Source: a bacterium (GTDB lineage: Bacteria; UBA8248). Taken from it: DNA of 64,000 nt. The translations under genes and the position numbers were made by a program. The DNA lies in assembly GCA_963692865.2 (NCBI GenBank), contig OY843592.1:2464001-2528000 (forward strand), given 5' to 3'. The notes under the pieces were generated by a model. The model was not told the DNA's origin. It saw only the letters and a list, made by a program, of their open reading frames with translations, and made no database searches. This document shows, in pieces, positions 1 to 64,000 of the stretch; within the stretch, counting starts at the first letter, position 1; every line of letters begins with the position of its first letter.

Positions 1-118
1 CCGGATCGTTGATTCCGATCAGGGCCAGGAGGTCTTTCGCCGCCGGAGTGGGGGCGCCGCCCGGCAGGAGTTTTTCGATATGGGAAAACCCCGGATGCTC
101 CTCAATCCGAACGCTCAT
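1..118 (-). CDS. Hypothetical protein, N-terminal part only (runs off the window start)
   Basis: GGAGG RBS at about 127-131, ATG at 118, open frame MSVRIEEHPGFSHIEKLLPGGAPTPAAKDLLALIGINDP with GC-rich codon usage. Lies directly downstream of the MFS gene. Confidence 0.6.
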   Translation of the reverse strand, partial: MSVRIEEHPGFSHIEKLLPGGAPTPAAKDLLALIGINDP

Positions 119-148
119 AAGGTATCCCTCCGCACAAACCATGAAGGA

Positions 149-1381
149 CTAGCGCATGGGATCTCCCGGATCCGCGGCTGCCTGATGAAGAGCCGAATCC
201 CCCTTCGTCCCGGGGAGCCATGAAAAGGCGACCAGACTCCCCAGGCAGGCGATGCCGATTGCTCCGAAAACGAACTCCAGGCCGTATGCGTCCGCCAGTA
301 TACCCAGAAAAAACAATCCCAGGCCAACAAAAATCTGGTTGGCCGTAAAAATAACGCCGACGACGCTTCCCGCCAGCCTGGGCGGACTGACCTCGAACCC
401 GTATGCGAAAATCACCGAGCGCATGGAGATGAGAAAAACGCCGACCGACGCGATGCAGGCGTAGAGGAAAATTCCCGTGCCCGCGTGGGGAACCAAAAAC
501 ATCGCGATCCCGCCGGCGGCGACCCCGATGAAGAGAATCAGCTTTCGGGAAACCCTGTCGGAGAGATAGCCGACTATCGTCTCGGGAAATATGGAGGCCG
601 CCGAATACACGCCGAGCGCAAGGCCCAGGGTGCTCGGACCCACGCCGTATTTTCTCACCAGCAGTATGGGCAGAAAAATCGAAACCACGTTGTGGGCGAG
701 CGTCCGCACGCCCGAGAAAACGCAGGCCCCCATCATGCCGGGGTTCTTGATGAGCGCATCCACGAAGTTGCGCGGGATGAGGGAAGAGCCGGGCTTTTGC
801 TTGCCGCTGAGCTGGAAGGGTTCGAGATAAACCCACAAAAGCATCGCCGTCACAAGAAGGGGAATCGTGTTCGCCAGCAGGACGCCCCGCCAGGTCATGA
901 CGAGGAGCAGATAGCCCGCGATGATGGGCGCCAGCGTCTGCCCCAGGTTCGCGCCCGTGCCGTGTACGCCCAGCGCGAAACCCTTGCGGTTGCCGAAGCG
1001 CATTCCCAGCAGGCCCATCGATGGCGGGTGCCAGGTGTGCGTCGCAAGGCCGCTCAGCCAGATAATGGGGGCCAGGGTGAGAAACCCCGCCGCGAGGCTC
1101 GCACCGCCGTAGAACAGCGCGACCGAAGCCATGCACCCGACGAGCAGCCATTTCCCGCCGCCGTAGGCGTCGATGACGTAGCCCGCCCCCACGCTGCTGA
1201 AGGCGCTCATCACGGCCCTGCCCGTGAAGAGGAGGCCCACCTGGGTGAGCGTGAGGCCCAGATCGGCGGTCAGATAGGGGATGACGGGCCCCAGAACGCC
1301 CTGGAACCAGTGTTCACAGGCGTGGCCGGTGGTGAGCAGGGCGAGGATTTGCCATTTCTTCAAGGTTTCATTCTCATGCAA
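149..1381 (-). CDS. MFS transporter
   Basis: 410 aa with about 12 hydrophobic segments. MFS motif-A-like loops GYVIDAYGGGK and GYLSDRVSRK. Confidence 0.9.
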   Translation of the reverse strand: MHENETLKKWQILALLTTGHACEHWFQGVLGPVIPYLTADLGLTLTQVGLLFTGRAVMSAFSSVGAGYVIDAYGGGKWLLVGCMASVALFYGGASLAAGFLTLAPIIWLSGLATHTWHPPSMGLLGMRFGNRKGFALGVHGTGANLGQTLAPIIAGYLLLVMTWRGVLLANTIPLLVTAMLLWVYLEPFQLSGKQKPGSSLIPRNFVDALIKNPGMMGACVFSGVRTLAHNVVSIFLPILLVRKYGVGPSTLGLALGVYSAASIFPETIVGYLSDRVSRKLILFIGVAAGGIAMFLVPHAGTGIFLYACIASVGVFLISMRSVIFAYGFEVSPPRLAGSVVGVIFTANQIFVGLGLFFLGILADAYGLEFVFGAIGIACLGSLVAFSWLPGTKGDSALHQAAADPGDPMR

Positions 1382-1595
1382 TGCGGTGGCGCGAATTTGA
1401 TGCGGGAAATCCTAGCATTTTGACACGGGCGAGCATAGGTGAGGGGACGAATCTACCACAGCCGTTTTATGTCGATTGGCAACCTCGTTTCTGCTGCTGA
1501 ACCTGAAATTTCGATAAAAATGGAAATAAAACAAAATATATCGTCGATTTATGCATTTTCGATTCCCAAAATCCTGCATTTGCCCGTATTTGAGG

Positions 1596-1641
1596 TTGAC
1601 ACACCCTTGAAAGCAGACGTAAATTAACTGGTAGGACAATC
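1596..1641 (+). promoter_or_regulatory. Sigma70-like promoter with overlapping FadR/PdhR-type operator
   Basis: TTGACA (1596-1601), 18-nt spacer, TAAATT (1620-1625), then AACTGGTAGGACAATC resembling PdhR/LldR TGGT-N3-ACCA boxes. Directly upstream of a FadR-subfamily regulator. Confidence 0.5.
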
Positions 1642-1691
1642 CCATAAGGTGATGAGCCTCTCTGTGGGACGCATATTCAGGAGTTTGAAAC

Positions 1692-2432
1692 GTGGTTATC
1701 GGCGACAGACTGCAGGCGGTGAAGAAAACGCGAGTGTATGAGGCCATCGTCGCCCAACTCACGTCCTTGATACTCGAAGGCGAGCTCAAGCCTGGCGAGA
1801 AGCTGCCCTCCGAGCGGGAGTTGTGCGAGCAGTTCGGCGTAGGCAGAAACTCGGTTCGCGAAGCCACGCGCTCGCTGGAATCCGCCAGGCTGGTGGAGAC
1901 CAGACAGGGGGAAGGAACCTTCGTCACGGCGGCTCCCGAGTCCATGCTCCCCATGATTTCCGAAAAAGTCTCCTCCGACGCGGCGAACGGCATGCACGAC
2001 CTCTTCGAGGCGCGCATGGTTCTCGAGCCCCAAATCGCCGCCCTCGCCGCAGAGCGCGCGACGGACGCGGAGTTGGCCATGCTCGAAGATGCCATTCGGC
2101 GGCAGCATGATGCGATAGAGGGCGGAGGCCTTGGTCTCCAGGAAGACACCCAATTTCATTTGGGACTCGCAGAGGCCGCCAGGAATCAATTCCTGCACCA
2201 TCTCCTGAACAGCCTGCTCAATTCCCTGAGCGAGATGCGGGAACGCTCGCTTCGTGATAAAAGCGTTCGCTTCCGCTCCTGGGAAGCGCACCGGAAGATT
2301 CTGGATGCCGTCTCGGACAAGGACCGGAACAGGGCGATGGCGGGGATGATCAGCCACTTGGTCGAGATTGAGGGGAACGAAATCGAATCCCACGTGAAAC
2401 TGGAACATCTGGCGGAACTGGAATCGGCATGA
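1692..2432 (+). CDS. FadR/GntR family transcriptional regulator
   Basis: N-terminal wHTH LKPGEKLPSERELCEQFGVGRNSVREA...GEGTFV and C-terminal FCD domain (DTQFHLGLAEAARN). Confidence 0.95.
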   Translation: MVIGDRLQAVKKTRVYEAIVAQLTSLILEGELKPGEKLPSERELCEQFGVGRNSVREATRSLESARLVETRQGEGTFVTAAPESMLPMISEKVSSDAANGMHDLFEARMVLEPQIAALAAERATDAELAMLEDAIRRQHDAIEGGGLGLQEDTQFHLGLAEAARNQFLHHLLNSLLNSLSEMRERSLRDKSVRFRSWEAHRKILDAVSDKDRNRAMAGMISHLVEIEGNEIESHVKLEHLAELESA

Positions 2433-2506
2433 ACCGATTTTGAAGGAATCGAGCCTTGAAAACCGTATAGTTCAACTTCTTCAACTCCAAGTGGGGGGTA
2501 TCGAAT

Positions 2507-3697
2507 GTGAGCGTCATATCGTTTGAAGTCATCTACAGAGGAATTTTCCAGAAAAGCCTTGCGGTGAAAATTTCACGGACGTTGATCCTCGCGGCCGTGA
2601 AGGAAGGAAAACCGGGAATCTCCTTCGGGCGCTACAGCGATTCGCCCGAGCGCAACGGGATTCCCGCCAAGCAGTTCGGCTACATCGCGGACAACGAGGA
2701 AGAACTCGAAACGGTGGCCGCGCAATACGAGCCCAAGCAGGTGGACATCTCCATCTGCGTGGACGACACGCTTTGCAAGGGCGTGGAATCCTGGGCGTGG
2801 TACGGTCTTCAGCCCATCAACGCCGTCACGAAGCCCGGCGGCACGCTGATCGTCACCTCGAACCAGAAAGAAGACGAACTCGTCCAGCACATCCACCGCA
2901 AAGACGAGCCCTACAAACTCGCGATCATCCCGGGCGAGGCGAGCTTCGCCGGCCTCTGGGTCTACAAGGACGACGGCACCGACGCGCGCTGTCTGGCGGC
3001 GGCCCTCAAGGCAGAGCCGAGCATGTGCTCCATCGCCTCTCTGGAGTCGGCCATCCGCGAGAACATCGGCTCGGAAACGCACGTGGAAGCCGCGCGCGAG
3101 GTGTATGAAGACCTGCGCCCGGTCGAAATCGAACCGGGGCAGGGCAACGACGAGGTTCCCTTCACGTTCGAACTCCTCAAGTGGCACGAAATGCGCCAGG
3201 GCGTCGTCATCGACGGCGTGGGCGGACACGAGGGTTTCCGGGGCGGCGAGGGCGGCTACGAGCCGGGGCGCAACCCGTACTTCAAGAAGTGGTCGACGCG
3301 CACCATGCGCCCGGTCGTCTCGTTCGATAAATGCACGAAATGCACGCTGTGCTGGATCGCGTGCCCGGACACCTGCTTCGACGTCACGCCGGACGGCTAC
3401 TTCGACGCCAACATGGAGGCGTGCTGCGGCTGCGGCGTGTGCGAGGCCATCTGCCCGGTCAAGGACTGCATCACCATGGTGAACGAGGTCGTCTTCGAGG
3501 AACGCGACAGCCAGTGGCAGATGTGGAACGAGAACAAGGAAGATTACGACAAGTACATGGACGACAAGATCACCACCGGCAAGATAGAGGGCCGCCACCC
3601 GATCACAGGCCTGGGGCAGGCGTTCTCCGGCATCGGCATCGAGACGGGTCACAACCCCGAGACGGCCAGGATCAAAACCCTTCAAGACCTCAAATAG
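2507..3697 (+). CDS. 2-oxoacid:ferredoxin oxidoreductase fused gamma/delta subunit (oxalate oxidoreductase delta-like)
   Basis: Gamma-like N-terminal domain plus two 4Fe-4S motifs (CTKCTLCWIACP, CCGCGVCEAICP). Lacks the GxGGQG glycine loop. Confidence 0.88.
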   Translation: MSVISFEVIYRGIFQKSLAVKISRTLILAAVKEGKPGISFGRYSDSPERNGIPAKQFGYIADNEEELETVAAQYEPKQVDISICVDDTLCKGVESWAWYGLQPINAVTKPGGTLIVTSNQKEDELVQHIHRKDEPYKLAIIPGEASFAGLWVYKDDGTDARCLAAALKAEPSMCSIASLESAIRENIGSETHVEAAREVYEDLRPVEIEPGQGNDEVPFTFELLKWHEMRQGVVIDGVGGHEGFRGGEGGYEPGRNPYFKKWSTRTMRPVVSFDKCTKCTLCWIACPDTCFDVTPDGYFDANMEACCGCGVCEAICPVKDCITMVNEVVFEERDSQWQMWNENKEDYDKYMDDKITTGKIEGRHPITGLGQAFSGIGIETGHNPETARIKTLQDLK

Positions 3698-3715
3698 GAC
3701 AATAGGAGCGAACTG

Positions 3716-4933
3716 ATGGCGACAGCTACCGAACAACAACAAGGTGCGGGAGTTCATCTCCTCACCGGAAGCGAGGTGATGGCCCACGTGTGCCGCCTCG
3801 CCGACGTGGATGTCATCACGGCGTATCCGATCCGGCCGTATGACACCGTGATGCAGTACGTCTCGAAATTCATCGCCGAGGGCGAGTTCGACGCCGACTA
3901 CATTCCGGCGGAGAGCGAGCACGGCCAGTTCGAGATCGTCAAGCACGCCTCGGCCTGCGGCGCGCGCGTGTTCACCGGATCGAGCGGCGTGGGCTGGCTC
4001 TACGCGATGGAGCCTCTGGCCGTTACGGCGGGGCTTCGCCTGCCGATGGTGGCCCTGGTCGGCTGCCGCGCTTTGGATGACCCCGGCGCGTTCGGCACCG
4101 AGCACAACGACGCGATGCTCGTGCGCGATCTGGGCTGGATGATCAACTTCCCCGACACGGCGCAGGAAGTCGTCGAGCTCGGCCTCATGGCGTATCGCGT
4201 GGCCGAGGATTCGAACGTGTACCTGCCTTGCGCCATCGCCATGGACGGCGCGTTCCTCACGCACAGCCAGGCGACGGTGCGGCTGCCCGGGCAGGAGCAG
4301 GTCGACGAGTTCCTCCCGCCCTATGACAGGGGCGACCTGCTGCTGCACCCGGACAACCCCATCACCATCGCGCCCCAGGCGAACGAGGACTGGCTCATGG
4401 AAGTCCGCCGCCAGAGCAGCGAGGCGGCGAAAAACTCATACGGCGTGCTCAAGGAAGCCCACGCCGATTTCTGCAGAATCTTTGGCGTGGACACGGACCC
4501 CTTCCTCGATGAATACATGACCGAGGACGCCGACGTCGTGCTCTGCGGCATGGGAACGCTGAGCCTGCCGGTGAAGGTCGCCATCCGCGAAATGCGCAAG
4601 GAAGGCAAGAAGGTCGGCATGCTTCGTCTCAAATGGTTCCGCCCCTTCCCGACGGAAGAGTTGCGCGCGTCGCTCTCGCGCTTCAAGGCGGTGGGCGTCA
4701 TCGACCGCGACTACTCGTTTGGTTCTCCCTATCATGGTGGTATAGTGTTCAACGAAGTGAAAGCCGCCATGTACGGGGCGGACAAGGTGCCTCACATGAA
4801 AGGGTTCGTCTGCGGCCTCGGTGGCCGTGAGGTGCTGCTCGAAGACGTCAAACACATGGCCGACAAGGTCATTTCCATGGGCCAGAACGATGCGGCCGAC
4901 AACGAAGTCGACTGGATCGGCGTGAGGGACTAA
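3716..4933 (+). CDS. 2-oxoacid:ferredoxin oxidoreductase alpha subunit (oxalate oxidoreductase alpha-like)
   Basis: YPIRP, ESEHG, GARVFTGSSGVG, FRPFP and GLGGRE motifs. Confidence 0.92.
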   Translation: MATATEQQQGAGVHLLTGSEVMAHVCRLADVDVITAYPIRPYDTVMQYVSKFIAEGEFDADYIPAESEHGQFEIVKHASACGARVFTGSSGVGWLYAMEPLAVTAGLRLPMVALVGCRALDDPGAFGTEHNDAMLVRDLGWMINFPDTAQEVVELGLMAYRVAEDSNVYLPCAIAMDGAFLTHSQATVRLPGQEQVDEFLPPYDRGDLLLHPDNPITIAPQANEDWLMEVRRQSSEAAKNSYGVLKEAHADFCRIFGVDTDPFLDEYMTEDADVVLCGMGTLSLPVKVAIREMRKEGKKVGMLRLKWFRPFPTEELRASLSRFKAVGVIDRDYSFGSPYHGGIVFNEVKAAMYGADKVPHMKGFVCGLGGREVLLEDVKHMADKVISMGQNDAADNEVDWIGVRD

Positions 4934-4936
4934 ATC

Positions 4937-5965
4937 ATGGCTGAAACCTCTGAATACAACATCGGAACACAGGAACTTCCCTTGATGGGGAAGGTGAACG
5001 CCATTCCCGAGAAAGCGGTGGAGGAGTATTTCACCAGCGGGCACAGGACGTGCCAGGGCTGTGAGAGCGCGCTCATCATGCGCCTCATGGCCAAGGCGGC
5101 GGGCCCTCGCTCCATCATCCTGGGCAGCACGGGCTGCATGTACGTGGCGAACACCACCTACTACAGCACTCCCTGGGTCGTGCCGTGGATGCACACGCAG
5201 CTGGGTTCGTCCGGCTCGGCGGCGACGGGAACGGCGGCGGCGCTTCGCGCGCTGATGCGCAAGGGCAAGATGAAGGAAGAGCCCATCAACGTCATCGCCT
5301 TCTGCGGCGACGGCGGCGGCATCGACATGGGCGTCTCCTCCATATCTGCGGCGCTCATGCACGCGAAGTACAACCTGGCGATCATCTGCTACGACAACGA
5401 ATCGTACGCGAACACGGACATCCAGATTTCGGGCGCATCCCCCTGGGGCGCGAACACGACGTTCACGCCTCCGGGCAAGAAGTTCCGCATCATGCACGAT
5501 TGTTGGAAGAAGAACATCGCCGCCATGTACGCGGTCGGCCACACGCGCTGCAACTACGTGGCGACGGCGGACGCCTCCTACCCCGCCGACTTGATCGACA
5601 AGGTCCGCAAGGCGCTGGCCGTGAAGGGGCCCGCCTTCGTGCACACGCTCGACCCGTGCCCGAAAGGGTGGGACTACGATCCCTTCTACTCCCACAAGCT
5701 CGGCGAGCTGGCCGTGGAGACGGGTCTCTTCCCGCTCTGGGAGATGACGGACGGAGCGCTCACCTACACGGGCATTTCCGCGCGCCAGGTGTACGGCAAG
5801 CGTGGCCGCAAGCCGGTGCGCGAATATCTGGAGACGCAGGGCCGCTTCCACCACTTCGTTGAGGAAGACTACGAATACTTCCAGAGCGAGGTGGACAAGA
5901 TGTGGGACGACTGGATGGTTCCCGGCGTGATTCCCTTCAAGGTGAACAATCCGAGCAAGAAGTAG
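4937..5965 (+). CDS. 2-oxoacid:ferredoxin oxidoreductase beta subunit (TPP-binding)
   Basis: GHRTCQGC, TGC, GDGGG...DNESYANT TPP motif and DPCPKGW. Confidence 0.92.
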   Translation: MAETSEYNIGTQELPLMGKVNAIPEKAVEEYFTSGHRTCQGCESALIMRLMAKAAGPRSIILGSTGCMYVANTTYYSTPWVVPWMHTQLGSSGSAATGTAAALRALMRKGKMKEEPINVIAFCGDGGGIDMGVSSISAALMHAKYNLAIICYDNESYANTDIQISGASPWGANTTFTPPGKKFRIMHDCWKKNIAAMYAVGHTRCNYVATADASYPADLIDKVRKALAVKGPAFVHTLDPCPKGWDYDPFYSHKLGELAVETGLFPLWEMTDGALTYTGISARQVYGKRGRKPVREYLETQGRFHHFVEEDYEYFQSEVDKMWDDWMVPGVIPFKVNNPSKK

Positions 5966-5998
5966 GGATTCGGGAAGCCGGTCTTCGGGAAATTTCAC

Positions 5999-6028
5999 GG
6001 CGGGGCCCTTCGGGGCCCCGCCCTTTTT
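5999..6028 (+). terminator. Rho-independent terminator
   Basis: GGCGGGGCCC-TTCG-GGGCCCCGCC 10-bp stem with UUCG tetraloop followed by CTTTTT, after the oxidoreductase operon. Confidence 0.85.
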
Positions 6029-6046
6029 CGCTCATGCCGAGCGCAA

Positions 6047-6961
6047 GTGTTCAAAGAGCAGAAGATGAACGAAGTCGGGGAAACGAGAAGAGGGAAAGAC
6101 GAAGCCGCGATGGTGCACGTGTCCGCCGGCCCGTTTCTGATGGGATCTGACATCGGCAACGCGGACGAGCGCCCTCGGCGCGAGGTCACCCTCGACGCTT
6201 TCTGGATCGACAAACACTGCGTGACGAACGCGCAGTACCGCGCCTTCTTGGAGGAGACCGAGGCGTTTCAATCGCCCCCCTCGTTCGCGAGAGACGATTT
6301 CGTGGGGCCCGGGCAGCCCATCGTCAGCATCAGCTGGGAGGAGGCGAACGCCTACGCCCGCTGGGTGGGCAAGCGCCTGCCGACCGAAGCGGAGTGGGAG
6401 AAGGCGGCGCGCGGAACGGACGGCCGCAAATATCCCTGGGGGGAGGACGAACCCTCTCCCGAGCGGGCCGTCTACGCGAGTACGGAAATGGAAATTCACT
6501 GCCCGAGCAATGTGGATGAATTCGCCGAAAGCGCCTCTCCCTATGGTTGCGTGCAGATGGCGGGCAACGTCTTCGAGTGGGTGGCGGACTGGTTCGACGG
6601 GTTCTATTACCAGACGGGCCCGGCGGAAAACCCCAAAGGCCTGGATAAGCCGACCTTCGAGGTGGCGATGGCGCGGGTGCCCGTGTTCGCCGTTCCGGGC
6701 GGGGGGAATCTGAGCCTGGGCGAAGTCAAGCGCGGCGAGCGCTACGAGATCCTCCACCGCGACGAGGACAGCTACAAGATACGCTTCGGGAACACCGAGG
6801 GCTGGCTGCCGCGCAGGGCGGGCTACGCATGGACGGCCAAGGCCGCCCGGGGCTGCGGCTGGGACTACATCGAAGACAGCCTCAGGTGTTCGGCGAGAGA
6901 GGGCTTCGAGCCCTGGTACAAGAATTTCAACATCGGCTTCCGGTGCGCGATGGACGCCTGA
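6047..6961 (+). CDS. SUMF1/FGE-sulfatase-fold protein with an inserted SH3b-like domain
   Basis: GPFLMGS, DERP, VTNAQY, RLPTEAEWEKAARG, MAGNVFEWV and IGFRCA motifs. About 55-aa SH3-like insert before the C-terminal part. Confidence 0.85.
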   Translation: MFKEQKMNEVGETRRGKDEAAMVHVSAGPFLMGSDIGNADERPRREVTLDAFWIDKHCVTNAQYRAFLEETEAFQSPPSFARDDFVGPGQPIVSISWEEANAYARWVGKRLPTEAEWEKAARGTDGRKYPWGEDEPSPERAVYASTEMEIHCPSNVDEFAESASPYGCVQMAGNVFEWVADWFDGFYYQTGPAENPKGLDKPTFEVAMARVPVFAVPGGGNLSLGEVKRGERYEILHRDEDSYKIRFGNTEGWLPRRAGYAWTAKAARGCGWDYIEDSLRCSAREGFEPWYKNFNIGFRCAMDA

Positions 6962-7005
6962 AGCCGGTTCCCTCGACTCGTCAACAGCAGCGCTCTTCTC
7001 CTGAA

Positions 7006-7269
7006 GGGGTTGTTGAAGAACCCTCCTTGCCCGGAATTCGCCACCGCCCTCGTTCCGGCTTTCGCCGGAATGACGAATAAAACCGAACCGCCTCGAAAGG
7101 ACAGGTCGCGAACTGTCACTACGGGACCGTGAATCGAAGTGTTGGCGTAGGGGCGCTTCGTGAAGCGCCCTCGTCTTCGGCGCGGGCCGTTCGCGAACGG
7201 CCCCTACGGCGGGTGCGGCGTTTGATCGTCATGACGGCTGTGGACAATGAGGGTTATTTGGCAACCCTC
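7006..7269. repeat. Intergenic REP/MITE-like hairpin cluster
   Basis: GGGGTTGTTGAAGAA end motif, TTCCGGCTTTCGCCGGAATGAC hairpin and a GTAGGGGCG...GCCCCTAC pair. All recur elsewhere in the window. Confidence 0.75.
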
Positions 7270-7304
7270 CAAGAGAACGATTCAGACACTGAAGCCTCGC
7301 CAGA

Positions 7305-8831
7305 TCAGGCCGAGGTGCCCGCCCGTGAAACCCTGAACTTGAAGATCATCGGCACGAGCGGCAGGACGAACAGGATGACGGAAACCATCATCAGCACCGC
7401 GGCGATGGGATGTCCGGCGAAGTCGAAGAAGATGCCGGGGCTCCCGTGGCTCATGATCATGCTCTGGCGGAAGGTGCGCTCCGTCAATCCTCCCAGAACC
7501 AGCGCCAGCACCATCGGGGCGAGGGGATAGTCGAGTTTGCGGAACACGTAGCCGACCGCGCCGAATATGAACATGAGATAGACGTCGAACATGTCCTGCG
7601 TCGGTGAGAACCCGCCGACAGCGCAGACGACGAGGATGATCGGGGCGAGAATCGTCATGGGCATCCTGAGCATCCAGATGAAGATCGGAACCGCGAAAAT
7701 GGCGACGATGACCGCCATCGTGTTCGCGATGTAGAGGCTCCCGGTAAGGCCCCAGACGAACTCCGCGTTTTCGACGAACAGCCGGGGACCCGGTACGAGT
7801 CCCCACACGAACAGGGCGCCGAGCATCACCGCCGTGGTCGGTGAACCCGGAATTCCCAGCGTCAGCATGGGGAGCATCGAACCCGTGCTCGCCGCGTTGT
7901 TGGCGCACTCGGGCGCCGCGACCCCCTCGATGGTTCCCTTGCCGAATTCTTCGGGCGTTTTCGAAAAGCGTTTCGCGATGCTGTAGCTCATGAAGCTCGC
8001 GGGCGTAGCGCCCGCTGCGGGCAGCATGCCGACGAAAAACCCGAGCAGGGAGCCTCTCATGATGGTGGGGGCGCATTTCGTGAGACCCTTGAGGGTCGAG
8101 ACGATCTCTTGCGCGCCGAGCTTCGCCTGGTATCTCTCCTTCGTCTTGAAGCCTTCTTCCAGGGTGTAGAAAATTTCCCCGACGCCGTAGATGCCGATGG
8201 CCAGCACGAGGAAATTGATGCCGTGATAAAAACCCGTGATGCCCCCGAATATGAGGCGCGGCGAGCCGCTCACGATGTCGGTTCCCACGGTGGACATGAG
8301 CAGCCCCAGCATGGTGGCGATGAGCGTCTTGAGGGGGCTTTCACCGCCCAGTCCCGCGAAGGTGGCGTACGCCAGCAGCACGACGGCGAATTCCTCGGGC
8401 GGGCCGAAGCGCAAGGCGAACTCGGCCAGGGGCGGGGCGAAGAACGTGAAGAGGACGATGGATAAAGTCCCGCCGATGAAGCTGGCCACCGCCGCCGTCA
8501 CAAGGGCGTCAGCGGCTTTCCCCTTTCTCGCCAGCGGATAGCCGTCGAACGTGGTCGCGACGGCCGTGGACGCTCCCGGGATGTTCAGCGTGATCGAACT
8601 GATGGCGCCGCCGTACATGGCCCCGTAGTAGATGGCGGCCAGGAAGATGATGGCGCTCGTCGGCGGAACGGCGAACGTGATGGGCAGCAGGATGGCGACC
8701 CCGTTCACCGAACCCAGCCCCGGCATCGCGCCTATGGCGACGCCCAGGACGACGCCGAACAGCGCCATCAACAGGTTTTGCGGCGAGATCGCAACACCCA
8801 GCCCGTAGAATAGATTACCGAGAATCTCCAA
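7305..8831 (-). CDS. tctA: Tripartite tricarboxylate transporter permease TctA
   Basis: GAMPGLG, YGGAISSITLNIPG, DGYPLARKG, EGVAAPECANNA and LTLGIPGS motifs. Confidence 0.95.
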   Translation of the reverse strand: MEILGNLFYGLGVAISPQNLLMALFGVVLGVAIGAMPGLGSVNGVAILLPITFAVPPTSAIIFLAAIYYGAMYGGAISSITLNIPGASTAVATTFDGYPLARKGKAADALVTAAVASFIGGTLSIVLFTFFAPPLAEFALRFGPPEEFAVVLLAYATFAGLGGESPLKTLIATMLGLLMSTVGTDIVSGSPRLIFGGITGFYHGINFLVLAIGIYGVGEIFYTLEEGFKTKERYQAKLGAQEIVSTLKGLTKCAPTIMRGSLLGFFVGMLPAAGATPASFMSYSIAKRFSKTPEEFGKGTIEGVAAPECANNAASTGSMLPMLTLGIPGSPTTAVMLGALFVWGLVPGPRLFVENAEFVWGLTGSLYIANTMAVIVAIFAVPIFIWMLRMPMTILAPIILVVCAVGGFSPTQDMFDVYLMFIFGAVGYVFRKLDYPLAPMVLALVLGGLTERTFRQSMIMSHGSPGIFFDFAGHPIAAVLMMVSVILFVLPLVPMIFKFRVSRAGTSA

Positions 8832-8913
8832 TTTACGCGGCCCTTAGGACAAACCTTGCCCCTACGATTACAGGGAATTCCCTAACGGATGGGCAAAGGA
8901 AACAGTGAAATAA

Positions 8914-9405
8914 TCAGTTCCAGTAAAACAGGAATTCCGCATACCCCTTCGGCAAGGGGATGATCAAAAATTTCTCGAAAATGTAATACACCACGACGGG
9001 GACGCCAACCGATACGCCGACGCTCGTCTTGAGGTTGTGCCCCCCGACGATGAACAGGCAATAGAAGATGAACAGGGCGGCGGAAAAATACACCGATATC
9101 ACGCCGATCAGGAGAATCATGAGCATACCGGGCAGGCCGACGCGCAACAGGTCGCCCAGGCCCTCCCTGCGCATGAACACTCCCGAGTCGGTCATGGAGG
9201 CCTCGCTTCGCCGCGAACGAAACAGCGACTGGAGCAACACCATCAAGGACACGGCGGCGATACCCAAAGAGAGCCAGAAGGGGAGGAACCCCCCTCCTGG
9301 CCCTTCCTTCGGTAGTATGCCGACAGGTAGTTCCGTAGCTTTCCAGGCGACGCCGAGGCTGACAAAAATCAGCCCGATGGCGACTATCCTATCCGCCCGC
9401 TGCAT
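8914..9405 (-). CDS. tctB: Tripartite tricarboxylate transporter small subunit TctB
   Basis: 4-TM protein with GPGGGFLPFW and C-terminal FEKFLIIPLPKG, located between tctC and tctA. Confidence 0.9.
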   Translation of the reverse strand: MQRADRIVAIGLIFVSLGVAWKATELPVGILPKEGPGGGFLPFWLSLGIAAVSLMVLLQSLFRSRRSEASMTDSGVFMRREGLGDLLRVGLPGMLMILLIGVISVYFSAALFIFYCLFIVGGHNLKTSVGVSVGVPVVVYYIFEKFLIIPLPKGYAEFLFYWN

Positions 9406-9424
9406 CTAGATTCTTCTCCAAAAG

Positions 9425-10429
9425 CTAATTCTTCAGCAATCCCATGCCCTTGAGCAGCTTCTTGTGCTTCACGTCCTCCGAAGCGAAGAACTTGCCCAGA
9501 GGGGCGCCGCTCAGGCAGGCGCGGTTCAGCGCCTTCTTCGAGGTGTAGTCTTTCCACTCCTTGGAGTTGCACAGCTTGTTGAACAAATCGGTGTACCACT
9601 TCACAGCGTCCTTGGAGATGCCGCCGGGCGCGTTGATGCTGCGCTGCATGAAATACACGAGTTGCGGCTGGCCCAACTCCTTGAACGTGGGGACTTCCTT
9701 GAAAGCGGGAATACGCTCGGGCGTCAACGCGGCTATCGGCTTCATCTTGCCGGGATAGTGCGGCAGCCCCTCGGAGGGGTTGTTCACCGTCGAGTCGACG
9801 TGTCCGCCTGCGAGGTTTTTCGCCACGGTGCCGCCGCCCCGGAAAGGTACGTAGGTGATCATGCCTTTCAGGCCATAGGCCTGCATGAGCATGTTCGTGA
9901 CGAGCTGGTCCTCCTGCATTTTGCCCGTGCCGCCCATGGTCCATTTCCCTTTCTTGGCTTTCACGGCCTTCACGAAATCATCGATGTTCTTGATCCCCGA
10001 CTTCGTATTGACCCAAAGGAGGAACGTGTCCATGGCCAGCCGGTATACCGGCGTGAGCTTCGTGTAGTTTACCGGCAGCTTCCGCAGGGCGGGGGTGGTG
10101 AAGAAGCTGTTCAGCGTCACGAGGATGACGTGCGGGTTCCCTTTCTTCGAGAGCAGGTAGAGCATCGCCTCGGCGCCGGAGCCGCCTTTCTTGTTGATCG
10201 GAACCAGCGGCTGCGGCGACCATTTGTTCTGGGTGACGATTTTCTGCATGAGACGGGCGATGCGGTCCGCGCCGCCTCCTTTGCCCGCCATGATGATGAA
10301 CTCAATCGGCCGCGTCGGCTTCCATGCAGCAAGAGCCTGCGTGGTCCCCAGCGCAACGACGATGAACAGACTCAGCGCAAGGGTGAGGAACGGAATAGCG
10401 CGTCTCGAACCTTTCAGCGATTTCATCAT
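9425..10429 (-). CDS. tctC: Tripartite tricarboxylate transporter substrate-binding protein (TctC/Bug)
   Basis: Signal peptide, then WKPTRPIEFII..GGGAD, NKKGGSG and YVPFRGGG motifs. Start set at ATG 10429 after AGGAGG. Confidence 0.92.
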   Translation of the reverse strand: MMKSLKGSRRAIPFLTLALSLFIVVALGTTQALAAWKPTRPIEFIIMAGKGGGADRIARLMQKIVTQNKWSPQPLVPINKKGGSGAEAMLYLLSKKGNPHVILVTLNSFFTTPALRKLPVNYTKLTPVYRLAMDTFLLWVNTKSGIKNIDDFVKAVKAKKGKWTMGGTGKMQEDQLVTNMLMQAYGLKGMITYVPFRGGGTVAKNLAGGHVDSTVNNPSEGLPHYPGKMKPIAALTPERIPAFKEVPTFKELGQPQLVYFMQRSINAPGGISKDAVKWYTDLFNKLCNSKEWKDYTSKKALNRACLSGAPLGKFFASEDVKHKKLLKGMGLLKN

Positions 10430-10691
10430 ATTCCCTCCTTTTATGCTGCGGAATGAAGTGCCTGCAACAGCGAAAATGATACCGCGATAGAATTTTGTTT
10501 GAAGATGACGAATTCCCCCCACTCTCGTCAAAGCTGGAACTTCTCGAAAAGCAATCGTTCTGTAAGGCTATGGTTCCCTGAAGTTTACCATGAAGCAACG
10601 CGCTTCTCAACGAGGCGATTTTCACGGGCGGGGCGCAGGTGGGGTTAATCGTATTATTCGCGCCGCATGCAGCAGGAAAAGCGGGAGTTAT

Positions 10692-10883
10692 TTATCCCCT
10701 GGTTCTTTTGATGAGTTCCCTGAGCGCAGCCATGGATTCCTCATGCTTGCGCTCTGAATCTTTCGTCCGTATCTCGAAATTCCTGTCCATGACTCGGATG
10801 CCGTAGAAAATTAGAAACGTCTGGGTTGCGCTAATAATGAGACCAAGCAATTGCGTAATACTGATTGCTTCATAAGATACCAT
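10692..10883 (-). CDS. Small membrane-anchored coiled-coil protein
   Basis: 63 aa with an N-terminal hydrophobic helix and tail DSERKHEESMAALRELIKRTRG. Similar to the ORF at 62387-62685. Confidence 0.65.
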   Translation of the reverse strand: MVSYEAISITQLLGLIISATQTFLIFYGIRVMDRNFEIRTKDSERKHEESMAALRELIKRTRG

Positions 10884-11004
10884 TCCCCTTGCTCTCTTAA
10901 GGTTGGTGATGCGCCAAAATGAGTCGATTGCATTTAGTCGTCAAAAATTTCACATTATCCGCTTCGTCAAATAAAACATGTCATTATCCCAAAAGGATTG
11001 TCCC

Positions 11005-11448
11005 CTAGATTTCCTCGATATCATCTCTCGATTCGAATTCGCGGACGGCGCGGCGGATGTAGGGAGGCACGCGGACGGGTTTTTGCGAATCCTTATCGAT
11101 GATGACGTAGGCCGTCTGCGCCCTGGCGACGAAGCGCTCCGTTTCGGCCTCGTAGATCTCATAGTCCATCTTGATGCTGGAGTTCCCGATTTCGTAAATG
11201 CGCGCGTAGACTTCCAGTACCTCGTCGAAATGGGCGGGCGCCAGGAATTGAACCGAGGCGTCGACGATGACGATGTCATATCCCCTCTCAAGCATGTCGA
11301 AGTACGGAACGCCGATGTCGCGCAGGTAGTCCATCTGCGCGGTATCGACGTAGAGGAGATAGTTGGCGTTGAACACCACGCCCTGAAGGTCGGTCTCGCC
11401 GAAGCGCACGCGCATTTCACTCTTGTAGCTGTACTGGTCTTTGGGCAT
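11005..11448 (-). CDS. Acyl-CoA thioesterase (YbgC/4HBT hotdog family)
   Basis: RVRFGETDLQGVVFNANYL motif. Confidence 0.92.
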   Translation of the reverse strand: MPKDQYSYKSEMRVRFGETDLQGVVFNANYLLYVDTAQMDYLRDIGVPYFDMLERGYDIVIVDASVQFLAPAHFDEVLEVYARIYEIGNSSIKMDYEIYEAETERFVARAQTAYVIIDKDSQKPVRVPPYIRRAVREFESRDDIEEI

Positions 11449-11496
11449 AGGGCATTTCTAATGAAAACGCCTGAAATTCGCAAACCCGCGCAATCT

Positions 11497-11931
11497 GGGG
11501 TTGTAGAAAAACCCCTCTCCGCCTCATCCTGAGTAGCGGCGGCCGGGTAAGACGAGAGTTTGAGGGTCTTGACGTCATTCCGGTGTCGGAGACGACCGAG
11601 GAGGGAGGGTTCGACGGAATCCATTTGTTTTGCCTTCGTTCTTTATTTTCTGATTGGTTCCCGTCAATAACGAGGAGATAAAAAGCCGACTTGTTATCAT
11701 TCTGCTTGAAAATGGATTCCGGCTTTCGCCGGAATGACGGCGGTGGTCAATTCCGAGCGAGGAGGGCTTTTCAACAACCCTTTCGCAGTCGCGTTTGACC
11801 TTCGGCGGCTACTCAGGGTGAGGAGAGAAGCATTAGCAGGTTTGCGGGAGTCGAACCCGATTGAGGAATGAGGGTTCGACGCGACCGGGGAGGGAGCTTC
11901 GCTGCTTTTGACGGGACTTTTTCAACAACCC
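11497..11931. repeat. Composite MITE/REPIN-like element
   Basis: GGGGTTGTAGAAAAA ... TTTTTCAACAACCC ends enclosing a GTCATTCCGG...GGAATCC / GGATTCCGG...GGAATGAC inverted pair and CCTGAGTAGC / GCTACTCAGG modules. Confidence 0.75.
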
Positions 11932-12032
11932 ATATCTGCGCGAGCGGCTCCCGGCTTGTTCCCTCATCGGCGTCGGTTATAATAGCGGCGCCCGGAATGG
12001 CGAACGCCAGCTTCAAGTGCATGGAGTCGTTG

Positions 12033-13301
12033 ATGATCAGCGTGGAAGAAGCCCAGAACTCGATACTGGAAATGATCCGCCCGATGGGGCGCGAGCGGGT
12101 GGGCCTGCTCGATTGTCCGGGCAGGGTGCTCGCCGAGGACGTCCAGTCCCCGCGGCCCGTTCCGCCCTGGAACAACTCGGCGATGGACGGCTACGCCCTG
12201 CGCGCGGAAGACGTGGCGGGCGCGAGCCGCGAAACGCCGAAGACGCTGAGAGTGGTCGAGGAGATTCAGGCGGGCGTCGTGGCGAAGCGTGCGCTCGGCC
12301 CGGGCGAGGCGATCAAGATCATGACGGGCGCGCCCATCCCCGATGGCGCGAACGCCGTCGTGCTGGTCGAGGAGACGGAACGAATCTCTGACGACGAGGT
12401 GCGCATTTTCCTCGCCGTGCGCGAGGGAGAGGCCGTCCGGCTCGCCGGGGAAGACGTGAAGCCGGGCGAGACGGTTCTCTCGCGCGGAACGCTCCTGGGC
12501 GCGGCTTCGGCGGGCATGCTGGCGAACGTCGGCCGGGCGCGGGTGTACACCTACCAAAAACCAAAGGTGGCCATCCTCGCGACCGGAGAGGAACTCGTCG
12601 ATCTGGGCGATGCTCCCGGCGTCGGACAGATATTCAACTCCAACTCCTACGCCCTGGCCGCGCAGGTGGTGGAAGCGGGCGGCGAGCCGGTTCTCCTTGG
12701 CATCGCCCGCGACGACGCGGAGGATTTGAGCCGCCACATATACGACGGCCTCGCCGCCGACCTTCTCATCACGAGCGGCGGCGTCTCGGTGGGGGACTTC
12801 GATCTCGTGAAAACGACGCTCGGCGGGCTGGGGAACGACATGCGCTTCTGGCGGGTGCGCATGAAGCCGGGCAAGCCGATGGCGTTCGGCGTGCTGAACA
12901 ACAAACCCGTGTTCGGCCTGCCGGGGAACCCCGTCTCCACGATGGTGAGCTTCGAGCTCTTCGTGCGGCCGGCGCTGCTCAAGATGCAGGGTCACGAGCA
13001 CCTCTTCCGCGCGAGCGTGGAGGCGCGCCTGCTTCATCCGCTAACGAAATCGCCCGAGCGCCGCCACTACGTCCGCTCGGTCGCCTACCGCGACGGGGAG
13101 GGGTGGGCCGTCCGGGCGATAGAGGCGCAAGGCTCCAACATCCTGCATTCCATGGTGCGCGCGAACGCCCTTGTCGTATTCCCGGAACACGAGACCGAAC
13201 TCGCCGCCGGCAGCCGCGTGCAGGTCGTCCTGCTGGGGGGGATGCCCGCCGAGAAACCCGAACACGTCGAGGCGGCCTCTCTCGAAGGCGTGCACTCCTG
13301 A
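12033..13301 (+). CDS. moeA: Molybdopterin molybdotransferase (gephyrin-like MoeA)
   Basis: GRVLAED, NSAMDGYA, IMTGAPIP, SGGVSVGDFD, MKPGKP and GLPGNPVS motifs. Start at ATG after GGAG. Confidence 0.96.
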   Translation: MISVEEAQNSILEMIRPMGRERVGLLDCPGRVLAEDVQSPRPVPPWNNSAMDGYALRAEDVAGASRETPKTLRVVEEIQAGVVAKRALGPGEAIKIMTGAPIPDGANAVVLVEETERISDDEVRIFLAVREGEAVRLAGEDVKPGETVLSRGTLLGAASAGMLANVGRARVYTYQKPKVAILATGEELVDLGDAPGVGQIFNSNSYALAAQVVEAGGEPVLLGIARDDAEDLSRHIYDGLAADLLITSGGVSVGDFDLVKTTLGGLGNDMRFWRVRMKPGKPMAFGVLNNKPVFGLPGNPVSTMVSFELFVRPALLKMQGHEHLFRASVEARLLHPLTKSPERRHYVRSVAYRDGEGWAVRAIEAQGSNILHSMVRANALVVFPEHETELAAGSRVQVVLLGGMPAEKPEHVEAASLEGVHS

Positions 13302-13344
13302 ACAGACTGTTTTCAGATTGCCGACTCCCTTGGGAGCGCCCTGC

Positions 13345-13968
13345 ATGAACTCTTTGGCAACGCCCAGGCTGCCTTATTCCGCCGCCATCCTGGCCGGCGG
13401 CCGAAGCCGCCGGATGGGGCGCGACAAATCCATACTGGAGATAGGCGGGGTCCCCCTCATCCGGCGCATCGCGGACGGACTGGAGGAGATTTTTTCGCGA
13501 GTGTTCGTCGTGGCGAACGAACGGGAGCGATTCGAGCAGATGGGCCTCGACGTGGTGGGGGACATTCATCCGGGCAACGACTCGCTGGGCGGCCTCCACG
13601 CCGCCGTGGCGAGTGCAGAAAGCCCGCACGTTTTCGTGGCGGGGTGCGACATGCCGCTGCTCAGACCCGCGCTCATACGCGGCCTCGCCTCCCTGGTGGA
13701 AGGGTGGGACGTGGTGATTCCCGTCAAGGACGACTACCCCGAGCCGCTTTGCGCGTTCTACGGAGAAAAATGCGCGCCCCATATCGAGGAATCCATTTCG
13801 AGAGGGCGTCTCAAGATGATAGGGTTTCACGAGCACGCGCGCGTGAGGCGGGTGGAGGAGGCGGCCTGGAGAGAATGGGATCCCGAAGGGGCGTCTTTCC
13901 TGAACGCCAACACGCCGGAGGAATTCGAAACAATCAAATCCGTATTCATGAGGGGAGAGCCGAAATGA
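13345..13968 (+). CDS. mobA: Molybdenum cofactor guanylyltransferase
   Basis: ILAGGRSRRMGRDK, GCDMP, EPLCAFY and FLNANTPEE motifs. Confidence 0.94.
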   Translation: MNSLATPRLPYSAAILAGGRSRRMGRDKSILEIGGVPLIRRIADGLEEIFSRVFVVANERERFEQMGLDVVGDIHPGNDSLGGLHAAVASAESPHVFVAGCDMPLLRPALIRGLASLVEGWDVVIPVKDDYPEPLCAFYGEKCAPHIEESISRGRLKMIGFHEHARVRRVEEAAWREWDPEGASFLNANTPEEFETIKSVFMRGEPK

Positions 13969-14423
13969 GCGTCGCCGATCGCATGAACGAACTGGGCATC
14001 GAACTGCCCCCCGCGCCCGCCCCCGTCGGGGCGTACGTTCCATACGTCGTCTCGGGGTCGTTGATGTTCATCTCGGGCCAGATTCCGATCAGGGACGGCG
14101 CGCTGATTCACGAGGGGAAAGTGCCGGGCGAGGTCTCCATCGAGCAGGGACAGGAATGCGCAGCGCTTTGCTTCCTGAACGCCGTCGCGCAGGCGAAAGC
14201 GGCCCTGGGCGACTTGGAGCGCGTGGAGAGAATCGTCCGCATGAGCGGGTTCGTGGCCGTTTCCGAGGACTTCACCGCGCAGCCGCTCGTCGTGAACGGG
14301 GCGTCCGACCTGGCCGTCGAGATTTTCGGCGAGAAGGGCAGGCATTCGAGAGTGGCGGTGGGCGTGGCGGAGCTTCCCCTGGGGGCGCCCGTGGAGCTCG
14401 ATGTGATACTTGAGGTGAAATGA
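13965..14423 (+). CDS. RidA/YjgF family protein
   Basis: PVGAYVP, ISGQIP, VNGASDL, GRHSRVAVG and LPLGAPVELD motifs. ATGA overlap with mobA. Confidence 0.92.
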   Translation: MSVADRMNELGIELPPAPAPVGAYVPYVVSGSLMFISGQIPIRDGALIHEGKVPGEVSIEQGQECAALCFLNAVAQAKAALGDLERVERIVRMSGFVAVSEDFTAQPLVVNGASDLAVEIFGEKGRHSRVAVGVAELPLGAPVELDVILEVK

Positions 14424-14516
14424 CCTATGTATTGTTTATATGGAATTTGTCGCTAATGTAAGTTGGGTTCCGAGTTCTGGATTCGAAAGGGAACGAAGTG
14501 CTCACTTTTTCCTGGA

Positions 14517-14775
14517 GGGGGTTGTTGGAAAAGTCCCCTTGCCGGGGGGCGGCCTTTTGCTTTTGATCTTCATTCCGGCGAAAGCCGGAATCCATTTGCG
14601 GATGCGGTTGAATAAACGGCGGCGTTTCATTCCGCGCCGAGGCGCGGGGAACCTGACGAGACGAAAGGCAAAAGGCGTAAAAATGGATTCCGGCTTTCGC
14701 CGGAATGACGGCAGTGGTGAATTCCGACTAATGAAGGAGGAATTCTTCCGAGCGAGAAGGGCTTTTTCAACAACC
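14517..14775. repeat. MITE/REPIN-like element
   Basis: GGGGTTGTTGGAAAA ... TTTTTCAACAACC ends around inverted copies of CATTCCGGCGAAAGCCGGAATCC. Confidence 0.8.
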
Positions 14776-14875
14776 TTTCATCAGTCAGAGTTGACCCCCG
14801 CTCTTCCAAAGACCCATCATCGCTGTATAATCCTTGCGGACCGAGCCGTTGGCGCAACAACAGATTGAGGGTTCG

Positions 14876-16297
14876 ATGATTTACCGGTTCATGGCGTCGA
14901 TGCTTTTGATGTCGTTCATGGTTTCCGTCGCGCCCGCGCAGGCGAACCCGGACATCGATTTGATGAAAAGAATCGAGCGGGCGTTCACGCGGATAGCCGA
15001 AGGCGTGAAGCCGACGGTCGTGAGCATACGGGCGGAGAGAATCAGGGGAGCGACGCAACAGGCGCCCCGGTCGCCCCATCCGAACATACCGATGTTCTCG
15101 TCCGGTTCCGGCGTCATCATCGACGCGCAAGGCTACATTCTCACGAACAACCACGTGGTCAGCAACACGAGGCGCCTGCGCGTGCGCCTTTGGGACGAGT
15201 CCGCGCACTGGGCGAAAGTCGTCGGCACGGACAGGTATACCGATCTCGCGCTCGTCAAAATCGACGCGAAACGCCCCCTGCCCATGGCGACTCTGGGAGA
15301 TTCCGACAAGGTGAAGGTGGGGCAGTGGTCGATAGCGGTGGGCGATCCGTTCGGCATCACGAGGACGTTCACGGTGGGCGTCGTGAGCGGCATCGGGCGC
15401 AGCGGCGTCGGCGTCGCGCGCTACGAGCATTTCATCCAGACGGACGCCGCCATCAACCGGGGCAACAGCGGCGGCCCCCTCGTGAACATCGACGGCGAGG
15501 TCATCGGGATCAACACGGCGATTCCGGCCCCCGGCAGCGGCATCGGGTTCGCCATCCCCGTCAACATGGCGAAAGACGTCGTCAAATACCTGAGAAGAAG
15601 CGGAAATTTCCCGCGCGGCTATCTGGGCGTGACCATCCAGCCGGTGAGCCAGGACATGGCCTATCTGCTGGGGCTCCCGAAGGCGAGGGGCGCGCTCGTG
15701 GGTTCGCTGCTCAAGGACGGGCCGGCGGAGGGAGCGGGCATCCGTATGGGGGACGTCATCGTCCGCCTCGGCGGCGCGAGCGTCGTGGATACGGCCCATC
15801 TTCAGCGGCTCGTGGGCTGGACGCCGCCGGGAGAAGCCGTGGCCGTGGAGGTGATGCGCGACGCCGAGAGAAAAAAGTTCATGGTCAAACTGGTCCGCCT
15901 GCCCGGGCAGGAAACCGCAGATGCGAAGGCGAAGCCGAGCGAGATCGACGAACCCGAGAACAGGAAAAGCTACGGGGTGGCGCTGGAAAACCTGACCGAT
16001 GAGTTGAAGGACAAAAGCAAGCTGGAGACGGACGGCGGCGTTTATATCAGCGACGTGGAAGAGGGCAGCAGGGCGTATTACGACGGCTTGCGCGAGGGCA
16101 TGGTGATACGCGGACTGACCTACCGCCTGCCCGGAAACGGGAAAACGCCCATCCGCGTCTCGATTCAAAAACTCGAAGACGTCGAAGCGTTGCTGAAAAA
16201 AATTCCCGCGGGCGCGAACGTCCTGGGGCAGGTCGTGAGCGGGACGGACCGCGGGGAGCGGACGTTCTTTACCGTTCTCCACGGGTTTCGACGTTGA
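14876..16297 (+). CDS. HtrA/DegP/DegQ family periplasmic serine protease with two PDZ domains
   Basis: Signal peptide; GSGVII..GYILTNNHVV, TDLAL and QTDAAINRGNSGGPL motifs; PDZ domain starting RGYLGV. Confidence 0.95.
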   Translation: MIYRFMASMLLMSFMVSVAPAQANPDIDLMKRIERAFTRIAEGVKPTVVSIRAERIRGATQQAPRSPHPNIPMFSSGSGVIIDAQGYILTNNHVVSNTRRLRVRLWDESAHWAKVVGTDRYTDLALVKIDAKRPLPMATLGDSDKVKVGQWSIAVGDPFGITRTFTVGVVSGIGRSGVGVARYEHFIQTDAAINRGNSGGPLVNIDGEVIGINTAIPAPGSGIGFAIPVNMAKDVVKYLRRSGNFPRGYLGVTIQPVSQDMAYLLGLPKARGALVGSLLKDGPAEGAGIRMGDVIVRLGGASVVDTAHLQRLVGWTPPGEAVAVEVMRDAERKKFMVKLVRLPGQETADAKAKPSEIDEPENRKSYGVALENLTDELKDKSKLETDGGVYISDVEEGSRAYYDGLREGMVIRGLTYRLPGNGKTPIRVSIQKLEDVEALLKKIPAGANVLGQVVSGTDRGERTFFTVLHGFRR

Positions 16298-16334
16298 TTC
16301 CGATGGATATTGGCCGCCGGAGGAGAGCGCTTTC

Positions 16335-17417
16335 ATGCCGCGGATGAGAAGCATTCTTGTGGCCTTGCTGGTCTTTGCCTTTCCGGTTTTTGCGGGCGCG
16401 GGTCCCGAAACCGAGATCCGCACGCTGCTGCCCAAAGACGCCATTCCCGCCATCGACGATCCGAAATTCGCGTCCGCCGGGGATGCGGACGCTTTCATGC
16501 AGCCCGACGAGATGGTCATCGGGCTCAACATCAGGGGAGACAAGCGGGCCTATTCCGTCCCCCTGCTCAGTTCGCACGAGATCGTGAACGACGTGGTGGG
16601 GGGGAGCGCCGTCTCCGTCACATGGTGACCGCTCTGCTATACGGCCATCGTGTATGACCGCAACCTGGGGGATAAGAAGCTCAGCTTCGGCGTTTCGGGG
16701 AAACTCTGGAAGAACGTGCTCATCATGTACGACCGCCAGACGGATACGCTCTGGAGCCACCTGACGGGGGAGGGCCTCATCGGCCCCTTGAAGGGCAAGC
16801 GCCTGGGGACGTTCCCCGCCGCCATGATGCGCTATTCCGAATGGAAGCAGCTCTATCCCGACACCCTGGTGCTGAAAAAGAAGCTGAAAGGGATGGGGGG
16901 CATGTTCCGAAGCCCCTCGCGGGATCCGTATGAGGGCTATTACTACAGTTCCCAAACCGGCGTGATCCCCGAAAAATACCGCGACAACCGCCTGCACCCC
17001 AAAACCCTGCTGGTCGCCCTTGCGCTCGATTCCCCGAAAGAGAAGGGGAAGCAGGTCGCCAAGGTCTACCCGTTCGCCGACTTGAACCGCGCGGGCGTCG
17101 TGAACGACCGCTTCGCCGGGCGCGACGTTCTGGTCACTTACTGCGAGGGCGCGGGAACGGGCGTCGTCTTCGACCGCGTCCTGAAGGGCGAGACGCTGGA
17201 GTTCGAACTCGTAACGAGCGAGGGCGCAAAGGGCGCCGCCGCCTGCCGCTTCATGAAGGACAGGAAAACCGGTTCGCGCTGGCAGCGCCTGACCGGCCTC
17301 GCCGTGGGCGGGCCGATGAAGGGCGCCAGACTGAGCCAGCTTTCCACCACGCTCGCGTTCTGGTTCGGCTGGAAGGATTACTTTCCCGAAAGCCGGGTCT
17401 ACCGCCACAAGAAATAA
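16335..17417 (+). CDS. DUF3179 domain exported protein, probable selenoprotein (in-frame UGA at 16626-16628)
   Basis: ORFs 16335-16628 and 16650-17417 are in the same frame, joined as VSVTW-UGA-PLCYTAIVYDR at the position of the family CPLC motif. DAIPAIDDP, HEIVND, FGVSG, MYDRQT and FWFGW motifs are present. Confidence 0.85.
16629..16654 (+). other. Candidate bacterial SECIS element
   Basis: Stem TATACG/CGTGTA (16638-16643 / 16649-16654, one G-U pair). G-first loop GCCAT begins about 16 nt after the UGA. Confidence 0.55.
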
Positions 17418-17430
17418 CCGCACTGCTTGA

Positions 17431-18090
17431 GGGGTTGTTGAAAAAGTTCCCTGGCAAATCAGAGTTCGACGCGCCCTACGAGAAGCAAGAGAAACACTCC
17501 CCCCTTGGGGTCTGTTGAAAAAGTCTCAATGAATGAATAAGGTCGAACCCGACCGGGGAGGAGTTGTTGACCCCCAATCGAGAGTGTTCACCGTCATTCC
17601 GGCGAAAGCCGGAATCCATTTTTACGCCTTTTGCCTTTCGTCAGGGTTCCTGCGCATCGGCGGGGAATGGAATGCCGTCGTTCATTCACCCGCATCCGCA
17701 AATGGATTCCGGCTTTCGCCGGAATGACGGCAAAGGCCAATTTCGAGCGAGGAGGGGTTTTTCAACAACCCCCCTTGAGGGGGAGTCAGTGAGCTGAGGG
17801 CGTAAGCCCGAAAGCGAACTGGTGGGGGGAGCTTTTGACTTTGTTAAAATTGTCCCCCCACCGAATCGGCCTTCGTCCAAAGGACTCGGCCTCTTCGTCG
17901 GGCATTCCCCTCGGGATGCCCGACCCTCAAGGGGGGAGTCAAGTTCCTCTTTCGTTGATTGTGCTTTATCCTCAAGGGGGAAGCGGTTGCTTGGCGTTCT
18001 GCAAGGGAGGAGTGTTGTCTCCTCACTCTTTGGTCGCCTAAATTCCCTGAATCACGAAATCAGGGATTTTCACAACGCCCTTGAGGAGGG
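17431..18090. repeat. Composite MITE/REPIN-like cluster
   Basis: GGGGTTGTTGAAAAA ends, a GTCATTCCGGCGAAAGCCGGAATCC inverted pair and a CCCCCTTGAGGGGGAG...CCCTCAAGGGGGGAG module. Confidence 0.75.
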
Positions 18091-18160
18091 AGCGGACACG
18101 TTCTCTCCGGCCAGGGAAAATCCCTGGCGCATCACCGCCGCCTGGTGAGGAGTCGGAAAC

Positions 18161-18937
18161 TTGAGCCCCGTCATATTTGAAATCGGGCCCTTCGCGCTGC
18201 GCTGGTACGGACTCATGTACGTCGCCGCCGTGCTGGCCGGCGTATGGCTGGTGAGGCGGGAAGTCGAGCGCAAGGGGATGCCCATCACACCCGATGAGGT
18301 GATGAGCTTCGGCCTCCTCGTCATGTTCGCAGGGATAGTCGGCGGGAGGATCTATTACGTCCTGTTCAACTGGGAATTCTACCGGGGCGCCATGTGGGAG
18401 GTCTTCGCCATCTGGCAGGGGGGCCTCGCCATACACGGGGGCCTCATCGGAGGCGTTCTGGCCGGGTATCTCTACCTCAGAAACCACGCCGTCTCCACCT
18501 GGGAGTTCGCCGACGCGGCGGCGCCCGCCGTCATGCTCGGCCAGGCGTTCGGGCGTTTCGGCAACTTCATGAACGGAGACGCGCACGGCGTGCCCACGGC
18601 GATGCCCTGGGGCGCCGAGTTTCCCATGACCTCCATCGCGGGCCGGGAGTTTCCCGGCCAGGCGACGCACCCCGTGATGATTTACGAGCTTCTCCTGAAC
18701 CTCGCCTGGTTCTTCGTCCTGAGGCGCTTGAGGCTCACGAACCACAAGCCGGGCTTCGTCTTCTGCCTCTACTTCGTTCTCTATTCCCTGGGCCGCGCCG
18801 CCGTGAGCGGTTTCCGCGCGGACAGCCTCTGGTTCGGTCCCGTCCGCGCCGCCTACCTCGCCAGCGCGCTCCTCATCGTCGCCTTCGGGGCGATCATCGT
18901 GCGGTGGCGGATGTGGGAGCGGGAGGGGAGCGATTAG
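18161..18937 (+). CDS. lgt: Prolipoprotein diacylglyceryl transferase
   Basis: RWYGLMY, GGRIYYV, GGLAIHGG, GRFGNFMNGD and HPVMIYE motifs. Confidence 0.96.
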   Translation: MSPVIFEIGPFALRWYGLMYVAAVLAGVWLVRREVERKGMPITPDEVMSFGLLVMFAGIVGGRIYYVLFNWEFYRGAMWEVFAIWQGGLAIHGGLIGGVLAGYLYLRNHAVSTWEFADAAAPAVMLGQAFGRFGNFMNGDAHGVPTAMPWGAEFPMTSIAGREFPGQATHPVMIYELLLNLAWFFVLRRLRLTNHKPGFVFCLYFVLYSLGRAAVSGFRADSLWFGPVRAAYLASALLIVAFGAIIVRWRMWEREGSD

Positions 18938-19033
18938 AGTGGTTCAGCAGGGAACAACCCCCTTGGTTGCCTGAAGTCGCGGCCTTGACGCATTCACAAA
19001 ATCAGCCCACTGCGAAACAGCGCGGGATTGTTC

Positions 19034-19216
19034 GTCATTCCGGCGAAAGCCGGAATCCATCTGTCTTGCTTTTGCTTTTATTTTCAGATTGCCTCCCGCC
19101 AATGACGCAGGGATGAAAAGCCGGCGCATTGCCATTCTGATTGAGAATGGACTCCGGCTTTCGCCGGAATGACGGCAGCGGTCAACTCCAGGCGAGGAGG
19201 GGGTTCTCGACAACCC
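19034..19216. repeat. REPIN-like element between convergent genes
   Basis: Inverted pair GTCATTCCGGCGAAAGCCGGAATCC / GGACTCCGGCTTTCGCCGGAATGAC, ending in TTCTCGACAACCCC. Confidence 0.8.
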
Positions 19217-19231
19217 CTTGATTGCGCCTGA

Positions 19232-20923
19232 TCAGAAAACCGGCGATTCCCGGTAGACGCCCCAGACCGACTTCAGCTTCTCGACGATATCTCCCATCGT
19301 GGCGCCCTCGCGCACGAGTTCGACCGTGACGGGCATGATGTTCCGCGTCTCGTCCTTCGCGACCGAGACGAGCTCCTCCAGGAGCATACCGACCCTGGCG
19401 TCGTCGCGTTCGGCGCGCACCCTCCTCGTCCGCGCGATCTGCCGTTCGGCGGTCGTGGAGTCATAGGGGTGGGTCTCGATCTCCTGGTTCTCGTCCTCCT
19501 CGACCAGGGTGTTGACCCCGATGACCGGTTTCTCGCCGGATTGCTTGCGCAGGGCGGTCTCATAGGCGAAGTCGGCGATCTGCTGCTGGAACCAGCCTTC
19601 CTCGATCAGTTTGATCGCGCCGCCGTTTTCATCCACGTAGTCGAGAATCTCGAAAATGCGCGTCTCGAACTCGTTGGTCAGGCTCTCGACGTAGTAGGAA
19701 CCGCCCACCGGATCGATGACGTTGGCGACGTTCGTTTCCTCCGAGATTATCTGTTGCGTGCGCAGGGATATCCGCATGGCGTCCTCGGTCGGAATCGCGA
19801 ACGCCTCGTCGTAGCCGTTCGTGTGCAGCGACTGGCAGCCGCCGAGGACCGCGGCGAGGGCCTGGAACGCGGTGCGCACGATGTTGATGCGGAATTGCGG
19901 CTTGGTCAGGGTCGCGGCCGCGGTCTGGCAATGGAAGCGAAGCCGCATCGATTCGGGGTTCTTCGCGCCGAAGCGCTCTTTCATGATCCTGGCGTAGCAG
20001 CGGCGCAGCGCCCGGAACTTGGCGACCTCCTCGAACAGGTCCGCCTGCGAGACGTAGAAGAAGGCGAGCCTCGGCGCGAACTCGTCGACGTCCATGCCGG
20101 TCTTGAGCACCTCCTCCACGTAGACGATCAGGTTGGCCATGGTGAAGGCGGCCTCCTGCAGGGGCGAGGCGCCGGCTTCGGAGATGTGATAGCCCGAGAT
20201 GTTGATCGGGTTGTAGCGCTTCATGTTGCGTCCGCAGAAGGATATGCAGTCGCGCACGATGCGGACCGAGGGCGCGATGGGATAAATGAACTCCTTCTGC
20301 GCCATGTACTCTTTCAGGATGTCCGCCTGGATGGTGCCCGGGAGCCTGTTGAGGTCCAGGCCGCGCATCTGCGCCAGCGCCACGTACATGGCGAGCAATA
20401 TCCACGCGCTGGGGTTGATGGTCATCGACACGGAGATGTTCTCCAGATCGATGCCGTCGTAGAGCGCCTCCATGTCGGCGAGCGTGTCCACGGCCACGCC
20501 TTCTCGGCCCACCTCGCCCTCGCTCATCGGGTGGTCGGAGTCGTAGCCCATGAGCGTGGGCATGTCGAAGTCGGTCGACAGTCCCGTCTGGCCCTGCGAG
20601 ATCAGGTATTTGAAGCGCTTGTTGGTGTCTTCGCCGGTGCCGAAACCGGCGATCTGGCGCATGGTCCACACCCGGCTGCGGTACATCGTCGGGTAGGGCC
20701 CGCGCGTAAAGGGGTAGCGCCCCGGCAGACCGATGTCCTCGATCGGCGTCTCCGCGATATCGGCGGCGGTATAGACGCGCTGCACCGGAAAATCGCCGGT
20801 GGTGAAGAATTGCTCCTTGCGCTCGGCCTGTTTGTTCAGGAAGGCGGCGACCTCGTTGCCCTCCCAGTCCTCGATCTCGCTCCGTAGTTTCTCAAGCGGA
20901 TTTTGAGTGAACGTCTCGTTCAT
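19232..20923 (-). CDS. hcmA: 2-hydroxyisobutyryl-CoA mutase large subunit (acyl-CoA mutase N-terminal domain)
   Basis: PFTRGPYPTMY, WTMRQIAGF (Ile at the specificity position), STDFDMPT and QSLHTNGYDEA motifs. No B12-binding domain. Confidence 0.88.
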   Translation of the reverse strand: MNETFTQNPLEKLRSEIEDWEGNEVAAFLNKQAERKEQFFTTGDFPVQRVYTAADIAETPIEDIGLPGRYPFTRGPYPTMYRSRVWTMRQIAGFGTGEDTNKRFKYLISQGQTGLSTDFDMPTLMGYDSDHPMSEGEVGREGVAVDTLADMEALYDGIDLENISVSMTINPSAWILLAMYVALAQMRGLDLNRLPGTIQADILKEYMAQKEFIYPIAPSVRIVRDCISFCGRNMKRYNPINISGYHISEAGASPLQEAAFTMANLIVYVEEVLKTGMDVDEFAPRLAFFYVSQADLFEEVAKFRALRRCYARIMKERFGAKNPESMRLRFHCQTAAATLTKPQFRINIVRTAFQALAAVLGGCQSLHTNGYDEAFAIPTEDAMRISLRTQQIISEETNVANVIDPVGGSYYVESLTNEFETRIFEILDYVDENGGAIKLIEEGWFQQQIADFAYETALRKQSGEKPVIGVNTLVEEDENQEIETHPYDSTTAERQIARTRRVRAERDDARVGMLLEELVSVAKDETRNIMPVTVELVREGATMGDIVEKLKSVWGVYRESPVF

Positions 20924-21896
20924 GGTCTCCCTCTCCTTCGAGCGTCGTCGAGAGCAATTCCTCCGCCAGCGTATAGGGGTCGCTCTCCCGGCGCAAAAGC
21001 TGTTCGGCGAGTTTCGCGCTCGCCGCCGCCGTAGCGGCGTGAAATCGATCATACAACAGGTTTTCGGCGGTCTTGCGCAGCCGGAATTCGGCGATGCTTT
21101 TGCGACGCGCCCGGCCCGCATCGGAATCGGAGGTCAGGCCGCGATGCCGGGCAATCGCCCCCAGCAGTTCGTCGAGCCCTTCGCCGGAAAAAGCGCTGGC
21201 GCCTATTACGGGGGCGACCCAGCCGGATGGTTCCTGCCCGCCCGCTCCGAGCGTCAGCATCTGCTTCAAGTCGGTCAGCGTCCGGTTGGCGTCGCTCCGG
21301 TCGCATTTCGACACCACGTGGATGTCGGCTATCTCCAGAAGGCCCGCCTTGATCGCCTGTACCTCGTCCCCGAGGCCGGGCGCGGAAACCACCACCGTGG
21401 TGTGGGAGGCTTGTACGATCTCGACCTCGTCCTGGCCCACGCCGACGGTTTCCAGAACGATGACCCCGAAACCGGCGGCGTCGAGGATATCGACCGCCTC
21501 GAGGGCCGCGCGCGCCATGCCGCCGGTCGCCCCGCGCGTCGCCATGCTGCGGATATAAACGCCGGGGTCGGCGCTCAAGCCGCTCATGCGGATGCGGTCT
21601 CCCAGGATAGAGCCGCCGGAATACGGAGAGGACGGATCAACCGCGATGACGCCGACCTTCTCGCCGCCGGCGCGCAGCCTTTGCGCCAACTCACTGACGA
21701 GCGTGGATTTTCCGCTGCCGGGCGCCCCGGTGATGCCGACGACGTGCGCTCCTCCGGCGAGTTTGTGTATCCGGGCGAGCGCGCCGCGCGCTTCCGCCAG
21801 GCCCGACTCCGCGCGCGATATGAGGCGGCCTATCGCGGCCGGCTCGCCCCTTTGAACGCGGGCGATGAGTTCCACGGAGGGGAGGTAGACGCCCAT
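20892..21896 (-). CDS. meaH: MeaB-like G-protein chaperone
   Basis: GITGAPGSGKST, AVDPSSPYSGGSILGDRIRM, ETVGVGQDE and KAGLLEIAD motifs. Confidence 0.9.
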   Translation of the reverse strand: MGVYLPSVELIARVQRGEPAAIGRLISRAESGLAEARGALARIHKLAGGAHVVGITGAPGSGKSTLVSELAQRLRAGGEKVGVIAVDPSSPYSGGSILGDRIRMSGLSADPGVYIRSMATRGATGGMARAALEAVDILDAAGFGVIVLETVGVGQDEVEIVQASHTTVVVSAPGLGDEVQAIKAGLLEIADIHVVSKCDRSDANRTLTDLKQMLTLGAGGQEPSGWVAPVIGASAFSGEGLDELLGAIARHRGLTSDSDAGRARRKSIAEFRLRKTAENLLYDRFHAATAAASAKLAEQLLRRESDPYTLAEELLSTTLEGEGDHERDVHSKSA

Positions 21897-23326
21897 CAGC
21901 GGTTTTCTTCATCCAGTTGGGTTTGCATCTGCTGGAAGACGGCGCGATCGTCGATCACGCGGCGCGCCTTGAAATCCGTTCGGGGGATCGAACCCGGCTC
22001 GGCGACTTCCACGGCCGTCCGCAGCCCGAGCACCATCTGCAACTTGTGCGCCACCTCCGCGCGGAACCGGGCGGCGGCCTCGGGCTCCGCGAAGGTCCCG
22101 GCGTCGGCCTCGACGCGCAGCAGCAACTCGTCCATCGCCGCCTCGCGGCTGATCACGATCCGGTGCTCCCCGCCGTAGTGCGCCAGTTCGTTGAGCGCGG
22201 CGTCTATCTCGCTCGGATACACGTTCTCGCCGCGGATCGTGAACATATCGTCGATGCGCCCGAAAATACCGTGCGGCAGGCGCGGATAGGTGCGTCCGCA
22301 CGGGTTCGGTTCGTCCACCCACCGGGCCAGGTCCCCCGACACCAGGCGGATCATCGGCTGGGACGCGCGTTCGAGATGGGTGTACACGGGCGTTCCCCGC
22401 TCCCCGTAGGGTACGCGGCGCATGGTTTCGGGATCGCATACTTCCGTGTAGACGACGTCCTGCCAGCAGAGCATTCCGTCCGTCTGGGCCGAACCCGCCA
22501 CGTTCATCCACGGACTCATCTCGGCCATGGAGCCGCTGTCGTAGACCCTGGCCCCGTAGATTCCCTCGATGCGCTCGCGGATGGCCGGTATCGAGGCGCC
22601 GGGCTCGCCGGAGAAGAACATGACCTTGAGCTGCATGTCGCGAGGGTCGATGCCCTCGTCTTCCGCGACCTGGGCGAGATGCAGGGCGTAGGTCGGCGTA
22701 CCGTAGAAGGCGGTGGGCTTGAGCATGTGGAGCCATTGCACGCAGCGCGCGGACATGCCGGACGCGCCTGCGCCGAACGGGAAAGCCTTTGCGCCGAGGC
22801 GCTCCGCGCCGGCGAGCGCCCCCCAGCTCCCCATATAGAGGGAGAATACGGCGGCGACGCAAACCGTGTCGCCTGGGCGCAGGCCCATGCCCCACATGAC
22901 GCGCGCATGCGCGTTGGCGATGGCGCGCCAGTCGTTCCGCGAGATGGCGAAGGCGGTGGGCCGCCCGGTCGTGCCGCTGGTGCCGTGGATGTGAAAAACG
23001 TCCGTTTCGTCCACGCAGAGGTAATCACCGAAAGGCGGCCGGCGCTCCTGCGCCTCGCGCAGGTCCTTCTTGGTGAGTACCGGCACCTTCTCCTCGAAGT
23101 CCTCAAGCGACTTGAGCAGGCTCGGGTGAAACCCGGCCTCGTCCCATTTGCGGCGGTAGAGGGGCGCATTCTCGTAGGCGTAGGCGCACACTTGTCCGAG
23201 GCGCTCCAGGACGGCCTTCTCCCGCTCTCCCGCCGGCATCGTCTCCCGCCGGGGGAACCAGTAGCGGCTCTCCGTAGCGGGCAGAAAGTTCTCGTCGTAA
23301 TCGGGCGGGAATGACCAGGATTCCAT
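21896..23326 (-). CDS. hcl: Phenylacetate-CoA-ligase-family enzyme, probable 2-hydroxyisobutyrate-CoA ligase
   Basis: HGTSGTTGRP, SGEP and GRIDDMFTIRGENVYPSEI motifs. Located inside the hcm operon. Confidence 0.82.
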   Translation of the reverse strand: MESWSFPPDYDENFLPATESRYWFPRRETMPAGEREKAVLERLGQVCAYAYENAPLYRRKWDEAGFHPSLLKSLEDFEEKVPVLTKKDLREAQERRPPFGDYLCVDETDVFHIHGTSGTTGRPTAFAISRNDWRAIANAHARVMWGMGLRPGDTVCVAAVFSLYMGSWGALAGAERLGAKAFPFGAGASGMSARCVQWLHMLKPTAFYGTPTYALHLAQVAEDEGIDPRDMQLKVMFFSGEPGASIPAIRERIEGIYGARVYDSGSMAEMSPWMNVAGSAQTDGMLCWQDVVYTEVCDPETMRRVPYGERGTPVYTHLERASQPMIRLVSGDLARWVDEPNPCGRTYPRLPHGIFGRIDDMFTIRGENVYPSEIDAALNELAHYGGEHRIVISREAAMDELLLRVEADAGTFAEPEAAARFRAEVAHKLQMVLGLRTAVEVAEPGSIPRTDFKARRVIDDRAVFQQMQTQLDEENR

Positions 23327-23336
23327 GGGTAGCGGT

Positions 23337-23744
23337 TCAGCGCGCGCCGCGCTCCTCCACGAGGCGGGTCAGCGTGTCGATAATCGTCTGCGGCGGCGTA
23401 TCCTGCAGCAACACCTTGCTTACCCCCATTTTCTTGAGCTGGACCACGTCTTCGTCCGGCATGACGCCGCCGGCCACGACGATCATGTCGTCGGCGCCGC
23501 CGGCCCTGAGCAGGTCGAATATCCTGGGGAACACGGTCATCTGCACGCCGGAGAGGAGGCTTACGCCCAGCACGTCGACGTCTTCCTGCACGGCGGCGGT
23601 CACCACCTCTTCGGGCGTGCGGTGAAGGCCGGTGTAGATCACGTCCATGCCGGCGTCGCGCAGGGCGCGGGCGACGATCTTGACGCCCCGGTCGTGACCG
23701 TCGAGACCCACCTTCGCCAGCAGGACGCGAATTGGCTGACTCAT
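23337..23744 (-). CDS. hcmB: Cobalamin-binding small subunit of the acyl-CoA mutase
   Basis: AKVGLDGHDRG (DxHxxG), SLLSG and GG motifs. Confidence 0.9.
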   Translation of the reverse strand: MSQPIRVLLAKVGLDGHDRGVKIVARALRDAGMDVIYTGLHRTPEEVVTAAVQEDVDVLGVSLLSGVQMTVFPRIFDLLRAGGADDMIVVAGGVMPDEDVVQLKKMGVSKVLLQDTPPQTIIDTLTRLVEERGAR

Positions 23745-24250
23745 GAGGCGTTCCTCATCAGGCTCTGATTTGTATGCGAAAAACAGCATAAAACCTGCAC
23801 AAAAAGCGCCATGGTGTCAAGGTGAAACGGAATCGGCCCGGGGGAGGGAACGATCAACCGGACGCTCCTGCGCACCCGAAGACACTCGTGGTGAAGCGGC
23901 AGGGATAATGGCGAACGGCCTGGAAAAACCGCCGGTTTTCGGGGGAACAACGTATTTCCTGCCCGTCCTGCCCGGCCCGCCCGCCGCTTGACGCCGCCGG
24001 CGCCCGTCGCATAGGATTCGCCTCGCCCCATCATTTATGGATATGGAGCGGCCCGCCGGACGGCGGCCCGGAAGGCTCCGGGTCCGTGCGGCGGGATACG
24101 ACGACGGAGAGAACTCGAACCCACGAAGAAGCGCGCCGCAAAACCCATTCCGGTTTCGTGATCCGACCGTCGATGCGAACAGACGCGCCCGCCTGAAACG
24201 GCGAAATTGCGCCCGTTTCCATGGACGGGCGCCGAAAGGGAGGAATCCGC

Positions 24251-26034
24251 GTGAAGACCTGGAATCGCACCATGCCCGCCCTCGCGCTGGCGGCGATGAT
24301 GAGACCCTGGCGGGTTGTGGTGGTGGCGGGAGCGCAGGGGGGCCGACACCCACACCAACACCGACACCCACACCCACACCGACACCAACGCCGACGCCGA
24401 CACCCACACCTCCGCCGAATGAACCACGCGGAGAATTGACGCTTCCTGGGCTTGAACTTATCCCGCTGGATAAGATTAAGCTCACGAACAGGGAAATGCA
24501 GAAACGGTTTGTGGTGCTGGATGGCGGGGGGAGTGATACACACGGAGATGGAGTTCGAAAAACCGCATGCAAAGCGTATGTTACCGGGTGTGTGGATCCG
24601 ACCGATTTTTCCGGCAAACTCATAGGGAGAGACGGCACTATTTTAGTTGACCGTACGGACGGGTCAACACCGTTTACATCCTTTGAGGCGCGAAATATCG
24701 CCGGTCTTTCTGGACTTGAATGGCACTTGCAGGAGATTCAAAAGATTGGTACAGTGAAAATTGTTACTGAATCAGTCTTGCCGGCGCACGGAGGTAGTAT
24801 GATTGATCATTATGGCGCTACATTACCGTTTTTGTCAGTAATTAGTGCCGGTAATGAATCAAGCGATTCTTTTATTGGTGCTGTTGACATTCAAGGCGCA
24901 GATCCGGCATGGAGGCGTAACATCCAAAATGCCATAGTCGCAAACAAGGCGATCTATGTCGCCGGGCATACCCGCGATGCGAACGGAAACTATGTTCGAA
25001 GTCCTTTGTCAAGCGGCTGTAAAGGTGGTGACAGCGGGTGTATTTGGGCTCCGTTTTTCGCAACCGGTATCGGAATAGGCACCAGTTTTTCCTCTCCGAT
25101 GTTCGGTGCGGCGCTTGCCTCTGTGTTGAGTGTCTTTCCTGACACCAGGGATACGGAACTCGCGCGTTTCGGTAAAGCGTGTGCCCTCAAATCAGGAAAC
25201 GGCATTGAGGCGCTGCTTGCGAAATCGGGCGGTGTCGGCGTTGCCGATTTCTCCTGCATGGGCAGTGTGATCGGCTCGCTCGCCAACTTGCCGACAGGCG
25301 CAACGACGACAGTTACCGTGAACGGGCAAGCTGTTACCGTCGGCGGGAGGAGTGTGTCGCTTCCCGCTCAGGGGAGTGTCGCTTCGTATATCACCAGAGA
25401 GGTGAGCAGCGGAGCGGTCGGTCAGGCAATTCCGGCGGGCGTTGAGTACGCGCGGTTTGAGAAAGATGATGAAAGCGCGCCTGCCCGCATCAAGTTGACC
25501 AGCTTTGGCAGCGACAACAACAGCTTTTCTTTCGGTGCCGTACCGAACAGCGCGGGATCAGTATCCCTCGTCGGTATGCAGAAAGCGGGAGATTTCTTCG
25601 CGCTCGCGGCGGTGGGGGAGCGGAATGACTTTTTCGGCTTCAGCAAAGGACACGGAGAAGTCCTCAATGCGGAGATCTCCGCCGGACACAAAAATGCCTT
25701 CCTCCGCTTTGAAAAGCAGATCTCAAACGGAGGAATGGGTGTCCGGGATGCGGAAGGCGAATCGTTCGGGTTCACAGTCCGCAAAGGATTTGATCTGACC
25801 GAAAGAGTATTTCTGTCCGCCGCCGTCCGCGGCGACAGGTTTCTCGGCGGGGAGGCAAGTATCCCCTTCGGTAGGGTTAATCTTTCAAAAGGAGGATGGG
25901 ATCATCGCGTGTCCCTGTCCTCTGATATAGTGGTTGACAAAAACGCAACTTTGAGTATCTCGGCAGGAACTCGTTTCCCCGCAGCAGGGGACAGCGAGTC
26001 AAACATCTTCGCCAAGTACTCCCTGCGTTTCTAA
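24251..26034 (+). CDS. S8 (subtilase-like) serine peptidase lipoprotein with Pro-Thr linker; signal peptide frameshifted at about 24302
   Basis: VLDGG, THGDGV, SAGN and GTSFSSP catalytic motifs; LAGC lipobox; C-terminal beta-rich region ending YSLRF. The RBS and GTG at 24251 are one base out of frame with the lipobox. Confidence 0.7.
24343..24411 (+). repeat. Coding (Pro-Thr)n tandem repeat
   Basis: About 11 CCN-ACN hexamer units. Confidence 0.9.
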
Positions 26035-26113
26035 ACGCGATAGAACTTTCACGGCCCGGCAGGGACGACCCCGCCGGGCCGTTCTGTGCGTCATGGACAC
26101 CTGGAGGTGAAGC

Positions 26114-28039
26114 ATGAAGATGCGGAAAGGTTCGTTGTTTTCGTTTTTGGCGGTCGTGGCTTTGCTGTTTCTTGCAGGTTGTGGCAGCAACTCGACGACT
26201 TCTACGCTTGGCAATAATAAACTTGGCAATCTGCATATGGGGGCAGGGGAGAGATATTGGTTTGGCAAAATGGCTCTTGACGGCTATCAGCATTCCGGCG
26301 ACTGGAAGGAGATCGAAAAGGCCAGGACACACTTCGAGAAAGCCGCCGAGTTGGGCGACATCCTAGCGAAGATAGAACTGAAGCGACTACCCGCCAAGGA
26401 GGGCGTTGCTCGCGTGGATCGACTTACGCCGGACGCGACATACTGCGAGTTGATCAGGGAGCGTGCTCAAGGTGATAAAAGCGCCGCGCACTGGCCGCTG
26501 GTCGCCGAAGAGTACGGCAGAATTCTTTTGGCCTCCGTTTGCGGGAGTGCCGGTCTCGATTCCAAAGACGGGAGGGACCGTATCCGCGAAGGCATAGGAT
26601 ACTTGCGAGAAGCCGCAAAGAATGACCGTACCTTCGCTCGATATCTGCTGTTTCGGGCGATGGATGAAAAGCTGGCCCAACGATTAATTTTGGCGAATAT
26701 GGCTCAAGGGAACCCGATAACGGACTGGGAGAAGGAAATTTTAAATAAGCAGATCCAAAAGATGATTTTGAAGAAGAAGTTGCCGGACTATTTTCAGGCA
26801 TGCAAATCACCTCTGCCAACAGACCCCTTTCTCGTTCGACCCGGCGGTCCCGACAACACGAAATATGGACTTATGCAATCGGCGCTGAGTTGGCGGGATG
26901 GAGATCCGTACGCCGCTTACGGCCTTTACGAGTTGGGCAAAGCATATTACGAACTTTCGCGAACTTGCCGCGAGCGGGCGGAGAAAGTAAATCGGCACAA
27001 CCAAGTCGCGACGCTTCAGCTCCGCTGGGATGCAGAAATTTATGAACGCAAATCCGTCATGACGCTGCTTATCGCCGGACATCGAGGGACATACCGGTTC
27101 GTTCCTTTCTGCCTGCCCGGCAAGGAGACCCCTTCGTGCGTGACGGCCCTCGACCACCATAACCCGATCGCGGAGTCTGCGCGAATTTTAGAGAAGCTCT
27201 TTTCGGACGGCAACAACGACGCTGTCCCCGATGATCCACAAGAGGCTCTTTTCTGGAAGGGCAGGGCCGAGGGGGGCCGTTCGAATCGAGCGAATGCTCC
27301 ACTCAGGCTTGTTGATGCCGGGACGGGGTTCTATGTCGCGCCGGGATATGTCCTGACCAATAGACACGTCGTGGAGGGTTGTAAGGTAATTCGGACGTGG
27401 GCGTCGCCCGTGCCCGATCCGAGGAGCAACGTAAGAGAAGGAGAAAAGGGGACGGACCTGGCGCTGATCCGCGTACGGGAGAAAAAGGTCAGGGCGGCCC
27501 GTGATTTCGAGTTCCCCTTGGTCGGAGACCGCGTTTACGTTTTCGGTTATGATAGGCCTTCTTTATTCCCTATCATGCAGCCGCGAATGTCGGACGGAAT
27601 CGTCGGTGGGTGGTCGTATCAGAACTCCAAAGACAAGAGAGCGATGGATCATGGAAATTACCTCCTGTACACCGCGAGCACCTACCCCGGAAACAGCGGG
27701 GGGCCGCTCATCAACGAAGCAGGACGCGTCGTCGGCGTGGTGACGGGAGTAGGTAAGACGCCGGTGACGGGACTACCGGTGACGGGACTAAGTACGATAC
27801 TGGAGACCACCGGGTTCGCCATTCCGATGCATGAGGTGGTGGTTTTCCTGTTGAGAGCGGCGATAGACTGGAAGATCGAAGAGTTGGAGAAGTTGTTCCG
27901 AGAGAAAATTGTTGGCGCCGTGAAGTTGAGGATAGCGAGGCTGGAATCTGACTACAAGCTCAAGGGCGAAGCGTTGATCGCGCAGGCCATTAGCGATCTG
28001 GCGCACGAATTCGTGGTGCCGATCACCTGCTGGCGATAG
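26114..28039 (+). CDS. Lipoprotein with Sel1-like helical region and C-terminal trypsin-like (S1) protease
   Basis: LAGC lipobox; ARTHFEKAAELGD and EALFWKGRA Sel1-like helices; GTGFYV..LTNRHVV, DLALI and PGNSGGPL triad motifs. Confidence 0.82.
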   Translation: MKMRKGSLFSFLAVVALLFLAGCGSNSTTSTLGNNKLGNLHMGAGERYWFGKMALDGYQHSGDWKEIEKARTHFEKAAELGDILAKIELKRLPAKEGVARVDRLTPDATYCELIRERAQGDKSAAHWPLVAEEYGRILLASVCGSAGLDSKDGRDRIREGIGYLREAAKNDRTFARYLLFRAMDEKLAQRLILANMAQGNPITDWEKEILNKQIQKMILKKKLPDYFQACKSPLPTDPFLVRPGGPDNTKYGLMQSALSWRDGDPYAAYGLYELGKAYYELSRTCRERAEKVNRHNQVATLQLRWDAEIYERKSVMTLLIAGHRGTYRFVPFCLPGKETPSCVTALDHHNPIAESARILEKLFSDGNNDAVPDDPQEALFWKGRAEGGRSNRANAPLRLVDAGTGFYVAPGYVLTNRHVVEGCKVIRTWASPVPDPRSNVREGEKGTDLALIRVREKKVRAARDFEFPLVGDRVYVFGYDRPSLFPIMQPRMSDGIVGGWSYQNSKDKRAMDHGNYLLYTASTYPGNSGGPLINEAGRVVGVVTGVGKTPVTGLPVTGLSTILETTGFAIPMHEVVVFLLRAAIDWKIEELEKLFREKIVGAVKLRIARLESDYKLKGEALIAQAISDLAHEFVVPITCWR

Positions 28040-28089
28040 GGGCTCGGCCGGCATCGGAATTGCTGTCCGCGGTCCTTCGCCGCTAATCG

Positions 28090-28320
28090 GAGTGAAAGGC
28101 TTTTTCAACAGCCTCTTGAAGGTCGGGCATCTCCTCACACGGGCGACGTTGTATGTCAGACATATATGTCTGACATACAACATCCCCTTGAATGACGCTC
28201 GTAGGAGCGCTTCGCGAAGCACCCGTTTTCTCCACGGGAGAGGGCCGTTCGCGAATGGCGGGGCAGTCCCGAGGGGGGATTCCCCCTACGGGTTCATTGC
28301 GATTTGCGGGGTTTTGTAGA
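28090..28320. repeat. Repeat cluster with a 34-bp perfect palindrome and GTAG-type REP pair
   Basis: TTTTTCAACAGCC end; GTTGTATGTCAGACATATATGTCTGACATACAAC (28148-28181); GTAGGAGCG...CCCCTAC. Confidence 0.75.
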
Positions 28321-28499
28321 GACAGGCGCTCCTGCGCCTGTCCGAGGCCTCCGCGCCCGTCCGGCTGCGAAATCCGGCAATCCCTCCAGTCATTACATAA
28401 AATTCCGCCCGACGCCGGGAGATTTATCGAACGCTCTCGGGTAGAATCGCCCCATTATTTTTCAGTCAACCACCCGACTCGCAAACGGAGAGCAATGAC

Positions 28500-29216
28500 A
28501 TGGCAATTCGCATCGTGGATTTATCGCAGGAGATTTTCGACGGGATGCCCGTTTATCCCGGCCACCAGCGGACGGGCGTCTTCCCGAACAAGACGCACGC
28601 CGAGACGGCGAAGGCCTATGCGAATTCGCCCTCGGGCCATACCTCGACCTCGAACTGCCTCGTGATGAGCGACCACGGCCCCACCCACGTGGACGCCTTC
28701 TACCACATCGACAAGGACGGGGAGACGATAGACGAACTGGGCCTCGAATGGTTCTACAACGAGGCGATTTGCCTCGATATGTCGAAGTTCTGCAATACCG
28801 AGGACTGGATGGCGCCCGCGGACCTGGAAGAGGCGTGCGCCAAGGCAAACCTCGAAGTGCCGGAGAAGGGCAGCGTGCTCATCTGGACGGGCCATTACGA
28901 GGCGAACTACGGGGGCGATTTTCATAACTGGCTGCACGTCTATCCCGGCCTCTCTGAAGATGCGATGACGTGGCTGGCGGACAGGGGCTGCATCAACGTC
29001 GGCATCGATTCGCCGAGCGTGGATTCCTCGCAGGCCTTCCGCGACAAGGGCTACTGGGCGCACAAGGTTTGCCGGGAGCGCAAGGTGCTGAACGTGGAGA
29101 ATCTCAGCAACCTGAAAGAGGTGGTGAACACCAGCTTCATCTTCTCGTGCCTGCCGCTCAAGATACGGGGCGGAACGGGCTCGCCCGTGCGCGCCGCGGC
29201 GATTTATCACGAGTAG
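28500..29216 (+). CDS. Cyclase family metal-dependent hydrolase (kynurenine formamidase-like)
   Basis: IVDLSQ, HGPTHVDA, GIDSPSVD, VENL and PLKIRGGTGSPVRA motifs. Confidence 0.9.
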   Translation: MAIRIVDLSQEIFDGMPVYPGHQRTGVFPNKTHAETAKAYANSPSGHTSTSNCLVMSDHGPTHVDAFYHIDKDGETIDELGLEWFYNEAICLDMSKFCNTEDWMAPADLEEACAKANLEVPEKGSVLIWTGHYEANYGGDFHNWLHVYPGLSEDAMTWLADRGCINVGIDSPSVDSSQAFRDKGYWAHKVCRERKVLNVENLSNLKEVVNTSFIFSCLPLKIRGGTGSPVRAAAIYHE

Positions 29217-29315
29217 GGGATTACGTCCGACAGGAGGGGGCCGTTGAACCACCCCGGTGTGGGAGGGTTCGCCGGGGCGCATCGGGAACGATTGCGGGTG
29301 AGGGAAAAGGGAACA

Positions 29316-30292
29316 CTCCCCCTTGAGGGGGTAGTTGAAAAAGCCCATGTATCCCCGGTCGGCGACGTGATGATCCCGTAGTGCCAGCCCTTCCTCGGGG
29401 CTGTCTCACAGGCTTCCGGGCCTCTCCTGCCACGCAAAACGCGATGGCATTGCAGGTCAGACATATATGTCTGACATATCATGCGACCCGTATCGTGAAG
29501 GCGAAAAGGCAGGGCCGCATGATATGCGGCCCCTACGGTGAGATCCCGACCGGCCCGCAAGGGCTTTTTCAACAGCCCCTCCTCAATCGCGTTCGACCCC
29601 CGCTAACCGCCAACGCCCCTTTCCTCACCCTGAGTAGCCGCCGGGAGGCGGCGTATCGAAGGGGCCTGTCCTGAGCCTGTCGAAGGGCGAGGGGAATCGA
29701 ACGCCCCACGCCGGTACGAGCGGCAATCGCCCCCGCATTGGTTGCGATTGACTTTTGATACGCGGCTTCGCCGCTACTCAGGATGAGGCGGATGGGCGGC
29801 TGCGCAGGACGGTGGGGGGGGAGTCTTGCTCTTTCATCGGTCGCGTCAGGTTCTCGTTCGGCGGATTTTTTCAATGGCCCCTTCTTGCTCCGAATTCACC
29901 CCCACTGGCGCGGCTGCGGGCTTGCGCTCTCGCCTTGCTGTCCGGCTTTCCCCTCGGGAAACCCGACCCTCAAGGGGCTGTTGAAAAACCCCCTAACTTG
30001 CACCTAATCGAGAGTGTTCACCGTCATTCCGGCATGCGCCGGAATGACGAACAAAACGCATTCGTCCGTAGGGGCGGTTCGAGAACCGCCCGCTTTCTCC
30101 GGGATGGGGCGTTCGTGAACGCCTCACGTTCACGAACGGCTCCTACAAAAACCGCGCATGTCAAAACGAACCCACAGGAGCGGACACACGGGTCCGCCCC
30201 TGCACAACCATCGCCCTTGAAGGGCAACCCCCCTTGCCCCCTTGTCAGGGGGGTAGAGGCAATGCCCTCGACGAGGATTTTTCAACAACTCC
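29316..30292. repeat. About 1-kb array of nested REP/MITE-like modules
   Basis: Several GGGG(C/T)TGTTGAAAAA / TTTTTCAACA ends, the CAGACATATATGTCTG palindrome, a CCTGAGTAGC...GCTACTCAGG pair and GTAGGGGCG REPs. Segments are nearly identical to parts of 61.8-62.1 kb. Confidence 0.8.
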
Positions 30293-30573
30293 CTCACCGG
30301 CCGGGTTCGAAGCGCGCATTTGCCCGCATTTGCGAGGCTTCTCTCCGCCGCTCCTGCGCTATTCTCCCGAAAACCCCTCCGTGAGGGCGAGGCGGCGGGG
30401 CGGGGAAGCCTGATTCGGGAGCCGGAAATGGAGAAAAACCCGCGCATGAAACCCACCGGAACCGGCGCGATCCGGGCGGGCCTCGCAATTGTGTAAAATA
30501 AGATAAATTTGGATAAATATCGACAAATTGATGAAACGGAATGCGGATCATGATAAGGATTGAAAATGCTTTA

Positions 30574-30615
30574 AATCAAATGTTTATGAAGGTATACTCA
30601 AGTAACGCTTTGATA
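30574..30615. promoter_or_regulatory. Two inverted IHF-consensus boxes
   Basis: AATCAAATGTTTA (30574-30586) and, on the minus strand, TATCAAAGCGTTA (30603-30615). Both match WATCAANNNNTTR. Confidence 0.45.
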
Positions 30616-30889
30616 TTTTTCAGAAATTTGTCGAATTAAAAAGTTTTTTCAGAACGCGCATTTGCCCGCAGTCGAGTGAAGGAAAACCCTCCATCCCCGG
30701 CGCGCCCGTTGCCCGCCTTGGCGCCTCGCTTATCTCGGCGAACTTCACGACGACGATTCCCGATTGCGAACGCGGGTGCGAGCGGATACTATCGGGGACG
30801 CAACACGAAGCTGCATGACGACATGGTCCGGATGCGGCGCCGCAGGGCCTCTTTCGCCGCCGGCGCGGCCTCCAGAATTGAGGACGAAC

Positions 30890-32065
30890 ATGGACTTCAC
30901 ACTCACTCCCGAGCAGGAGCAACTCCAGAAGACGGCGCATGAGTTCGCCGCGCAGGAAATCCGCCCCGTCGCGGCGGCGCTCGACAAGGAGCCCGACCCG
31001 ATGAAGCGCTTCCCCTGGGAGGTGCTGGAGAAGGGGAGCAAACTGGGCCTGAGGACCCTGGCGCTTTCCAGGGATATGGGGGGGCCTGGTTGTGACGTGC
31101 TCACGCTGTGCATCGTGGGCGAGGAACTCGCCTGGGGCGATATGGGCACGGCCGTCACCCTTGATCAGGACTGGAAGATCACCCATCTGTTCGAGAAGCT
31201 GGCCAATGAGGAACAGAAGGCGCGTTTTCGGAAATCCTTTCAGGAGGACCACCACTTTCACCTGGCCGTCGGTATGACGGAGGAATCCGGCGGTTCGGAC
31301 AACATCATACCCTACGACAGCCCCGACGCCGGCGTGCGCACGACCGCCGTGCGCGACGGAGACGGCTGGCTGGCCAACGGGAAGAAGCGCTACATTAGCA
31401 ACGGCGGAATCGCAAAACTCTGCATCGTCGCCATGCGGACGGACCCGGCGAAAGGCGTGTCCGAGGGAATGACGTATTTCCTCATCACGCCGGATATGGA
31501 GGGTTTCCGCTACGGGAAAATTCACGACAAAATGGGGCAGCGGCTCTCCCTGAACGCGGAGCTGATTTTCGAGAATTGCCGGATACCGGATGAAAACCGC
31601 GTCACGGAAGTGAACCGCGCCATGCAGGCGCGCCGAATGTTCTTTCCCGGTTCGAACATAGAGGCCTCCGCGACCGTTCTCGGCACCGCCAGAGCGGCCT
31701 ATGAAGACGCCCTGGCGCACGCCCGGAGCCGGGTTCAGGGGGGCAAGCCGATCATCGGGCACCAGGCGATAGGCTTCATGCTGGCGGATTGTTTCGCCGA
31801 ATACGAAGCGAGCAGGCGGTTGCTCCACTACGCCGCCTGGACAGTCGGTCAGGAGGGCCTCTATGACCCCAAGACGGGATTCATGACCAAGTGTTTCGTG
31901 TCCGAATCATCGTACCGGATCGCCACGCGGGCCTTGGAAGTCTGGGGCGGCACCGGTTACATGACGGAAGCGCCGATGGAGAAGTACCTGAGGGACGTGA
32001 CCAGCTTCCTGCACTCCGACGGAACGAACCAGGTGATGCGCATTCGTTCCATGAAGTATTTATAG
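30890..32065 (+). CDS. Acyl-CoA dehydrogenase family protein
   Basis: MDFTLTPEQ, MTEESGGSD, NGKKRYISNG, KMGQR, HQAIGFMLAD, WGGTGY and GTNQVMR motifs. Confidence 0.94.
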   Translation: MDFTLTPEQEQLQKTAHEFAAQEIRPVAAALDKEPDPMKRFPWEVLEKGSKLGLRTLALSRDMGGPGCDVLTLCIVGEELAWGDMGTAVTLDQDWKITHLFEKLANEEQKARFRKSFQEDHHFHLAVGMTEESGGSDNIIPYDSPDAGVRTTAVRDGDGWLANGKKRYISNGGIAKLCIVAMRTDPAKGVSEGMTYFLITPDMEGFRYGKIHDKMGQRLSLNAELIFENCRIPDENRVTEVNRAMQARRMFFPGSNIEASATVLGTARAAYEDALAHARSRVQGGKPIIGHQAIGFMLADCFAEYEASRRLLHYAAWTVGQEGLYDPKTGFMTKCFVSESSYRIATRALEVWGGTGYMTEAPMEKYLRDVTSFLHSDGTNQVMRIRSMKYL

Positions 32066-32076
32066 GCGGGCATGAA

Positions 32077-33165
32077 ATGACAAAATCGGTCATACGCTCA
32101 CTCGAGGCGCTTCCTCTCAAAGTGCCTCTCAAGAAAACGTTTCAAAGCTCGCTCGGCGTCTATACCCACCTCGACGTCGTCGTGGCGCGCCTGCATACCG
32201 AAGGCGGGCCGAGCGGCACGGGTTTCACGATGGGCCTGGGCGGCGAGGGCGGCGCCGCCATGCTGCCGTACATCGAAAATGAATTGGCCCCGCTGGCGGT
32301 CGGGCAGGACGCCCTGGCCCCCGAGGCGCTTTGGCATCGCATGTGGGCGCCGAACAAGGCGAGAATGCGCGGCGGGCTGGGCTTGTATTCCCTCTCCGCG
32401 GTGGACATCGCCTGCTGGGACGTCGTGGCGAAAGCCGCAGGCCTGCCCTTGCATCGCCTGCTGGGCGGGTTTCGCCAAAAAGTGCCCGTTTACGGCAGCG
32501 GCGGCTGGCACACGCTCCCGGATTCCGAGTTGCTCGAAGAAGCCCAGGAAGCCGCCTCGCTCGGCATGAGCGGCTACAAGCTGAAGATCGGCACGCCGCG
32601 CGACCGGGAACGCCTCGAGTTTCTCAGAAAGAATATGGGCGAGGATTTCATTCTCTATTGCGATGCGAACCAGAACTACAACGTGCGCGAGGCGGTGGAA
32701 GTCTCATCCATGCTGGCGGAACTCGGCGTCGCATGGTTCGAGGAGCCCGTGCTGGCCGATTGCGTGGATGACCTCGCGGAAGTGGCCGAAAAGAGCATGG
32801 TGCCCACCGCGGCGGGCGAGAACGCCTACATGCGCTGGGGATTTCGAGAGATATGCGAACGCCGGGCGGTCGGTTTCCTGCAGCCGGACGTTTGCCGCTG
32901 CGGCGGGGTGACGGAGTTCATCAAAATCGCGCATCTGGCCGATGCCTTCAACATCTCCCTGAGCAGTCATCTGGCCCATGAACTGTCGGTCAGCCTCGTA
33001 GGCGCAACGCCCAGGGGCTATATGGTCGAATACATGGAGTTTTTCTCGCCGGATGATTTCACGCAGGATTTCACGGTGCGCGATGGACATATCCAGGTCC
33101 CCGATGCGCCCGGGCACGGCGTGGAATTCACGCCGGATGCGATTGAGCGATACAGAGTTTCCTGA
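32077..33165 (+). CDS. Mandelate racemase/muconate-lactonizing enzyme family protein (enolase superfamily)
   Basis: SAVDIACWD, KLK, DAN, WFEEP, GEN, QPD and PDAPGHG motifs. Confidence 0.92.
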   Translation: MTKSVIRSLEALPLKVPLKKTFQSSLGVYTHLDVVVARLHTEGGPSGTGFTMGLGGEGGAAMLPYIENELAPLAVGQDALAPEALWHRMWAPNKARMRGGLGLYSLSAVDIACWDVVAKAAGLPLHRLLGGFRQKVPVYGSGGWHTLPDSELLEEAQEAASLGMSGYKLKIGTPRDRERLEFLRKNMGEDFILYCDANQNYNVREAVEVSSMLAELGVAWFEEPVLADCVDDLAEVAEKSMVPTAAGENAYMRWGFREICERRAVGFLQPDVCRCGGVTEFIKIAHLADAFNISLSSHLAHELSVSLVGATPRGYMVEYMEFFSPDDFTQDFTVRDGHIQVPDAPGHGVEFTPDAIERYRVS

Positions 33166-33193
33166 ATTTCCAAGAACCATTTCTTGCTAGGAG

Positions 33194-34126
33194 ATGCGCA
33201 TGAGACTGTTGTCATACAATTACAGGGGCCTTGAAAGAGTCGGCGTGTACGTGGGGGATAAAATTGCCCACCTGTCGCGCCTGGCCGGAATTTCAGGCAA
33301 AAAAGAACTCGCATTCGGCAGCATGATAGAACTCATAAAAGCCTGGGAAGCGGATGGCCCTGCGTTGCATGACTTAATCGCGCAGGCGGAAGCGAATGCG
33401 GAAGAGTTGGCTCCCATCCTCATGGCGCCCGAAGACGTGCATCACATATCTCCGGTTCCTCACCCGCCCAAACATGTTCTTTGCATGGGGCTCAACTATC
33501 AGGACCACGTGAACGAGGGTCTGCAGGCGAAGGACGTACAAACGACGAGGGTTGAACTCGACCATCCCATCTTCTTCACAAAAGCGCAGAGTACCCTCAT
33601 CGGGCACAACGAAGGCATACCTGCGCATCGGGTGACGGAAAAACTCGACTATGAGGCCGAAATCGCCGTCATCATCGGGAAGCAAGGGAAAAACATCCCC
33701 AAAGACGAGGTTAATGACCACGTGTTTGGCTACTGTTGCGCAAACGACATCTCCGCGAGAGACATCCAGAGGCGCCACAAGCAGATTTTCAAGGGCAAGA
33801 CTCTTGATGGCACATGTCCGCTTGGACCATACATCGTCCCGAAAGAAGATTATGGCGACCCGATGAACCAGACCATCAGAAGCTGGGTGAACGGAGAAGC
33901 GCGCCAGGATTCGAACACGAACATGATGATTCACGATATTCCCTCGATGATTTCGGTGCTTTCGGAAGGTTTCACCCTGGAGCCGGGCGATATCTTTCTG
34001 ACGGGCACGCCTTCTGGCGTAGGCTACGCGCGAGAAACGCCCTCGTTTCTTGCGCCGGGCGATGTGGTGGAAGTGGAAGTCGGCGGATTGGGCCGTTTGC
34101 GAAACGTAATCGTGGATGTGGATTAG
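33194..34126 (+). CDS. Fumarylacetoacetate hydrolase family protein
   Basis: GLNYQDH, FTK, DYEAE, NDISARD, GKTLD and TGTPSGVG motifs. Confidence 0.93.
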   Translation: MRMRLLSYNYRGLERVGVYVGDKIAHLSRLAGISGKKELAFGSMIELIKAWEADGPALHDLIAQAEANAEELAPILMAPEDVHHISPVPHPPKHVLCMGLNYQDHVNEGLQAKDVQTTRVELDHPIFFTKAQSTLIGHNEGIPAHRVTEKLDYEAEIAVIIGKQGKNIPKDEVNDHVFGYCCANDISARDIQRRHKQIFKGKTLDGTCPLGPYIVPKEDYGDPMNQTIRSWVNGEARQDSNTNMMIHDIPSMISVLSEGFTLEPGDIFLTGTPSGVGYARETPSFLAPGDVVEVEVGGLGRLRNVIVDVD

Positions 34127-34158
34127 CTAATTCGCGAGCAAATCAAGGAGAAAAATGA

Positions 34159-34554
34159 ATGAGTGAGGCATTCTATCCCCCGGCGATTCGGCGTGGGGAT
34201 ACGCAATACGGGGAAGGTTACACGGAAAAACTATTCGGCAGGCTGAATAAGCTCGACCCTGACTTCTCTATGCTATTCCAGCGATTCGTTCATGGAGGTC
34301 TCTACGATCGCGATGTTCTTCCGCACAAGACCAGAGAATTTTGCGCACTCGCAGCTCTGTGCGTCACGGGCCGATTCAACCAAATGCGCTCTCATTTCAC
34401 GGCCGCGAGAAGTTACGGAGCGACGGACAAGGAAATCATGGAAGTGATTTTTCAAATGTCGCCATACAGTGGCGTTCCCGCCGTTTTGGAAAGCCTCCGG
34501 GTGTTCGAGGACTGGTTGGAATCGGGAGGCGCCATGACTGGATACGGGAAATAG
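34159..34554 (+). CDS. Carboxymuconolactone decarboxylase family protein
   Basis: GLYDRDVLPHKTRE..LAAL and H...A...GAT..EI.EVI...PYSGVP pattern. Confidence 0.85.
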   Translation: MSEAFYPPAIRRGDTQYGEGYTEKLFGRLNKLDPDFSMLFQRFVHGGLYDRDVLPHKTREFCALAALCVTGRFNQMRSHFTAARSYGATDKEIMEVIFQMSPYSGVPAVLESLRVFEDWLESGGAMTGYGK

Positions 34555-34557
34555 ACA

Positions 34558-35388
34558 ATGCTTTCTCCGCTGCCGAGAGAACGCGGCCTGAGAGACAAGG
34601 TGGCGCTCATCACCGGCGCAGGAGGCGGAATTGGACGCGGCATCGCTCGGTGCCTGGCGGAAGAAGGCGCCCATCTGGCGATGGCCGACATCTCACCATC
34701 CGGGGCTGAGATGGCCGCGAGAGAAATGGGCGAATTCGATATGAACGCTATTCCATACGCTCTCGATGTGACAGACAAAAGCCAGTGCATGGACATTGTA
34801 GATGCAATCATAAAAGAATTTGGCAGCTTGGATATTGTGGTTAACAATGCAGGCGTTATTGGCGGAGCGGATTTCAAACTTGGGATGCCTCTATCCGACA
34901 TCAATGAAGATGACTGGGACGACACGTATAACGTCAACGTCAAGGGAGTCTTTCTGTTGTGTCAAGCATCGCTTGAAAAAATGAAGGGGAAGGACTGGGG
35001 GCGCATCATCAATATCTCCTCACGCGCCGGGCGTGATGGCCGCGAAACCATACCCCATTACAGCGCGAGCAAAGCAGCGGTGATTATTTTCACCCAGGCG
35101 CTCGCGCGTGAAGTAGCGCGAGAAGGCATTACGGTGAACGCGGTTTGTCCTGGCCTGATATGGAGCGCAATGTGGGAGCAACTGGCGGAGCAGTTCAAGA
35201 AAAAATTCCCGAACTTCAAAGGGAAAACAGCCAGAGAAGTTTTTGACCATTTTGTGGAACAAACACCCATAGGAGTCGAGCAATCGATCGAAGATATTGG
35301 ACGAGCAGTCGCCTTTTTGGCGAGCGACGATGCGAAAACGATTACCGGCCAAGCTATTCTGGTTGATTCAGGAGCTGTGATGCGCTGA
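34558..35388 (+). CDS. SDR family NAD(P)-dependent oxidoreductase
   Basis: TGAGGGIG, NNAG, YSASK and NAVCPG motifs. Confidence 0.95.
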   Translation: MLSPLPRERGLRDKVALITGAGGGIGRGIARCLAEEGAHLAMADISPSGAEMAAREMGEFDMNAIPYALDVTDKSQCMDIVDAIIKEFGSLDIVVNNAGVIGGADFKLGMPLSDINEDDWDDTYNVNVKGVFLLCQASLEKMKGKDWGRIINISSRAGRDGRETIPHYSASKAAVIIFTQALAREVAREGITVNAVCPGLIWSAMWEQLAEQFKKKFPNFKGKTAREVFDHFVEQTPIGVEQSIEDIGRAVAFLASDDAKTITGQAILVDSGAVMR

Positions 35389-35546
35389 GGTTATATCTAT
35401 TGAAATTCAGTAGTTCGGTTGACTGGGTGTTTGTTTGACTTGTCTTTTCTGCCTTGATAAGTTGTTTTAACACCTACGGTTCGCTACAGAAACACTTTGT
35501 TTCTTGTGCCAATAAACATTTCGGAAAATTGATGGGACAATGCCCT

Positions 35547-36452
35547 ATGGGTAAGAAGTACACCATCATGGTGATACCGAGCAACTCTAGCGGAACCCGT
35601 CGCCTCAGCATCACGAGGGGAATGATAATTCTGCTGCTCTTATGTTTTTGCTCTCTTGTTGGAGCGACGCTATACCTGACACAAGAGAGAATTTCATTAA
35701 CGAAGCATTTGGCCAAACTCTCCCCCCTGGTACAACAAAACCAAACACAAAGGGAACTTCTTGAAAAATTCACGGGCAAACTCCAATCCCTGGACAACAA
35801 CCTGATACAACTCAAGCAACTTGAAGACCAGCTTCGAATCATGGCCTCGCTGAAACCGGGAAAACGAAAAGACGACCTGGGTGTGGGAGGTGTCTCAAAA
35901 CACGCGCTGTCTCACGACTTAGAGAAACTCGCCCCGTCTGAACAAAGGTTTATTCGGAGATTAAATCGTCAATTCCAAGATATTGAAAAGCGCTCCACCG
36001 AACAGGAAAGCGCGTTCAAAGACCTGCTAAGAGCATTCCGCGACAAAAGTGTATTGCTCGCCCACACACCCTCGATATGGCCTGTCAAGGGTTGGCTTTC
36101 GTCCAGCTTTGGTTACAGAAACTCCCCGTTTACGAATCGGCGAGAATTTCATGCGGGAATTGATGTCGTTGCAAGGGAGGGAACCCCCGTTTTCGCCCCG
36201 GCGGATGGCGTCGTCATTAGTGTAACAAGAGCGGGAGGATTTGGTAAAATTGTTCGAATCCGGCACATGCAGGGTATTGTGACTACATTTGCCCATAATA
36301 GCGTGAATTTAGTGAAAGTCGGTCAGCGTGTAAGGAGAGGTGAGATTATTGCTAGAGTCGGGTCCACAGGCAGATCCACCGGCCCACATCTTCACTACGA
36401 AGTTCGGATCAACGGAGTCGCCGTCAATCCCAGGCTGTATATCGTAGAGTAA
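35547..36452 (+). CDS. M23 family metallopeptidase (membrane-anchored, coiled-coil)
   Basis: N-terminal TM; PSIWPVKG, HAGID and GSTGRSTGPHLHYEV motifs. Immediately upstream of secA. Confidence 0.92.
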   Translation: MGKKYTIMVIPSNSSGTRRLSITRGMIILLLLCFCSLVGATLYLTQERISLTKHLAKLSPLVQQNQTQRELLEKFTGKLQSLDNNLIQLKQLEDQLRIMASLKPGKRKDDLGVGGVSKHALSHDLEKLAPSEQRFIRRLNRQFQDIEKRSTEQESAFKDLLRAFRDKSVLLAHTPSIWPVKGWLSSSFGYRNSPFTNRREFHAGIDVVAREGTPVFAPADGVVISVTRAGGFGKIVRIRHMQGIVTTFAHNSVNLVKVGQRVRRGEIIARVGSTGRSTGPHLHYEVRINGVAVNPRLYIVE

Positions 36453-36570
36453 AAACTGCCACCATCCCGCCTGACGTATTCGCTTTTTCTCTCTAAGACA
36501 CCATGGTAATCTACGTTTGCGCAAAAGGTGATTCGCACCTATGAACCGTATGGAGTGAATGGAGTGATGA

Positions 36571-39393
36571 ATGATAGGCTCAGTTTTTGGATCAAGCAAA
36601 TCGATGTTCAAATCGGTATTCGGGACGGCAAATGACCGCTTGCTCAAAAAGGTGCATCCGGTAGTCACGGAGATAAATTCTTACGAATCCCGCGTGAAAG
36701 AGATTCCTGATTCACAGATGCGCGAGGAAACTGAACACTTCAAAGAGCGGCTCGCCGCCGGTGAAACATTGGATGATATTCTACCGGAAGCGTTTGCTTT
36801 GGTGCGAGAAGCCGGCTGGCGTCATCTCCAAATGCGTCATTTCGATGTTCAACTCATAGGAGGCATTATTCTTCACAGCGGGAAAATTGCCGAGATGAAA
36901 ACCGGGGAAGGCAAAACCCTCGTCGCTACTCTTGCGGCCTATTTGAATGCCTTAGAGGGCAAGGGTGTGCACATCGTTACAGTGAACGACTATCTCGCGA
37001 GCCGCGATTCTGAATGGATGGGCCGTCTGTTTAGAGCACTCGGTCTCACGGTTGGGTGCATACAGCATGGCATGGATGACGACACGCGTCGCCGCGCATA
37101 TGCCTGCGACATTACATACGGCACCAATAATGAGTTCGGGTTCGATTATTTGAGAGACAACATGAAATTCGAGTCCGGCACTAGGGTCATGCGTGAGCTA
37201 AATTACGCCATCGTGGATGAAGTTGATAGTATATTGATTGATGAAGCGAGGACTCCTCTCATCATCAGTGGGCCGGCGGATGAGGCCACACGGATGTATG
37301 GCGTTGTAAACCGCGTCATACGTCCCCTGCTGAAAGAACAGCAAGGCGTTGTCGAGAAAGACCACGAGGAAGAAGACGATGGATATGTCGAAGGCGGCAA
37401 AGATGTTATCAGCAAGAAAAAATACGAATATCTGCTCGTCGATGAAAAAAGCCGAACAGTAAACCTAAAAGAAACGGGTGGGCACGAAGCCGAAAAACTT
37501 CTCCGCCGCTCCGGTATCATGTCGAATGACCAAAGTTTGTATGATATGAGCAGCATCACGGTGCTGCATCATGTGGAACAGGCTCTTAAGGCGCACGTCT
37601 TGTTCACGAAAGACATTGATTATGTCGTGAAGGACAACGAAGTTGTAATAGTCGATGAGTTCACGGGGCGCATGATGCCGGGCAGACGTTTTAGTGATGG
37701 CCTGCATCAGGCGTTGGAAGCGAAAGAGGGCGTCAAGGTTCAGGAAGAAAACGTGACACTGGCGACCATTACGTTCCAGAATTATTTCAGGCTCTACAGC
37801 AAATTGGCCGGCATGACCGGTACAGCGGATACTGAAGCCGCGGAATTCAATTCCACATACAAAATAGATGTGGCCGTCGTGCCGACGAATCGTGAATTGA
37901 TTCGAACCGAACACCCTGACGTGGTCTATCGCTCGGAACATGAAAAGATAGACGCCGTCGTGGACGAGATATTTGAATGCCACAAGAGGGGACAACCAGT
38001 ACTGGTAGGTACAATCAATATAGAAAAAAGTGAAAGACTCGCCTCGATCCTAAAAAGAAGACGTATTCCACATCATGTGCTCAACGCGAAAAACCATAGT
38101 AAAGAAGCGGAAATCATTGCCCAGGCAGGGCGCAAAGGAGCTGTCACCATCTCTACCAACATGGCGGGTCGTGGAACGGACATCCTTCTTGGCGGCAATC
38201 CGGAGTTTCTCGCTTCTGCAAAAACGAACACGAATGAAGGCTCTGAGTATGAGGAGGCACTGAAAGATTTTCGGGTGACTTGTCAAGCAGAGCATGACGA
38301 AGTGGTCAAGCTGGGGGGTCTTCATGTGTTAGCTACCGAACGCCACGAAAGCCGCCGCATCGACAACCAACTCCGTGGCCGCTCAGGCAGGCAGGGGGAC
38401 CCAGGAAGTTCGCGGTTCTTCCTTTCCTTAGAAGATGACTTGCTGCGTATTTTTGGCTCCGACAGAATCAAAGGTTTGATGGAAAAATTAGGGATGGAGG
38501 AGGGGGTTCCCATTGAAGCCAAAATGGTGACGCGCGCCATAGAGAATGCTCAGAAACGCGTTGAGGCGCATCATTTCGAGATGAGAAAACATCTTCTCGA
38601 ATATGATGACGTGATGAATAAGCAACGCGAGGTCATCTATTCAATGCGTCGAGAAATTTTAGAAGGTGCCGATGTACTTGATCGAATCAGAGAATTTGCA
38701 TCTAGTATCCTTGATTCCATTGTTGATTTGCATTTGCCGGAGTCAGAACATTTTGAAGATTGGGATTTGGAGGCTTTCTCGGGCGCGGTTGAGAGTCAAT
38801 ATGGTATCCATGCGACAGTAGAAGGACAAAAAGTCATTTTCTCAACCTCCGATCCCATGGTTGTGGATGTCGAAGAGTTGCCTAGAGATGAACTCGTCCA
38901 AAAAGTCCACAATTTCGTACAGGACGTTTTGGAGGATAAATACCGCGATTTTGATCCTGAGACCGTCCTGGAACTCGCAAAACTCATTTATATCCAGATA
39001 TTGGATACGCAGTGGAAAGACCACCTGACAAACATAGAACAACTCAAAGAGGGAATTGGACTGAGAGGCTATGCGCAGGTAAACCCCTTGAACGAATACA
39101 AGAAAGAAGCTTTTGACATGTTCGGAACAATGACTGAAAGAATTGAGGCAGAGACGGTTCTGTATATGTATCGACTCGATGTTTCGGATGAGGATGTCGT
39201 CTTGGACGAATCGCGCCATGAACAAGAAATGGTATTCTCCCATGCGGACGCGGCGGGATTTGGAGATGCTCCTCCCGGAGAGACAATACAGACATCCACC
39301 CCGGTTAGACGAACCACTCCCAAGGTTGGACGCAATGATCCATGCCCTTGCGGCAGTGGCAAAAAATACAAGTTTTGCTGCGGAAGATCATAA
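36571..39393 (+). CDS. secA: Preprotein translocase ATPase SecA
   Basis: [34 protein letters not shown] and [16 protein letters not shown] motifs; C-terminal [14 protein letters not shown]. Confidence 0.99.
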
Positions 39394-39502
39394 CGCTTCC
39401 ATACCACATACATGGTATGCAACAACAAGGTTTCTATTCAGGCGATGGATCCGTTAGCTTGCGTCCATTCAAAAATGAAACATTTTCTCTTATCGTGAAG
39501 GT

Positions 39503-40525
39503 ATGAAAATGCAGTTCGGAATCATGCTTAGAGGTCAATTCACTTTGGAAGACGACATGCAATCCCGCTTCCGGGAATTGATGCAACAAGCAAGGAAGGC
39601 GCAAGACTTAGGGTTCGTCTCGGTCACCAAAGGAAACCACTATAGCGCTTACCCACTTCAGGATTTCCAGCAATTGCCTTTTCTCGCTCGTATCAGTGCT
39701 GAAGCCCCAAAGCTGCGTCTTAATGCTGGCATCGTCCTGTTGTCGCTCCACAAACCGATGGATATGGCTGAACAGCTGGCAACGATTGACGTGATGTCAG
39801 GGGGAAAACTTATTTTCGGTGCCGGACTCGGCTACCGTGAAGTGGAATTCAGGGGATTCGGCACAACGCAAAAGGAGAGGGTAAAGCGTCTTGAGGAAAA
39901 CTTGGAAGCCATCAAGCGACTATGGGCAGAAGAAAAAGTTTCGATGAAAGGTTCTCACTTCGAGCTCATCGAAGCATCGTGTCCTATGAAACCTATTCAA
40001 AAACCACATCCTCCAATTTGGATTGGAGCTAACAGCGATGCGGGCATACGCCGTGCAGCAAGGCTGGGAGATTGTTATTACGTGAACCCGCACAATCGCC
40101 TCGACACTACAAAGCGTCAAATCGATCTTTACCGTCGGACATTGGACGAACTCGGCAAACCCTTTCCTGCAGAATTTCCGATGCGCCGCGAGGTGTTCGT
40201 CGCAAAAGACCATGCGGAAGCAATTCGACTCAGCAAGCCTTATCTCGAGATTAAGTATCGTGAATACCATCGCTGGGGCCAGGACAAGGCCATGCCCGAG
40301 GGGGACGACGACCTCGGGCAGCAGTTCGAGGACCTGTTGCAGGACAGGTTTATTCTCGGTTCCCCGGACGAAGTTGCGGATAAAATGCTGGAGTTGGCGA
40401 AACTCGGGATCAATCACCTCATCATCAGCATTCAATGGCCGGGGATGCCGCAATCCCTCGTTTTGGAAACGATGCAATTGCTGGCCGAGCAGGTGTTTCC
40501 AAAAGTTCGGGAAGGGGTGAAATAA
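39503..40525 (+). CDS. LLM class flavin-dependent oxidoreductase
   Basis: AEQLATIDVMSGGKLIFGAGLGYR..EF, PIQKPHPPIWIG and GSPDEV motifs. Confidence 0.92.
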   Translation: MKMQFGIMLRGQFTLEDDMQSRFRELMQQARKAQDLGFVSVTKGNHYSAYPLQDFQQLPFLARISAEAPKLRLNAGIVLLSLHKPMDMAEQLATIDVMSGGKLIFGAGLGYREVEFRGFGTTQKERVKRLEENLEAIKRLWAEEKVSMKGSHFELIEASCPMKPIQKPHPPIWIGANSDAGIRRAARLGDCYYVNPHNRLDTTKRQIDLYRRTLDELGKPFPAEFPMRREVFVAKDHAEAIRLSKPYLEIKYREYHRWGQDKAMPEGDDDLGQQFEDLLQDRFILGSPDEVADKMLELAKLGINHLIISIQWPGMPQSLVLETMQLLAEQVFPKVREGVK

Positions 40526-40526
40526 C

Positions 40527-41948
40527 GTGTCGTCAACACCCAGTGAAATACTTTGTCAGTTTGCCCATGAATTGAAATATTCTGATATTCCTCCACAAGT
40601 GGTTCACAAGGCGAAGTTGTTGATTCTCGATTTCATGGGGATTGCCCTGGCGGCCTGTTCGACGGAAATCGACAAGCCCTTGCGCGCAATGACGAATGCC
40701 ATTACTGGAAAAGTTTCGCACAGGGAAAACATTTCCGGTGTGTCAGGTTATTGCAGTGCGATAGGAGAAAAATCTCGAATTCCTGCATCCAACGCCGCTT
40801 TTTTGAACGGCGCACTGGGACATTCCCTCGACTTTGACGACACACACGCGAAGTCAATCATCCATACCGCTGCACCGGTTGTGCCAGCGGCTTTCGCGGG
40901 AGCGGAAGAATTCCAGAAAACGGGAGAAGATTTAATTCGAGCCTGTGTGGCCGGGTTCGAATCGGAAATCAGAATCGGGTTGGCCGCTCCTGGCAAATTC
41001 CATGCCCGCGGCTTCCATATGACGGCCATCGCCGGTACTTTTGGCGCCGCCATAGCGTATGCGCTTCAGAGCGGATTGAGCACTGAAAGAATGAACTGGG
41101 CTCTCGGCATATGTGGAAGCATGGCTGCTGGGCTCTTTGAATATTTGGAAAACGGAAGCCCTGTAAAAGCGCTTCATCCCGGTTGGGCGGCGCATGGTGG
41201 TATTTGTTCCACGATTCTTGCGAGCCATGATTTCGCCGGTCCACAAACAGTATTCGAGGGCAGATTCGGCTTGCTCAAAAGCCATCTCGGTGATGAAGAA
41301 TTCGACGTTGAAGCACTCACACGAAGCCTGTTTGAAACTTGGGAGACTCTGGCCATTGGTTTCAAGCCTTATCCTTGCGGCCATGTGATTCATGCGTTTT
41401 TGGATGCCGGGCTACGCCTCAAAATACGAGAGAAAATACCTCACTCCAGAATCAAAAGCATTATTTGCCATGCGTCCAAAGGAGCAATTGACCTGGTGCT
41501 CGACCCGATCCAGGTAAAGCGAAAACCCAGGGGTGAATACGATGCAAAATTCTCTTTGCCGTATTGTCTGGCGAGTATTTTTGTAAGAGACACGTGTGGA
41601 GTAGATGATTTCGAAAAAAATGCAATAGCAGACCCCGTAGTTCTGGCCCTAGCGGATAAGGTCTCCTTCACCCAGGATGACACCCAAGATTTTCCGAGGT
41701 TCTTCCCTGGCGTCGTAGAAGTTCGCCTAGATGATGGAAACACCTTTATCCAGGAAGAAAAACATCAAAGAGGATGTGCTGAAAACCCATTCACGGATGA
41801 GGATGTGTATGAGAAATTCAAGGACAATGCCCGGCGGAGTCTCTTGCCAGGAAAAGCAGAAGATTTGATGGCGATTGTGATGAATCTCGAAAATTTGGAG
41901 AACGTAAACGCAATTGGTGCATTCTTAAGAAAAGCAACTAATCATTGA
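40527..41948 (+). CDS. MmgE/PrpD family protein
   Basis: NGALGHSLDFDDTH, GFH, K.LHPG.AA, FKPYPC and AKFSLPY motifs. Confidence 0.92.
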   Translation: MSSTPSEILCQFAHELKYSDIPPQVVHKAKLLILDFMGIALAACSTEIDKPLRAMTNAITGKVSHRENISGVSGYCSAIGEKSRIPASNAAFLNGALGHSLDFDDTHAKSIIHTAAPVVPAAFAGAEEFQKTGEDLIRACVAGFESEIRIGLAAPGKFHARGFHMTAIAGTFGAAIAYALQSGLSTERMNWALGICGSMAAGLFEYLENGSPVKALHPGWAAHGGICSTILASHDFAGPQTVFEGRFGLLKSHLGDEEFDVEALTRSLFETWETLAIGFKPYPCGHVIHAFLDAGLRLKIREKIPHSRIKSIICHASKGAIDLVLDPIQVKRKPRGEYDAKFSLPYCLASIFVRDTCGVDDFEKNAIADPVVLALADKVSFTQDDTQDFPRFFPGVVEVRLDDGNTFIQEEKHQRGCAENPFTDEDVYEKFKDNARRSLLPGKAEDLMAIVMNLENLENVNAIGAFLRKATNH

Positions 41949-43011
41949 GTGGGTCTTCAATCACCGTCACAAAATCCGGCATAATGCGAAATCTGATCTC
42001 CTCGCCGATGTCTACTCTTAAGTTAGGGTGTACGCGCATTTTCAACCGGCGTCCCTTGCCGATTTCGTCAATTATTTCGACTTCCAACAGGATAGATTGC
42101 CCCACGTAGCGAATGGTGCAAACCTTCGCTCCAAAGGGGCCGTTCGGGACGATTTCAAAACTCTCGGGCCTGATGGAAATAAAAGCATCCGTGCCGAATT
42201 CAAGGTCTCGCATGGAGAGGCAGGGCACGGGCCCGATACTCGTCATCACCTCATCATAGCCGGTCGATAAAATGATGCCTTGCAAGATGTTGGTCTGCCC
42301 GACAAATCGAGCAGTGAATTCCGTGGCAGGGAATTGATAAATTTCACGAGGTGAGCCGCCTTGTTCAACTTTTCCATTTCGCATGATCAAAATATGGTCA
42401 GCCATATACATCGCTTCCTGCGGGTCGTGTGTGACCATCAACGTGGTAACGCCCATTTGTTTGATTAACCTCAGTGTATCCTCGCGCACTTGAATTCGCA
42501 GGTTGATGTCAAGCCCGGTAAATGGTTCGTCTAGAAGCAAAAGCCGGGGGAGAGGCGCTAGCGCCCGAAGCAGGGCAACGCGTTGTTGCTGGCCGCCTGA
42601 AAGAGTGTGGGGGTAAGCACCTGTTAATTCTACGATATCCATCTGGATCATTGCTCTTTGAATTTCAGCCAGCTTTTCCGGTGAAGGGTTGTTGAGGCCG
42701 AATGTGATGTTGTGCAAAACATCCATGTGAGGGAAAAGGGCGTAATCTTGGAACATGAATCCTATGTTTCTCTTTTCCGGTGGTGTCTCGATTCCATTCG
42801 TCGGTTCCGATATGACCTTTTTGTCAAGACGAATCCTCCCAGACTGCAGCGAAGTCAGCCCGGCCACCAAACGCAACAATGTTGTCTTGCCACATCCTGA
42901 AGGCCCAAGCAGACATGCAACTTCTCCCTCTTCGACAGTCAAAGACAGGTTCTCGATGACTTCTTTGGTTCCATATGAATGCGATATATTCTCAATATCG
43001 AGCTTGGCCAT
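41938..43011 (-). CDS. fbpC: Fe3+ ABC transporter ATP-binding protein
   Basis: GPSGCGKT, FQDYALFPH, LSGGQQQR, LLLDEP and THD motifs; TOBE-like tail. Confidence 0.88.
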   Translation of the reverse strand: MAKLDIENISHSYGTKEVIENLSLTVEEGEVACLLGPSGCGKTTLLRLVAGLTSLQSGRIRLDKKVISEPTNGIETPPEKRNIGFMFQDYALFPHMDVLHNITFGLNNPSPEKLAEIQRAMIQMDIVELTGAYPHTLSGGQQQRVALLRALAPLPRLLLLDEPFTGLDINLRIQVREDTLRLIKQMGVTTLMVTHDPQEAMYMADHILIMRNGKVEQGGSPREIYQFPATEFTARFVGQTNILQGIILSTGYDEVMTSIGPVPCLSMRDLEFGTDAFISIRPESFEIVPNGPFGAKVCTIRYVGQSILLEVEIIDEIGKGRRLKMRVHPNLRVDIGEEIRFRIMPDFVTVIEDPLND

Positions 43012-43025
43012 TTAGAGTGTGGTCC

Positions 43026-44720
43026 TCATCTTCCTGCACCTGGGCGCGCCTCTCGGATGGTGCGGCTCAAATAAATCACGGGCAACAAACCTGCCGCAAC
43101 GATGCTCAAAGAGCCGAGAGCGCTTTCTTCTAAAAGTTCATCCGTAGCCAGTTGGTGAACCTGTGTGGCCAGTGTTTCAAAATTAAACGGACGCAATATG
43201 ATTGTAATGGGGAGTTCTTTCATCGTATCAACAAACACCAATATCGCCGCCGCCAAGATACCGCCACGGAGCATGGGCAAATGAATTCGTTTGAGAGTTT
43301 TGGCCGGCCCTAGGCCAAGCGTCCGAGCTGCGCCATCCATGTTGGGAGTAATTCTCATCAGGCTGGCTTCCATGGTGCCATAGGAAAGCGCGAGGAAACG
43401 AGTCAGATATCCATAGGTGACGGCCGCGACCGTGCCGCTAAACAGCAAACCTGTGGAGATACCGAAAACATTACTAAGAAACCCTTGGATAAGTACATCT
43501 ATCTTGCCCATGGGAATCAGCACGCCGACGGCGAGAACTGCACCGGGTACAGCATATCCAACACTGGCGAACCTAGCAGCCGATTTGAGCAACGGTTTTT
43601 CCTGGAGACGGACGCCATACGCCAGAAAAATGCCTGCCACTACGGATAGAACTGCGCTCAAGGATGATAAAACCAGGCTGTTCGAAAGAATGGAATAAAA
43701 ATCACGTGAAATGCTTTCTTCATAATAGTTCCAAGCGTAATAGCCCAAAATAGATGACGGCAGAATGAATCCGAATCCGATTGGCAACAGACACGTGAGC
43801 ACCGCGCCCAGCATTTTTACGCCTCGCAATTGGTAACTTGGGAGGGTTTGATATTTCGTGGAAGTATTAAAATACCTTTGATTGGCGCGAGATTTTCTCT
43901 CCGCCCACAATAGAAGCAAGACAAAACACAGGGCGACAACGGCAAGTTGAGCAGCGCCTGACAGATTGTTCATGTTGAGCCACACGTCGAAGATTCCGGC
44001 AGTGAGCGTTTCCACGGCAAAGAAATCAACCGTTCCAAAGTCATTCAGCGCTTCCATCAGGGCCAGACTCACACCGATGATCAGCGATGGACGCGCCGAG
44101 GGCAGGGCTATGGAAATAAAACTCTGCCACGCGGTCTTACCCAAAGTTCTGCTCACCTCCAATATACAGACCGATTGTTGAACAAAAGCCACGCGCGCGA
44201 GCAGGTAAACATACGGGTAAAGCGTAAGCGTCATCACGAAAATCGCGCCGCCCAGAGAGCGTATCTCAGGAAACCAGTAGTCCCGACTCGATTCCCATCC
44301 AAAGATGCCGCGTAACAGCGTCTGCACCGGGCCCGCGAATTCAAAAACGTCGGTATACACATAGGCCACGACATACGCAGGCATCGCCAGGGGCAAGAGC
44401 AGCGCCCATTCAAAAATTCGTCGACCCGGAAATCGGCATAGAGTCACCAGCCACGCGGTGCTGGTCCCGATGAGCAGCGTGCCCATGCCTGCTCCCAGCA
44501 TCAGGCCGATTGTGGTCATTACATAGCGCGACAATACGGTCGTGAGCAGGTGGTGCCAGATGTCACCACTAGGCCGAAGGGCGAATATAATAACTGCCAG
44601 GAGAGGAGCCGCAATGAATAATGCGAGCAGAAGGGTTCCGCTCGTCCAGATATCCAATTGGAGCCATTTAGATGACTGCCTCGGGGAGGCGTCTATGTTA
44701 AACCCAACACCTGCACTCAT
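43026..44720 (-). CDS. fbpB: Fe3+ ABC transporter permease
   Basis: Duplicated permease with LLPLAMPAYVVAY, ALNDFGTV, GYAVPG and MKELP..LRPFNFETLA. Confidence 0.9.
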   Translation of the reverse strand: MSAGVGFNIDASPRQSSKWLQLDIWTSGTLLLALFIAAPLLAVIIFALRPSGDIWHHLLTTVLSRYVMTTIGLMLGAGMGTLLIGTSTAWLVTLCRFPGRRIFEWALLLPLAMPAYVVAYVYTDVFEFAGPVQTLLRGIFGWESSRDYWFPEIRSLGGAIFVMTLTLYPYVYLLARVAFVQQSVCILEVSRTLGKTAWQSFISIALPSARPSLIIGVSLALMEALNDFGTVDFFAVETLTAGIFDVWLNMNNLSGAAQLAVVALCFVLLLLWAERKSRANQRYFNTSTKYQTLPSYQLRGVKMLGAVLTCLLPIGFGFILPSSILGYYAWNYYEESISRDFYSILSNSLVLSSLSAVLSVVAGIFLAYGVRLQEKPLLKSAARFASVGYAVPGAVLAVGVLIPMGKIDVLIQGFLSNVFGISTGLLFSGTVAAVTYGYLTRFLALSYGTMEASLMRITPNMDGAARTLGLGPAKTLKRIHLPMLRGGILAAAILVFVDTMKELPITIILRPFNFETLATQVHQLATDELLEESALGSLSIVAAGLLPVIYLSRTIREARPGAGR

Positions 44721-44782
44721 GCCAAACCAATTACGAAATATTCTTCAAATAAATTTGCCTCTTGGAATCTTCTTACAAAAAC

Positions 44783-44838
44783 CAAGACCCCAAAAGCCCT
44801 GTATCTGCAAGAAGGATATTAAGGCTTTTGGGGTCTTG
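44783..44838. terminator. Intercistronic stem-loop after the binding-protein gene
   Basis: 16-bp perfect inverted repeat CAAGACCCCAAAAGCC / GGCTTTTGGGGTCTTG. Confidence 0.6.
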
Positions 44839-44848
44839 ATACTAGCTG

Positions 44849-45928
44849 CTAGTTGCTGGGTCTGAAGTTATTGTAATCTACCTGGTCTACCAGCTTGGAG
44901 GCGACAGTCCGCTTATTCGCCACTTCGGCCAGATTGATGGTATCGGCCTTGAATTTTCCCCATGAATCGACGAGTGGATGGGTCTTCACGCCCTCTTTCA
45001 ACGGGTATTCATAATTCTGGTCGGCGTAAAGTTTTTGCGCGTATTCGCCACTCAAGAACTCAATGAGACGAACCGCGTTATTGCGATTTTTCGCATGCTT
45101 GGTAACGGCGGCGCCGCTGATGTTAACGTGCGCGCCCCTATCCTTTTGGTTGGGAAATACGATGTATACTGCTTTCGCCCATTCTCTTTGAACTTTCTTT
45201 TTCTTGTTGGTTGCCATTTTCGCCATGTAGTAGGTGTTGGCCAAGGCGAGCTCGCATTCTCCTGCATAAATGGCTTTCGCTTGCGCACGGTCGTTGCCGC
45301 TGGGCTTACGGGCGAGGTTGGACTTGAGGCCCATCAACCATTTCTTGGCTTTCGCTTCGCCCGAATGCGCCACGATGGAGGCGAACAGAGATACGTTGTA
45401 GACGTGCTTGCCGGAACGCGTACAAATCTTGCCTTTCCACTTCGGATCAGCCAGATCCTCATAGCGGGTAATTGCACCCGGTTTTACGCGCTTTTTGCTG
45501 GCGTATATAACGCGTCCGCGAAGCGTGAGCCCAAACCAATGACCCTTGGGATGTCGATAGGACGAGGGGATGTTCTGCTCCAGTACTTTCGACTGCACGG
45601 GTTGCAATAATCCCGCCTCATCCATGTCGTGGAGACGGCCAATATCCACCGTCAACACTGCATCTGCCGCCCCTGGCGTCGCCTTGATCTTCTCAAGCAT
45701 GCCTTTTTTCGCAAAAACCACATTGGTCTTGATGCCTGTTTTTTCAGTGAACGCTTTCAAGATCGGCTTGATGAGAAACGGCTGCCGGTAAGAATATAGG
45801 TTTACAACTTCTTCGGCGCTGACAGCAGTCCTGCCCAAGAACAGGGCAGCCATCATGACAATCATGGTAATTCCAACGTACAACCTTGCACGCTTTGTTT
45901 CGTTTGATGCCGCAAACATAAGTTCCAT
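44849..45928 (-). CDS. fbpA: Fe3+ ABC transporter substrate-binding protein (FutA/FbpA type)
   Basis: Signal peptide; VNLYSYRQ, RSGKHVYN, GNDRAQ, ANTYY and HVNISG motifs. Confidence 0.9.
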   Translation of the reverse strand: MELMFAASNETKRARLYVGITMIVMMAALFLGRTAVSAEEVVNLYSYRQPFLIKPILKAFTEKTGIKTNVVFAKKGMLEKIKATPGAADAVLTVDIGRLHDMDEAGLLQPVQSKVLEQNIPSSYRHPKGHWFGLTLRGRVIYASKKRVKPGAITRYEDLADPKWKGKICTRSGKHVYNVSLFASIVAHSGEAKAKKWLMGLKSNLARKPSGNDRAQAKAIYAGECELALANTYYMAKMATNKKKKVQREWAKAVYIVFPNQKDRGAHVNISGAAVTKHAKNRNNAVRLIEFLSGEYAQKLYADQNYEYPLKEGVKTHPLVDSWGKFKADTINLAEVANKRTVASKLVDQVDYNNFRPSN

Positions 45929-46043
45929 CTCCTTTATAGGGGTGTCGGCCTGATGGCGAAATTGCGTGGATAAGTCTCAAGGCAGGCCTTGGGACAAAAA
46001 AGTCAAAACACCTACTGGAATTAGTCTAGTCGTTCAGATTCCC

Positions 46044-46574
46044 TTATTTTTTCGTCAATCCGTCAAAATCGATGACGCTGATATCGCAATGGTAAGAACA
46101 TGTCGGGCATGTATCGACGCTCTCGCAAGAACGGCGAAACTGATGAAATTTCTCTAAAATTTCCTGGTTGCCCGATTCCTCGAAAAAGCGCAGAAGGTCG
46201 AGAAACCTGTCGATGGAGTTGCCGCTCACGTAGTGTTCCATAATGCAGGCATCGATAAAGGCTTGCTTTTCTTCCACTCCCAAAACGTCTGTGAGGAAGT
46301 GCATCAAAATAGAGAATTTGCCCGATACGCCCTTGGCCCGTTTAGCGCCTTCTTCCGTCAAGAGAATGCTTTCATACACGCGATGGGAAACGAGTCCGTT
46401 GGATCGGAGCGTCTTTACCGCGGCGGAAACAGCCGGCTTCGCCACACCCAACATGGAGGCGATATCCGTCACGCGCGCGTAACCTTTGTTCTCCTGAAGG
46501 TCGAATATGGCGCGAAGATAATGTTCTAGGCTGGGCGAAAGGGAGCCGCGTGAGTGGTGAAGCTGTGGAGTCAT
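46044..46574 (-). CDS. DtxR/MntR family metal-dependent regulator with Cys-rich tail
   Basis: LEHYLRAI, ARVTDIA..LGV.KP.V, LTEEG and AC.MEH motifs; C-terminal CESVDTCPTCSYHC. Confidence 0.9.
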   Translation of the reverse strand: MTPQLHHSRGSLSPSLEHYLRAIFDLQENKGYARVTDIASMLGVAKPAVSAAVKTLRSNGLVSHRVYESILLTEEGAKRAKGVSGKFSILMHFLTDVLGVEEKQAFIDACIMEHYVSGNSIDRFLDLLRFFEESGNQEILEKFHQFRRSCESVDTCPTCSYHCDISVIDFDGLTKK

Positions 46575-46608
46575 GGTGTAAACCCTTTTTATTAAACATG
46601 TGCCACAA

Positions 46609-46654
46609 TGTTAAATTCAACTAACAATGTTACTTTTATTTTTCCGGTTGTCAA
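46609..46654 (-). promoter_or_regulatory. Sigma70 promoter and candidate operator for the dtxR-fbpABC unit
   Basis: Minus strand TTGACA-16 nt-TAACAT, followed immediately by the palindrome TGTTA-N8-TAACA (46609-46626). Confidence 0.55.
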
Positions 46655-46901
46655 GAGCAAAATGGAAAATTTTTCGCTCCATACGCAGGCAGGACAATCA
46701 GGGTGATGAGGGTTTACTTTAAATTAAATACCCAACCGATTGTTTCAAATTGTATTCAGCATCACAACAATTTTGATGAAGAGAAAACCAACCCTTGGCC
46801 TCACGGTATTTTAGTAATGGAAGGAAAAGTCGTTTGCGAGGAATTGCTGAATCATCCACATCAAAGCGGAGAAAACGATTCGTGAAATTTGAATAATGCA
46901 C

Positions 46902-47837
46902 TCATTCCAAAAATGATTGAATGGCGCCGCGAACACCCGCCCATTCCCCTAATTTTCCCAATAGAACTTTCGATGAATAGCAGGCCTGCTCGAAAGAATT
47001 TTCCTCCCAGGCTTTCTGGGCAGTCGGCAGGAAATGCTCCTTCGCGTTCACCAGCCCTCCCACGAGAACGATGCCTTCCGGATTCAGCAAATTCATGATG
47101 CTGCCGATTCCAACCCCAAGGGAATAGCCGCCATTTTTCCATATAGCCTTTGCTGCATGGTCCCCGGAATCGGCCAGTTCGGCCAAGGAAATCGGCGATA
47201 TTTTATCGAGCGACCCGATAGCGGAATCCGGGTGCCGCGCCGCATACGACTTGGCATCTCTTTCCAAAGCCCAACTCGAAAAATATGCTTCCAGACATCC
47301 GCGAGAACCGCAGGCGCACAGCTTGCCGTTTTTTTCGATTACCATATGGCCGACTTCTCCCGCCATTCCAGACGCGCCCCTCCAGATTGCTCCATTTTGA
47401 ACAAGACCTCCACCCACGCCGGTACCCAGCGTAACAATGAACATACTCTCATATCCTTCACCAGCACCGGCGAAATATTCCCCCAGCGCGGCGGCATTCG
47501 CATCGTTCATCATATGAACCGGAGTAGGAGAGAAAGCATCTTTCAACATTCTCAATAATGGTATCCCGCTAAGAGCGGGCAGATTAGGGGAATCGACAAT
47601 TGTGCCGGCGTCTGAATCCAGAACACCTGCAACGGCAACGCCAATGCCCTTGAGACGATTATTTGGATTAAGGGTTTTTGCCGCTTCGATGAATAAATCG
47701 AGATAACTTTGTGTTGTCCGGCAGAGTTTCGTATCCAGGGAGAGACGTTCTTGTAACTCTCCGTCAAGACCGAAAGACGACGCCTTGAGGAAAGATCCCC
47801 CAAGATCGAAGCCAACATAAATATCGGTGCAGGGCAA
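46902..47837 (-). CDS. ROK family sugar kinase (glucokinase-like)
   Basis: DLGGS, NDANAAALGE, TLGTGVGGG and GEVGH...CACGSRGCLE motifs. Confidence 0.93.
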   Translation of the reverse strand: MPCTDIYVGFDLGGSFLKASSFGLDGELQERLSLDTKLCRTTQSYLDLFIEAAKTLNPNNRLKGIGVAVAGVLDSDAGTIVDSPNLPALSGIPLLRMLKDAFSPTPVHMMNDANAAALGEYFAGAGEGYESMFIVTLGTGVGGGLVQNGAIWRGASGMAGEVGHMVIEKNGKLCACGSRGCLEAYFSSWALERDAKSYAARHPDSAIGSLDKISPISLAELADSGDHAAKAIWKNGGYSLGVGIGSIMNLLNPEGIVLVGGLVNAKEHFLPTAQKAWEENSFEQACYSSKVLLGKLGEWAGVRGAIQSFLE

Positions 47838-47953
47838 TAGTCAGGCCTCTGAAAAGTGGAGTCTTATCTTCCAAGTATTCTCGTTGAGGATTTTACCAAG
47901 AGGAAGGATCAGCGCAATCTATCCTTTGAGTCTACGTTGAGCAGATGAATCGG

Positions 47954-48700
47954 CTACTTCAGGGAAGCGGTCAAATCGCCAGCAACGGAAACACCTGCGG
48001 CATCCCCTTCGAATTCAACTTGGGCGATATAGCTCTCGGCATCGGAAAGCGTATCGTCCGTATCGATCATTAACGCAATGCCGCCAACTACTGGCGCCTC
48101 GGCGCCGAACACGCTTCGATAATCATCCATCACGTTTCGTTTTTCAGTAATCCATTTATCGAGGTGGTCCATACCGCTTCTGACGACGATATAATGGACC
48201 ATTGGGTTCTTGCGGCTTCTTAGAATTGTGCCTTGAGGCGCGTTTGTTTCCCAGACGTAACCAATGAATTGGCTGTTGATAAAACTGGGGAACCTGGGAA
48301 ATACGACGTAAACACCGGCCGCCTGGTCATCGGATTCACTGCTTCTCGCATCCGCGCCATCTGGCAGTTTCGTCACCTTCCATTTCCATGAGAGAACCGG
48401 AAATTTCTTGAGGTCCAGTTTCATTTCCCGGTGAATCGAAACGGACGCCTTTTCGCTTCGCATCCGAAGCACTTTCTCATCATGATTTTTGTCTTGAATC
48501 AATTTGATGTCGGGTGTTCCGCTCCAAACTTTGAGCACCCAATCTTTCGGTATTTGCTTGGAATCTGTAGCGCCCGAACTCTCGGCGAAGTCCGTCACGA
48601 CCACTTTGTCCTTTTGGGCGGACGCAGGGCAAGGCTGTTGCATGGCTACGAAGGGCACCAAAACGGCGAAAATAGCCGTCTGGAATTGCCTCATGATCAT
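47954..48700 (-). CDS. DUF3047-like exported protein
   Basis: Signal peptide; LSWKWKV, DDQAAGVYV, W..E.RNV..DY..FG and IALMIDTDDT motifs. Confidence 0.8.
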   Translation of the reverse strand: MIMRQFQTAIFAVLVPFVAMQQPCPASAQKDKVVVTDFAESSGATDSKQIPKDWVLKVWSGTPDIKLIQDKNHDEKVLRMRSEKASVSIHREMKLDLKKFPVLSWKWKVTKLPDGADARSSESDDQAAGVYVVFPRFPSFINSQFIGYVWETNAPQGTILRSRKNPMVHYIVVRSGMDHLDKWITEKRNVMDDYRSVFGAEAPVVGGIALMIDTDDTLSDAESYIAQVEFEGDAAGVSVAGDLTASLK

Positions 48701-48771
48701 GTCCTGTGGATTTCCCGGCGATTGGGCGACCCGTGGATTCACGGATAACCACCGAGATTTAAGCGGTTCCT

Positions 48772-50127
48772 TTAATTCACCAACACAATCACCATATCCA
48801 TTACGTTGGTTCCCGTCGGCCCGGTGTATAAACACGCTCGCCGTGGGTGGAGGAAATTGTAGCTGTTATTATCACGCAAATAGGTATTTGGGTCAAGCTC
48901 TTGTTTTTGCGACGTTTTTGCAGTTCTCCCGTCAACGATTGCGCCTGCCGCCTCCGTGGGGCCGTCTTTACCATCGGTGCCCGCAGCCAGGAGACAGACG
49001 TTTTGATATCCGCGAATTTCAATGGCGAACGCGAGAGCGAGCTCTTGACATCTGCCTCCCAGGCCATCCCCCAAAACCCTCACCGTTGTTTCGCCGCCGT
49101 ACAGCAGGCACTTGGGAGATTGTGTTGAATGAGAATTACCCAAAATCCTCTTGGCGTCTTCCGCAATCGATTTGCCCGCTTTATCGGCTTTACCGCTGAG
49201 AGAGCCGGTTTGCATTTCAACGCTGTAGCCCATTGATTTTGCTTTTTGATACGCTGCATGTAGAGCGATTTCGTTATTCGCCACTACATGGTGGCTCACG
49301 CGCCTGAATATTTGATCGCCGGGAGAAGGGTTACCCGGAATCTCGCCCCTGCAGCCGGCTTCAATCCTGGTTTTGACTGCTTCAGGTATTTCTCGGAAAA
49401 CACCGTAGCGTTGCAAATATGCTTTCGCCTGAACAAATGTGGACGAATCGCCGGTGGCGGGGCCGGAAGCAATCACGTCTAGTGGGTCGCCAATCACGTC
49501 GGAAACGAGAAGAACGACCATGCGAGCAGGGAAGACTTTTCGGGCCAGATTCCCGCCCTTCAGACCGGACAAGTGCTTTCGGACACAATTGAGGGCCTCG
49601 ATGGGCGCACCTGCTTGCAGCAAAGAATTCGTCACGAACTGTTTGTCATTAAGAGAAATTCCAGGCACCGGTGAGGGCATCAGGGCCGAACCTCCGCCTG
49701 AGAGAAGAAAAATCACTACATCCTCTCGCCGGGCGCCGACAGCCCGTTCTTCGATTTCCCGAGAGGCTTCCAGACCGGAGATGTCGGGAGTGGGGTGTGA
49801 TGCTTCCAGAACTTCGATGCATCTGCATCTTTCCCCATGGCCATATTGGGTGACGACGGCGCCCCCATCGATTCGTTTTCCAAGTCGTCGCTCCACCGCG
49901 CGCGCCATCTGAGAACTTGCCTTTCCCGCTCCCAAGACGATGATTCGCCCTGTTTTATCGAGAGATATTCTTTCCTTGCCGAAAACGACAAACTCTCGTT
50001 CCCTGTCGAATTTTATGTAGCGGTAAACGGCTTCACCCGCATGTGCCGCATTCAGCCCGGCCCGGAAGATTGCGCGCGCGTCTCGCTTCAAGGATCTGCG
50101 GAGTTTTGATTTTGCGTAACGAGCCAT
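48772..50127 (-). CDS. Glycerate kinase type 2 (GckA/TtuD, MOFRL domain)
   Basis: GAGKA, HPTPD, LSGGGSAL, RKHLS..KGG, SDVIGD, GGETTV, GGRCQE, TDGKDG and TGPTGTNVMD motifs. Confidence 0.93.
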   Translation of the reverse strand: MARYAKSKLRRSLKRDARAIFRAGLNAAHAGEAVYRYIKFDREREFVVFGKERISLDKTGRIIVLGAGKASSQMARAVERRLGKRIDGGAVVTQYGHGERCRCIEVLEASHPTPDISGLEASREIEERAVGARREDVVIFLLSGGGSALMPSPVPGISLNDKQFVTNSLLQAGAPIEALNCVRKHLSGLKGGNLARKVFPARMVVLLVSDVIGDPLDVIASGPATGDSSTFVQAKAYLQRYGVFREIPEAVKTRIEAGCRGEIPGNPSPGDQIFRRVSHHVVANNEIALHAAYQKAKSMGYSVEMQTGSLSGKADKAGKSIAEDAKRILGNSHSTQSPKCLLYGGETTVRVLGDGLGGRCQELALAFAIEIRGYQNVCLLAAGTDGKDGPTEAAGAIVDGRTAKTSQKQELDPNTYLRDNNSYNFLHPRRACLYTGPTGTNVMDMVIVLVN

Positions 50128-50245
50128 TTTATTGATTGAGGAAATAGAACGTGAATAGTGCTTCACCCTTTTCTTTGATCCGATGTAATCTTGATTTTAC
50201 ATGAAATCGGTGGTTCTTGCCCGGCGTCAAATTAAAGGAGAAGAA

Positions 50246-51250
50246 GTGGCGAGTGTCGGAATCATTGCCAACCCGCAATCAGGAAAAGACATTCGTAGGC
50301 TGGTTGCGTTGGCGAGTTCTTTCAGCAACAACGAAAAGGTGCTCATACTTCGCCGCGTGATGGCTGGTCTGGTGGCGATGGGCCTCGACAGGATATTGAT
50401 GTTCAACGACCTCGGTTCCTTGGGAGCCGTTGCGCTCGATGGCTTTCGCCAGGATAACAAGTCCTCGAAAGTGAAGCTTTTTGACGTGGACGCCACGGGA
50501 GAGACGGCGGATTCCACCAAAGCGGCTCGCAAACTCGCCGAACTGGGAGTTCGATGTATTATTGTTCTCGGGGGCGATGGCACTTGCCGCGCCGTCGCCA
50601 AGGGATGCGGAAAAACCGCCTTAATTCCATTGTCGACCGGGACGAACAATGCCTTTCCTTTTGCGTGGGAAGGGACAGTGGCCGGTATGGCCGCTGCTTT
50701 GTATGCTTTTCAGCCGAGAGTCTATCAAGGCGAGATGCAAGTAACGAAACAACTCCATGTGGATCTGAATGGCGCCTCCGAAAGCGCCCTGGTTGATATC
50801 GCGATTCTCAAGGAATCATTCTACGGCGCGCGCGCAATTTGGGATGTGGGACGTGTGGACTCGCTCGCGCTCACGAGAAGCGAACCAGGGCGTTTGGGAC
50901 TTTCTTCTTTGGGCGCAAGTATACACCCGGTCGATGCGCATGAGCCGCTGGGACTGTGGTTGAAATTGGGAACGAAGAGCAAGAGCAATCACCACATTCT
51001 TTCTCCTATCGGGCCGGGGCAGGTTGCTTCCGCCGTGGTGATGGAACACGAGGTCGTCAAACCGGGAGAAAGCGTAAGATATCGTGCGCCGAATGTACGC
51101 GTGCTGGCCTTCGATGGAGAGCGGGAGCATCTGTTGAGCAAAGGCGCAGAGGTAGAAATATCATTGCGGATCGATGGACCGACAATACTGAACGTTCCCG
51201 CCATATTGAAGAAAGCAGCCATTCGAGGTGATTTTCAAATCAAGAATTGA
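50246..51250 (+). CDS. acoX: ATP-NAD kinase/AcoX family protein
   Basis: GIIANPQSGKDIRRLVA, LGGDGT, STGTNN.FP and AFDGERE motifs. Confidence 0.75.
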   Translation: MASVGIIANPQSGKDIRRLVALASSFSNNEKVLILRRVMAGLVAMGLDRILMFNDLGSLGAVALDGFRQDNKSSKVKLFDVDATGETADSTKAARKLAELGVRCIIVLGGDGTCRAVAKGCGKTALIPLSTGTNNAFPFAWEGTVAGMAAALYAFQPRVYQGEMQVTKQLHVDLNGASESALVDIAILKESFYGARAIWDVGRVDSLALTRSEPGRLGLSSLGASIHPVDAHEPLGLWLKLGTKSKSNHHILSPIGPGQVASAVVMEHEVVKPGESVRYRAPNVRVLAFDGEREHLLSKGAEVEISLRIDGPTILNVPAILKKAAIRGDFQIKN

Positions 51251-51304
51251 TGGGCACGGCTTCACCATCGTTTCTTGGAGAGCAGGAGATATAATCGAAT
51301 ATGG

Positions 51305-51333
51305 TTGACAAAAAAATCCCGAGCGTTTATTCT
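51305..51333 (+). promoter_or_regulatory. Sigma70 promoter
   Basis: TTGACA (51305-51310), 17-nt spacer, TATTCT (51328-51333). Confidence 0.7.
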
Positions 51334-51336
51334 GCG

Positions 51337-51363
51337 TTAGCACTCAGTTCTGTCGAGTGCCAA
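51337..51363 (+). promoter_or_regulatory. CIRCE element (HrcA operator)
   Basis: TTAGCACTC-AGTTCTGTC-GAGTGCCAA matches 17 of 18 positions of TTAGCACTC-N9-GAGTGCTAA and starts 3 nt after the -10 box. Confidence 0.88.
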
Positions 51364-51509
51364 GATATTGATAATAAAGAATTTAATTGGTTTTCATGTT
51401 CACCTCGAAAGTTCTTGATGTTTAAATCACACAAATGAATCGCTCAGCTTGATATTCTGGGAAGAGCAAAACGGCTTGGACGCAATCGAATAATTTTGCA
51501 TAGATTCTT

Positions 51510-52490
51510 TTGGGGAGTCCTTCGTTGATACGGGTTGAAAACCTAACCAAGTATTACGGCAACCTTCGTGGTGTGACGGATATATCCTTCCAGGTCGAGG
51601 AGGGAGAGGTACTGGGTTTTCTCGGCCCTAACGGCGCCGGAAAATCCACGACCATGCGCATTTTGACGGGATATATGCCGCCTAATTCCGGTTCAGCATG
51701 GGTAGCCGGCATCAATGTTTCAGAATCGCCGCTGGAAGCACAGAAAAACATGGGATACCTCCCCGAAAACAATCCTCTGTACGGCGAAATGACCGTTACA
51801 GCCTACTTGAATTTCGTGGCTTCGATGAAAGGCATGAGCGGCGCGGAGAAATCTGCCGGCATCCAAAGAGTAGTCGGCAGTTGCGGACTCGATGAGGTCG
51901 CCAACCGTCTCATCGGCAATCTCTCGAAAGGGTATCGGCAACGCGTCGGTTTGGCGCAAGCTATGGTAAACGATCCGCCCGTGCTGATTCTCGACGAGCC
52001 AACTTCAGGTCTGGACCCGGCGCAGATCGTTGAAATCCGGAATCTGATTTCAGAACTCAAGGGGAACCGGACCCTTATATTGAGCACGCACATTCTGCCG
52101 GAAGTGAACATGGTTTGTGATCGGGTTGTGATCATCCACCAGGGAAGAGTTGCGGCCGAGGGCGCACTCGATGCTCTGGCGGCGAACCTGCAGGCGGGTT
52201 CGACCATACGTGTTTCCGCGACCGGGACCACAAACGCGCTATCCGATAAAATGAAGGCGGTGCCGGGAGTTGAGCGTATAGAATTGCTGGGCACGTCGAC
52301 GGGGGAGGAAGCGCATTTTGAAGTGTCCGCAAAAGGAGGCGAAGACATTCGCTCCGATCTTGTGGCCGCCGTATCCGCTGCGGAGGGTAAACTCACTGAA
52401 ATTCGTCAGGTGAGGCTGACGCTGGAAGACCTTTTTGTTCGCATCGTCAGCGGGGAGCAAAAGCATGATGAGGAAACCGTAAATGCATAA
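51510..52490 (+). CDS. ABC transporter ATP-binding protein (GldA-like)
   Basis: GPNGAGKST, GYLPENNPLY, LSKGYRQRVGLAQA and STHILPEV motifs. Confidence 0.92.
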   Translation: MGSPSLIRVENLTKYYGNLRGVTDISFQVEEGEVLGFLGPNGAGKSTTMRILTGYMPPNSGSAWVAGINVSESPLEAQKNMGYLPENNPLYGEMTVTAYLNFVASMKGMSGAEKSAGIQRVVGSCGLDEVANRLIGNLSKGYRQRVGLAQAMVNDPPVLILDEPTSGLDPAQIVEIRNLISELKGNRTLILSTHILPEVNMVCDRVVIIHQGRVAAEGALDALAANLQAGSTIRVSATGTTNALSDKMKAVPGVERIELLGTSTGEEAHFEVSAKGGEDIRSDLVAAVSAAEGKLTEIRQVRLTLEDLFVRIVSGEQKHDEETVNA

Positions 52491-53259
52491 CACCTTGTGG
52501 ATATGCCGGCGTGAACTCGCCTCTTTTTTCTTCTCGCCTATTGCTTACGTGGTCCTCGCGGCATGGACGGTATTGATGGGTGTCTTCTATTCCGGCGCTT
52601 TTCTCTCCTATGCCGTCGTTTCCATGCAATTGGCCAGAAACCCCCAAGCTGCTGCGCAATACAACATCACGCCGACTTCCGCCGTCCTCGAGCCGATTTT
52701 CTCCAGCGTAACCGTTATCCTCTTGTTCGTCGCTCCGTTGCTTACAATGCGATTGTTCAGCGAAGAGAAAAAACAGGGCACCATAGAGTTGATGCTCACA
52801 TTCCCACTGCGTAACGGACAAATGTTCGCTGGCAAATACCTCTCCATTTTGTCCTTCTATCTGATAATGCTGGCAATTACTCTCGTCTATCCGATTATTC
52901 TGAGTACTTTCGTCAAAGTGGACTGGACGATCGTCTCCTCGGCCTATTTGGGAATGGTATTGACGGGCATGGCGTTCCTTTCCGTTGGTCTGTTGGCCAG
53001 TTCATGGACTTCGAATCAAATCGTCGCAGCCATGGTCGCCTTCATGATTCTTCTCGCAACTTTCCTGATGGAAGCTCTCGCGATAGCAGCCGGTGAGCCA
53101 TTGTCCTCGATTCTCAGGCATCTTTCATTAGGCATGCACTTGCGAAATTTCATTCGGGGCATCATCGACACGCGCGATATTATCTACCTCGTCAACATCA
53201 ATATTTTGTGTGGTTTTCTCGTGCTCAGATCCCTAGAATATTACAGGTGGAGAGGGTAG
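52483..53259 (+). CDS. ABC-2 type permease (GldF-like)
   Basis: REL..FF.SPIAY, PLLTMRLFSEEKKQGTIEL..T.P, SNQIVA and RGIIDTRD motifs. Confidence 0.9.
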   Translation: MHNTLWICRRELASFFFSPIAYVVLAAWTVLMGVFYSGAFLSYAVVSMQLARNPQAAAQYNITPTSAVLEPIFSSVTVILLFVAPLLTMRLFSEEKKQGTIELMLTFPLRNGQMFAGKYLSILSFYLIMLAITLVYPIILSTFVKVDWTIVSSAYLGMVLTGMAFLSVGLLASSWTSNQIVAAMVAFMILLATFLMEALAIAAGEPLSSILRHLSLGMHLRNFIRGIIDTRDIIYLVNINILCGFLVLRSLEYYRWRG

Positions 53260-53263
53260 GGAC

Positions 53264-54952
53264 TTGGAAAACAGAAATCTTTACTTGTTCATCGCCTCCG
53301 CCGTCTTGTTGCTGATCGGTATCTCCGGCTGGGCCGGCCATGACCAGTTTTCCGACCCTCCCCGATGGGCGTACGCCACTATTGCCCTGGGGATAGTTTG
53401 TTTCGGGTACACGGTTTGGATTTCGCGGCGCGAACTTCAAGGCGGCATCCGGCTCCGCTCCACCCGAACGGGCATACAGGTTGCGCTCATGATCGTTGTG
53501 GTGACTGCAATTTTGGTCGTCGTTGAACTCGTGAGCGTAAAGCACTTCAAGCGCTGGGACGTCACTCCGGGAAATTTCTACAGCTTATCCGCGAAAACCA
53601 TGAATCTGCTGAACAAACTCGACAGAGAAAAAAAGCGGATCGAAATCATTGCATTTACCCGCAAGCTCGAAGAACCTGCGATAACGGAAATTTTAGAGCA
53701 ATATACCCGGGCGTCGACACAGGTAACGTTCCGCTTTCTGAACCTGGACGCCTCCCCACGCACCGCTAAAAAATACGACGTAGACGCCTATGGCACATTA
53801 GTCGTGATTCACCATTCCGGCAAAGAGGAAATCGAGAGGCAAAGAAAATCGAATTCCACGAACCAAGAGAAGAAGCCGACTTTCCGATCGGAAAAGATAT
53901 TCGAGCTTTCGGAAAACGCGATCGCCAATGCGATACTGAAAACCATCCAAACCGAGCAAAAGCGCGTATATTACCTCACTGGCCACGGTGAACGGCTCTT
54001 CACAGGGCAAGGGCGCGAAGCGATGCGGGCGCTGGCCATCGGCATGAGGGATGACAACTACCTGGTGGAAGAACTTTTGCTTCTGAGAAAAAAGGGCGTG
54101 CCTGAAAATACCAGCATGTTGATTATTGCGGCCCCCCAAAAAGAACTGGAAGAAATTGAAATCAAGTATATTGACGATTACATAAGATCCGGCGGAAGAC
54201 TTCTCGTTTTCCTGGAGCCCGACACAAAACCGGGGCGTCTCACAGCGCTCCTGGAGAGATATGGCTTCAAAATTCCTCAATCTTTCGTCGTCGATCCCGA
54301 ATCCGTTCGCTTTGAGTTGGCGGGCGGAAATATCATCACGCCGTTTGCCGTTAACTACGGACTGCACGACATCACCAAGCAATTACAGGGTTTGGCGACG
54401 GTGTTTCCTACGGTAAGGAAGGTATCAGCCAAGGGCATGCCCAAGGCGGGGCTGCATTCCGAAGAATTGGTCAAAACGGGCGCCGGAAGCTTTACCGTCG
54501 AGAGCGTGTCGCTTCAGAACGGACAACTCACCTTCGATCCGAAAACCAAAAAAGACGGCCCGATCCCAATCGGCGCCGCCGTCACCGTCACGCTGGATCT
54601 GTACAAGCTCGCACAAGGGCAAGGCGCTCAGGATGACGCGAAAAAGTCCGGATCCCGAAAGAGTGCAAACGGAAAAAACGAGGCGCGGATTGTCGTGTTT
54701 GGGGACGCCGATTTTGCGAGTGATGCTTTCATCGGTTCACAAGGCAATGGGAATCTCGTCTTGAACACCATTAACTGGCTCGGCGGTGAAAAAGACCTGA
54801 TTACCATTCGACCCAAGAGCCGTACGGGCGAACCTCTCGTTCTGGCCGGTGGAGAGGGCCGGTTCGTTCATTTGTTTACGGTCTGGATCATGCCCTTGTT
54901 CATCATACTTATCGGAGCCGCCGTCTACGTTCGGAGAAGGCAACTGCGGTGA
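53264..54952 (+). CDS. GldG-like ABC auxiliary protein
   Basis: N-terminal TMs; D.T....SLS..T, YYLTGHGE and RIVVFGDADF..N..L.LN..NWL motifs; C-terminal TM. Confidence 0.88.
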   Translation: MENRNLYLFIASAVLLLIGISGWAGHDQFSDPPRWAYATIALGIVCFGYTVWISRRELQGGIRLRSTRTGIQVALMIVVVTAILVVVELVSVKHFKRWDVTPGNFYSLSAKTMNLLNKLDREKKRIEIIAFTRKLEEPAITEILEQYTRASTQVTFRFLNLDASPRTAKKYDVDAYGTLVVIHHSGKEEIERQRKSNSTNQEKKPTFRSEKIFELSENAIANAILKTIQTEQKRVYYLTGHGERLFTGQGREAMRALAIGMRDDNYLVEELLLLRKKGVPENTSMLIIAAPQKELEEIEIKYIDDYIRSGGRLLVFLEPDTKPGRLTALLERYGFKIPQSFVVDPESVRFELAGGNIITPFAVNYGLHDITKQLQGLATVFPTVRKVSAKGMPKAGLHSEELVKTGAGSFTVESVSLQNGQLTFDPKTKKDGPIPIGAAVTVTLDLYKLAQGQGAQDDAKKSGSRKSANGKNEARIVVFGDADFASDAFIGSQGNGNLVLNTINWLGGEKDLITIRPKSRTGEPLVLAGGEGRFVHLFTVWIMPLFIILIGAAVYVRRRQLR

Positions 54953-56811
54953 ACCCCCGGAAGAATCTCATATTACTGCTCGTCTTGCTGGTCATCGGGG
55001 GGGCGTATTACGTCTATGACGTGAAATGGGCCGCCGAGAAGAAGACCGCCGAGGAACGGAAGGTCAAACTCCTGAAAGGCATTGACCAAAAAGCGCTGAT
55101 AAGAATTGACCTATCGAGGAAAGAGGAACCCTACGAGATTATCCGTACGGAGAAAGGGTGGCGTTTCGTGAAACCCATCGACGCCGTTGTCGATGCCGAT
55201 GAGGCGGAGAAACTCCTGGAAGCGGCGACGAAACTCCGGGAACGCGTCCGAATTGGAGACGTGAAAGACAGGGCGGAGTTCGGTATGGACAAGCCCGGGA
55301 TGAAAATTGTTTTTGGGCTGAAAGACAAGGACGACGTTTCCGTCGAAATCGGCGATAGAACTCCCACGCGTGAATTTCGATATGCGGCCTTGGCGAAGAC
55401 TCCCGGAATATTCACCCTCCAGCTTTCCGACATCGCCAAATTCGACAAGACGGTATTCAGCATTCGGGACAGGTCGATTGTTCCCGTTCTGCCCGAGAGC
55501 GCCAATAAGGTGGTCGTGGAACCTGATGATGGCAACGGCTTCACCGTAGTTCGCAAAGGCAAGAACGAATGGGCGCTGACGAAACCCCTTCAGGACAGGG
55601 CCGACGCCATCGATTCCGAGGGTATCGTATCCACCCTGAAATGGGACAAAGCGCAAAAATTCGTTGAAGAAAAACCCGAGAACCTCTCGCCCTACGGGCT
55701 GGATAAACCCCAATTGACGGTGCGCATCTTTACCGGAGACGATCAAAAACCCGAGGACGGCGTTATCCTCGGCGACAGAAAAGTAGGACCGCCCGACCCG
55801 AGAAGCGCCGAGAAGAAGCCGAAGGTTTACCGCTACGCCAGGAGACTATCCGGCGGCCCCGTGATGCTTATCAATGAGAAGACGTTCAAGGATTTACCCA
55901 AATCCGTATTCTCCTTGAGGCACAAGACCGTCATCGACTATGACGTCGACCATATCAAGCGCATCCTGATCGAGTCGAAATCCCGGAAACTCGACGTCGT
56001 CCGAAAGGCGAAAAAGGAGTGGGAACTCCACGTCGCGACGCCCGACGGGAAGCGGGAAAAACTCCTTGGCCGCCACAAGCACGTGGACGACCTCATGTGG
56101 GACATCAAGTGGATCAATTCGATTGCCTACGTGGATGACCCGGGCGATGATTTGTCGAAATACGGCCTTGAGCGGCCGGACGGCAAGGGCGCGCCGCTTC
56201 GCTACACCCTCTGGCTGAAGAAGAAAGAAGACGCGCCTCTGGAGGATAAGTCTTTGATTATCGGGCGCTTCGTGGAGAAGGAGAAGAGGGCCTATGGCCG
56301 AGTCGAGGGCGAAAAACGCCTGTTCGCCGTAAAGAAAGAAGATTATGACAAGATCACGAAAACGCCCTATTTCCTGAGCGAGCGGCGCTTGCTCCTTTAC
56401 GCGAAAGATGCTGAAATTACGGAAGTTACGGCGCGTTTTCCGAATCAATCCTCCATGAAGCTGGAGCGTTTCGGCGGCGGATGGCGTTTCCTCTCCCCGG
56501 AGGGCAGGGAGGCCGAACCCGGCAACGTGGAAGACCTCGTCGGCGCGCTCCGCGATTTCGAGCGGGAAGGGGAGGCCAAGCCCGGCGAAGCGCCTGATTT
56601 CAAAGACTTTATCGTAGAGCTCTCGGGCAGGGACATCCGCCACGGAGAGTGGGGGCCGTTCCGTTTCGCCGGCAAGGAAGGCTCGGAATTCATCTACGTG
56701 CGCGAGGGCGGGAAGGTCCACCGCATCACCAAGAAATGGAATGAAGACAAGCTGCCCAAGTCATTGAAAGACTGGGAAAAAGAAGAACAAAAAGAAGAAG
56801 GTTCCACATAG
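54949..56811 (+). CDS. DUF4340 domain protein
   Basis: N-terminal TM and repeated W....P...AD / YGL..P units. Typical fourth gene of GldA/F/G-type loci. Confidence 0.82.
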   Translation: MNPRKNLILLLVLLVIGGAYYVYDVKWAAEKKTAEERKVKLLKGIDQKALIRIDLSRKEEPYEIIRTEKGWRFVKPIDAVVDADEAEKLLEAATKLRERVRIGDVKDRAEFGMDKPGMKIVFGLKDKDDVSVEIGDRTPTREFRYAALAKTPGIFTLQLSDIAKFDKTVFSIRDRSIVPVLPESANKVVVEPDDGNGFTVVRKGKNEWALTKPLQDRADAIDSEGIVSTLKWDKAQKFVEEKPENLSPYGLDKPQLTVRIFTGDDQKPEDGVILGDRKVGPPDPRSAEKKPKVYRYARRLSGGPVMLINEKTFKDLPKSVFSLRHKTVIDYDVDHIKRILIESKSRKLDVVRKAKKEWELHVATPDGKREKLLGRHKHVDDLMWDIKWINSIAYVDDPGDDLSKYGLERPDGKGAPLRYTLWLKKKEDAPLEDKSLIIGRFVEKEKRAYGRVEGEKRLFAVKKEDYDKITKTPYFLSERRLLLYAKDAEITEVTARFPNQSSMKLERFGGGWRFLSPEGREAEPGNVEDLVGALRDFEREGEAKPGEAPDFKDFIVELSGRDIRHGEWGPFRFAGKEGSEFIYVREGGKVHRITKKWNEDKLPKSLKDWEKEEQKEEGST

Positions 56812-56880
56812 GATTCAGATCTCGCCCCACCCGGCTCGGCTCTTTTTCTTGAGGCCGCCCGCCCGGGTGATTTTCACCCC

Positions 56881-57108
56881 CGCAACTCCCCGCAAATCCG
56901 CGCATTTGCCGTTATCGAGAGAGTCGCGAACCATGGCAGAATTCCCCTGCGCTCGGGTGTGGCGGCGGAGTCCGGTCGGCTGGACTGGTTTTCGCGGGCG
57001 CATCTGCCCGCATTTGCGCGCATTTCCCCTCGTTAATTTATCGAAAAACCCCGTGAATTTATCTGATTTTATCCAAATTTATCGAATTGTTTTCGGGAAT
57101 TTATCGAA
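56881..57108. repeat. Helically phased about 10-bp repeats in a long convergent intergenic region
   Basis: CGCA..T.CC-type 10-mers at 56881/56891/56901 and 56999/57009/57019. (A/T)TTTATC at 57036, 57057, 57067, 57077 and 57099. Confidence 0.65.
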
Positions 57109-57495
57109 AACAAGTTGTCCTGCCGGGAGGATCTCGCTCGAATCGGCCGCGACAATTCCAGCTGAATGCGAGGCCCGGAAAATGCGGCATCGGGAGCGGG
57201 ACCTCCATCTCTGCCGGGCGCCTCATCCCCGATAAGCGAGTGGAAGGAGTCGCTCAATCCCCGAAGGAGGGAGAACGCCATCCAGCGCGCGAACGGACGC
57301 TCCTGGCGAGCGGTTCGCGCCGCGTCCGCTGCCTCATTTCCCATTCGAGCAGGACGCCCCCGCAAAAACTCATGCCTGTTCACCCGGTTCCGGCGAGGGC
57401 GATAAGCGCTGATTTGGACGGAAGGCATAGAGCGCGGCGCATGGCCAAGCGCAGGCGCCCCGCATCGATTCTCCAGGCGATACTCTCAAGACGCA

Positions 57496-58896
57496 TCAAA
57501 ACGACTCGAACGTGGGCGACTTGCTCCAGCCGCCGCTTTCCTCCTCCAGGGCGTGGGCGATTCTGTAGAGCGCGGCTTCGCTGAAATCAGGGCCGACGAA
57601 CTGCGCCGCAAGCGGCAGCTCCTCTTTGGAAAAACCACAGGGCAGGGATATGGCGGGCGCGCCCAGGGTGTTGACCCAGCGCGTGAAGCGCGTGAGGGAG
57701 GCGATCAGCCCCTCGGCTTCCGAGCGCGCCTGTGCGTGTGAGGGCGCGGGAGTGGGCGTCGTCGGACCCGCCAGAACGTCCACGGCGGAGAACACCTCGC
57801 GCTCGTAATGACGAATCAACCCCTCGCGCCTGGCGAGCGCTGCGCGATATTCGGCCGAATGAATCCCGCGCCCGGCTTCCAGGCGCGCCAGAATTTCCGG
57901 CGTCACCCGATCCGCGTATCTTTCCAGACGCTCGCCGTGCAGCATGAGCGCCTCGTATTTGAAGATCGTATTGGCGAGAAGTTCCAGTTCCTCGACGTGG
58001 GGAGGCGTCATCGGAACCAGTCGCGCGCCCAGCCGCTCCAGCGCCTCGCACACCTCCGCATAAGCCGCTTTCATCTCCTCGGAAACGCCGCCGAGTTGCG
58101 AACCCTCCACAACCCCCACGCGAACGCCCCCGATGCCTTTCTCCAGGGTTTGAATGTAATCGGGCACGGGTTGTTTGCTCGATCTCGCATCGAGAGGGTC
58201 TGCCCCCGCGACGGCGGAGAGCACAAGCGCGTTGTCCGCCACCGTTCGGGTGAGCGGGCCGAAGGTGTCGAGCGTCCACGAGAGCGCCATCCCCCCATGC
58301 CGGCTCACGCGGCCGTTCGTGGGTTTGAGGCCCACGACGCCGCAGAACGCCGCCGGCAGCCGGATGGAGCCGCCCGTATCCGTGCCGATTGCGGCCAGCG
58401 CCAACCCCGCGGCCACCGCGCACCCCGACCCGCTGCTCGAACCGCCCGTAACGCGCCCCTGCTTCCAGGGGTTCTGCGGATCACCGAAATGCTTGTTGCG
58501 CCCCGTCGGTCCCATGGCGAGTTCCGCCATGTTGAGTTTGCCCATGTTGACGGCGCCGGCTTCATGAAGCCGCTTCCAGACGCTCGACGGCGCGTCCCGG
58601 GGCGGGTCGTCTTCGAACATCACGCTTCCGCAAGTCGTGGGAGTTCCCGGAATGTGGCAGAGGTCCTTGTAGGCCACGGGAACCCCGTCGAGCGGGCCGA
58701 TTTCGTTGCCGAAGCGGAACCTTCGTTCGGATTCGCGCGCCTCCCGGCGCATCTCTCTCTCGCTGACGTGAAGATACGCCCTCAGATGGAGGTTCCATTT
58801 TTTGATGCGGGCGAGGGCGTCATCGACGACTTCGACAGGCGAGACCTCACCGGCCCGGTAGGCGTCTCGAAGCGCCGTTATCGTCCAGTCACTCAT
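57496..58896 (-). CDS. Amidase signature family protein (GatA-like)
   Basis: GPLDGVP..YKD, GGSSSGS, GTDTGGSIRLPA and G.KPT.GR motifs. Confidence 0.93.
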   Translation of the reverse strand: MSDWTITALRDAYRAGEVSPVEVVDDALARIKKWNLHLRAYLHVSEREMRREARESERRFRFGNEIGPLDGVPVAYKDLCHIPGTPTTCGSVMFEDDPPRDAPSSVWKRLHEAGAVNMGKLNMAELAMGPTGRNKHFGDPQNPWKQGRVTGGSSSGSGCAVAAGLALAAIGTDTGGSIRLPAAFCGVVGLKPTNGRVSRHGGMALSWTLDTFGPLTRTVADNALVLSAVAGADPLDARSSKQPVPDYIQTLEKGIGGVRVGVVEGSQLGGVSEEMKAAYAEVCEALERLGARLVPMTPPHVEELELLANTIFKYEALMLHGERLERYADRVTPEILARLEAGRGIHSAEYRAALARREGLIRHYEREVFSAVDVLAGPTTPTPAPSHAQARSEAEGLIASLTRFTRWVNTLGAPAISLPCGFSKEELPLAAQFVGPDFSEAALYRIAHALEEESGGWSKSPTFESF

Positions 58897-58915
58897 CGGC
58901 GGGTTCCGGGAAAGA

Positions 58916-59183
58916 GGGGCCGTTGAAAAAGTCTCATAGAGGAAGCACGCTGAATTTCACTCCCCCCTTGAGGGTCGGGCATCCCGAGGGGAATGCCCGA
59001 TAACGAGGCAAGGGCGAAGCCCGCAGGCGAGTTGGTGGGGGGAGCTTTTTCTGTGGCATGTCCCCCCACCGAATCGGCCTTCGCCCAAGGGCTCGGCCTC
59101 TTCGACTCCCCCTCAAGGGGGGAGTGAAATTCAAAAGCGTGCGCGCGACCAAAATCGCTCTCCAAGACTTTTCCAACAACCCC
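58916..59183. repeat. MITE-like element
   Basis: GGGGCCGTTGAAAAA ... TTTTCCAACAACCCC ends around ACTCCCCCCTTGAGGG / CCCTCAAGGGGGGAGT. Same module as 17770-17940. Confidence 0.8.
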
Positions 59184-59202
59184 AAGAGCGGGGCCGGATG
59201 CG

Positions 59203-59757
59203 TCATCCGCTTCCAGGGTAGCCCGGGGCCTGGAGGACGCGCGTCATCTGGTCCTGATGGAGAAAATCGTGCGTGCCCGAATAGACGATGCGATCGTAAA
59301 TATCGAGGTCGCCGTAGCGGAAATGCTCATGCGTGTAGCGGCTCATGTCGGCGCCGCGGTGCGGGAGTATCATCTGGTGAACCGCCTCCCTGTTGGGCAT
59401 GAGCCTGCCGATCATCTCGCGGAAATCGCCTTCGCCTTTCGGGATGAGGAAATCGGGCGCCGGAACGTGGCCTTGCTCCCTGCGCCTGAGCGCCTCCCGG
59501 CTCATCTTCTGCGGATTCTCAGGCGCCGTATCCCACGAACCGGACTCCTCCGCCTCGGCGAGCCTCTTCTCGATGAAGCGCGCGTAATAATTGTCCGTCA
59601 AGAGAATGTGCTCGAGATTCTGATGCAGGGACCATTCGCCGTCGGGAGGCCGCCAGTGCACGTGAGCGGGGTCGACCCCCTCCAGGAAGGAGATCAGGTT
59701 TCTCCTGTCTTTGAAAGCCGAGTCGAAGGCCTCGTCGAACATTTCTTCCGGAGTCAT
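59203..59757 (-). CDS. DinB family protein
   Basis: WRP..GEWS....EH, H..YG.L and H...H..Q metal-binding pattern. Confidence 0.8.
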   Translation of the reverse strand: MTPEEMFDEAFDSAFKDRRNLISFLEGVDPAHVHWRPPDGEWSLHQNLEHILLTDNYYARFIEKRLAEAEESGSWDTAPENPQKMSREALRRREQGHVPAPDFLIPKGEGDFREMIGRLMPNREAVHQMILPHRGADMSRYTHEHFRYGDLDIYDRIVYSGTHDFLHQDQMTRVLQAPGYPGSG

Positions 59758-59826
59758 TTTTCAGCTTCCTTCACATCGTGCCGGGTGAGGGGTTTCAAGC
59801 CTGATTGAAGGATTTACGAGCGGGTT

Positions 59827-60735
59827 TCAGGAATCCCTCCCGGCGCCGGGAGAGCGCACCTCGATGTCCAGCCATTCCTCCCACAGCTTGATGAGCGAGG
59901 CGTATTCTTCGGCCCCGTACCCTTTCTGAATCGCCATTTCGTATACGTGATGCGCAGCGCTTGCGATGAAGGTGGGAACGCGAAGTTCGCGTGCCAGTTC
60001 GAGGCACAGGTCGGAGTCTTTCGTCGCGAGGTCGGTCGTCATCCCCGGCGTGAACTCTCCCGGCAGGATGTGCTTTCTGAGCCTGTCCTCCACCTGGCGG
60101 CTGCGGCCCGAACTGACGGCGATGACGTCGCACAACAAATCGGGGTCGCCCCCCGCCGCGACGCCCAGGGCCATGGCCTCGGTCAACGCCGCGAGGTTCA
60201 CGTGCGAGAGCATGTTGTTTACGACCTTGAACAGCATGCCCATGCCGGATGCGCCGCAATGGAAGATGTTTTTTCCGAAATGCGAGAGCAGGGGCTTGAG
60301 CCTCTCGAACCCCGCCTCGCCGCCGCCCACCATCAGCGTGAGTGTGCCCGCATGCGCCCCCTGCACGCCTCCGCTTACGGCGGCGTCCATCAACTCGGCC
60401 CCTTGCGCTTTGACTAGGGGGGCCAGTTCCTGGATGAGGGAGGGGGAGACGGTGCTCGTCTCCGCCAGGAGCGCGCCGTCGCGCGCGCCCGCCAGAATTC
60501 CCTCCTCGCCCAGAATCACTTCGCGCGATATGTTCGGGTGCGGCAAAGACGTGAAAATAACCTCCGAGCGGGAGGCCACATCCGCCGGGTTGCGTCCTGC
60601 GCGCGCGCCCTTGTTCTCGGCCGCCAGAGTGGCTTCCTCTCGAACGTCGTAAGCCGTTACTTCATGACCGGCGCGAATGAGATGGGCGCAAATCTCGCTT
60701 CCCATCCTTCCCAGGCCGATGAAACCAAGCTCCAC
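59827..60735 (-). CDS. NAD(P)-dependent beta-hydroxyacid dehydrogenase (3-hydroxyisobutyrate dehydrogenase/tartronate semialdehyde reductase family)
   Basis: GFIGLGRMG, DAAVSGG..GA..GTLT.MVGG, KVVNN and KD motifs. Confidence 0.92.
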   Translation of the reverse strand: MELGFIGLGRMGSEICAHLIRAGHEVTAYDVREEATLAAENKGARAGRNPADVASRSEVIFTSLPHPNISREVILGEEGILAGARDGALLAETSTVSPSLIQELAPLVKAQGAELMDAAVSGGVQGAHAGTLTLMVGGGEAGFERLKPLLSHFGKNIFHCGASGMGMLFKVVNNMLSHVNLAALTEAMALGVAAGGDPDLLCDVIAVSSGRSRQVEDRLRKHILPGEFTPGMTTDLATKDSDLCLELARELRVPTFIASAAHHVYEMAIQKGYGAEEYASLIKLWEEWLDIEVRSPGAGRDS

Positions 60736-60787
60736 CTCTCGCCTCCTTGCCGGATGCGCCGTCTGCTCATCGTAAACGAATATAAAA

Positions 60788-60864
<77 letters not shown>

Positions 60865-60975
60865 ACCGAAAGAAAGGTTCCGCGCAAAAGGCCCGTGCGG
60901 GTGGGCCGGACCGCGCCGGGTTCTCGGCGAAAGAAATATCTCAGGCTATTTAGTAAGGCTTAAGCGTTGCTTTCG

Positions 60976-61662
60976 TCAAGGGCTTCGCGTCATCAAGGCC
61001 GGGGAAATGTATTTGTCTCGGAAACGGCGCTTTGAGGAAGAAGGGGAAATTCCGGGAAGGGGAGGAGGGGAGAAGAATTTGGGAGCCCGTGGGGCGCCGC
61101 GGTATATCGTGGTGACCCGGTGGCCTCCCGTTCTTGAAACCGTGGTGCGCGTCATCTCGCGCAACGGGACAACCTGTCCGCCGACCAGCAGACGCATTCG
61201 CCCTTTTTTGAGAATCACGGTGGTGAAGTGGCTGTAGGCTTTCAGGGCGAATTCCACTCCCTTGCCGCGCAACATTCCCGCAGGTGTTGTAATGCTCAAG
61301 CTCAGGTCGCATGTAGCCTGAGCGCACTTCACTGCGCCCCTGTTGAGTTTCGCCGTATACGCGCCGCCCCGCTTCATGCCGATGAACTCGAAGGAAGTAT
61401 TCGGCTCCACCACGAGCCGGCAACCCGGACGCCGCCGGAAATGGATGAGCGCACGCGAACTGGCGCTCGTGACGATGTGATCGCCCGGGAGCATCGAGCG
61501 TTTGCCTCTCAGGGAAACTTTTTTTCCGCGCGAGAAAACGATGTGTGGCTGACCGGATATGGCTCTCATTTCGACGAGGAATTCGTTTTCCGCGGCAGCG
61601 GATGAAACCACGCACAGGGGAAACAGATGCACCCCAAGAATCAATATCTTGAGCCAAGTCAT
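60976..61662 (-). CDS. Exported FecR-domain-like protein
   Basis: Signal peptide; GD.I.T...SRA.I.F, V.PNT, L.RG.V, ITTPAG..RG.G.EF and G...L pattern. Confidence 0.65.
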   Translation of the reverse strand: MTWLKILILGVHLFPLCVVSSAAAENEFLVEMRAISGQPHIVFSRGKKVSLRGKRSMLPGDHIVTSASSRALIHFRRRPGCRLVVEPNTSFEFIGMKRGGAYTAKLNRGAVKCAQATCDLSLSITTPAGMLRGKGVEFALKAYSHFTTVILKKGRMRLLVGGQVVPLREMTRTTVSRTGGHRVTTIYRGAPRAPKFFSPPPLPGISPSSSKRRFRDKYISPALMTRSP

Positions 61663-61782
61663 GTCATCCCCGTGGAGAAGCGGCTAAGCGGCAGACCTCT
61701 CGGAATTATGTAAAGGATTTTTCAGGGATTTGCAAGTTCCCTAACTACCGGAAATATAATCCCGTCCCGAACTTCGGGCGAT

Positions 61783-62350
61783 AGGGGTTGTCGGAAAATC
61801 CCTCTCCGCCTCATCCTGAGTAGCGGCGAAGCCGCGTATCGAAGGTCAATCGCGACCAATGCGGGAGCGATTGCCAGCAAGAAGGGGAGCGCTCCCCTCG
61901 ACAGACTCGGGCAAGCCCTTCGATACAAACGCTCCTTTCTCGGGGTTGTTGAAAAGTCCTTGCAGGTCAGTCGGTAATCCCGCCGTAGGTCAGACATATA
62001 TGTCTGACATATCATGCGGCCCTTTTCCGGAGAGGCGAAAAGGCTGGGCCGCATGATATGCGACCCCTGCAATCGAGATTACGCGCCGGAATGACGATCA
62101 AAACCGTCGAACCCTCCCTCCCCGGTCGGCTGCATTCGCCGAGTCGCGAAATCAGGTGTTTTTCAACATCCCTTTCTCCGTCGCGTTTGACCTTCGGCGG
62201 CTACTCAGGGTGAGGGAAGAGGCGTCGTCGGTCTGGAGGGGTCGCAGACCAGGGTGTCGCTTTTACCCCCTTGACAGGGGGTAAAGGCAGCGCGCTCTCA
62301 CAAGGGGAGGGTGGAAGAAAAGCCCCCCTGACAAGGGGGGTTGGGGGGTT
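61783..62350. repeat. Composite MITE/REP-like cluster
   Basis: CTCATCCTGAGTAGCGGCGAAGCCGCGTATCGAAGG (inverse of about 29755-29790), CAGACATATATGTCTG palindrome, GGGGTTGTTGAAAA ends and CCCCCTGACAAGGGGGG. Confidence 0.78.
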
Positions 62351-62386
62351 CGATGGGGGATAGAGGCGATTCCCCGTCCGGGCCGC

Positions 62387-62685
62387 TTACCTGGTTCGCT
62401 CGATGAGCGCGCGCAGGGCCATGCGGCTTTCCGCCTGCCGTCGATGAGTTCGCGCAGGGCGGTCATCGCCTCTGCATGCCTGCGTTCGGAGTCGATCATC
62501 GCTTTGTCGTGCTTGGCCATCGCCTCATCGTGCTTGCGCCGGGATTCGGCCATGGCTTCGTCGCGCTTGCGATTGGAGTCAGCGGCGCGCATGTCGGCGC
62601 CCCTGGCCATCTCGCGGAAGCCGTAGTAGATGAGCGCGAGGCCGCCGTAGGAGGCGATGAGGTTGAGGCGTTCGTACGCCGTCAT
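62387..62685 (-). pseudogene. Small TM plus coiled-coil protein (paralog of 10692-10883) with a 1-nt frameshift near the C-terminus
   Basis: MTAYERLNL...LIYYGFREM...DSERRHAEAMTALRELID, then the shifted frame QAESRMALRALIERTR-stop. Total length 299 nt. Confidence 0.6.
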
Positions 62686-62776
62686 GCGTATCTTCCCGGA
62701 GTCGGGTCGATCAGAATCCTCGCGTGCGTCAGCTACTGTAAAAAAGAAGCCGCCCTTCGCCAAACTCGACCGGGGA

Positions 62777-63350
62777 GGGGTTGTTGAAAAAGTTCCCCAA
62801 AAGGGTTGCTGACCCGCGCCAATCGAGAGTGTTCATCGTCATTCCGGTGTCGGAGCCGACCGATGAGGCAGGGTTCGACGGAATCCAGAAATGTCCCACG
62901 TGGGACATTTCACCTTGTTTTTTCGACTTTGCTCTTTGCCTTTCCCCGCACAAGTGGTGAGAACATGAAATACCGAATCGCATTGAGCCTGATCGGCTCT
63001 GGATTCCGGCATACGCCGGAATGACGGTGGTTTATCTCGGTCGATGAGAAAAAGAGAGCGGGCGGGCCGCTGCTTCGGACAGGTCGCGACCTATCCTTAC
63101 GGTTCCTTGATGGAATTTCACCCGTAGGGGCGGACCTGTGTGTCCGCCCCGTCTGTTGCCTCTCTCTTGTGCGCAATAGTTTCGGTCAACGATTGTATCT
63201 GCGGGCTGCAAGGATGACCGCATTACATACCGGGTGATGGGCGGACACACAGGTCCGCCCCTACGAAACCACTAACCTTTGAAATCGGGGGTTTTTCAAC
63301 AGTCCCGCGGAGGGAGCGTTCGCTGCCCCGGCGAGGGTTTTTCGACAAGC
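62777..63350. repeat. Composite MITE/REP-like cluster
   Basis: GGGGTTGTTGAAAAAG end, GTCATTCCGG...GGAATCC / GGATTCCGG...GGAATGAC pair, GTAGGGGCGGACCTGTGTGTCCGCCC and its inverse, TTTTTCAACAG end. Confidence 0.78.
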
Positions 63351-63830
63351 CTAGATGAGCGGGCTGCGGCGCGCCGTGATGACGCCGGTCCTCATGCCCG
63401 CCGTGTGCAAACCGCCCCTCAGGCGGCCGTGTTCTATCTTCATGCACCTGTCCATGACGACCAGCAGGCCCGCCGCCCGCGCGCGTTCGGCCTCGGCCTC
63501 GTTCACCACTTCGAATTGCAGCCACAGCGATTTCGCGCCGACTGCTATCGCCTCGTCCACCACCTCCGCAATTTCATCCGGCCTGCGAAACACGTCCACC
63601 ACGTCGGGAGGGTCGGGTATCGAGGCAACGTCGGGGTAGGATTTCCGGCCCAGTACCTGCTCGTATCTCGGGTTCACCGGAATCACTTCGTAGCCCATCC
63701 TCTGGAGGTAGTACCCGACGAAATAGCTCGGCCTCGATTCGTTCGCCGACAGCCCCACCATCGCCACGCGGCGGTGGTTTCTGAGGATGCGGCGTATCGT
63801 GCGCGGGTTCTGGAATTCGGGAAATGTCAT
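63351..63830 (-). CDS. CoA-binding protein (YccU family)
   Basis: VAMVGLS...RPS..V..YL...GY.VIPVNP, DVVDVFRR, WLQ and MDRCMKIEH motifs. Confidence 0.93.
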   Translation of the reverse strand: MTFPEFQNPRTIRRILRNHRRVAMVGLSANESRPSYFVGYYLQRMGYEVIPVNPRYEQVLGRKSYPDVASIPDPPDVVDVFRRPDEIAEVVDEAIAVGAKSLWLQFEVVNEAEAERARAAGLLVVMDRCMKIEHGRLRGGLHTAGMRTGVITARRSPLI

Positions 63831-64000
63831 CACGCGCTCGCCGTCGCCGAATCGAGGGCCTGGTCGAGGTCCCATAGGATGTCGTCGATGTGTTCGAGGC
63901 CAACCGATATGCGGATGAGATCGGGCGTGAGGTTGCCCGCCTTCATGTCCTCCTCGCTCAACTGGGCGTGCGTCGTGGAAGCCGGATGGATGATGAGGCT
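63830..64000 (-). CDS. metY: O-acetylhomoserine aminocarboxypropyltransferase/trans-sulfuration enzyme, C-terminal fragment
   Basis: [54 protein letters not shown] overlap with the CoA-binding gene. Confidence 0.8.

Follow-up and report, generated by a model that had tools for sequence, protein, structure and literature searches.

The locus studied here raises the question of which substrate is oxidised by an enzyme that is built like oxalate oxidoreductase (OOR) and has an altered active-site loop. To our knowledge, a single OOR has been characterised, that of the strictly anaerobic acetogen Moorella. The three genes of interest lie near one end of a window of 64,000 nucleotides, the whole stretch of bacterial DNA that was analysed. 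Judged from sequence comparison and gene context, we hold with moderate confidence that the window enzyme would oxidise oxalate to two CO2 without CoA, and that the electrons would leave through its own ferredoxin domain.

The operon and its cofactor-binding sites

Three open reading frames occupy positions 2507–5965 of the plus strand in the order fused gamma/delta (2507–3697, 396 aa, GTG start), alpha (3716–4933, 405 aa, domains I–II) and beta (4937–5965, 342 aa, domain VI), with gaps of 18 nt and 3 nt between them. Both the coordinates and the order agree exactly with those given in an earlier note on this DNA. A gene for a transcriptional regulator of the GntR/FCD family (1692–2432, plus strand; Pfam GntR and FCD) is located 74 nt 5' of gamma/delta. 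It is likely the regulator of the operon. A GntR homologue with 36–45% identity to the window's copy immediately precedes the operon in 61 of 81 loci from different phyla. All context counts over these 81 loci are lower bounds, since four of the 80 loci that were fetched (L013, L016, L024 and L081) yielded no alpha call and many others are cut off by the end of a contig. A terminator-like hairpin of 10 G-C pairs followed by CTTTTTCGCT (5999–6032, plus strand), 34 nt past the beta stop codon, appears to close the operon. It comes from a consensus scan only, which gave 7 sites against 6.1 expected, and has the strongest stem.

The best NCBIfam and PDB matches of all three subunits are OOR, although none of the three reaches its curated cut-off. 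Alpha (Pfam POR_N, 197 bits; PFOR_II, 99 bits) reaches 369.4 bits with NF045791 (cut-off 500), a model with which the true-OOR representative P0130 scores 583 bits. It matches PDB 5c4i_A of Moorella OOR with E 1.7e-99, compared with 1.8e-64 for the pyruvate ferredoxin oxidoreductase (PFOR) of M. acetivorans (9bt4_B). Beta (Pfam TPP_enzyme_C) scores 339.2 bits with NF045792 (cut-off 590) and matches 5c4i_C with E 4.1e-84 and the PFOR structure 9bt4 with E 3.2e-59. Its ThDP/Mg site (GDG at 124 and DNESYANTDIQ at 153) and the cysteines of the proximal cluster (CQGC at 39, Cys67 and PCP at 240) are present. The best NCBIfam match of gamma/delta is OOR delta, NF045790 (91.2 bits, cut-off 230), and 5c4i_B was aligned to residues 10–331 with E 8.3e-19.

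In gamma/delta, a linker joins a divergent domain III (about residues 1–210) to domain V, a 2x[4Fe-4S] ferredoxin domain whose two CxxCxxCxxxCP motifs start at 276 and 306. A C-terminal extension of 65 residues (332–396), which is specific to the clade, comes last. Relative to Moorella OOR, it also contains a 9-residue Trp-rich insert, ESWAWYGLQ. GxGGQG is the canonical motif of gamma subunits. The earlier note had described a gamma domain that starts with YRGIFQKS, lacks this motif and is quite divergent. Consistently, YRGIFQKS is found at residue 10, no G.GG.G motif exists anywhere in the protein, and the gamma domain gave no POR (PF01558) match in Pfam even at E 0.01, the ferredoxin domain being the sole Pfam match. 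When the gamma part alone was compared with PDB, Moorella OOR delta was the only match (E 3.2e-5, 26.8 bits), with nothing else up to E 10. A Foldseek search with the AF2 model of gamma/delta (pLDDT 71.5) placed 5c4i_E first (E 1.5e-19), and the next structures were the PorC gamma subunits 2raa and 9bt4_E. In 35 gamma/delta sequences representing several phyla, column identity averages 66%, and R42, Y43, D45–K55, E94, W96, W98, G100, Q102, P103, N105, S335, Q336, W340 and H364 are invariant.

The altered loop and the clade that carries it

Alpha contains YPIRP at residues 37–41 (Arg40), RALDDPGAFG at 118–127, and Gln221, the equivalent of OOR Gln211. In the HMMER alignment to 5c4i_A, RALDDPGAFG stands opposite RTLDPPGDFG of Moorella OOR, so that Arg109 is kept (Arg118), Pro113 is replaced by Asp122 and Asp116 by Ala125, and YPIRPY is identical in both. 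This exchange of Asp for Ala with a new Asp upstream had been read in the same way in the earlier note, and it is invariant across homologues. Exact YPIRP and RALDDPGAFG were observed in all of the 120 best homologues (63–92% identical) and in 77 of the 79 alphas called among the 81 loci, the remaining two being adjacent true-OOR-type paralogues. The loop change is therefore not a chance substitution. Within the true-OOR set, Asp116 is present in 114 of 119 sequences, and the other five either carry a variant or do not include this region. Between the clade and true OOR, 33 alpha positions are fixed differently, and several of them (E224, W226, R231) adjoin the conserved Gln221.

The active site of beta is changed as well. 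Asp161, two residues past the active-site Asn, replaces Gly145 of OOR, where 5c4i_C reads ...YDNESYANTGIQ. NTD was found in 70 of 72 betas from the loci (70 of 70 in the crown clade), and the two OOR-type betas read NTG. Fixed differences from OOR-type beta amount to 59 positions, counted against two OOR-type betas only. The exchange of Gly for Asp161 and the gamma/delta extension were both absent from the earlier note. A strict coupling of beta Asp161 to alpha Ala125, as the 70 of 70 might imply, was ruled out by the basal lineage L102, which combines the Ala loop with a beta Gly. Asp161 is thus not an obligatory replacement for Asp116.

In the alpha tree, the YPIRP clade has an SH-aLRT of 99 (100/100 in a second tree), lies outside all 82 YPITP-type rows, and has two branches, true OOR and the lineage of the window. 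In the 105-row alignment, all rows with Arg in place of the Thr of YPITP are members of the YPIRP clade or fragments of such members, and the others mostly have YPITP or near variants. These trees strongly support placing the window enzyme in the crown of a large clade that is sister to true OOR and not part of it. The sister-clade position had been predicted, and branching inside PFOR or VOR, which would have spoken against it, did not occur. Two basal lineages (L100 and L102) show the order of the clade's changes. No description of this clade was found in the literature searched, and primary OOR or PFOR papers may still mention Asp116-less homologues. Of the sampled sequence words, 7–9% were present in six RNA runs and 12–20% in sponge metagenomes, which is no evidence on expression or habitat.

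The names given to these proteins point elsewhere. Wherever the sources name one of the 120 nearest homologues, the name is 'pyruvate ferredoxin oxidoreductase' or 'hypothetical protein', oxalate occurring in none, and the suspected mis-annotation as a pyruvate enzyme is thus supported. A CoA-dependent pyruvate or 2-ketoisovalerate ferredoxin oxidoreductase, as these labels suggest, would also fit the second-best NCBIfam matches, PorA (329 bits) and PorB (280 bits). However, the cut-offs of these families are 550 and 405, the Thr of YPITP is an Arg here, the gamma domain has no Pfam POR match, and alpha branches apart from every YPITP row. Pierce et al. 2017, moreover, refer in their title to OOR undergoing suicide inactivation by pyruvate. 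The pyruvate-type enzyme is considered very unlikely.

A missing Asp116 could also mean that the protein, deprived of its catalytic Asp, is a degenerate or non-catalytic paralogue. In contrast to this expectation, the cofactor motifs are all intact and purifying selection is very strong, with alpha homologues from different phyla being 62–67% identical and gamma/delta conserved to the degree given above. Relatives of the query alignment are encoded in at least 560 species genomes, the best 80 all belonging to this clade, and an intact copy is present in 18 of 22 same-genus genomes. Loss of function is hardly credible for such a protein.

Gene context and transport

An OxlT-type transporter gene follows beta directly in 34 of the 81 loci, and in 32 of these 34 it is on the same strand as beta at a distance of 5–342 nt. 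All 33 scanned transporters of this type matched TIGR04259 at E ≤ 1e-20, and two members scored 484 and 486 bits (cut-off 335). The loci that bear it are labelled Acidobacteriota, Myxococcota, Dormibacterota and Xanthobacteraceae, and the basal lineage L100 has one too (419 bits). This clade-wide context favours oxalate over the alternatives listed in the earlier note.

The window itself has no OxlT-type transporter, and its close relatives likewise have none. With tblastn, none was detected in L102 or in the neighbourhood of L101, L035 and L072, which are loci of the true-OOR type, and the absence of OxlT beside a single operon is therefore uninformative. The MFS transporter gene that diverges from the regulator (149–1381, minus strand; Pfam MFS_1, 176 bits) is present in 11 of 81 loci, all of the window's lineage. 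It gave no TIGR04259 match and its best NCBIfam score is at most 42 bits, so it does not belong to the oxalate/formate antiporter family. On the minus strand beyond the operon, the window encodes TctA (7305–8831; Pfam TctA, 512 bits), TctB (8914–9405; Pfam TctB) and TctC (9425–10531; Pfam TctC). Tct genes adjoin the operon in 13 of 81 loci, the window among them. In L070, L078 and L083, which are outside the window's lineage, TctC-TctB-TctA come directly after beta, with TctC 40–44% and TctA 52–56% identical to the window's proteins. Tct and OxlT-type genes occur together in 0 of 81 loci. TctABC, a tripartite tricarboxylate-type transporter, is thus a candidate substrate importer in this lineage.

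Upstream of the operon, 11–13 Acidobacteriota loci have genes for an AMP-forming ligase, a PanE/ApbA-family reductase and a class V aminotransferase. Since PanE2 of M. extorquens has been used as an oxalyl-CoA reductase (PMC8411744), the three genes are consistent with a branch for assimilation that leads from oxalate to glyoxylate. The host genome (97% complete) was searched for other oxalate genes, and no oxc (best 196 bits, cut-off 739), no frc (best 263 bits, cut-off 504) and no OxlT equivalog (best 95 bits, cut-off 335) was found. The operon would therefore be the only recognisable oxalate route of the host. A haem-copper oxidase is encoded and acetyl-CoA synthase was not found in the genome, which indicates that the host is not an acetogen.

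Several observations speak against oxalate as the substrate. Every clade member has Ala in place of Asp116, a residue named as important for the mechanism of the Moorella enzyme, all three subunits stay below the curated OOR cut-offs with their 33 alpha and 59 beta fixed differences, a true-OOR-type alpha/beta pair adjoins the clade-type genes in L035 and L072, and OxlT-type transporters are missing from the window and its close relatives. The same scaffold might perform CoA-free chemistry on another small anionic C2/C3 acid (oxamate, glyoxylate, mesoxalate or tartronate semialdehyde), with the changes retuning specificity instead of making up for the lost Asp116. The invariant loss of Asp116 together with the gain of Asp122 and beta Asp161 and the fixed alpha differences near Gln221 would fit such retuning, and 8 of 81 loci encode an FmdA/AmdA-family amidase next to the transporter. 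The two types side by side in L035 and L072 suggest non-redundant functions. However, the true-OOR-type paralogue in these loci has a GltD-like FAD/NAD(P) protein as its partner, and the two types could differ in the electron acceptor rather than in the substrate. Both substrate-binding arginines are kept, and the commonest attached transporter passes the OxlT equivalog cut-off in both scored members, L100 having one as well. Another acid is therefore a real but less probable substrate, and oxalate is preferred below.

Proposed reaction and comparison with known enzymes

The window enzyme is predicted to be an (alpha-beta-gamma/delta)2-type oxidoreductase with ThDP and three [4Fe-4S] clusters, under control of the GntR/FCD regulator. 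Oxalate would enter probably through TctABC in this lineage, and through the OxlT-type MFS transporter in most other members. In Moorella OOR, Arg31 of alpha binds oxalate and works together with Asp116 in a bait-and-switch mechanism, and the enzyme does not need CoA (PMC5020499). By analogy, oxalate would be held by alpha Arg40 of YPIRP and by Arg118, and attack by the ThDP ylide would lead to two decarboxylations and two one-electron transfers. The two low-potential electrons would pass to the enzyme's own ferredoxin domain and then to a ferredoxin-like acceptor. As the movable Asp116 of the Moorella loop is missing, its electrostatic role may have been taken over by fixed residues, most plausibly beta Asp161 and/or alpha Asp122.

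A wider proposal is offered only tentatively. The crown clade may represent a mechanistically distinct CoA-free OOR, in which the mobile Asp is replaced by the fixed beta Asp161 and alpha Asp122 and the ferredoxin subunit is extended. It, rather than frc/oxc or the Moorella type, might then be a major uncounted oxalate sink in bacteria able to respire O2, and might inflate 'PFOR' counts in genome surveys. Such a sink would be found in soil Acidobacteriota, Myxococcota and Chloroflexota, and in MAGs labelled Nitrospinota or Tectomicrobia. In the searched collections the clade is far larger than characterised OOR, and its hosts carry aerobic respiratory genes. Should oxalate be its substrate, the clade goes unseen in surveys that look for frc, oxc or NF045791. 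It would be miscounted where COG0674-type alphas are taken as PFOR/OGOR once NF045791 hits alone have been removed; a filter of this kind is described in a methods table of PMC13147460. The clade is also a natural experiment on the need for Asp116 in two-step decarboxylation.

Among known enzymes, Moorella thermoacetica OOR (EC 1.2.7.10; PDB 5c4i, 5exd and 5exe; NF045790–NF045792) gives the best match to each window subunit in both sequence and fold. Both have the same three-gene layout, with fused domains III and V, alpha I–II and beta VI. They share the YPIRP Arg, the equivalents of Arg109 and Gln211, the ThDP/Mg motif, all Fe-S cysteine motifs, and a gamma domain without the Pfam POR signature. 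The window enzyme differs in scoring below the equivalog cut-offs (delta 91 against 230, alpha 369 against 500, beta 339 against 590), in having LDDPGAFG instead of LDPPGDFG and NTD instead of NTG, in the Trp-rich insert and the 65-residue extension of gamma/delta, and in its host, which encodes a haem-copper oxidase and in which acetyl-CoA synthase was not found.

The four-subunit PFOR of M. acetivorans (PDB 9bt4; PorA, PorB, PorC and PorD), the second-best match, belongs to the same superfamily with the same domain set, ThDP and three [4Fe-4S] clusters. PFOR has the Thr of YPITP and separate gamma and delta subunits, whereas the window enzyme has Arg and a fused gamma/delta and branches outside. 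The POR gamma domain of PFOR binds CoA, as stated in a review (PMC13768988), and the window gamma scores 28.5 with TIGR02175 (cut-off 81) and has no PF01558 match. The oxc/frc/OxlT route would serve the same purpose, oxalate catabolism, by unrelated, CoA-dependent non-oxidative chemistry, and its OxlT-type transporter is common to many members of the clade.

Operon, neighbourhood and host genome

The three ORFs lie on the forward strand at exactly the positions stated by the earlier note, 2507–5965, and encode a gamma/delta subunit (2507–3697, 396 aa, 4Fe-4S dicluster domain in Pfam), an alpha subunit (3716–4933, 405 aa, POR_N and PFOR_II) and a beta subunit (4937–5965, 342 aa, ThDP-binding domain). 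They are spaced by 18 nt (gamma/delta to alpha) and 3 nt (alpha to beta). A GntR/FCD regulator (1692–2432, +) lies 74 nt upstream of gamma/delta on the same strand, and a strong terminator-like hairpin (5999–6032) is located 3' of beta. All cofactor motifs were intact in the motif check of the window's subunits. The operon is real and intact, and a dead paralogue is poorly supported and scarcely credible.

Upstream is an MFS transporter (149–1381, −). Past the operon terminator follow an FGE-sulfatase-like gene (6047–6961, +, 304 aa) and a TctABC transporter (7305–10531), which is convergent with the operon. The FGE-sulfatase domain covers residues 20–190 and is followed by about 110 residues without Pfam match; the gene takes the same position in 9 of 81 loci, all of the window's lineage. 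A methylmalonyl-CoA-mutase-family large subunit, a MeaB GTPase, an AMP-binding (phenylacetate-CoA-ligase-like) enzyme and a B12-binding small subunit are clustered at 19232–23789 (−).

The host genome (4.15 Mb, 97% complete, contamination given as 6.69%) carries one copy of the enzyme. In its profile search neither oxc nor frc nor an OxlT equivalog passed the cut-off; some 18 family-III CoA-transferase paralogues stayed below the frc cut-off, and some 15 acetolactate-synthase-like ThDP enzymes below that of oxc. Because a haem-copper oxidase subunit I is present (513 bits) and the acetyl-CoA synthase beta domain was not found in the host genome search, the host is not an acetogen and can probably respire oxygen. 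The ThDP-enzyme matches at C5:10327–12012 and C4:44643–46214 closely resemble those at C1:360804–362489 and 1225866–1227437 in score and ORF length, and the small contigs C4 and C5 may be duplicates or a second strain.

Family placement and distribution

The OOR equivalog was the top NCBIfam model for each subunit, always well under its cut-off (alpha 369 versus 500, beta 339 versus 590, gamma/delta 91 versus 230); PorA and PorB, the second matches, were likewise under cut-off. The PDB ranking placed OOR first and M. acetivorans PFOR second. Among 1.84 billion cluster representatives, one, P0121, belonged to the window's clade (62% identical), followed by P0128 from a second lineage (45%) and P0130, a true OOR (42%; 583 bits, above the OOR cut-off). 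A 102-row alpha tree grouped the 20 rows that read Arg in YPI.P into one clade (SH-aLRT 99), which divides into true OOR and P0128 plus the window's clade, the latter supported at 100. A second tree of 35 rows, with eight YPITP rows as the root, gave a ladder from true OOR through L100 (the P0128 contig) and L102 to the crown clade holding the window's enzyme, with support of 100/96 or better. The sister clade to OOR claimed earlier was thus recovered in both trees, and branching inside PFOR/VOR, named beforehand as the refuting outcome, did not occur.

Relatives are encoded in at least 560 species genomes of a GTDB-based collection. The best 80 of these all belong to this clade and are all MAGs, labelled as Nitrospinaceae/Nitrospinota, Tectomicrobia, Acidobacteriota, Dehalococcoidia, Myxococcota, Rokubacteria, Gammaproteobacteria, Xanthobacteraceae, Dormibacterota, Armatimonadota and Verrucomicrobia. 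Of the 22 genomes in the window's genus, 18 carry an intact copy, and in one the copy is fragmented; across 41 related genomes no match exceeded the OOR cut-off. The nearest homologues are named 'pyruvate ferredoxin oxidoreductase' or 'hypothetical' by their sources, bearing out the suspected mis-annotation; by contrast, JGI names some true-OOR entries oxalate oxidoreductase. A PFOR, as annotated, is poorly supported and very unlikely. The best-supported reading is a predicted CoA-independent OOR variant, which we favour with moderate confidence.

Gene context and coexisting paralogues

ORFs were called and clustered in the 80 fetched loci plus the window (n = 81); all counts are lower bounds. 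Gamma/delta and alpha were each found in 77 loci and beta in 70, with the GntR/FCD regulator directly 5' of the operon in 61. An OxlT-type MFS transporter is present in 34 of 81 loci, in 32 of them on the same strand 5–342 nt after beta. All 33 MFS members scanned matched the OxlT equivalog TIGR04259 (484 and 486 bits for the two with scores shown, cut-off 335), and the basal lineage L100 has such a gene too (419 bits). Tct genes occur in 13 of 81 loci and never together with the OxlT-type gene; in three Tct loci outside the window's lineage, TctCBA directly follows beta, and TctC is 40–44% identical to the window's. An FmdA/AmdA-family amidase (formamidase-like, under the equivalog cut-off) adjoins the OxlT-type transporter in 8 of 81 loci (L034, L038, L040, L041, L042, L055 and others) and might release the substrate from an amide, for example oxamate or formamide.

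Eleven to 13 Acidobacteriota loci have three further genes upstream, for an AMP-forming ligase, a PanE/ApbA-family reductase and a class V aminotransferase. Since a PanE2 protein acts as an oxalyl-CoA reductase in PMC8411744, this set would fit an oxalate-to-glyoxylate-to-glycine branch.

In the Acidobacteriota MAG loci L035 (1744–11295) and L072 (1972–11264), an alpha/beta pair of true-OOR type (RTLDPPGDFG in alpha, NTG in beta) adjoins a crown-type GntR-gamma/delta-alpha-beta operon, so two paralogous systems coexist; L084 is a further such locus, cut at 8669. This coexistence favours the main rival explanation, that the chemistry is the same but the substrate is another small anionic acid, which we regard as possible but rather unlikely. 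However, the true-OOR-type pair of L035 and L072 is accompanied by a 610-aa GltD-like FAD/NAD(P) oxidoreductase with Fer4 (ferredoxin) motifs, so the two types could differ in acceptor, not substrate. A 215-aa protein beside the pair has no Pfam match.

Subunit signatures compared with Moorella OOR

Excerpts of PMC5020499 describe that Moorella OOR binds oxalate by Arg31-alpha of its unique YPIRP motif, uses a bait-and-switch mechanism by Arg31 and Asp116, and does not need CoA. The window's alpha has YPIRP at residues 37–41 and RALDDPGAFG at 118–127, the latter aligned with RTLDPPGDFG of Moorella thermoacetica OOR (5c4i_A, E 1.7e-99, HMMER against PDB). Gamma/delta has YRGIFQKS from residue 10, and the motif check of its 396 aa found no G.GG.G motif. 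The motifs reported by the earlier note were all confirmed.

YPIRP and RALDDPGAFG occur in 120/120 nearest alpha homologues (63–92% identical), and YPIRP with RTLDPPGDFG in 104 of 119 true OORs, the rest being fragments or single variants. Thirty-three alpha positions differ between the clades, each fixed at ≥95% within either clade, including P/D122, D/A125, and E224, W226 and R231 beside the conserved Gln221. The sequence changes are clade signatures; that fixed differences are so numerous also speaks for another acid as substrate.

Beta has DNESYANTDIQ in all 70 crown-type betas of the fetched loci, and NTG, not NTD, in two OOR-type betas of the same loci and in Moorella OOR. In the numbering of the Moorella OOR alignment the position affected is Gly145-beta; it lies two residues past Asn143-beta, which we take to be an active-site residue. 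On L100, a contig of 39% G+C, gamma and delta are separate, alpha reads LDDPGNFA and beta reads NTG; its locus (370–7168) also encodes an Lrp/AsnC regulator, with gamma of 216 aa, delta of 154 aa and FPIRPY in alpha. The intermediate lineage L102 (4061–6826) has a short fused gamma/delta of 309 aa that lacks the C-terminal extension; its alpha reads LDDPGAFG and its beta NTG. Because both have a changed loop with beta NTG, the alpha loop was the first to change; Gly-to-Asp in beta and the extension of gamma/delta arose later, in the crown clade. Since L102 pairs the Ala loop with NTG, Asp161-beta is no obligatory replacement for Asp116.

Gamma/delta is strongly conserved (mean column identity 66% in 35 sequences from several phyla), with an invariant Trp-rich insert (E94, W96, W98, G100, Q102, P103, N105) and a C-terminal extension of 65 residues in which S335, Q336, W340 and H364 are invariant. 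Its AF2 model (pLDDT 71.5) best matched OOR delta (5c4i_E, E 1.5e-19), followed by PorC gamma subunits. The gamma part, previously called quite divergent, indeed yielded no Pfam POR domain, and in the PDB search its sequence matched OOR delta only. Compared with Moorella OOR, the window's enzyme retains Arg109 in alpha, has Asp for Pro113 and Ala for Asp116, and carries the Trp-rich insert opposite a 9-residue gap in the Moorella protein.

Follow-up and report, generated by a model that had tools for sequence, protein, structure and literature searches.

A conserved CIRCE-type inverted repeat ahead of a GldAFG-like/DUF4340 ABC operon suggests HrcA control of a membrane system

The window, a stretch of 64,000 nucleotides of a bacterial genome, carries four closely packed genes on its forward strand: a GldA-like ABC ATPase (51510..52490, likely start TTG 51525; Pfam ABC_tran PF00005, 4.7e-31), a GldF-like ABC-2 permease (52483..53259; PF12679 and PF01061, six predicted transmembrane segments), a GldG-like ABC_transp_aux protein (53264..54952; PF09822, 8.3e-32) and a DUF4340 protein (54949..56811; PF14238, 1.6e-56). 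The first two genes overlap by 8 nt, 4 nt separate the permease gene from the GldG-like gene, and the last two genes overlap by 4 nt. Pfam assignments and junctions thus agree with the four tightly coupled genes (ATPase, ABC-2 permease, GldG-like and DUF4340) described in an earlier sequence-only reading of this DNA. Outside the operon, a DAGK_cat/NAD_kinase-like gene (50201..51250, forward strand; Pfam) is the upstream neighbour, and it is syntenic in every locus of the source genome's family (f1) whose upstream region is visible.

As expected of an ABC-2 exporter, an ABC_tran ATPase adjoins an ABC-2 permease with six hydrophobic segments. The best named families (NCBIfam) were TIGR03522 for the ATPase (314.2 bits, equivalog cut-off 402.6), TIGR03518 for the permease (133.6 bits, cut-off 288.5) and TIGR03521 for the GldG-like protein (68.6 bits, cut-off 389.85); because all three scores lie below the equivalog cut-offs, the transporter is termed GldAFG-like only. 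Its first three genes are arranged as in the GldA/GldF/GldG gliding-motility transporter of Bacteroidota (ATPase, ABC-2 permease, GldG-type protein), but it scores well under those cut-offs, has an added DUF4340 gene and resides in a Nitrospinota-type host. Hydropathy places a large outward-facing domain of the GldG-like protein between two N-terminal and one C-terminal transmembrane segments. The DUF4340 protein matched PF14238 in three stretches (191.8 bits, gathering score 25), and its AlphaFold2 model (pLDDT 93.8, pTM 0.83) shows four alpha/beta repeats in tandem behind a single N-terminal transmembrane helix. With this full-length model, Foldseek returned matches at TM about 0.1 only, and the best VIA-align hits (Z up to 6.4) were uncharacterised proteins, with no clear fold match in the PDB; sequence searches of solved structures with the GldG-like and DUF4340 proteins returned nothing. 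Three short, low-depth contigs, 95-97% alike, from metatranscriptome X12, the sole RNA library with the region, mapped to the ATPase and permease genes but left the leader uncovered; they give neither start site nor strand, and may stem from DNA carry-over.

Ahead of the operon, a -35 hexamer TTGACA (51305..51310, forward strand) is followed after a 17-nt spacer by a -10 hexamer TATTCT (51328..51333, forward strand), then by GCG and an inverted repeat (51337..51363, no strand assigned) that reads TTAGCACTC-AGTTCTGTC-GAGTGCCAA, with AGTTCTGTC as its 9-nt spacer. The hexamer pair was the top sigma-70-like match (10/12) in a scan of 50100-57500. CIRCE is the operator of HrcA and of class I heat-shock genes, e.g. 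Bacillus subtilis groESL and hrcA-grpE-dnaK-dnaJ. Compared with the consensus TTAGCACTC-N9-GAGTGCTAA, as given in excerpts of PMC545781, 17 of the 18 arm letters of the repeat are equal, the sole mismatch being T>C at position 25. Both variant letters, this C and the G at position 3, recur in the groESL CIRCE accepted for Desulfovibrio vulgaris (PMC545781, Table 8, in excerpt). No other site in the window came within three mismatches of CIRCE, and shuffled sequence gave none (0/100 shuffles). Genome-wide (4.15 Mb), the repeat ranked best among nine CIRCE sites with up to four mismatches and was alone in having the perfect core GCACTC-N9-GAGTGC. The promoter with a CIRCE 3 nt downstream, as first read from the letters alone, was thus confirmed letter by letter. 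Since the operator begins 3 nt past this -10 box, and no other good promoter precedes the operon, it is expected to overlap the transcription start.

The first in-frame TTG of the ATPase (51510) lies 146 nt from the operator. Because the N-terminus MIRVENL is conserved and a Shine-Dalgarno sequence GGGGAG stands at 51513-51518, TTG 51525 is the likelier start, which leaves a 161-nt leader (51364..51524, forward strand). This leader is AT-rich and contains conserved blocks, including ATTGATAAATAAAGAATTT immediately 3' of CIRCE. No conserved small ORF was found among leader ORFs of at least 20 aa, and no remnant of GroEL, GroES, Hsp20, HtrA, DAC or a 176-aa protein was detected at E <= 1, so the 146-nt gap does lack a chaperone gene, as had been proposed. 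An RNA thermometer or otherwise structured leader was considered and rejected, since an Rfam search (E <= 10) yielded two chance-level matches only, neither near any gathering score, and the fold energy was no better than that of shuffled sequences (z +0.99).

The genome encodes HrcA, on which a CIRCE-based interpretation had depended from the outset (PF01628, 1.2e-66; TIGR00331, 337.8 bits, above the equivalog cut-off of 197.2), and hrcA was present in 51/51 genomes of the phylum. Two further CIRCE-bearing targets were identified, groES-groEL (two mismatches) and hrcA-dnaJ (three mismatches), the latter with the promoter-then-operator layout of the ABC operon. These sites appear to make up a small, coherent regulon; the dnaK genes and htrA-dac of the same genome had no CIRCE. 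We considered whether the repeat might instead work independently of HrcA, either as a 5' stem-loop that governs mRNA stability or by binding a different regulator that recognises palindromes. By folding, it would give the transcript a hairpin at its 5' end, and the adjoining conserved block ATTGATAAATAAAGAATTT might be a second site. However, the near-complete agreement of the arms with CIRCE, in a genome with hrcA and with CIRCE at groESL and hrcA, argues against this explanation, as do the leader's unremarkable fold energy and Rfam result. Moreover, an RNA hairpin would accept any compensatory pair, and most species keep the CIRCE letters. HrcA-independent function is therefore very improbable in our view.

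We thus favour, with reasonable confidence, the reading that this repeat functions as an HrcA operator, with GroEL-dependent repression and stress release of the ABC operon. By analogy with characterised HrcA systems, GroEL-activated HrcA bound to the operator would block the four-gene operon under normal conditions; unfolded proteins would titrate GroEL and leave HrcA inactive, and the ABC operon would then be switched on alongside groESL and hrcA-dnaJ. We infer that HrcA binds and that heat induces the operon, and likewise what the transporter does. The arrangement resembles the HrcA/CIRCE class I regulon (B. subtilis; delta-proteobacterial sites, excerpts of PMC545781) in its 9-N9-9 repeat at a sigma-70 promoter or in the 5' leader, in the presence of hrcA and in the groESL and hrcA co-targets. 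It differs in that the target is a membrane ABC system, in a transcription unit without a chaperone or protease gene.

Next, conservation of the operator was evaluated among relatives of the source genome, which are labelled Nitrospinota. The sequence-only reading had looked to orthologous operons for further CIRCE sites, and these were present: within the genus, 19/23 genomes carry the operator at the syntenic position with at most three mismatches; among the other four, one has four mismatches, one (G007) is compensated and two are decayed. Mean pairwise identity across the 23 genomes was 1.00 for the -35 hexamer, 0.88 for the -10 hexamer, 0.84 and 0.95 for the operator arms, 0.43 for the spacer, 0.48 for the 3 nt ahead of the operator and 0.57 upstream of the -35. 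The arms are thus about as conserved as the promoter hexamers, while the 9-nt spacer varies freely. Given that the leader as a whole is fairly conserved (identity 0.67-0.73), part of the conservation of the arms reflects recent common descent. In two related populations, the differences that were listed (45 further rows exist) sit in the spacer and flanks, none in the arms. In G007, A>G and T>C changes compensate each other, and the spacer is 10 nt long. In other genera of the family, the operator was found in 3/14 evaluable genomes from two further genera (G027, G030 and G062), each with three mismatches and the promoter-operator layout of the genus; G028 has a four-mismatch site just 5' of its -35. 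It was absent from 10/14 (g2, g5, g8 and G034), all of which have hrcA. Its absence from these hrcA-bearing relatives and its decay in two genomes of the genus indicate that the regulation is dispensable.

Other families of the phylum display a different architecture. For 5/6 operon-holding genomes of family f4, a CIRCE with 0-2 mismatches heads a cluster of htrA, a 176-aa gene, dac and a groEL paralog without GroES, and the ABC operon starts about 50-70 nt downstream (estimated by eye); a scan of one such locus (L005) revealed no promoter- or terminator-like site between groEL and the ABC operon. A chaperone between operator and ATPase, whose possible existence in relatives had been raised earlier, is thus found in this family, along with htrA and dac. 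Family f2 likewise has groEL immediately upstream of the ATPase, and one f3 genome (G038) retains a degenerate groEL remnant before it, matching residues 501-530 (50% identical; E 1.5e-5, from a very small database) and residues 3-27 (E 0.23). On a GldG tree, the genus (g1) groups as sister with g5, which lacks CIRCE (support 95/95); the tree was used for this pairing only, as its backbone is unresolved and its G027 row is a wrongly picked ORF.

These observations bear on the scenario, raised with the original reading, that the site is a relic, i.e. a CIRCE left over from an ancestral CIRCE-htrA-dac-groEL-ABC cluster after the chaperones moved off and its regulatory value was gone. The groEL genes of f4 and f2 and the remnant in G038 are what such a history would leave behind, G028 shows an f4-like operator-then-promoter order, and many f1 genomes have a decayed operator or none at all; the g1-g5 pairing fits an ancestral site with repeated loss. 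Loss of function is nevertheless hard to reconcile with arms that match the -35 and -10 in conservation amid a variable spacer and immediate flanks, with the double change in G007 that preserves the palindrome, and with the site being the best CIRCE of its genome; the leader, moreover, shows no chaperone-gene remnant at E <= 1. A relic origin is compatible with present function, and in both architectures the operator precedes the ABC genes. From these comparisons, the operator probably did originate in an ancestral heat-shock cluster and has since been kept under constraint, and we regard a functionless relic as improbable.

To look beyond the phylum we relied on a genome search, since a relatives search with the DUF4340 alignment reached the same phylum only. 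The ABC-2/GldG-like/DUF4340 module was present in 180/301 sampled genomes, and DUF4340 in 131/250 sampled genomes outside the phylum. The 75 outside loci analysed were the best-scoring DUF4340 matches among those listed (239 further matches) and not a random sample. None of these 75 loci, all from other phyla, had a CIRCE with up to three mismatches within ~6 kb upstream of the ATPase, as far as the contig allowed; none appeared at up to four mismatches in seven loci extended by about 2-10 kb, and the best CIRCE-like sites of 19 loci with chaperone or protease neighbours had at least five mismatches. Direct HrcA control is therefore not generalisable. CIRCE control was seen in the phylum of the source genome only, where it has been lost in several genera.

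A link to protein folding was apparent from the gene neighbourhoods. At 18 of 61 evaluable outside loci, spanning 15 GTDB families, the gene directly upstream of the ATPase encodes a chaperone, quality-control protease or folding catalyst (GroEL, DnaJ, ClpA/B-like ATPase, HtrA, PPIC rotamase, DsbA-like, VKOR, S41 or M48), compared with 1/39 arbitrary control positions 13-45 kb away in the same genomes (Fisher one-sided p = 4e-4, with the 'proteostasis' family list fixed after the matches were known and related genomes not independent). Six of the 18 sit at the 3' end of dnaK/dnaJ, grpE or groESL clusters. A control taken 4 kb upstream of the same loci was dropped as not independent; at that distance, extra chaperone genes were seen in six already-positive loci and 0/39 negative loci. 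The suggestion that this module is tied to protein-folding stress, made originally from the operator, thereby finds independent support outside the phylum, where the linkage does not involve CIRCE. Most likely, then, HrcA represses the ABC operon and the module belongs to a proteotoxic or envelope stress response.

As to what the module does, we tentatively propose that the ABC-2 exporter and the outward-facing GldG-like and DUF4340 proteins may form an envelope-maintenance machine that acts, in proteotoxic or envelope stress, on a damaged or protective envelope component and does not fold proteins itself. Alternatively, HrcA control could be real and the module could serve temperature-driven remodelling of envelope lipids or glycans, by export or bridging, and play no part in protein quality control. 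Glycans, lipids or drugs are the typical cargo of ABC-2 exporters. Weak matches of IFT52 GIFT type were seen in the GldG-like protein, some upstream genes outside the phylum encode lipid A or other acyltransferases (L143 and L159), and the upstream gene in the source genome's own family is lipid-kinase-like. The recurrent neighbours, however, are mostly protein-handling (GroEL, DnaJ, ClpA/B-like, HtrA, PPIase, DsbA-like, S41 and M48), and we consider a pure lipid or glycan role somewhat unlikely. Protein and lipid homeostasis of the envelope are coupled, so that one role does not preclude the other. The boldest reading, speculative and unlikely to hold in full, would make the module a general ATP-driven component of envelope proteostasis that is induced by stress and extracts, exports, hands over or protects damaged envelope proteins, with HtrA, SurA/PrsA-type foldases and Dsb as partners. 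It would be wired to the heat-shock regulator of each lineage, by HrcA/CIRCE here and elsewhere by read-through from dnaK-dnaJ or groESL operons.

The Escherichia coli sigma-E and Cpx envelope stress regulons, which induce DegP/HtrA, SurA-type PPIases and Dsb proteins, offer a parallel: outward-facing quality-control genes are induced together upon protein-folding stress, and in f4 a single cluster headed by CIRCE contains both htrA and the ABC operon. The regulator here, in contrast, would be the cytoplasmic repressor HrcA and not an envelope-sensing sigma factor or two-component system, and we know of no ABC-2/GldG/DUF4340 member of these regulons. For the chlamydial HrcA regulon, lineage-specific extra members (phoH and CT_016) have been predicted, according to excerpts of PMC4652624; there too, comparative genomics pointed to non-chaperone genes with a near-perfect CIRCE conserved across a phylum. 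The present case concerns other genes in another phylum, and its target is also linked to chaperones and proteases outside the phylum, independently of CIRCE.

Few bacterial gene cassettes that lack an assigned role are as common as GldA/F/G-type ABC modules with DUF4340. Literature searches with DUF4340 and the GldG-like/Pfam names returned passing mentions only, those pairing GldG with heat shock nothing on the present topic (as judged by titles and abstract openings), and those pairing Nitrospina with HrcA nothing. A conserved HrcA operator together with the linkage to groEL, dnaJ, clp, htrA, PPIase and dsb genes provides a specific and cheap hypothesis for this orphan module, predicting that it is stress-induced and that its mutants are sensitive to heat or envelope stress. 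The locus would illustrate how an HrcA regulon, usually limited to chaperones, retained a membrane system after the adjacent chaperone genes had left, and the boldest reading, if true, would give a first functional handle on why Bacteroidota need GldAFG. Two published expression data sets with members of these families hint in the same direction: in Leptospira borgpetersenii, an ABC_transp_aux protein was higher at 37 than at 29 °C in 4/4 strains (PMC9679693, Table 1), and in Synechococcus PCC 7002, according to excerpts of PMC12789804, a DUF4340 protein was up with ClpB and HspA at very high CO2.

The promoter region ahead of the ABC operon comprises a -35 hexamer TTGACA at 51305-51310 and, 17 nt after it, a -10 hexamer TATTCT at 51328-51333, which match a sigma-70-like promoter in 10 of 12 letters, the top match in 50100-57500. 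After a further GCG there follows, at 51337-51363, the inverted repeat TTAGCACTC-AGTTCTGTC-GAGTGCCAA, which differs by one letter from the consensus TTAGCACTC-N9-GAGTGCTAA given for CIRCE, the operator of the heat-shock repressor HrcA, in PMC545781. It was the sole match at up to 3 mismatches within the window, and 0/100 shuffles produced any; the resemblance to CIRCE is far from chance, and the promoter with adjoining CIRCE described in the sequence-only reading is real. We consider it probable that this is a functional HrcA operator through which, in the lineage of the window, class I heat-shock control extends to an envelope ABC system of the GldAFG-like/DUF4340 type.

The four coupled genes of that reading were all present, namely an ORF from 51510 for an ABC_tran ATPase, followed by genes for an ABC-2 permease (52483-53259), an ABC_transp_aux/GldG-like protein (53264-54952) and a DUF4340 protein (54949-56811). 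The ATPase and permease genes overlap by 8 nt and the last two genes by 4 nt, with 4 nt between the permease and GldG-like genes. The first three proteins are closest to GldA, GldF and GldG among NCBIfam models, yet score far under the equivalog cut-offs, and we therefore speak of GldAFG-like proteins rather than of GldAFG. The reported 146-nt gap between operator and ATPase gene holds if translation starts at the first in-frame TTG (51510), but TTG 51525 (MIRVENL...) is the likelier start, giving a leader of 161 nt, because the alignment with relatives begins only at residue 5-6 of the longer ORF and a GGGGAG lies ahead of this codon at 51513-51518. The leader contains neither a conserved ORF nor an Rfam match, and its predicted RNA fold is not unusual (z +0.99). 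It also lacks any coding trace of GroEL, GroES, Hsp20, HtrA or DAC (diadenylate cyclase) at E <= 1, in agreement with the earlier statement that no chaperone gene lies in the gap.

Hydropathy predicts six membrane segments for the permease, a large outward domain between two N-terminal segments and one C-terminal segment for the GldG-like protein, and one N-terminal helix for the DUF4340 protein. A confident structural model of the latter (54949-56811; pLDDT 93.8, pTM 0.83), computed from a 49-sequence alignment drawn from the fetched loci, shows a membrane helix that carries four alpha/beta repeats in tandem, as against three stretches marked by Pfam. Comparison of this model with solved structures by Foldseek and VIA-align gave nothing convincing (TM about 0.1; best Z 6.4, to uncharacterised proteins), and neither the GldG-like nor the DUF4340 protein has sequence relatives among solved structures.

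Conservation of the operator was evaluated in 23 genomes of the window's genus by combining the coordinates of the GldG-like gene with CIRCE matches and then reading the fetched upstream regions. An operator with up to 3 mismatches occupied the same position in 19 of the 23 genomes; the copy in G009 has 4 mismatches, and those in G010 and G015 are decayed (6 mismatches). In G007 the operator reads TTGGCGCTC-N10-GAGCGCCAA, where an A>G and a T>C change compensate each other, so that the palindrome is preserved, and the spacer is one base longer. Mean pairwise identity over the 23 sequences was 1.00 for the -35 hexamer, 0.88 for the -10 hexamer, and 0.84 and 0.95 for the left and right CIRCE arms, against 0.43 for the 9-nt spacer, 0.48 for the 3 nt before the operator, 0.57 upstream of the -35 hexamer and 0.67-0.73 for the leader. 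Arms that equal the promoter hexamers in conservation around a free spacer are the pattern expected of a protein-bound inverted repeat. Contigs of two related populations differ from the window at 51331-51335, 51350, 51353, 51364 and 51367, and among the differences listed, beyond which there are 45 more rows, none falls inside the CIRCE arms. Directly 3' of CIRCE, the block ATTGATAAATAAAGAATTT (51364-51388) is kept across the genus and may be either a second site for a protein or an element of the 5'-UTR; A/T-rich blocks resembling it come after the operator position in G027, G030 and G034, genomes of other genera of the family.

The genome of the window (4.15 Mb, 61% G+C, with the window at C1:2464001-2528000) carries hrcA, whose presence had been left to be confirmed (TIGR00331, 337.8 bits versus an equivalog cut-off of 197.2). 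Genome-wide, nine CIRCE sites were found at up to 4 mismatches, of which the ABC-operon site is the best (1 mismatch) and the only one with a perfect GCACTC-N9-GAGTGC core. The groES-groEL site has 2 mismatches and lies just upstream of the -35 hexamer, with a second copy on contig C8; the hrcA-dnaJ site (3 mismatches) follows the -10 hexamer and so shares the promoter-then-operator order of the ABC operon. No CIRCE was found at the two dnaK genes or at the htrA-dac pair of this genome. The groESL region on the contig of the window (C1:1538000-1543000) is repeated, CIRCE included and with a few differences, at C8:2600-7600; the repeat stems either from a second strain or from duplication in the assembly, which fits the contamination estimate of 6.69%. 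The groESL operator (C1:1540568) has an imperfect left arm, TTAGCAGCC, as it does in at least seven further genomes of the genus, and the ABC-operon operator is nearer to the consensus, so that repression may be tighter at one operon than at the other. For comparison, PMC545781 names groESL as the only constant HrcA target and gives the D. vulgaris groESL operator as a variant, cTgGCACTC-N9-GAGTGCcAA, and PMC4652624 lists phoH and CT_016 as predicted additional members of the chlamydial HrcA regulon. Literature listings on HrcA or CIRCE with an ABC transporter or membrane protein held nothing on the present link, and no publication naming both Nitrospina and HrcA was found.

Among 51 species genomes of the phylum, the GldG-like gene is present in 50 and hrcA in all 51. 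In the other genera of the window's family the gene upstream of the operon is always the same DAGK/NAD-kinase-like gene, and the upstream region was readable in 14 genomes, five further contigs ending before it. Three of these genomes (G027, G030 and G062) have TTGACA-17-TATxTT followed by a 3-mismatch CIRCE, one (G028) has a 4-mismatch CIRCE 7 nt upstream of the -35 hexamer, and the remaining 10 of 14 (G034, three of genus g2, two of g8 and four of g5) have no CIRCE upstream of the operon. In a tree of GldG-like proteins, of which the backbone is poorly supported and one row was unusable, the window's genus is sister to the CIRCE-less g5 (support 95/95), which would make an ancestral operator with repeated loss the simplest history.

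The source of this operator is suggested by family f4, related to the window at class level, in which a CIRCE with 0-2 mismatches adjoins a promoter in 5 of 6 operon-bearing genomes. There, the genes that come after CIRCE, all in one orientation, are htrA, a 176-aa gene, dac, a groEL paralog and then the genes for ATPase, permease, GldG-like and DUF4340 proteins (CIRCE-headed cluster at L005:2136-7143 in G044; also in loci L002-L004 and L006); G040 has the same gene set without CIRCE. The htrA product combines Trypsin_2 with two PDZ domains, the 176-aa gene has no family match, the dac product is a DAC with a DacZ_P sensor domain, and the groEL paralog, which is without groES, encodes a GroEL equivalog whose C-terminal tail is His-rich. 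A canonical groES-groEL that has a separate CIRCE is also present in these genomes. Judged by eye, about 50-70 nt separate the groEL paralog from the ATPase gene, and in the one locus inspected (L005) this interval contains no promoter- or terminator-like site. Co-transcription of the cluster with the ABC operon is plausible, and the cluster would put a c-di-AMP synthase in an HrcA-controlled unit.

Traces of a similar arrangement occur in two further families. In f2 (G037) groEL abuts the ATPase gene, after which the contig ends, and in f3 (G038, L087:2600-2900, minus strand) a degenerate groEL remnant that has lost its middle is flanked by an M42 aminopeptidase gene and the ATPase gene, and is recognizable by residues 501-530 (50% identity, E 1.5e-5 in a tiny database) and weakly by residues 3-27. 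To judge from the f4 cluster, the f2 groEL and the f3 remnant, the ABC operon apparently originated at the end of a heat-shock cluster under CIRCE control. The sequence-only reading had weighed the possibility that the operator is a relic of a lost chaperone gene. As to the origin of the site, the present reading agrees with that scenario, but the operator is kept under constraint in several genera. It most likely descends from the ancestral heat-shock cluster and is maintained rather than decaying: in the window's family the chaperone genes seem to have departed, but the ABC promoter retained the operator.

Outside the phylum, the proposed scan of orthologous operons for CIRCE gave a negative result. 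Of 301 sampled genomes, 51 from the window's phylum and 250 from other phyla, 180 have DUF4340 and 213 have HrcA; among 75 other-phylum loci, the best-scoring DUF4340 matches, with 239 further rows beyond them, and each covering some 6 kb ahead of the ATPase gene as far as the contig reaches, none had a CIRCE with 3 mismatches or fewer. Direct CIRCE control of the ABC operon, as predicted here, is specific to the lineage. A wider finding, and a more useful one, is that the orphan module, itself very common, adjoins genes for chaperones, proteases and foldases in many lineages. A Pfam scan of the ORFs immediately ahead of the ATPase gene, of which the longest or the two longest were taken in each of the 61 loci (58 genomes) with this region available, revealed a chaperone, quality-control protease or folding catalyst in 18, belonging to 15 GTDB families. 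In 14 of the 18 the neighbour lies on the same strand as the ATPase gene: GroEL (L093, L107, L150), DnaJ (L108, via DUF1844; L133, L152), ClpA/B-like AAA+ (L094, L164), HtrA (L092, L097), PPIC rotamase (L098, L100), DsbA-like (L095) and Peptidase M48 (L121). Divergent neighbours are HtrA (L151, L163), VKOR (L135) and Peptidase S41 (L090).

For an independent control, positions at distances of 13-45 kb were chosen arbitrarily in 39 of these genomes; the same ORF-picking there gave 1/39 positive, a ClpB-like gene. One-sided Fisher tests against this control gave p = 4e-4 for all positive loci (18/61) and p = 0.004 for the same-strand loci only (14/61), both with a family list fixed after the hits were seen, on related, non-independent genomes and on best-scoring loci rather than a random draw. 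An HtrA gene also lies 3' of DUF4340 in L094, L107 and L164. In the 4 kb further upstream, DnaK, GrpE, Hsp20 or M48 genes were found in six already-positive loci, and no genes of these types in 39 negative loci. When seven loci were extended, three genomes showed groES-groEL and then the ABC operon, and four had dnaK upstream of that operon in the same orientation; two of the four (L133, L152) have dnaJ directly before the ATPase gene by Pfam.

Publications offer some possible parallels for the module's proteins. In L. borgpetersenii, a protein known by the family label ABC_transp_aux ranks within the 50 most abundant proteins, and its level at 37°C exceeds that at 29°C in 4/4 strains, by 0.21-0.86 abundance-score units on a scale unnamed in the table (PMC9679693). 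A DUF4340 protein of Synechococcus 7002 rises together with ClpB and HspA at very high CO2 (PMC12789804), and V. spinosum has a gene with an essential DUF4340 domain (PMC12283558). Within the literature searched, mostly titles and the starts of abstracts, no link of the names DUF4340, GldG or ABC_transp_aux to heat shock or HrcA control was found. The DUF1844 gene, which lies between dnaJ and the ATPase gene in L108 (G297), stands directly upstream of the ATPase gene in L139 (G051), and may by this gene order be a further recurrent partner of the module. At L110:4376-6282 (G090, another phylum), a DAC homologue and a 315-aa gene without family match precede the ABC operon, the former echoing the dac of the f4 cluster.
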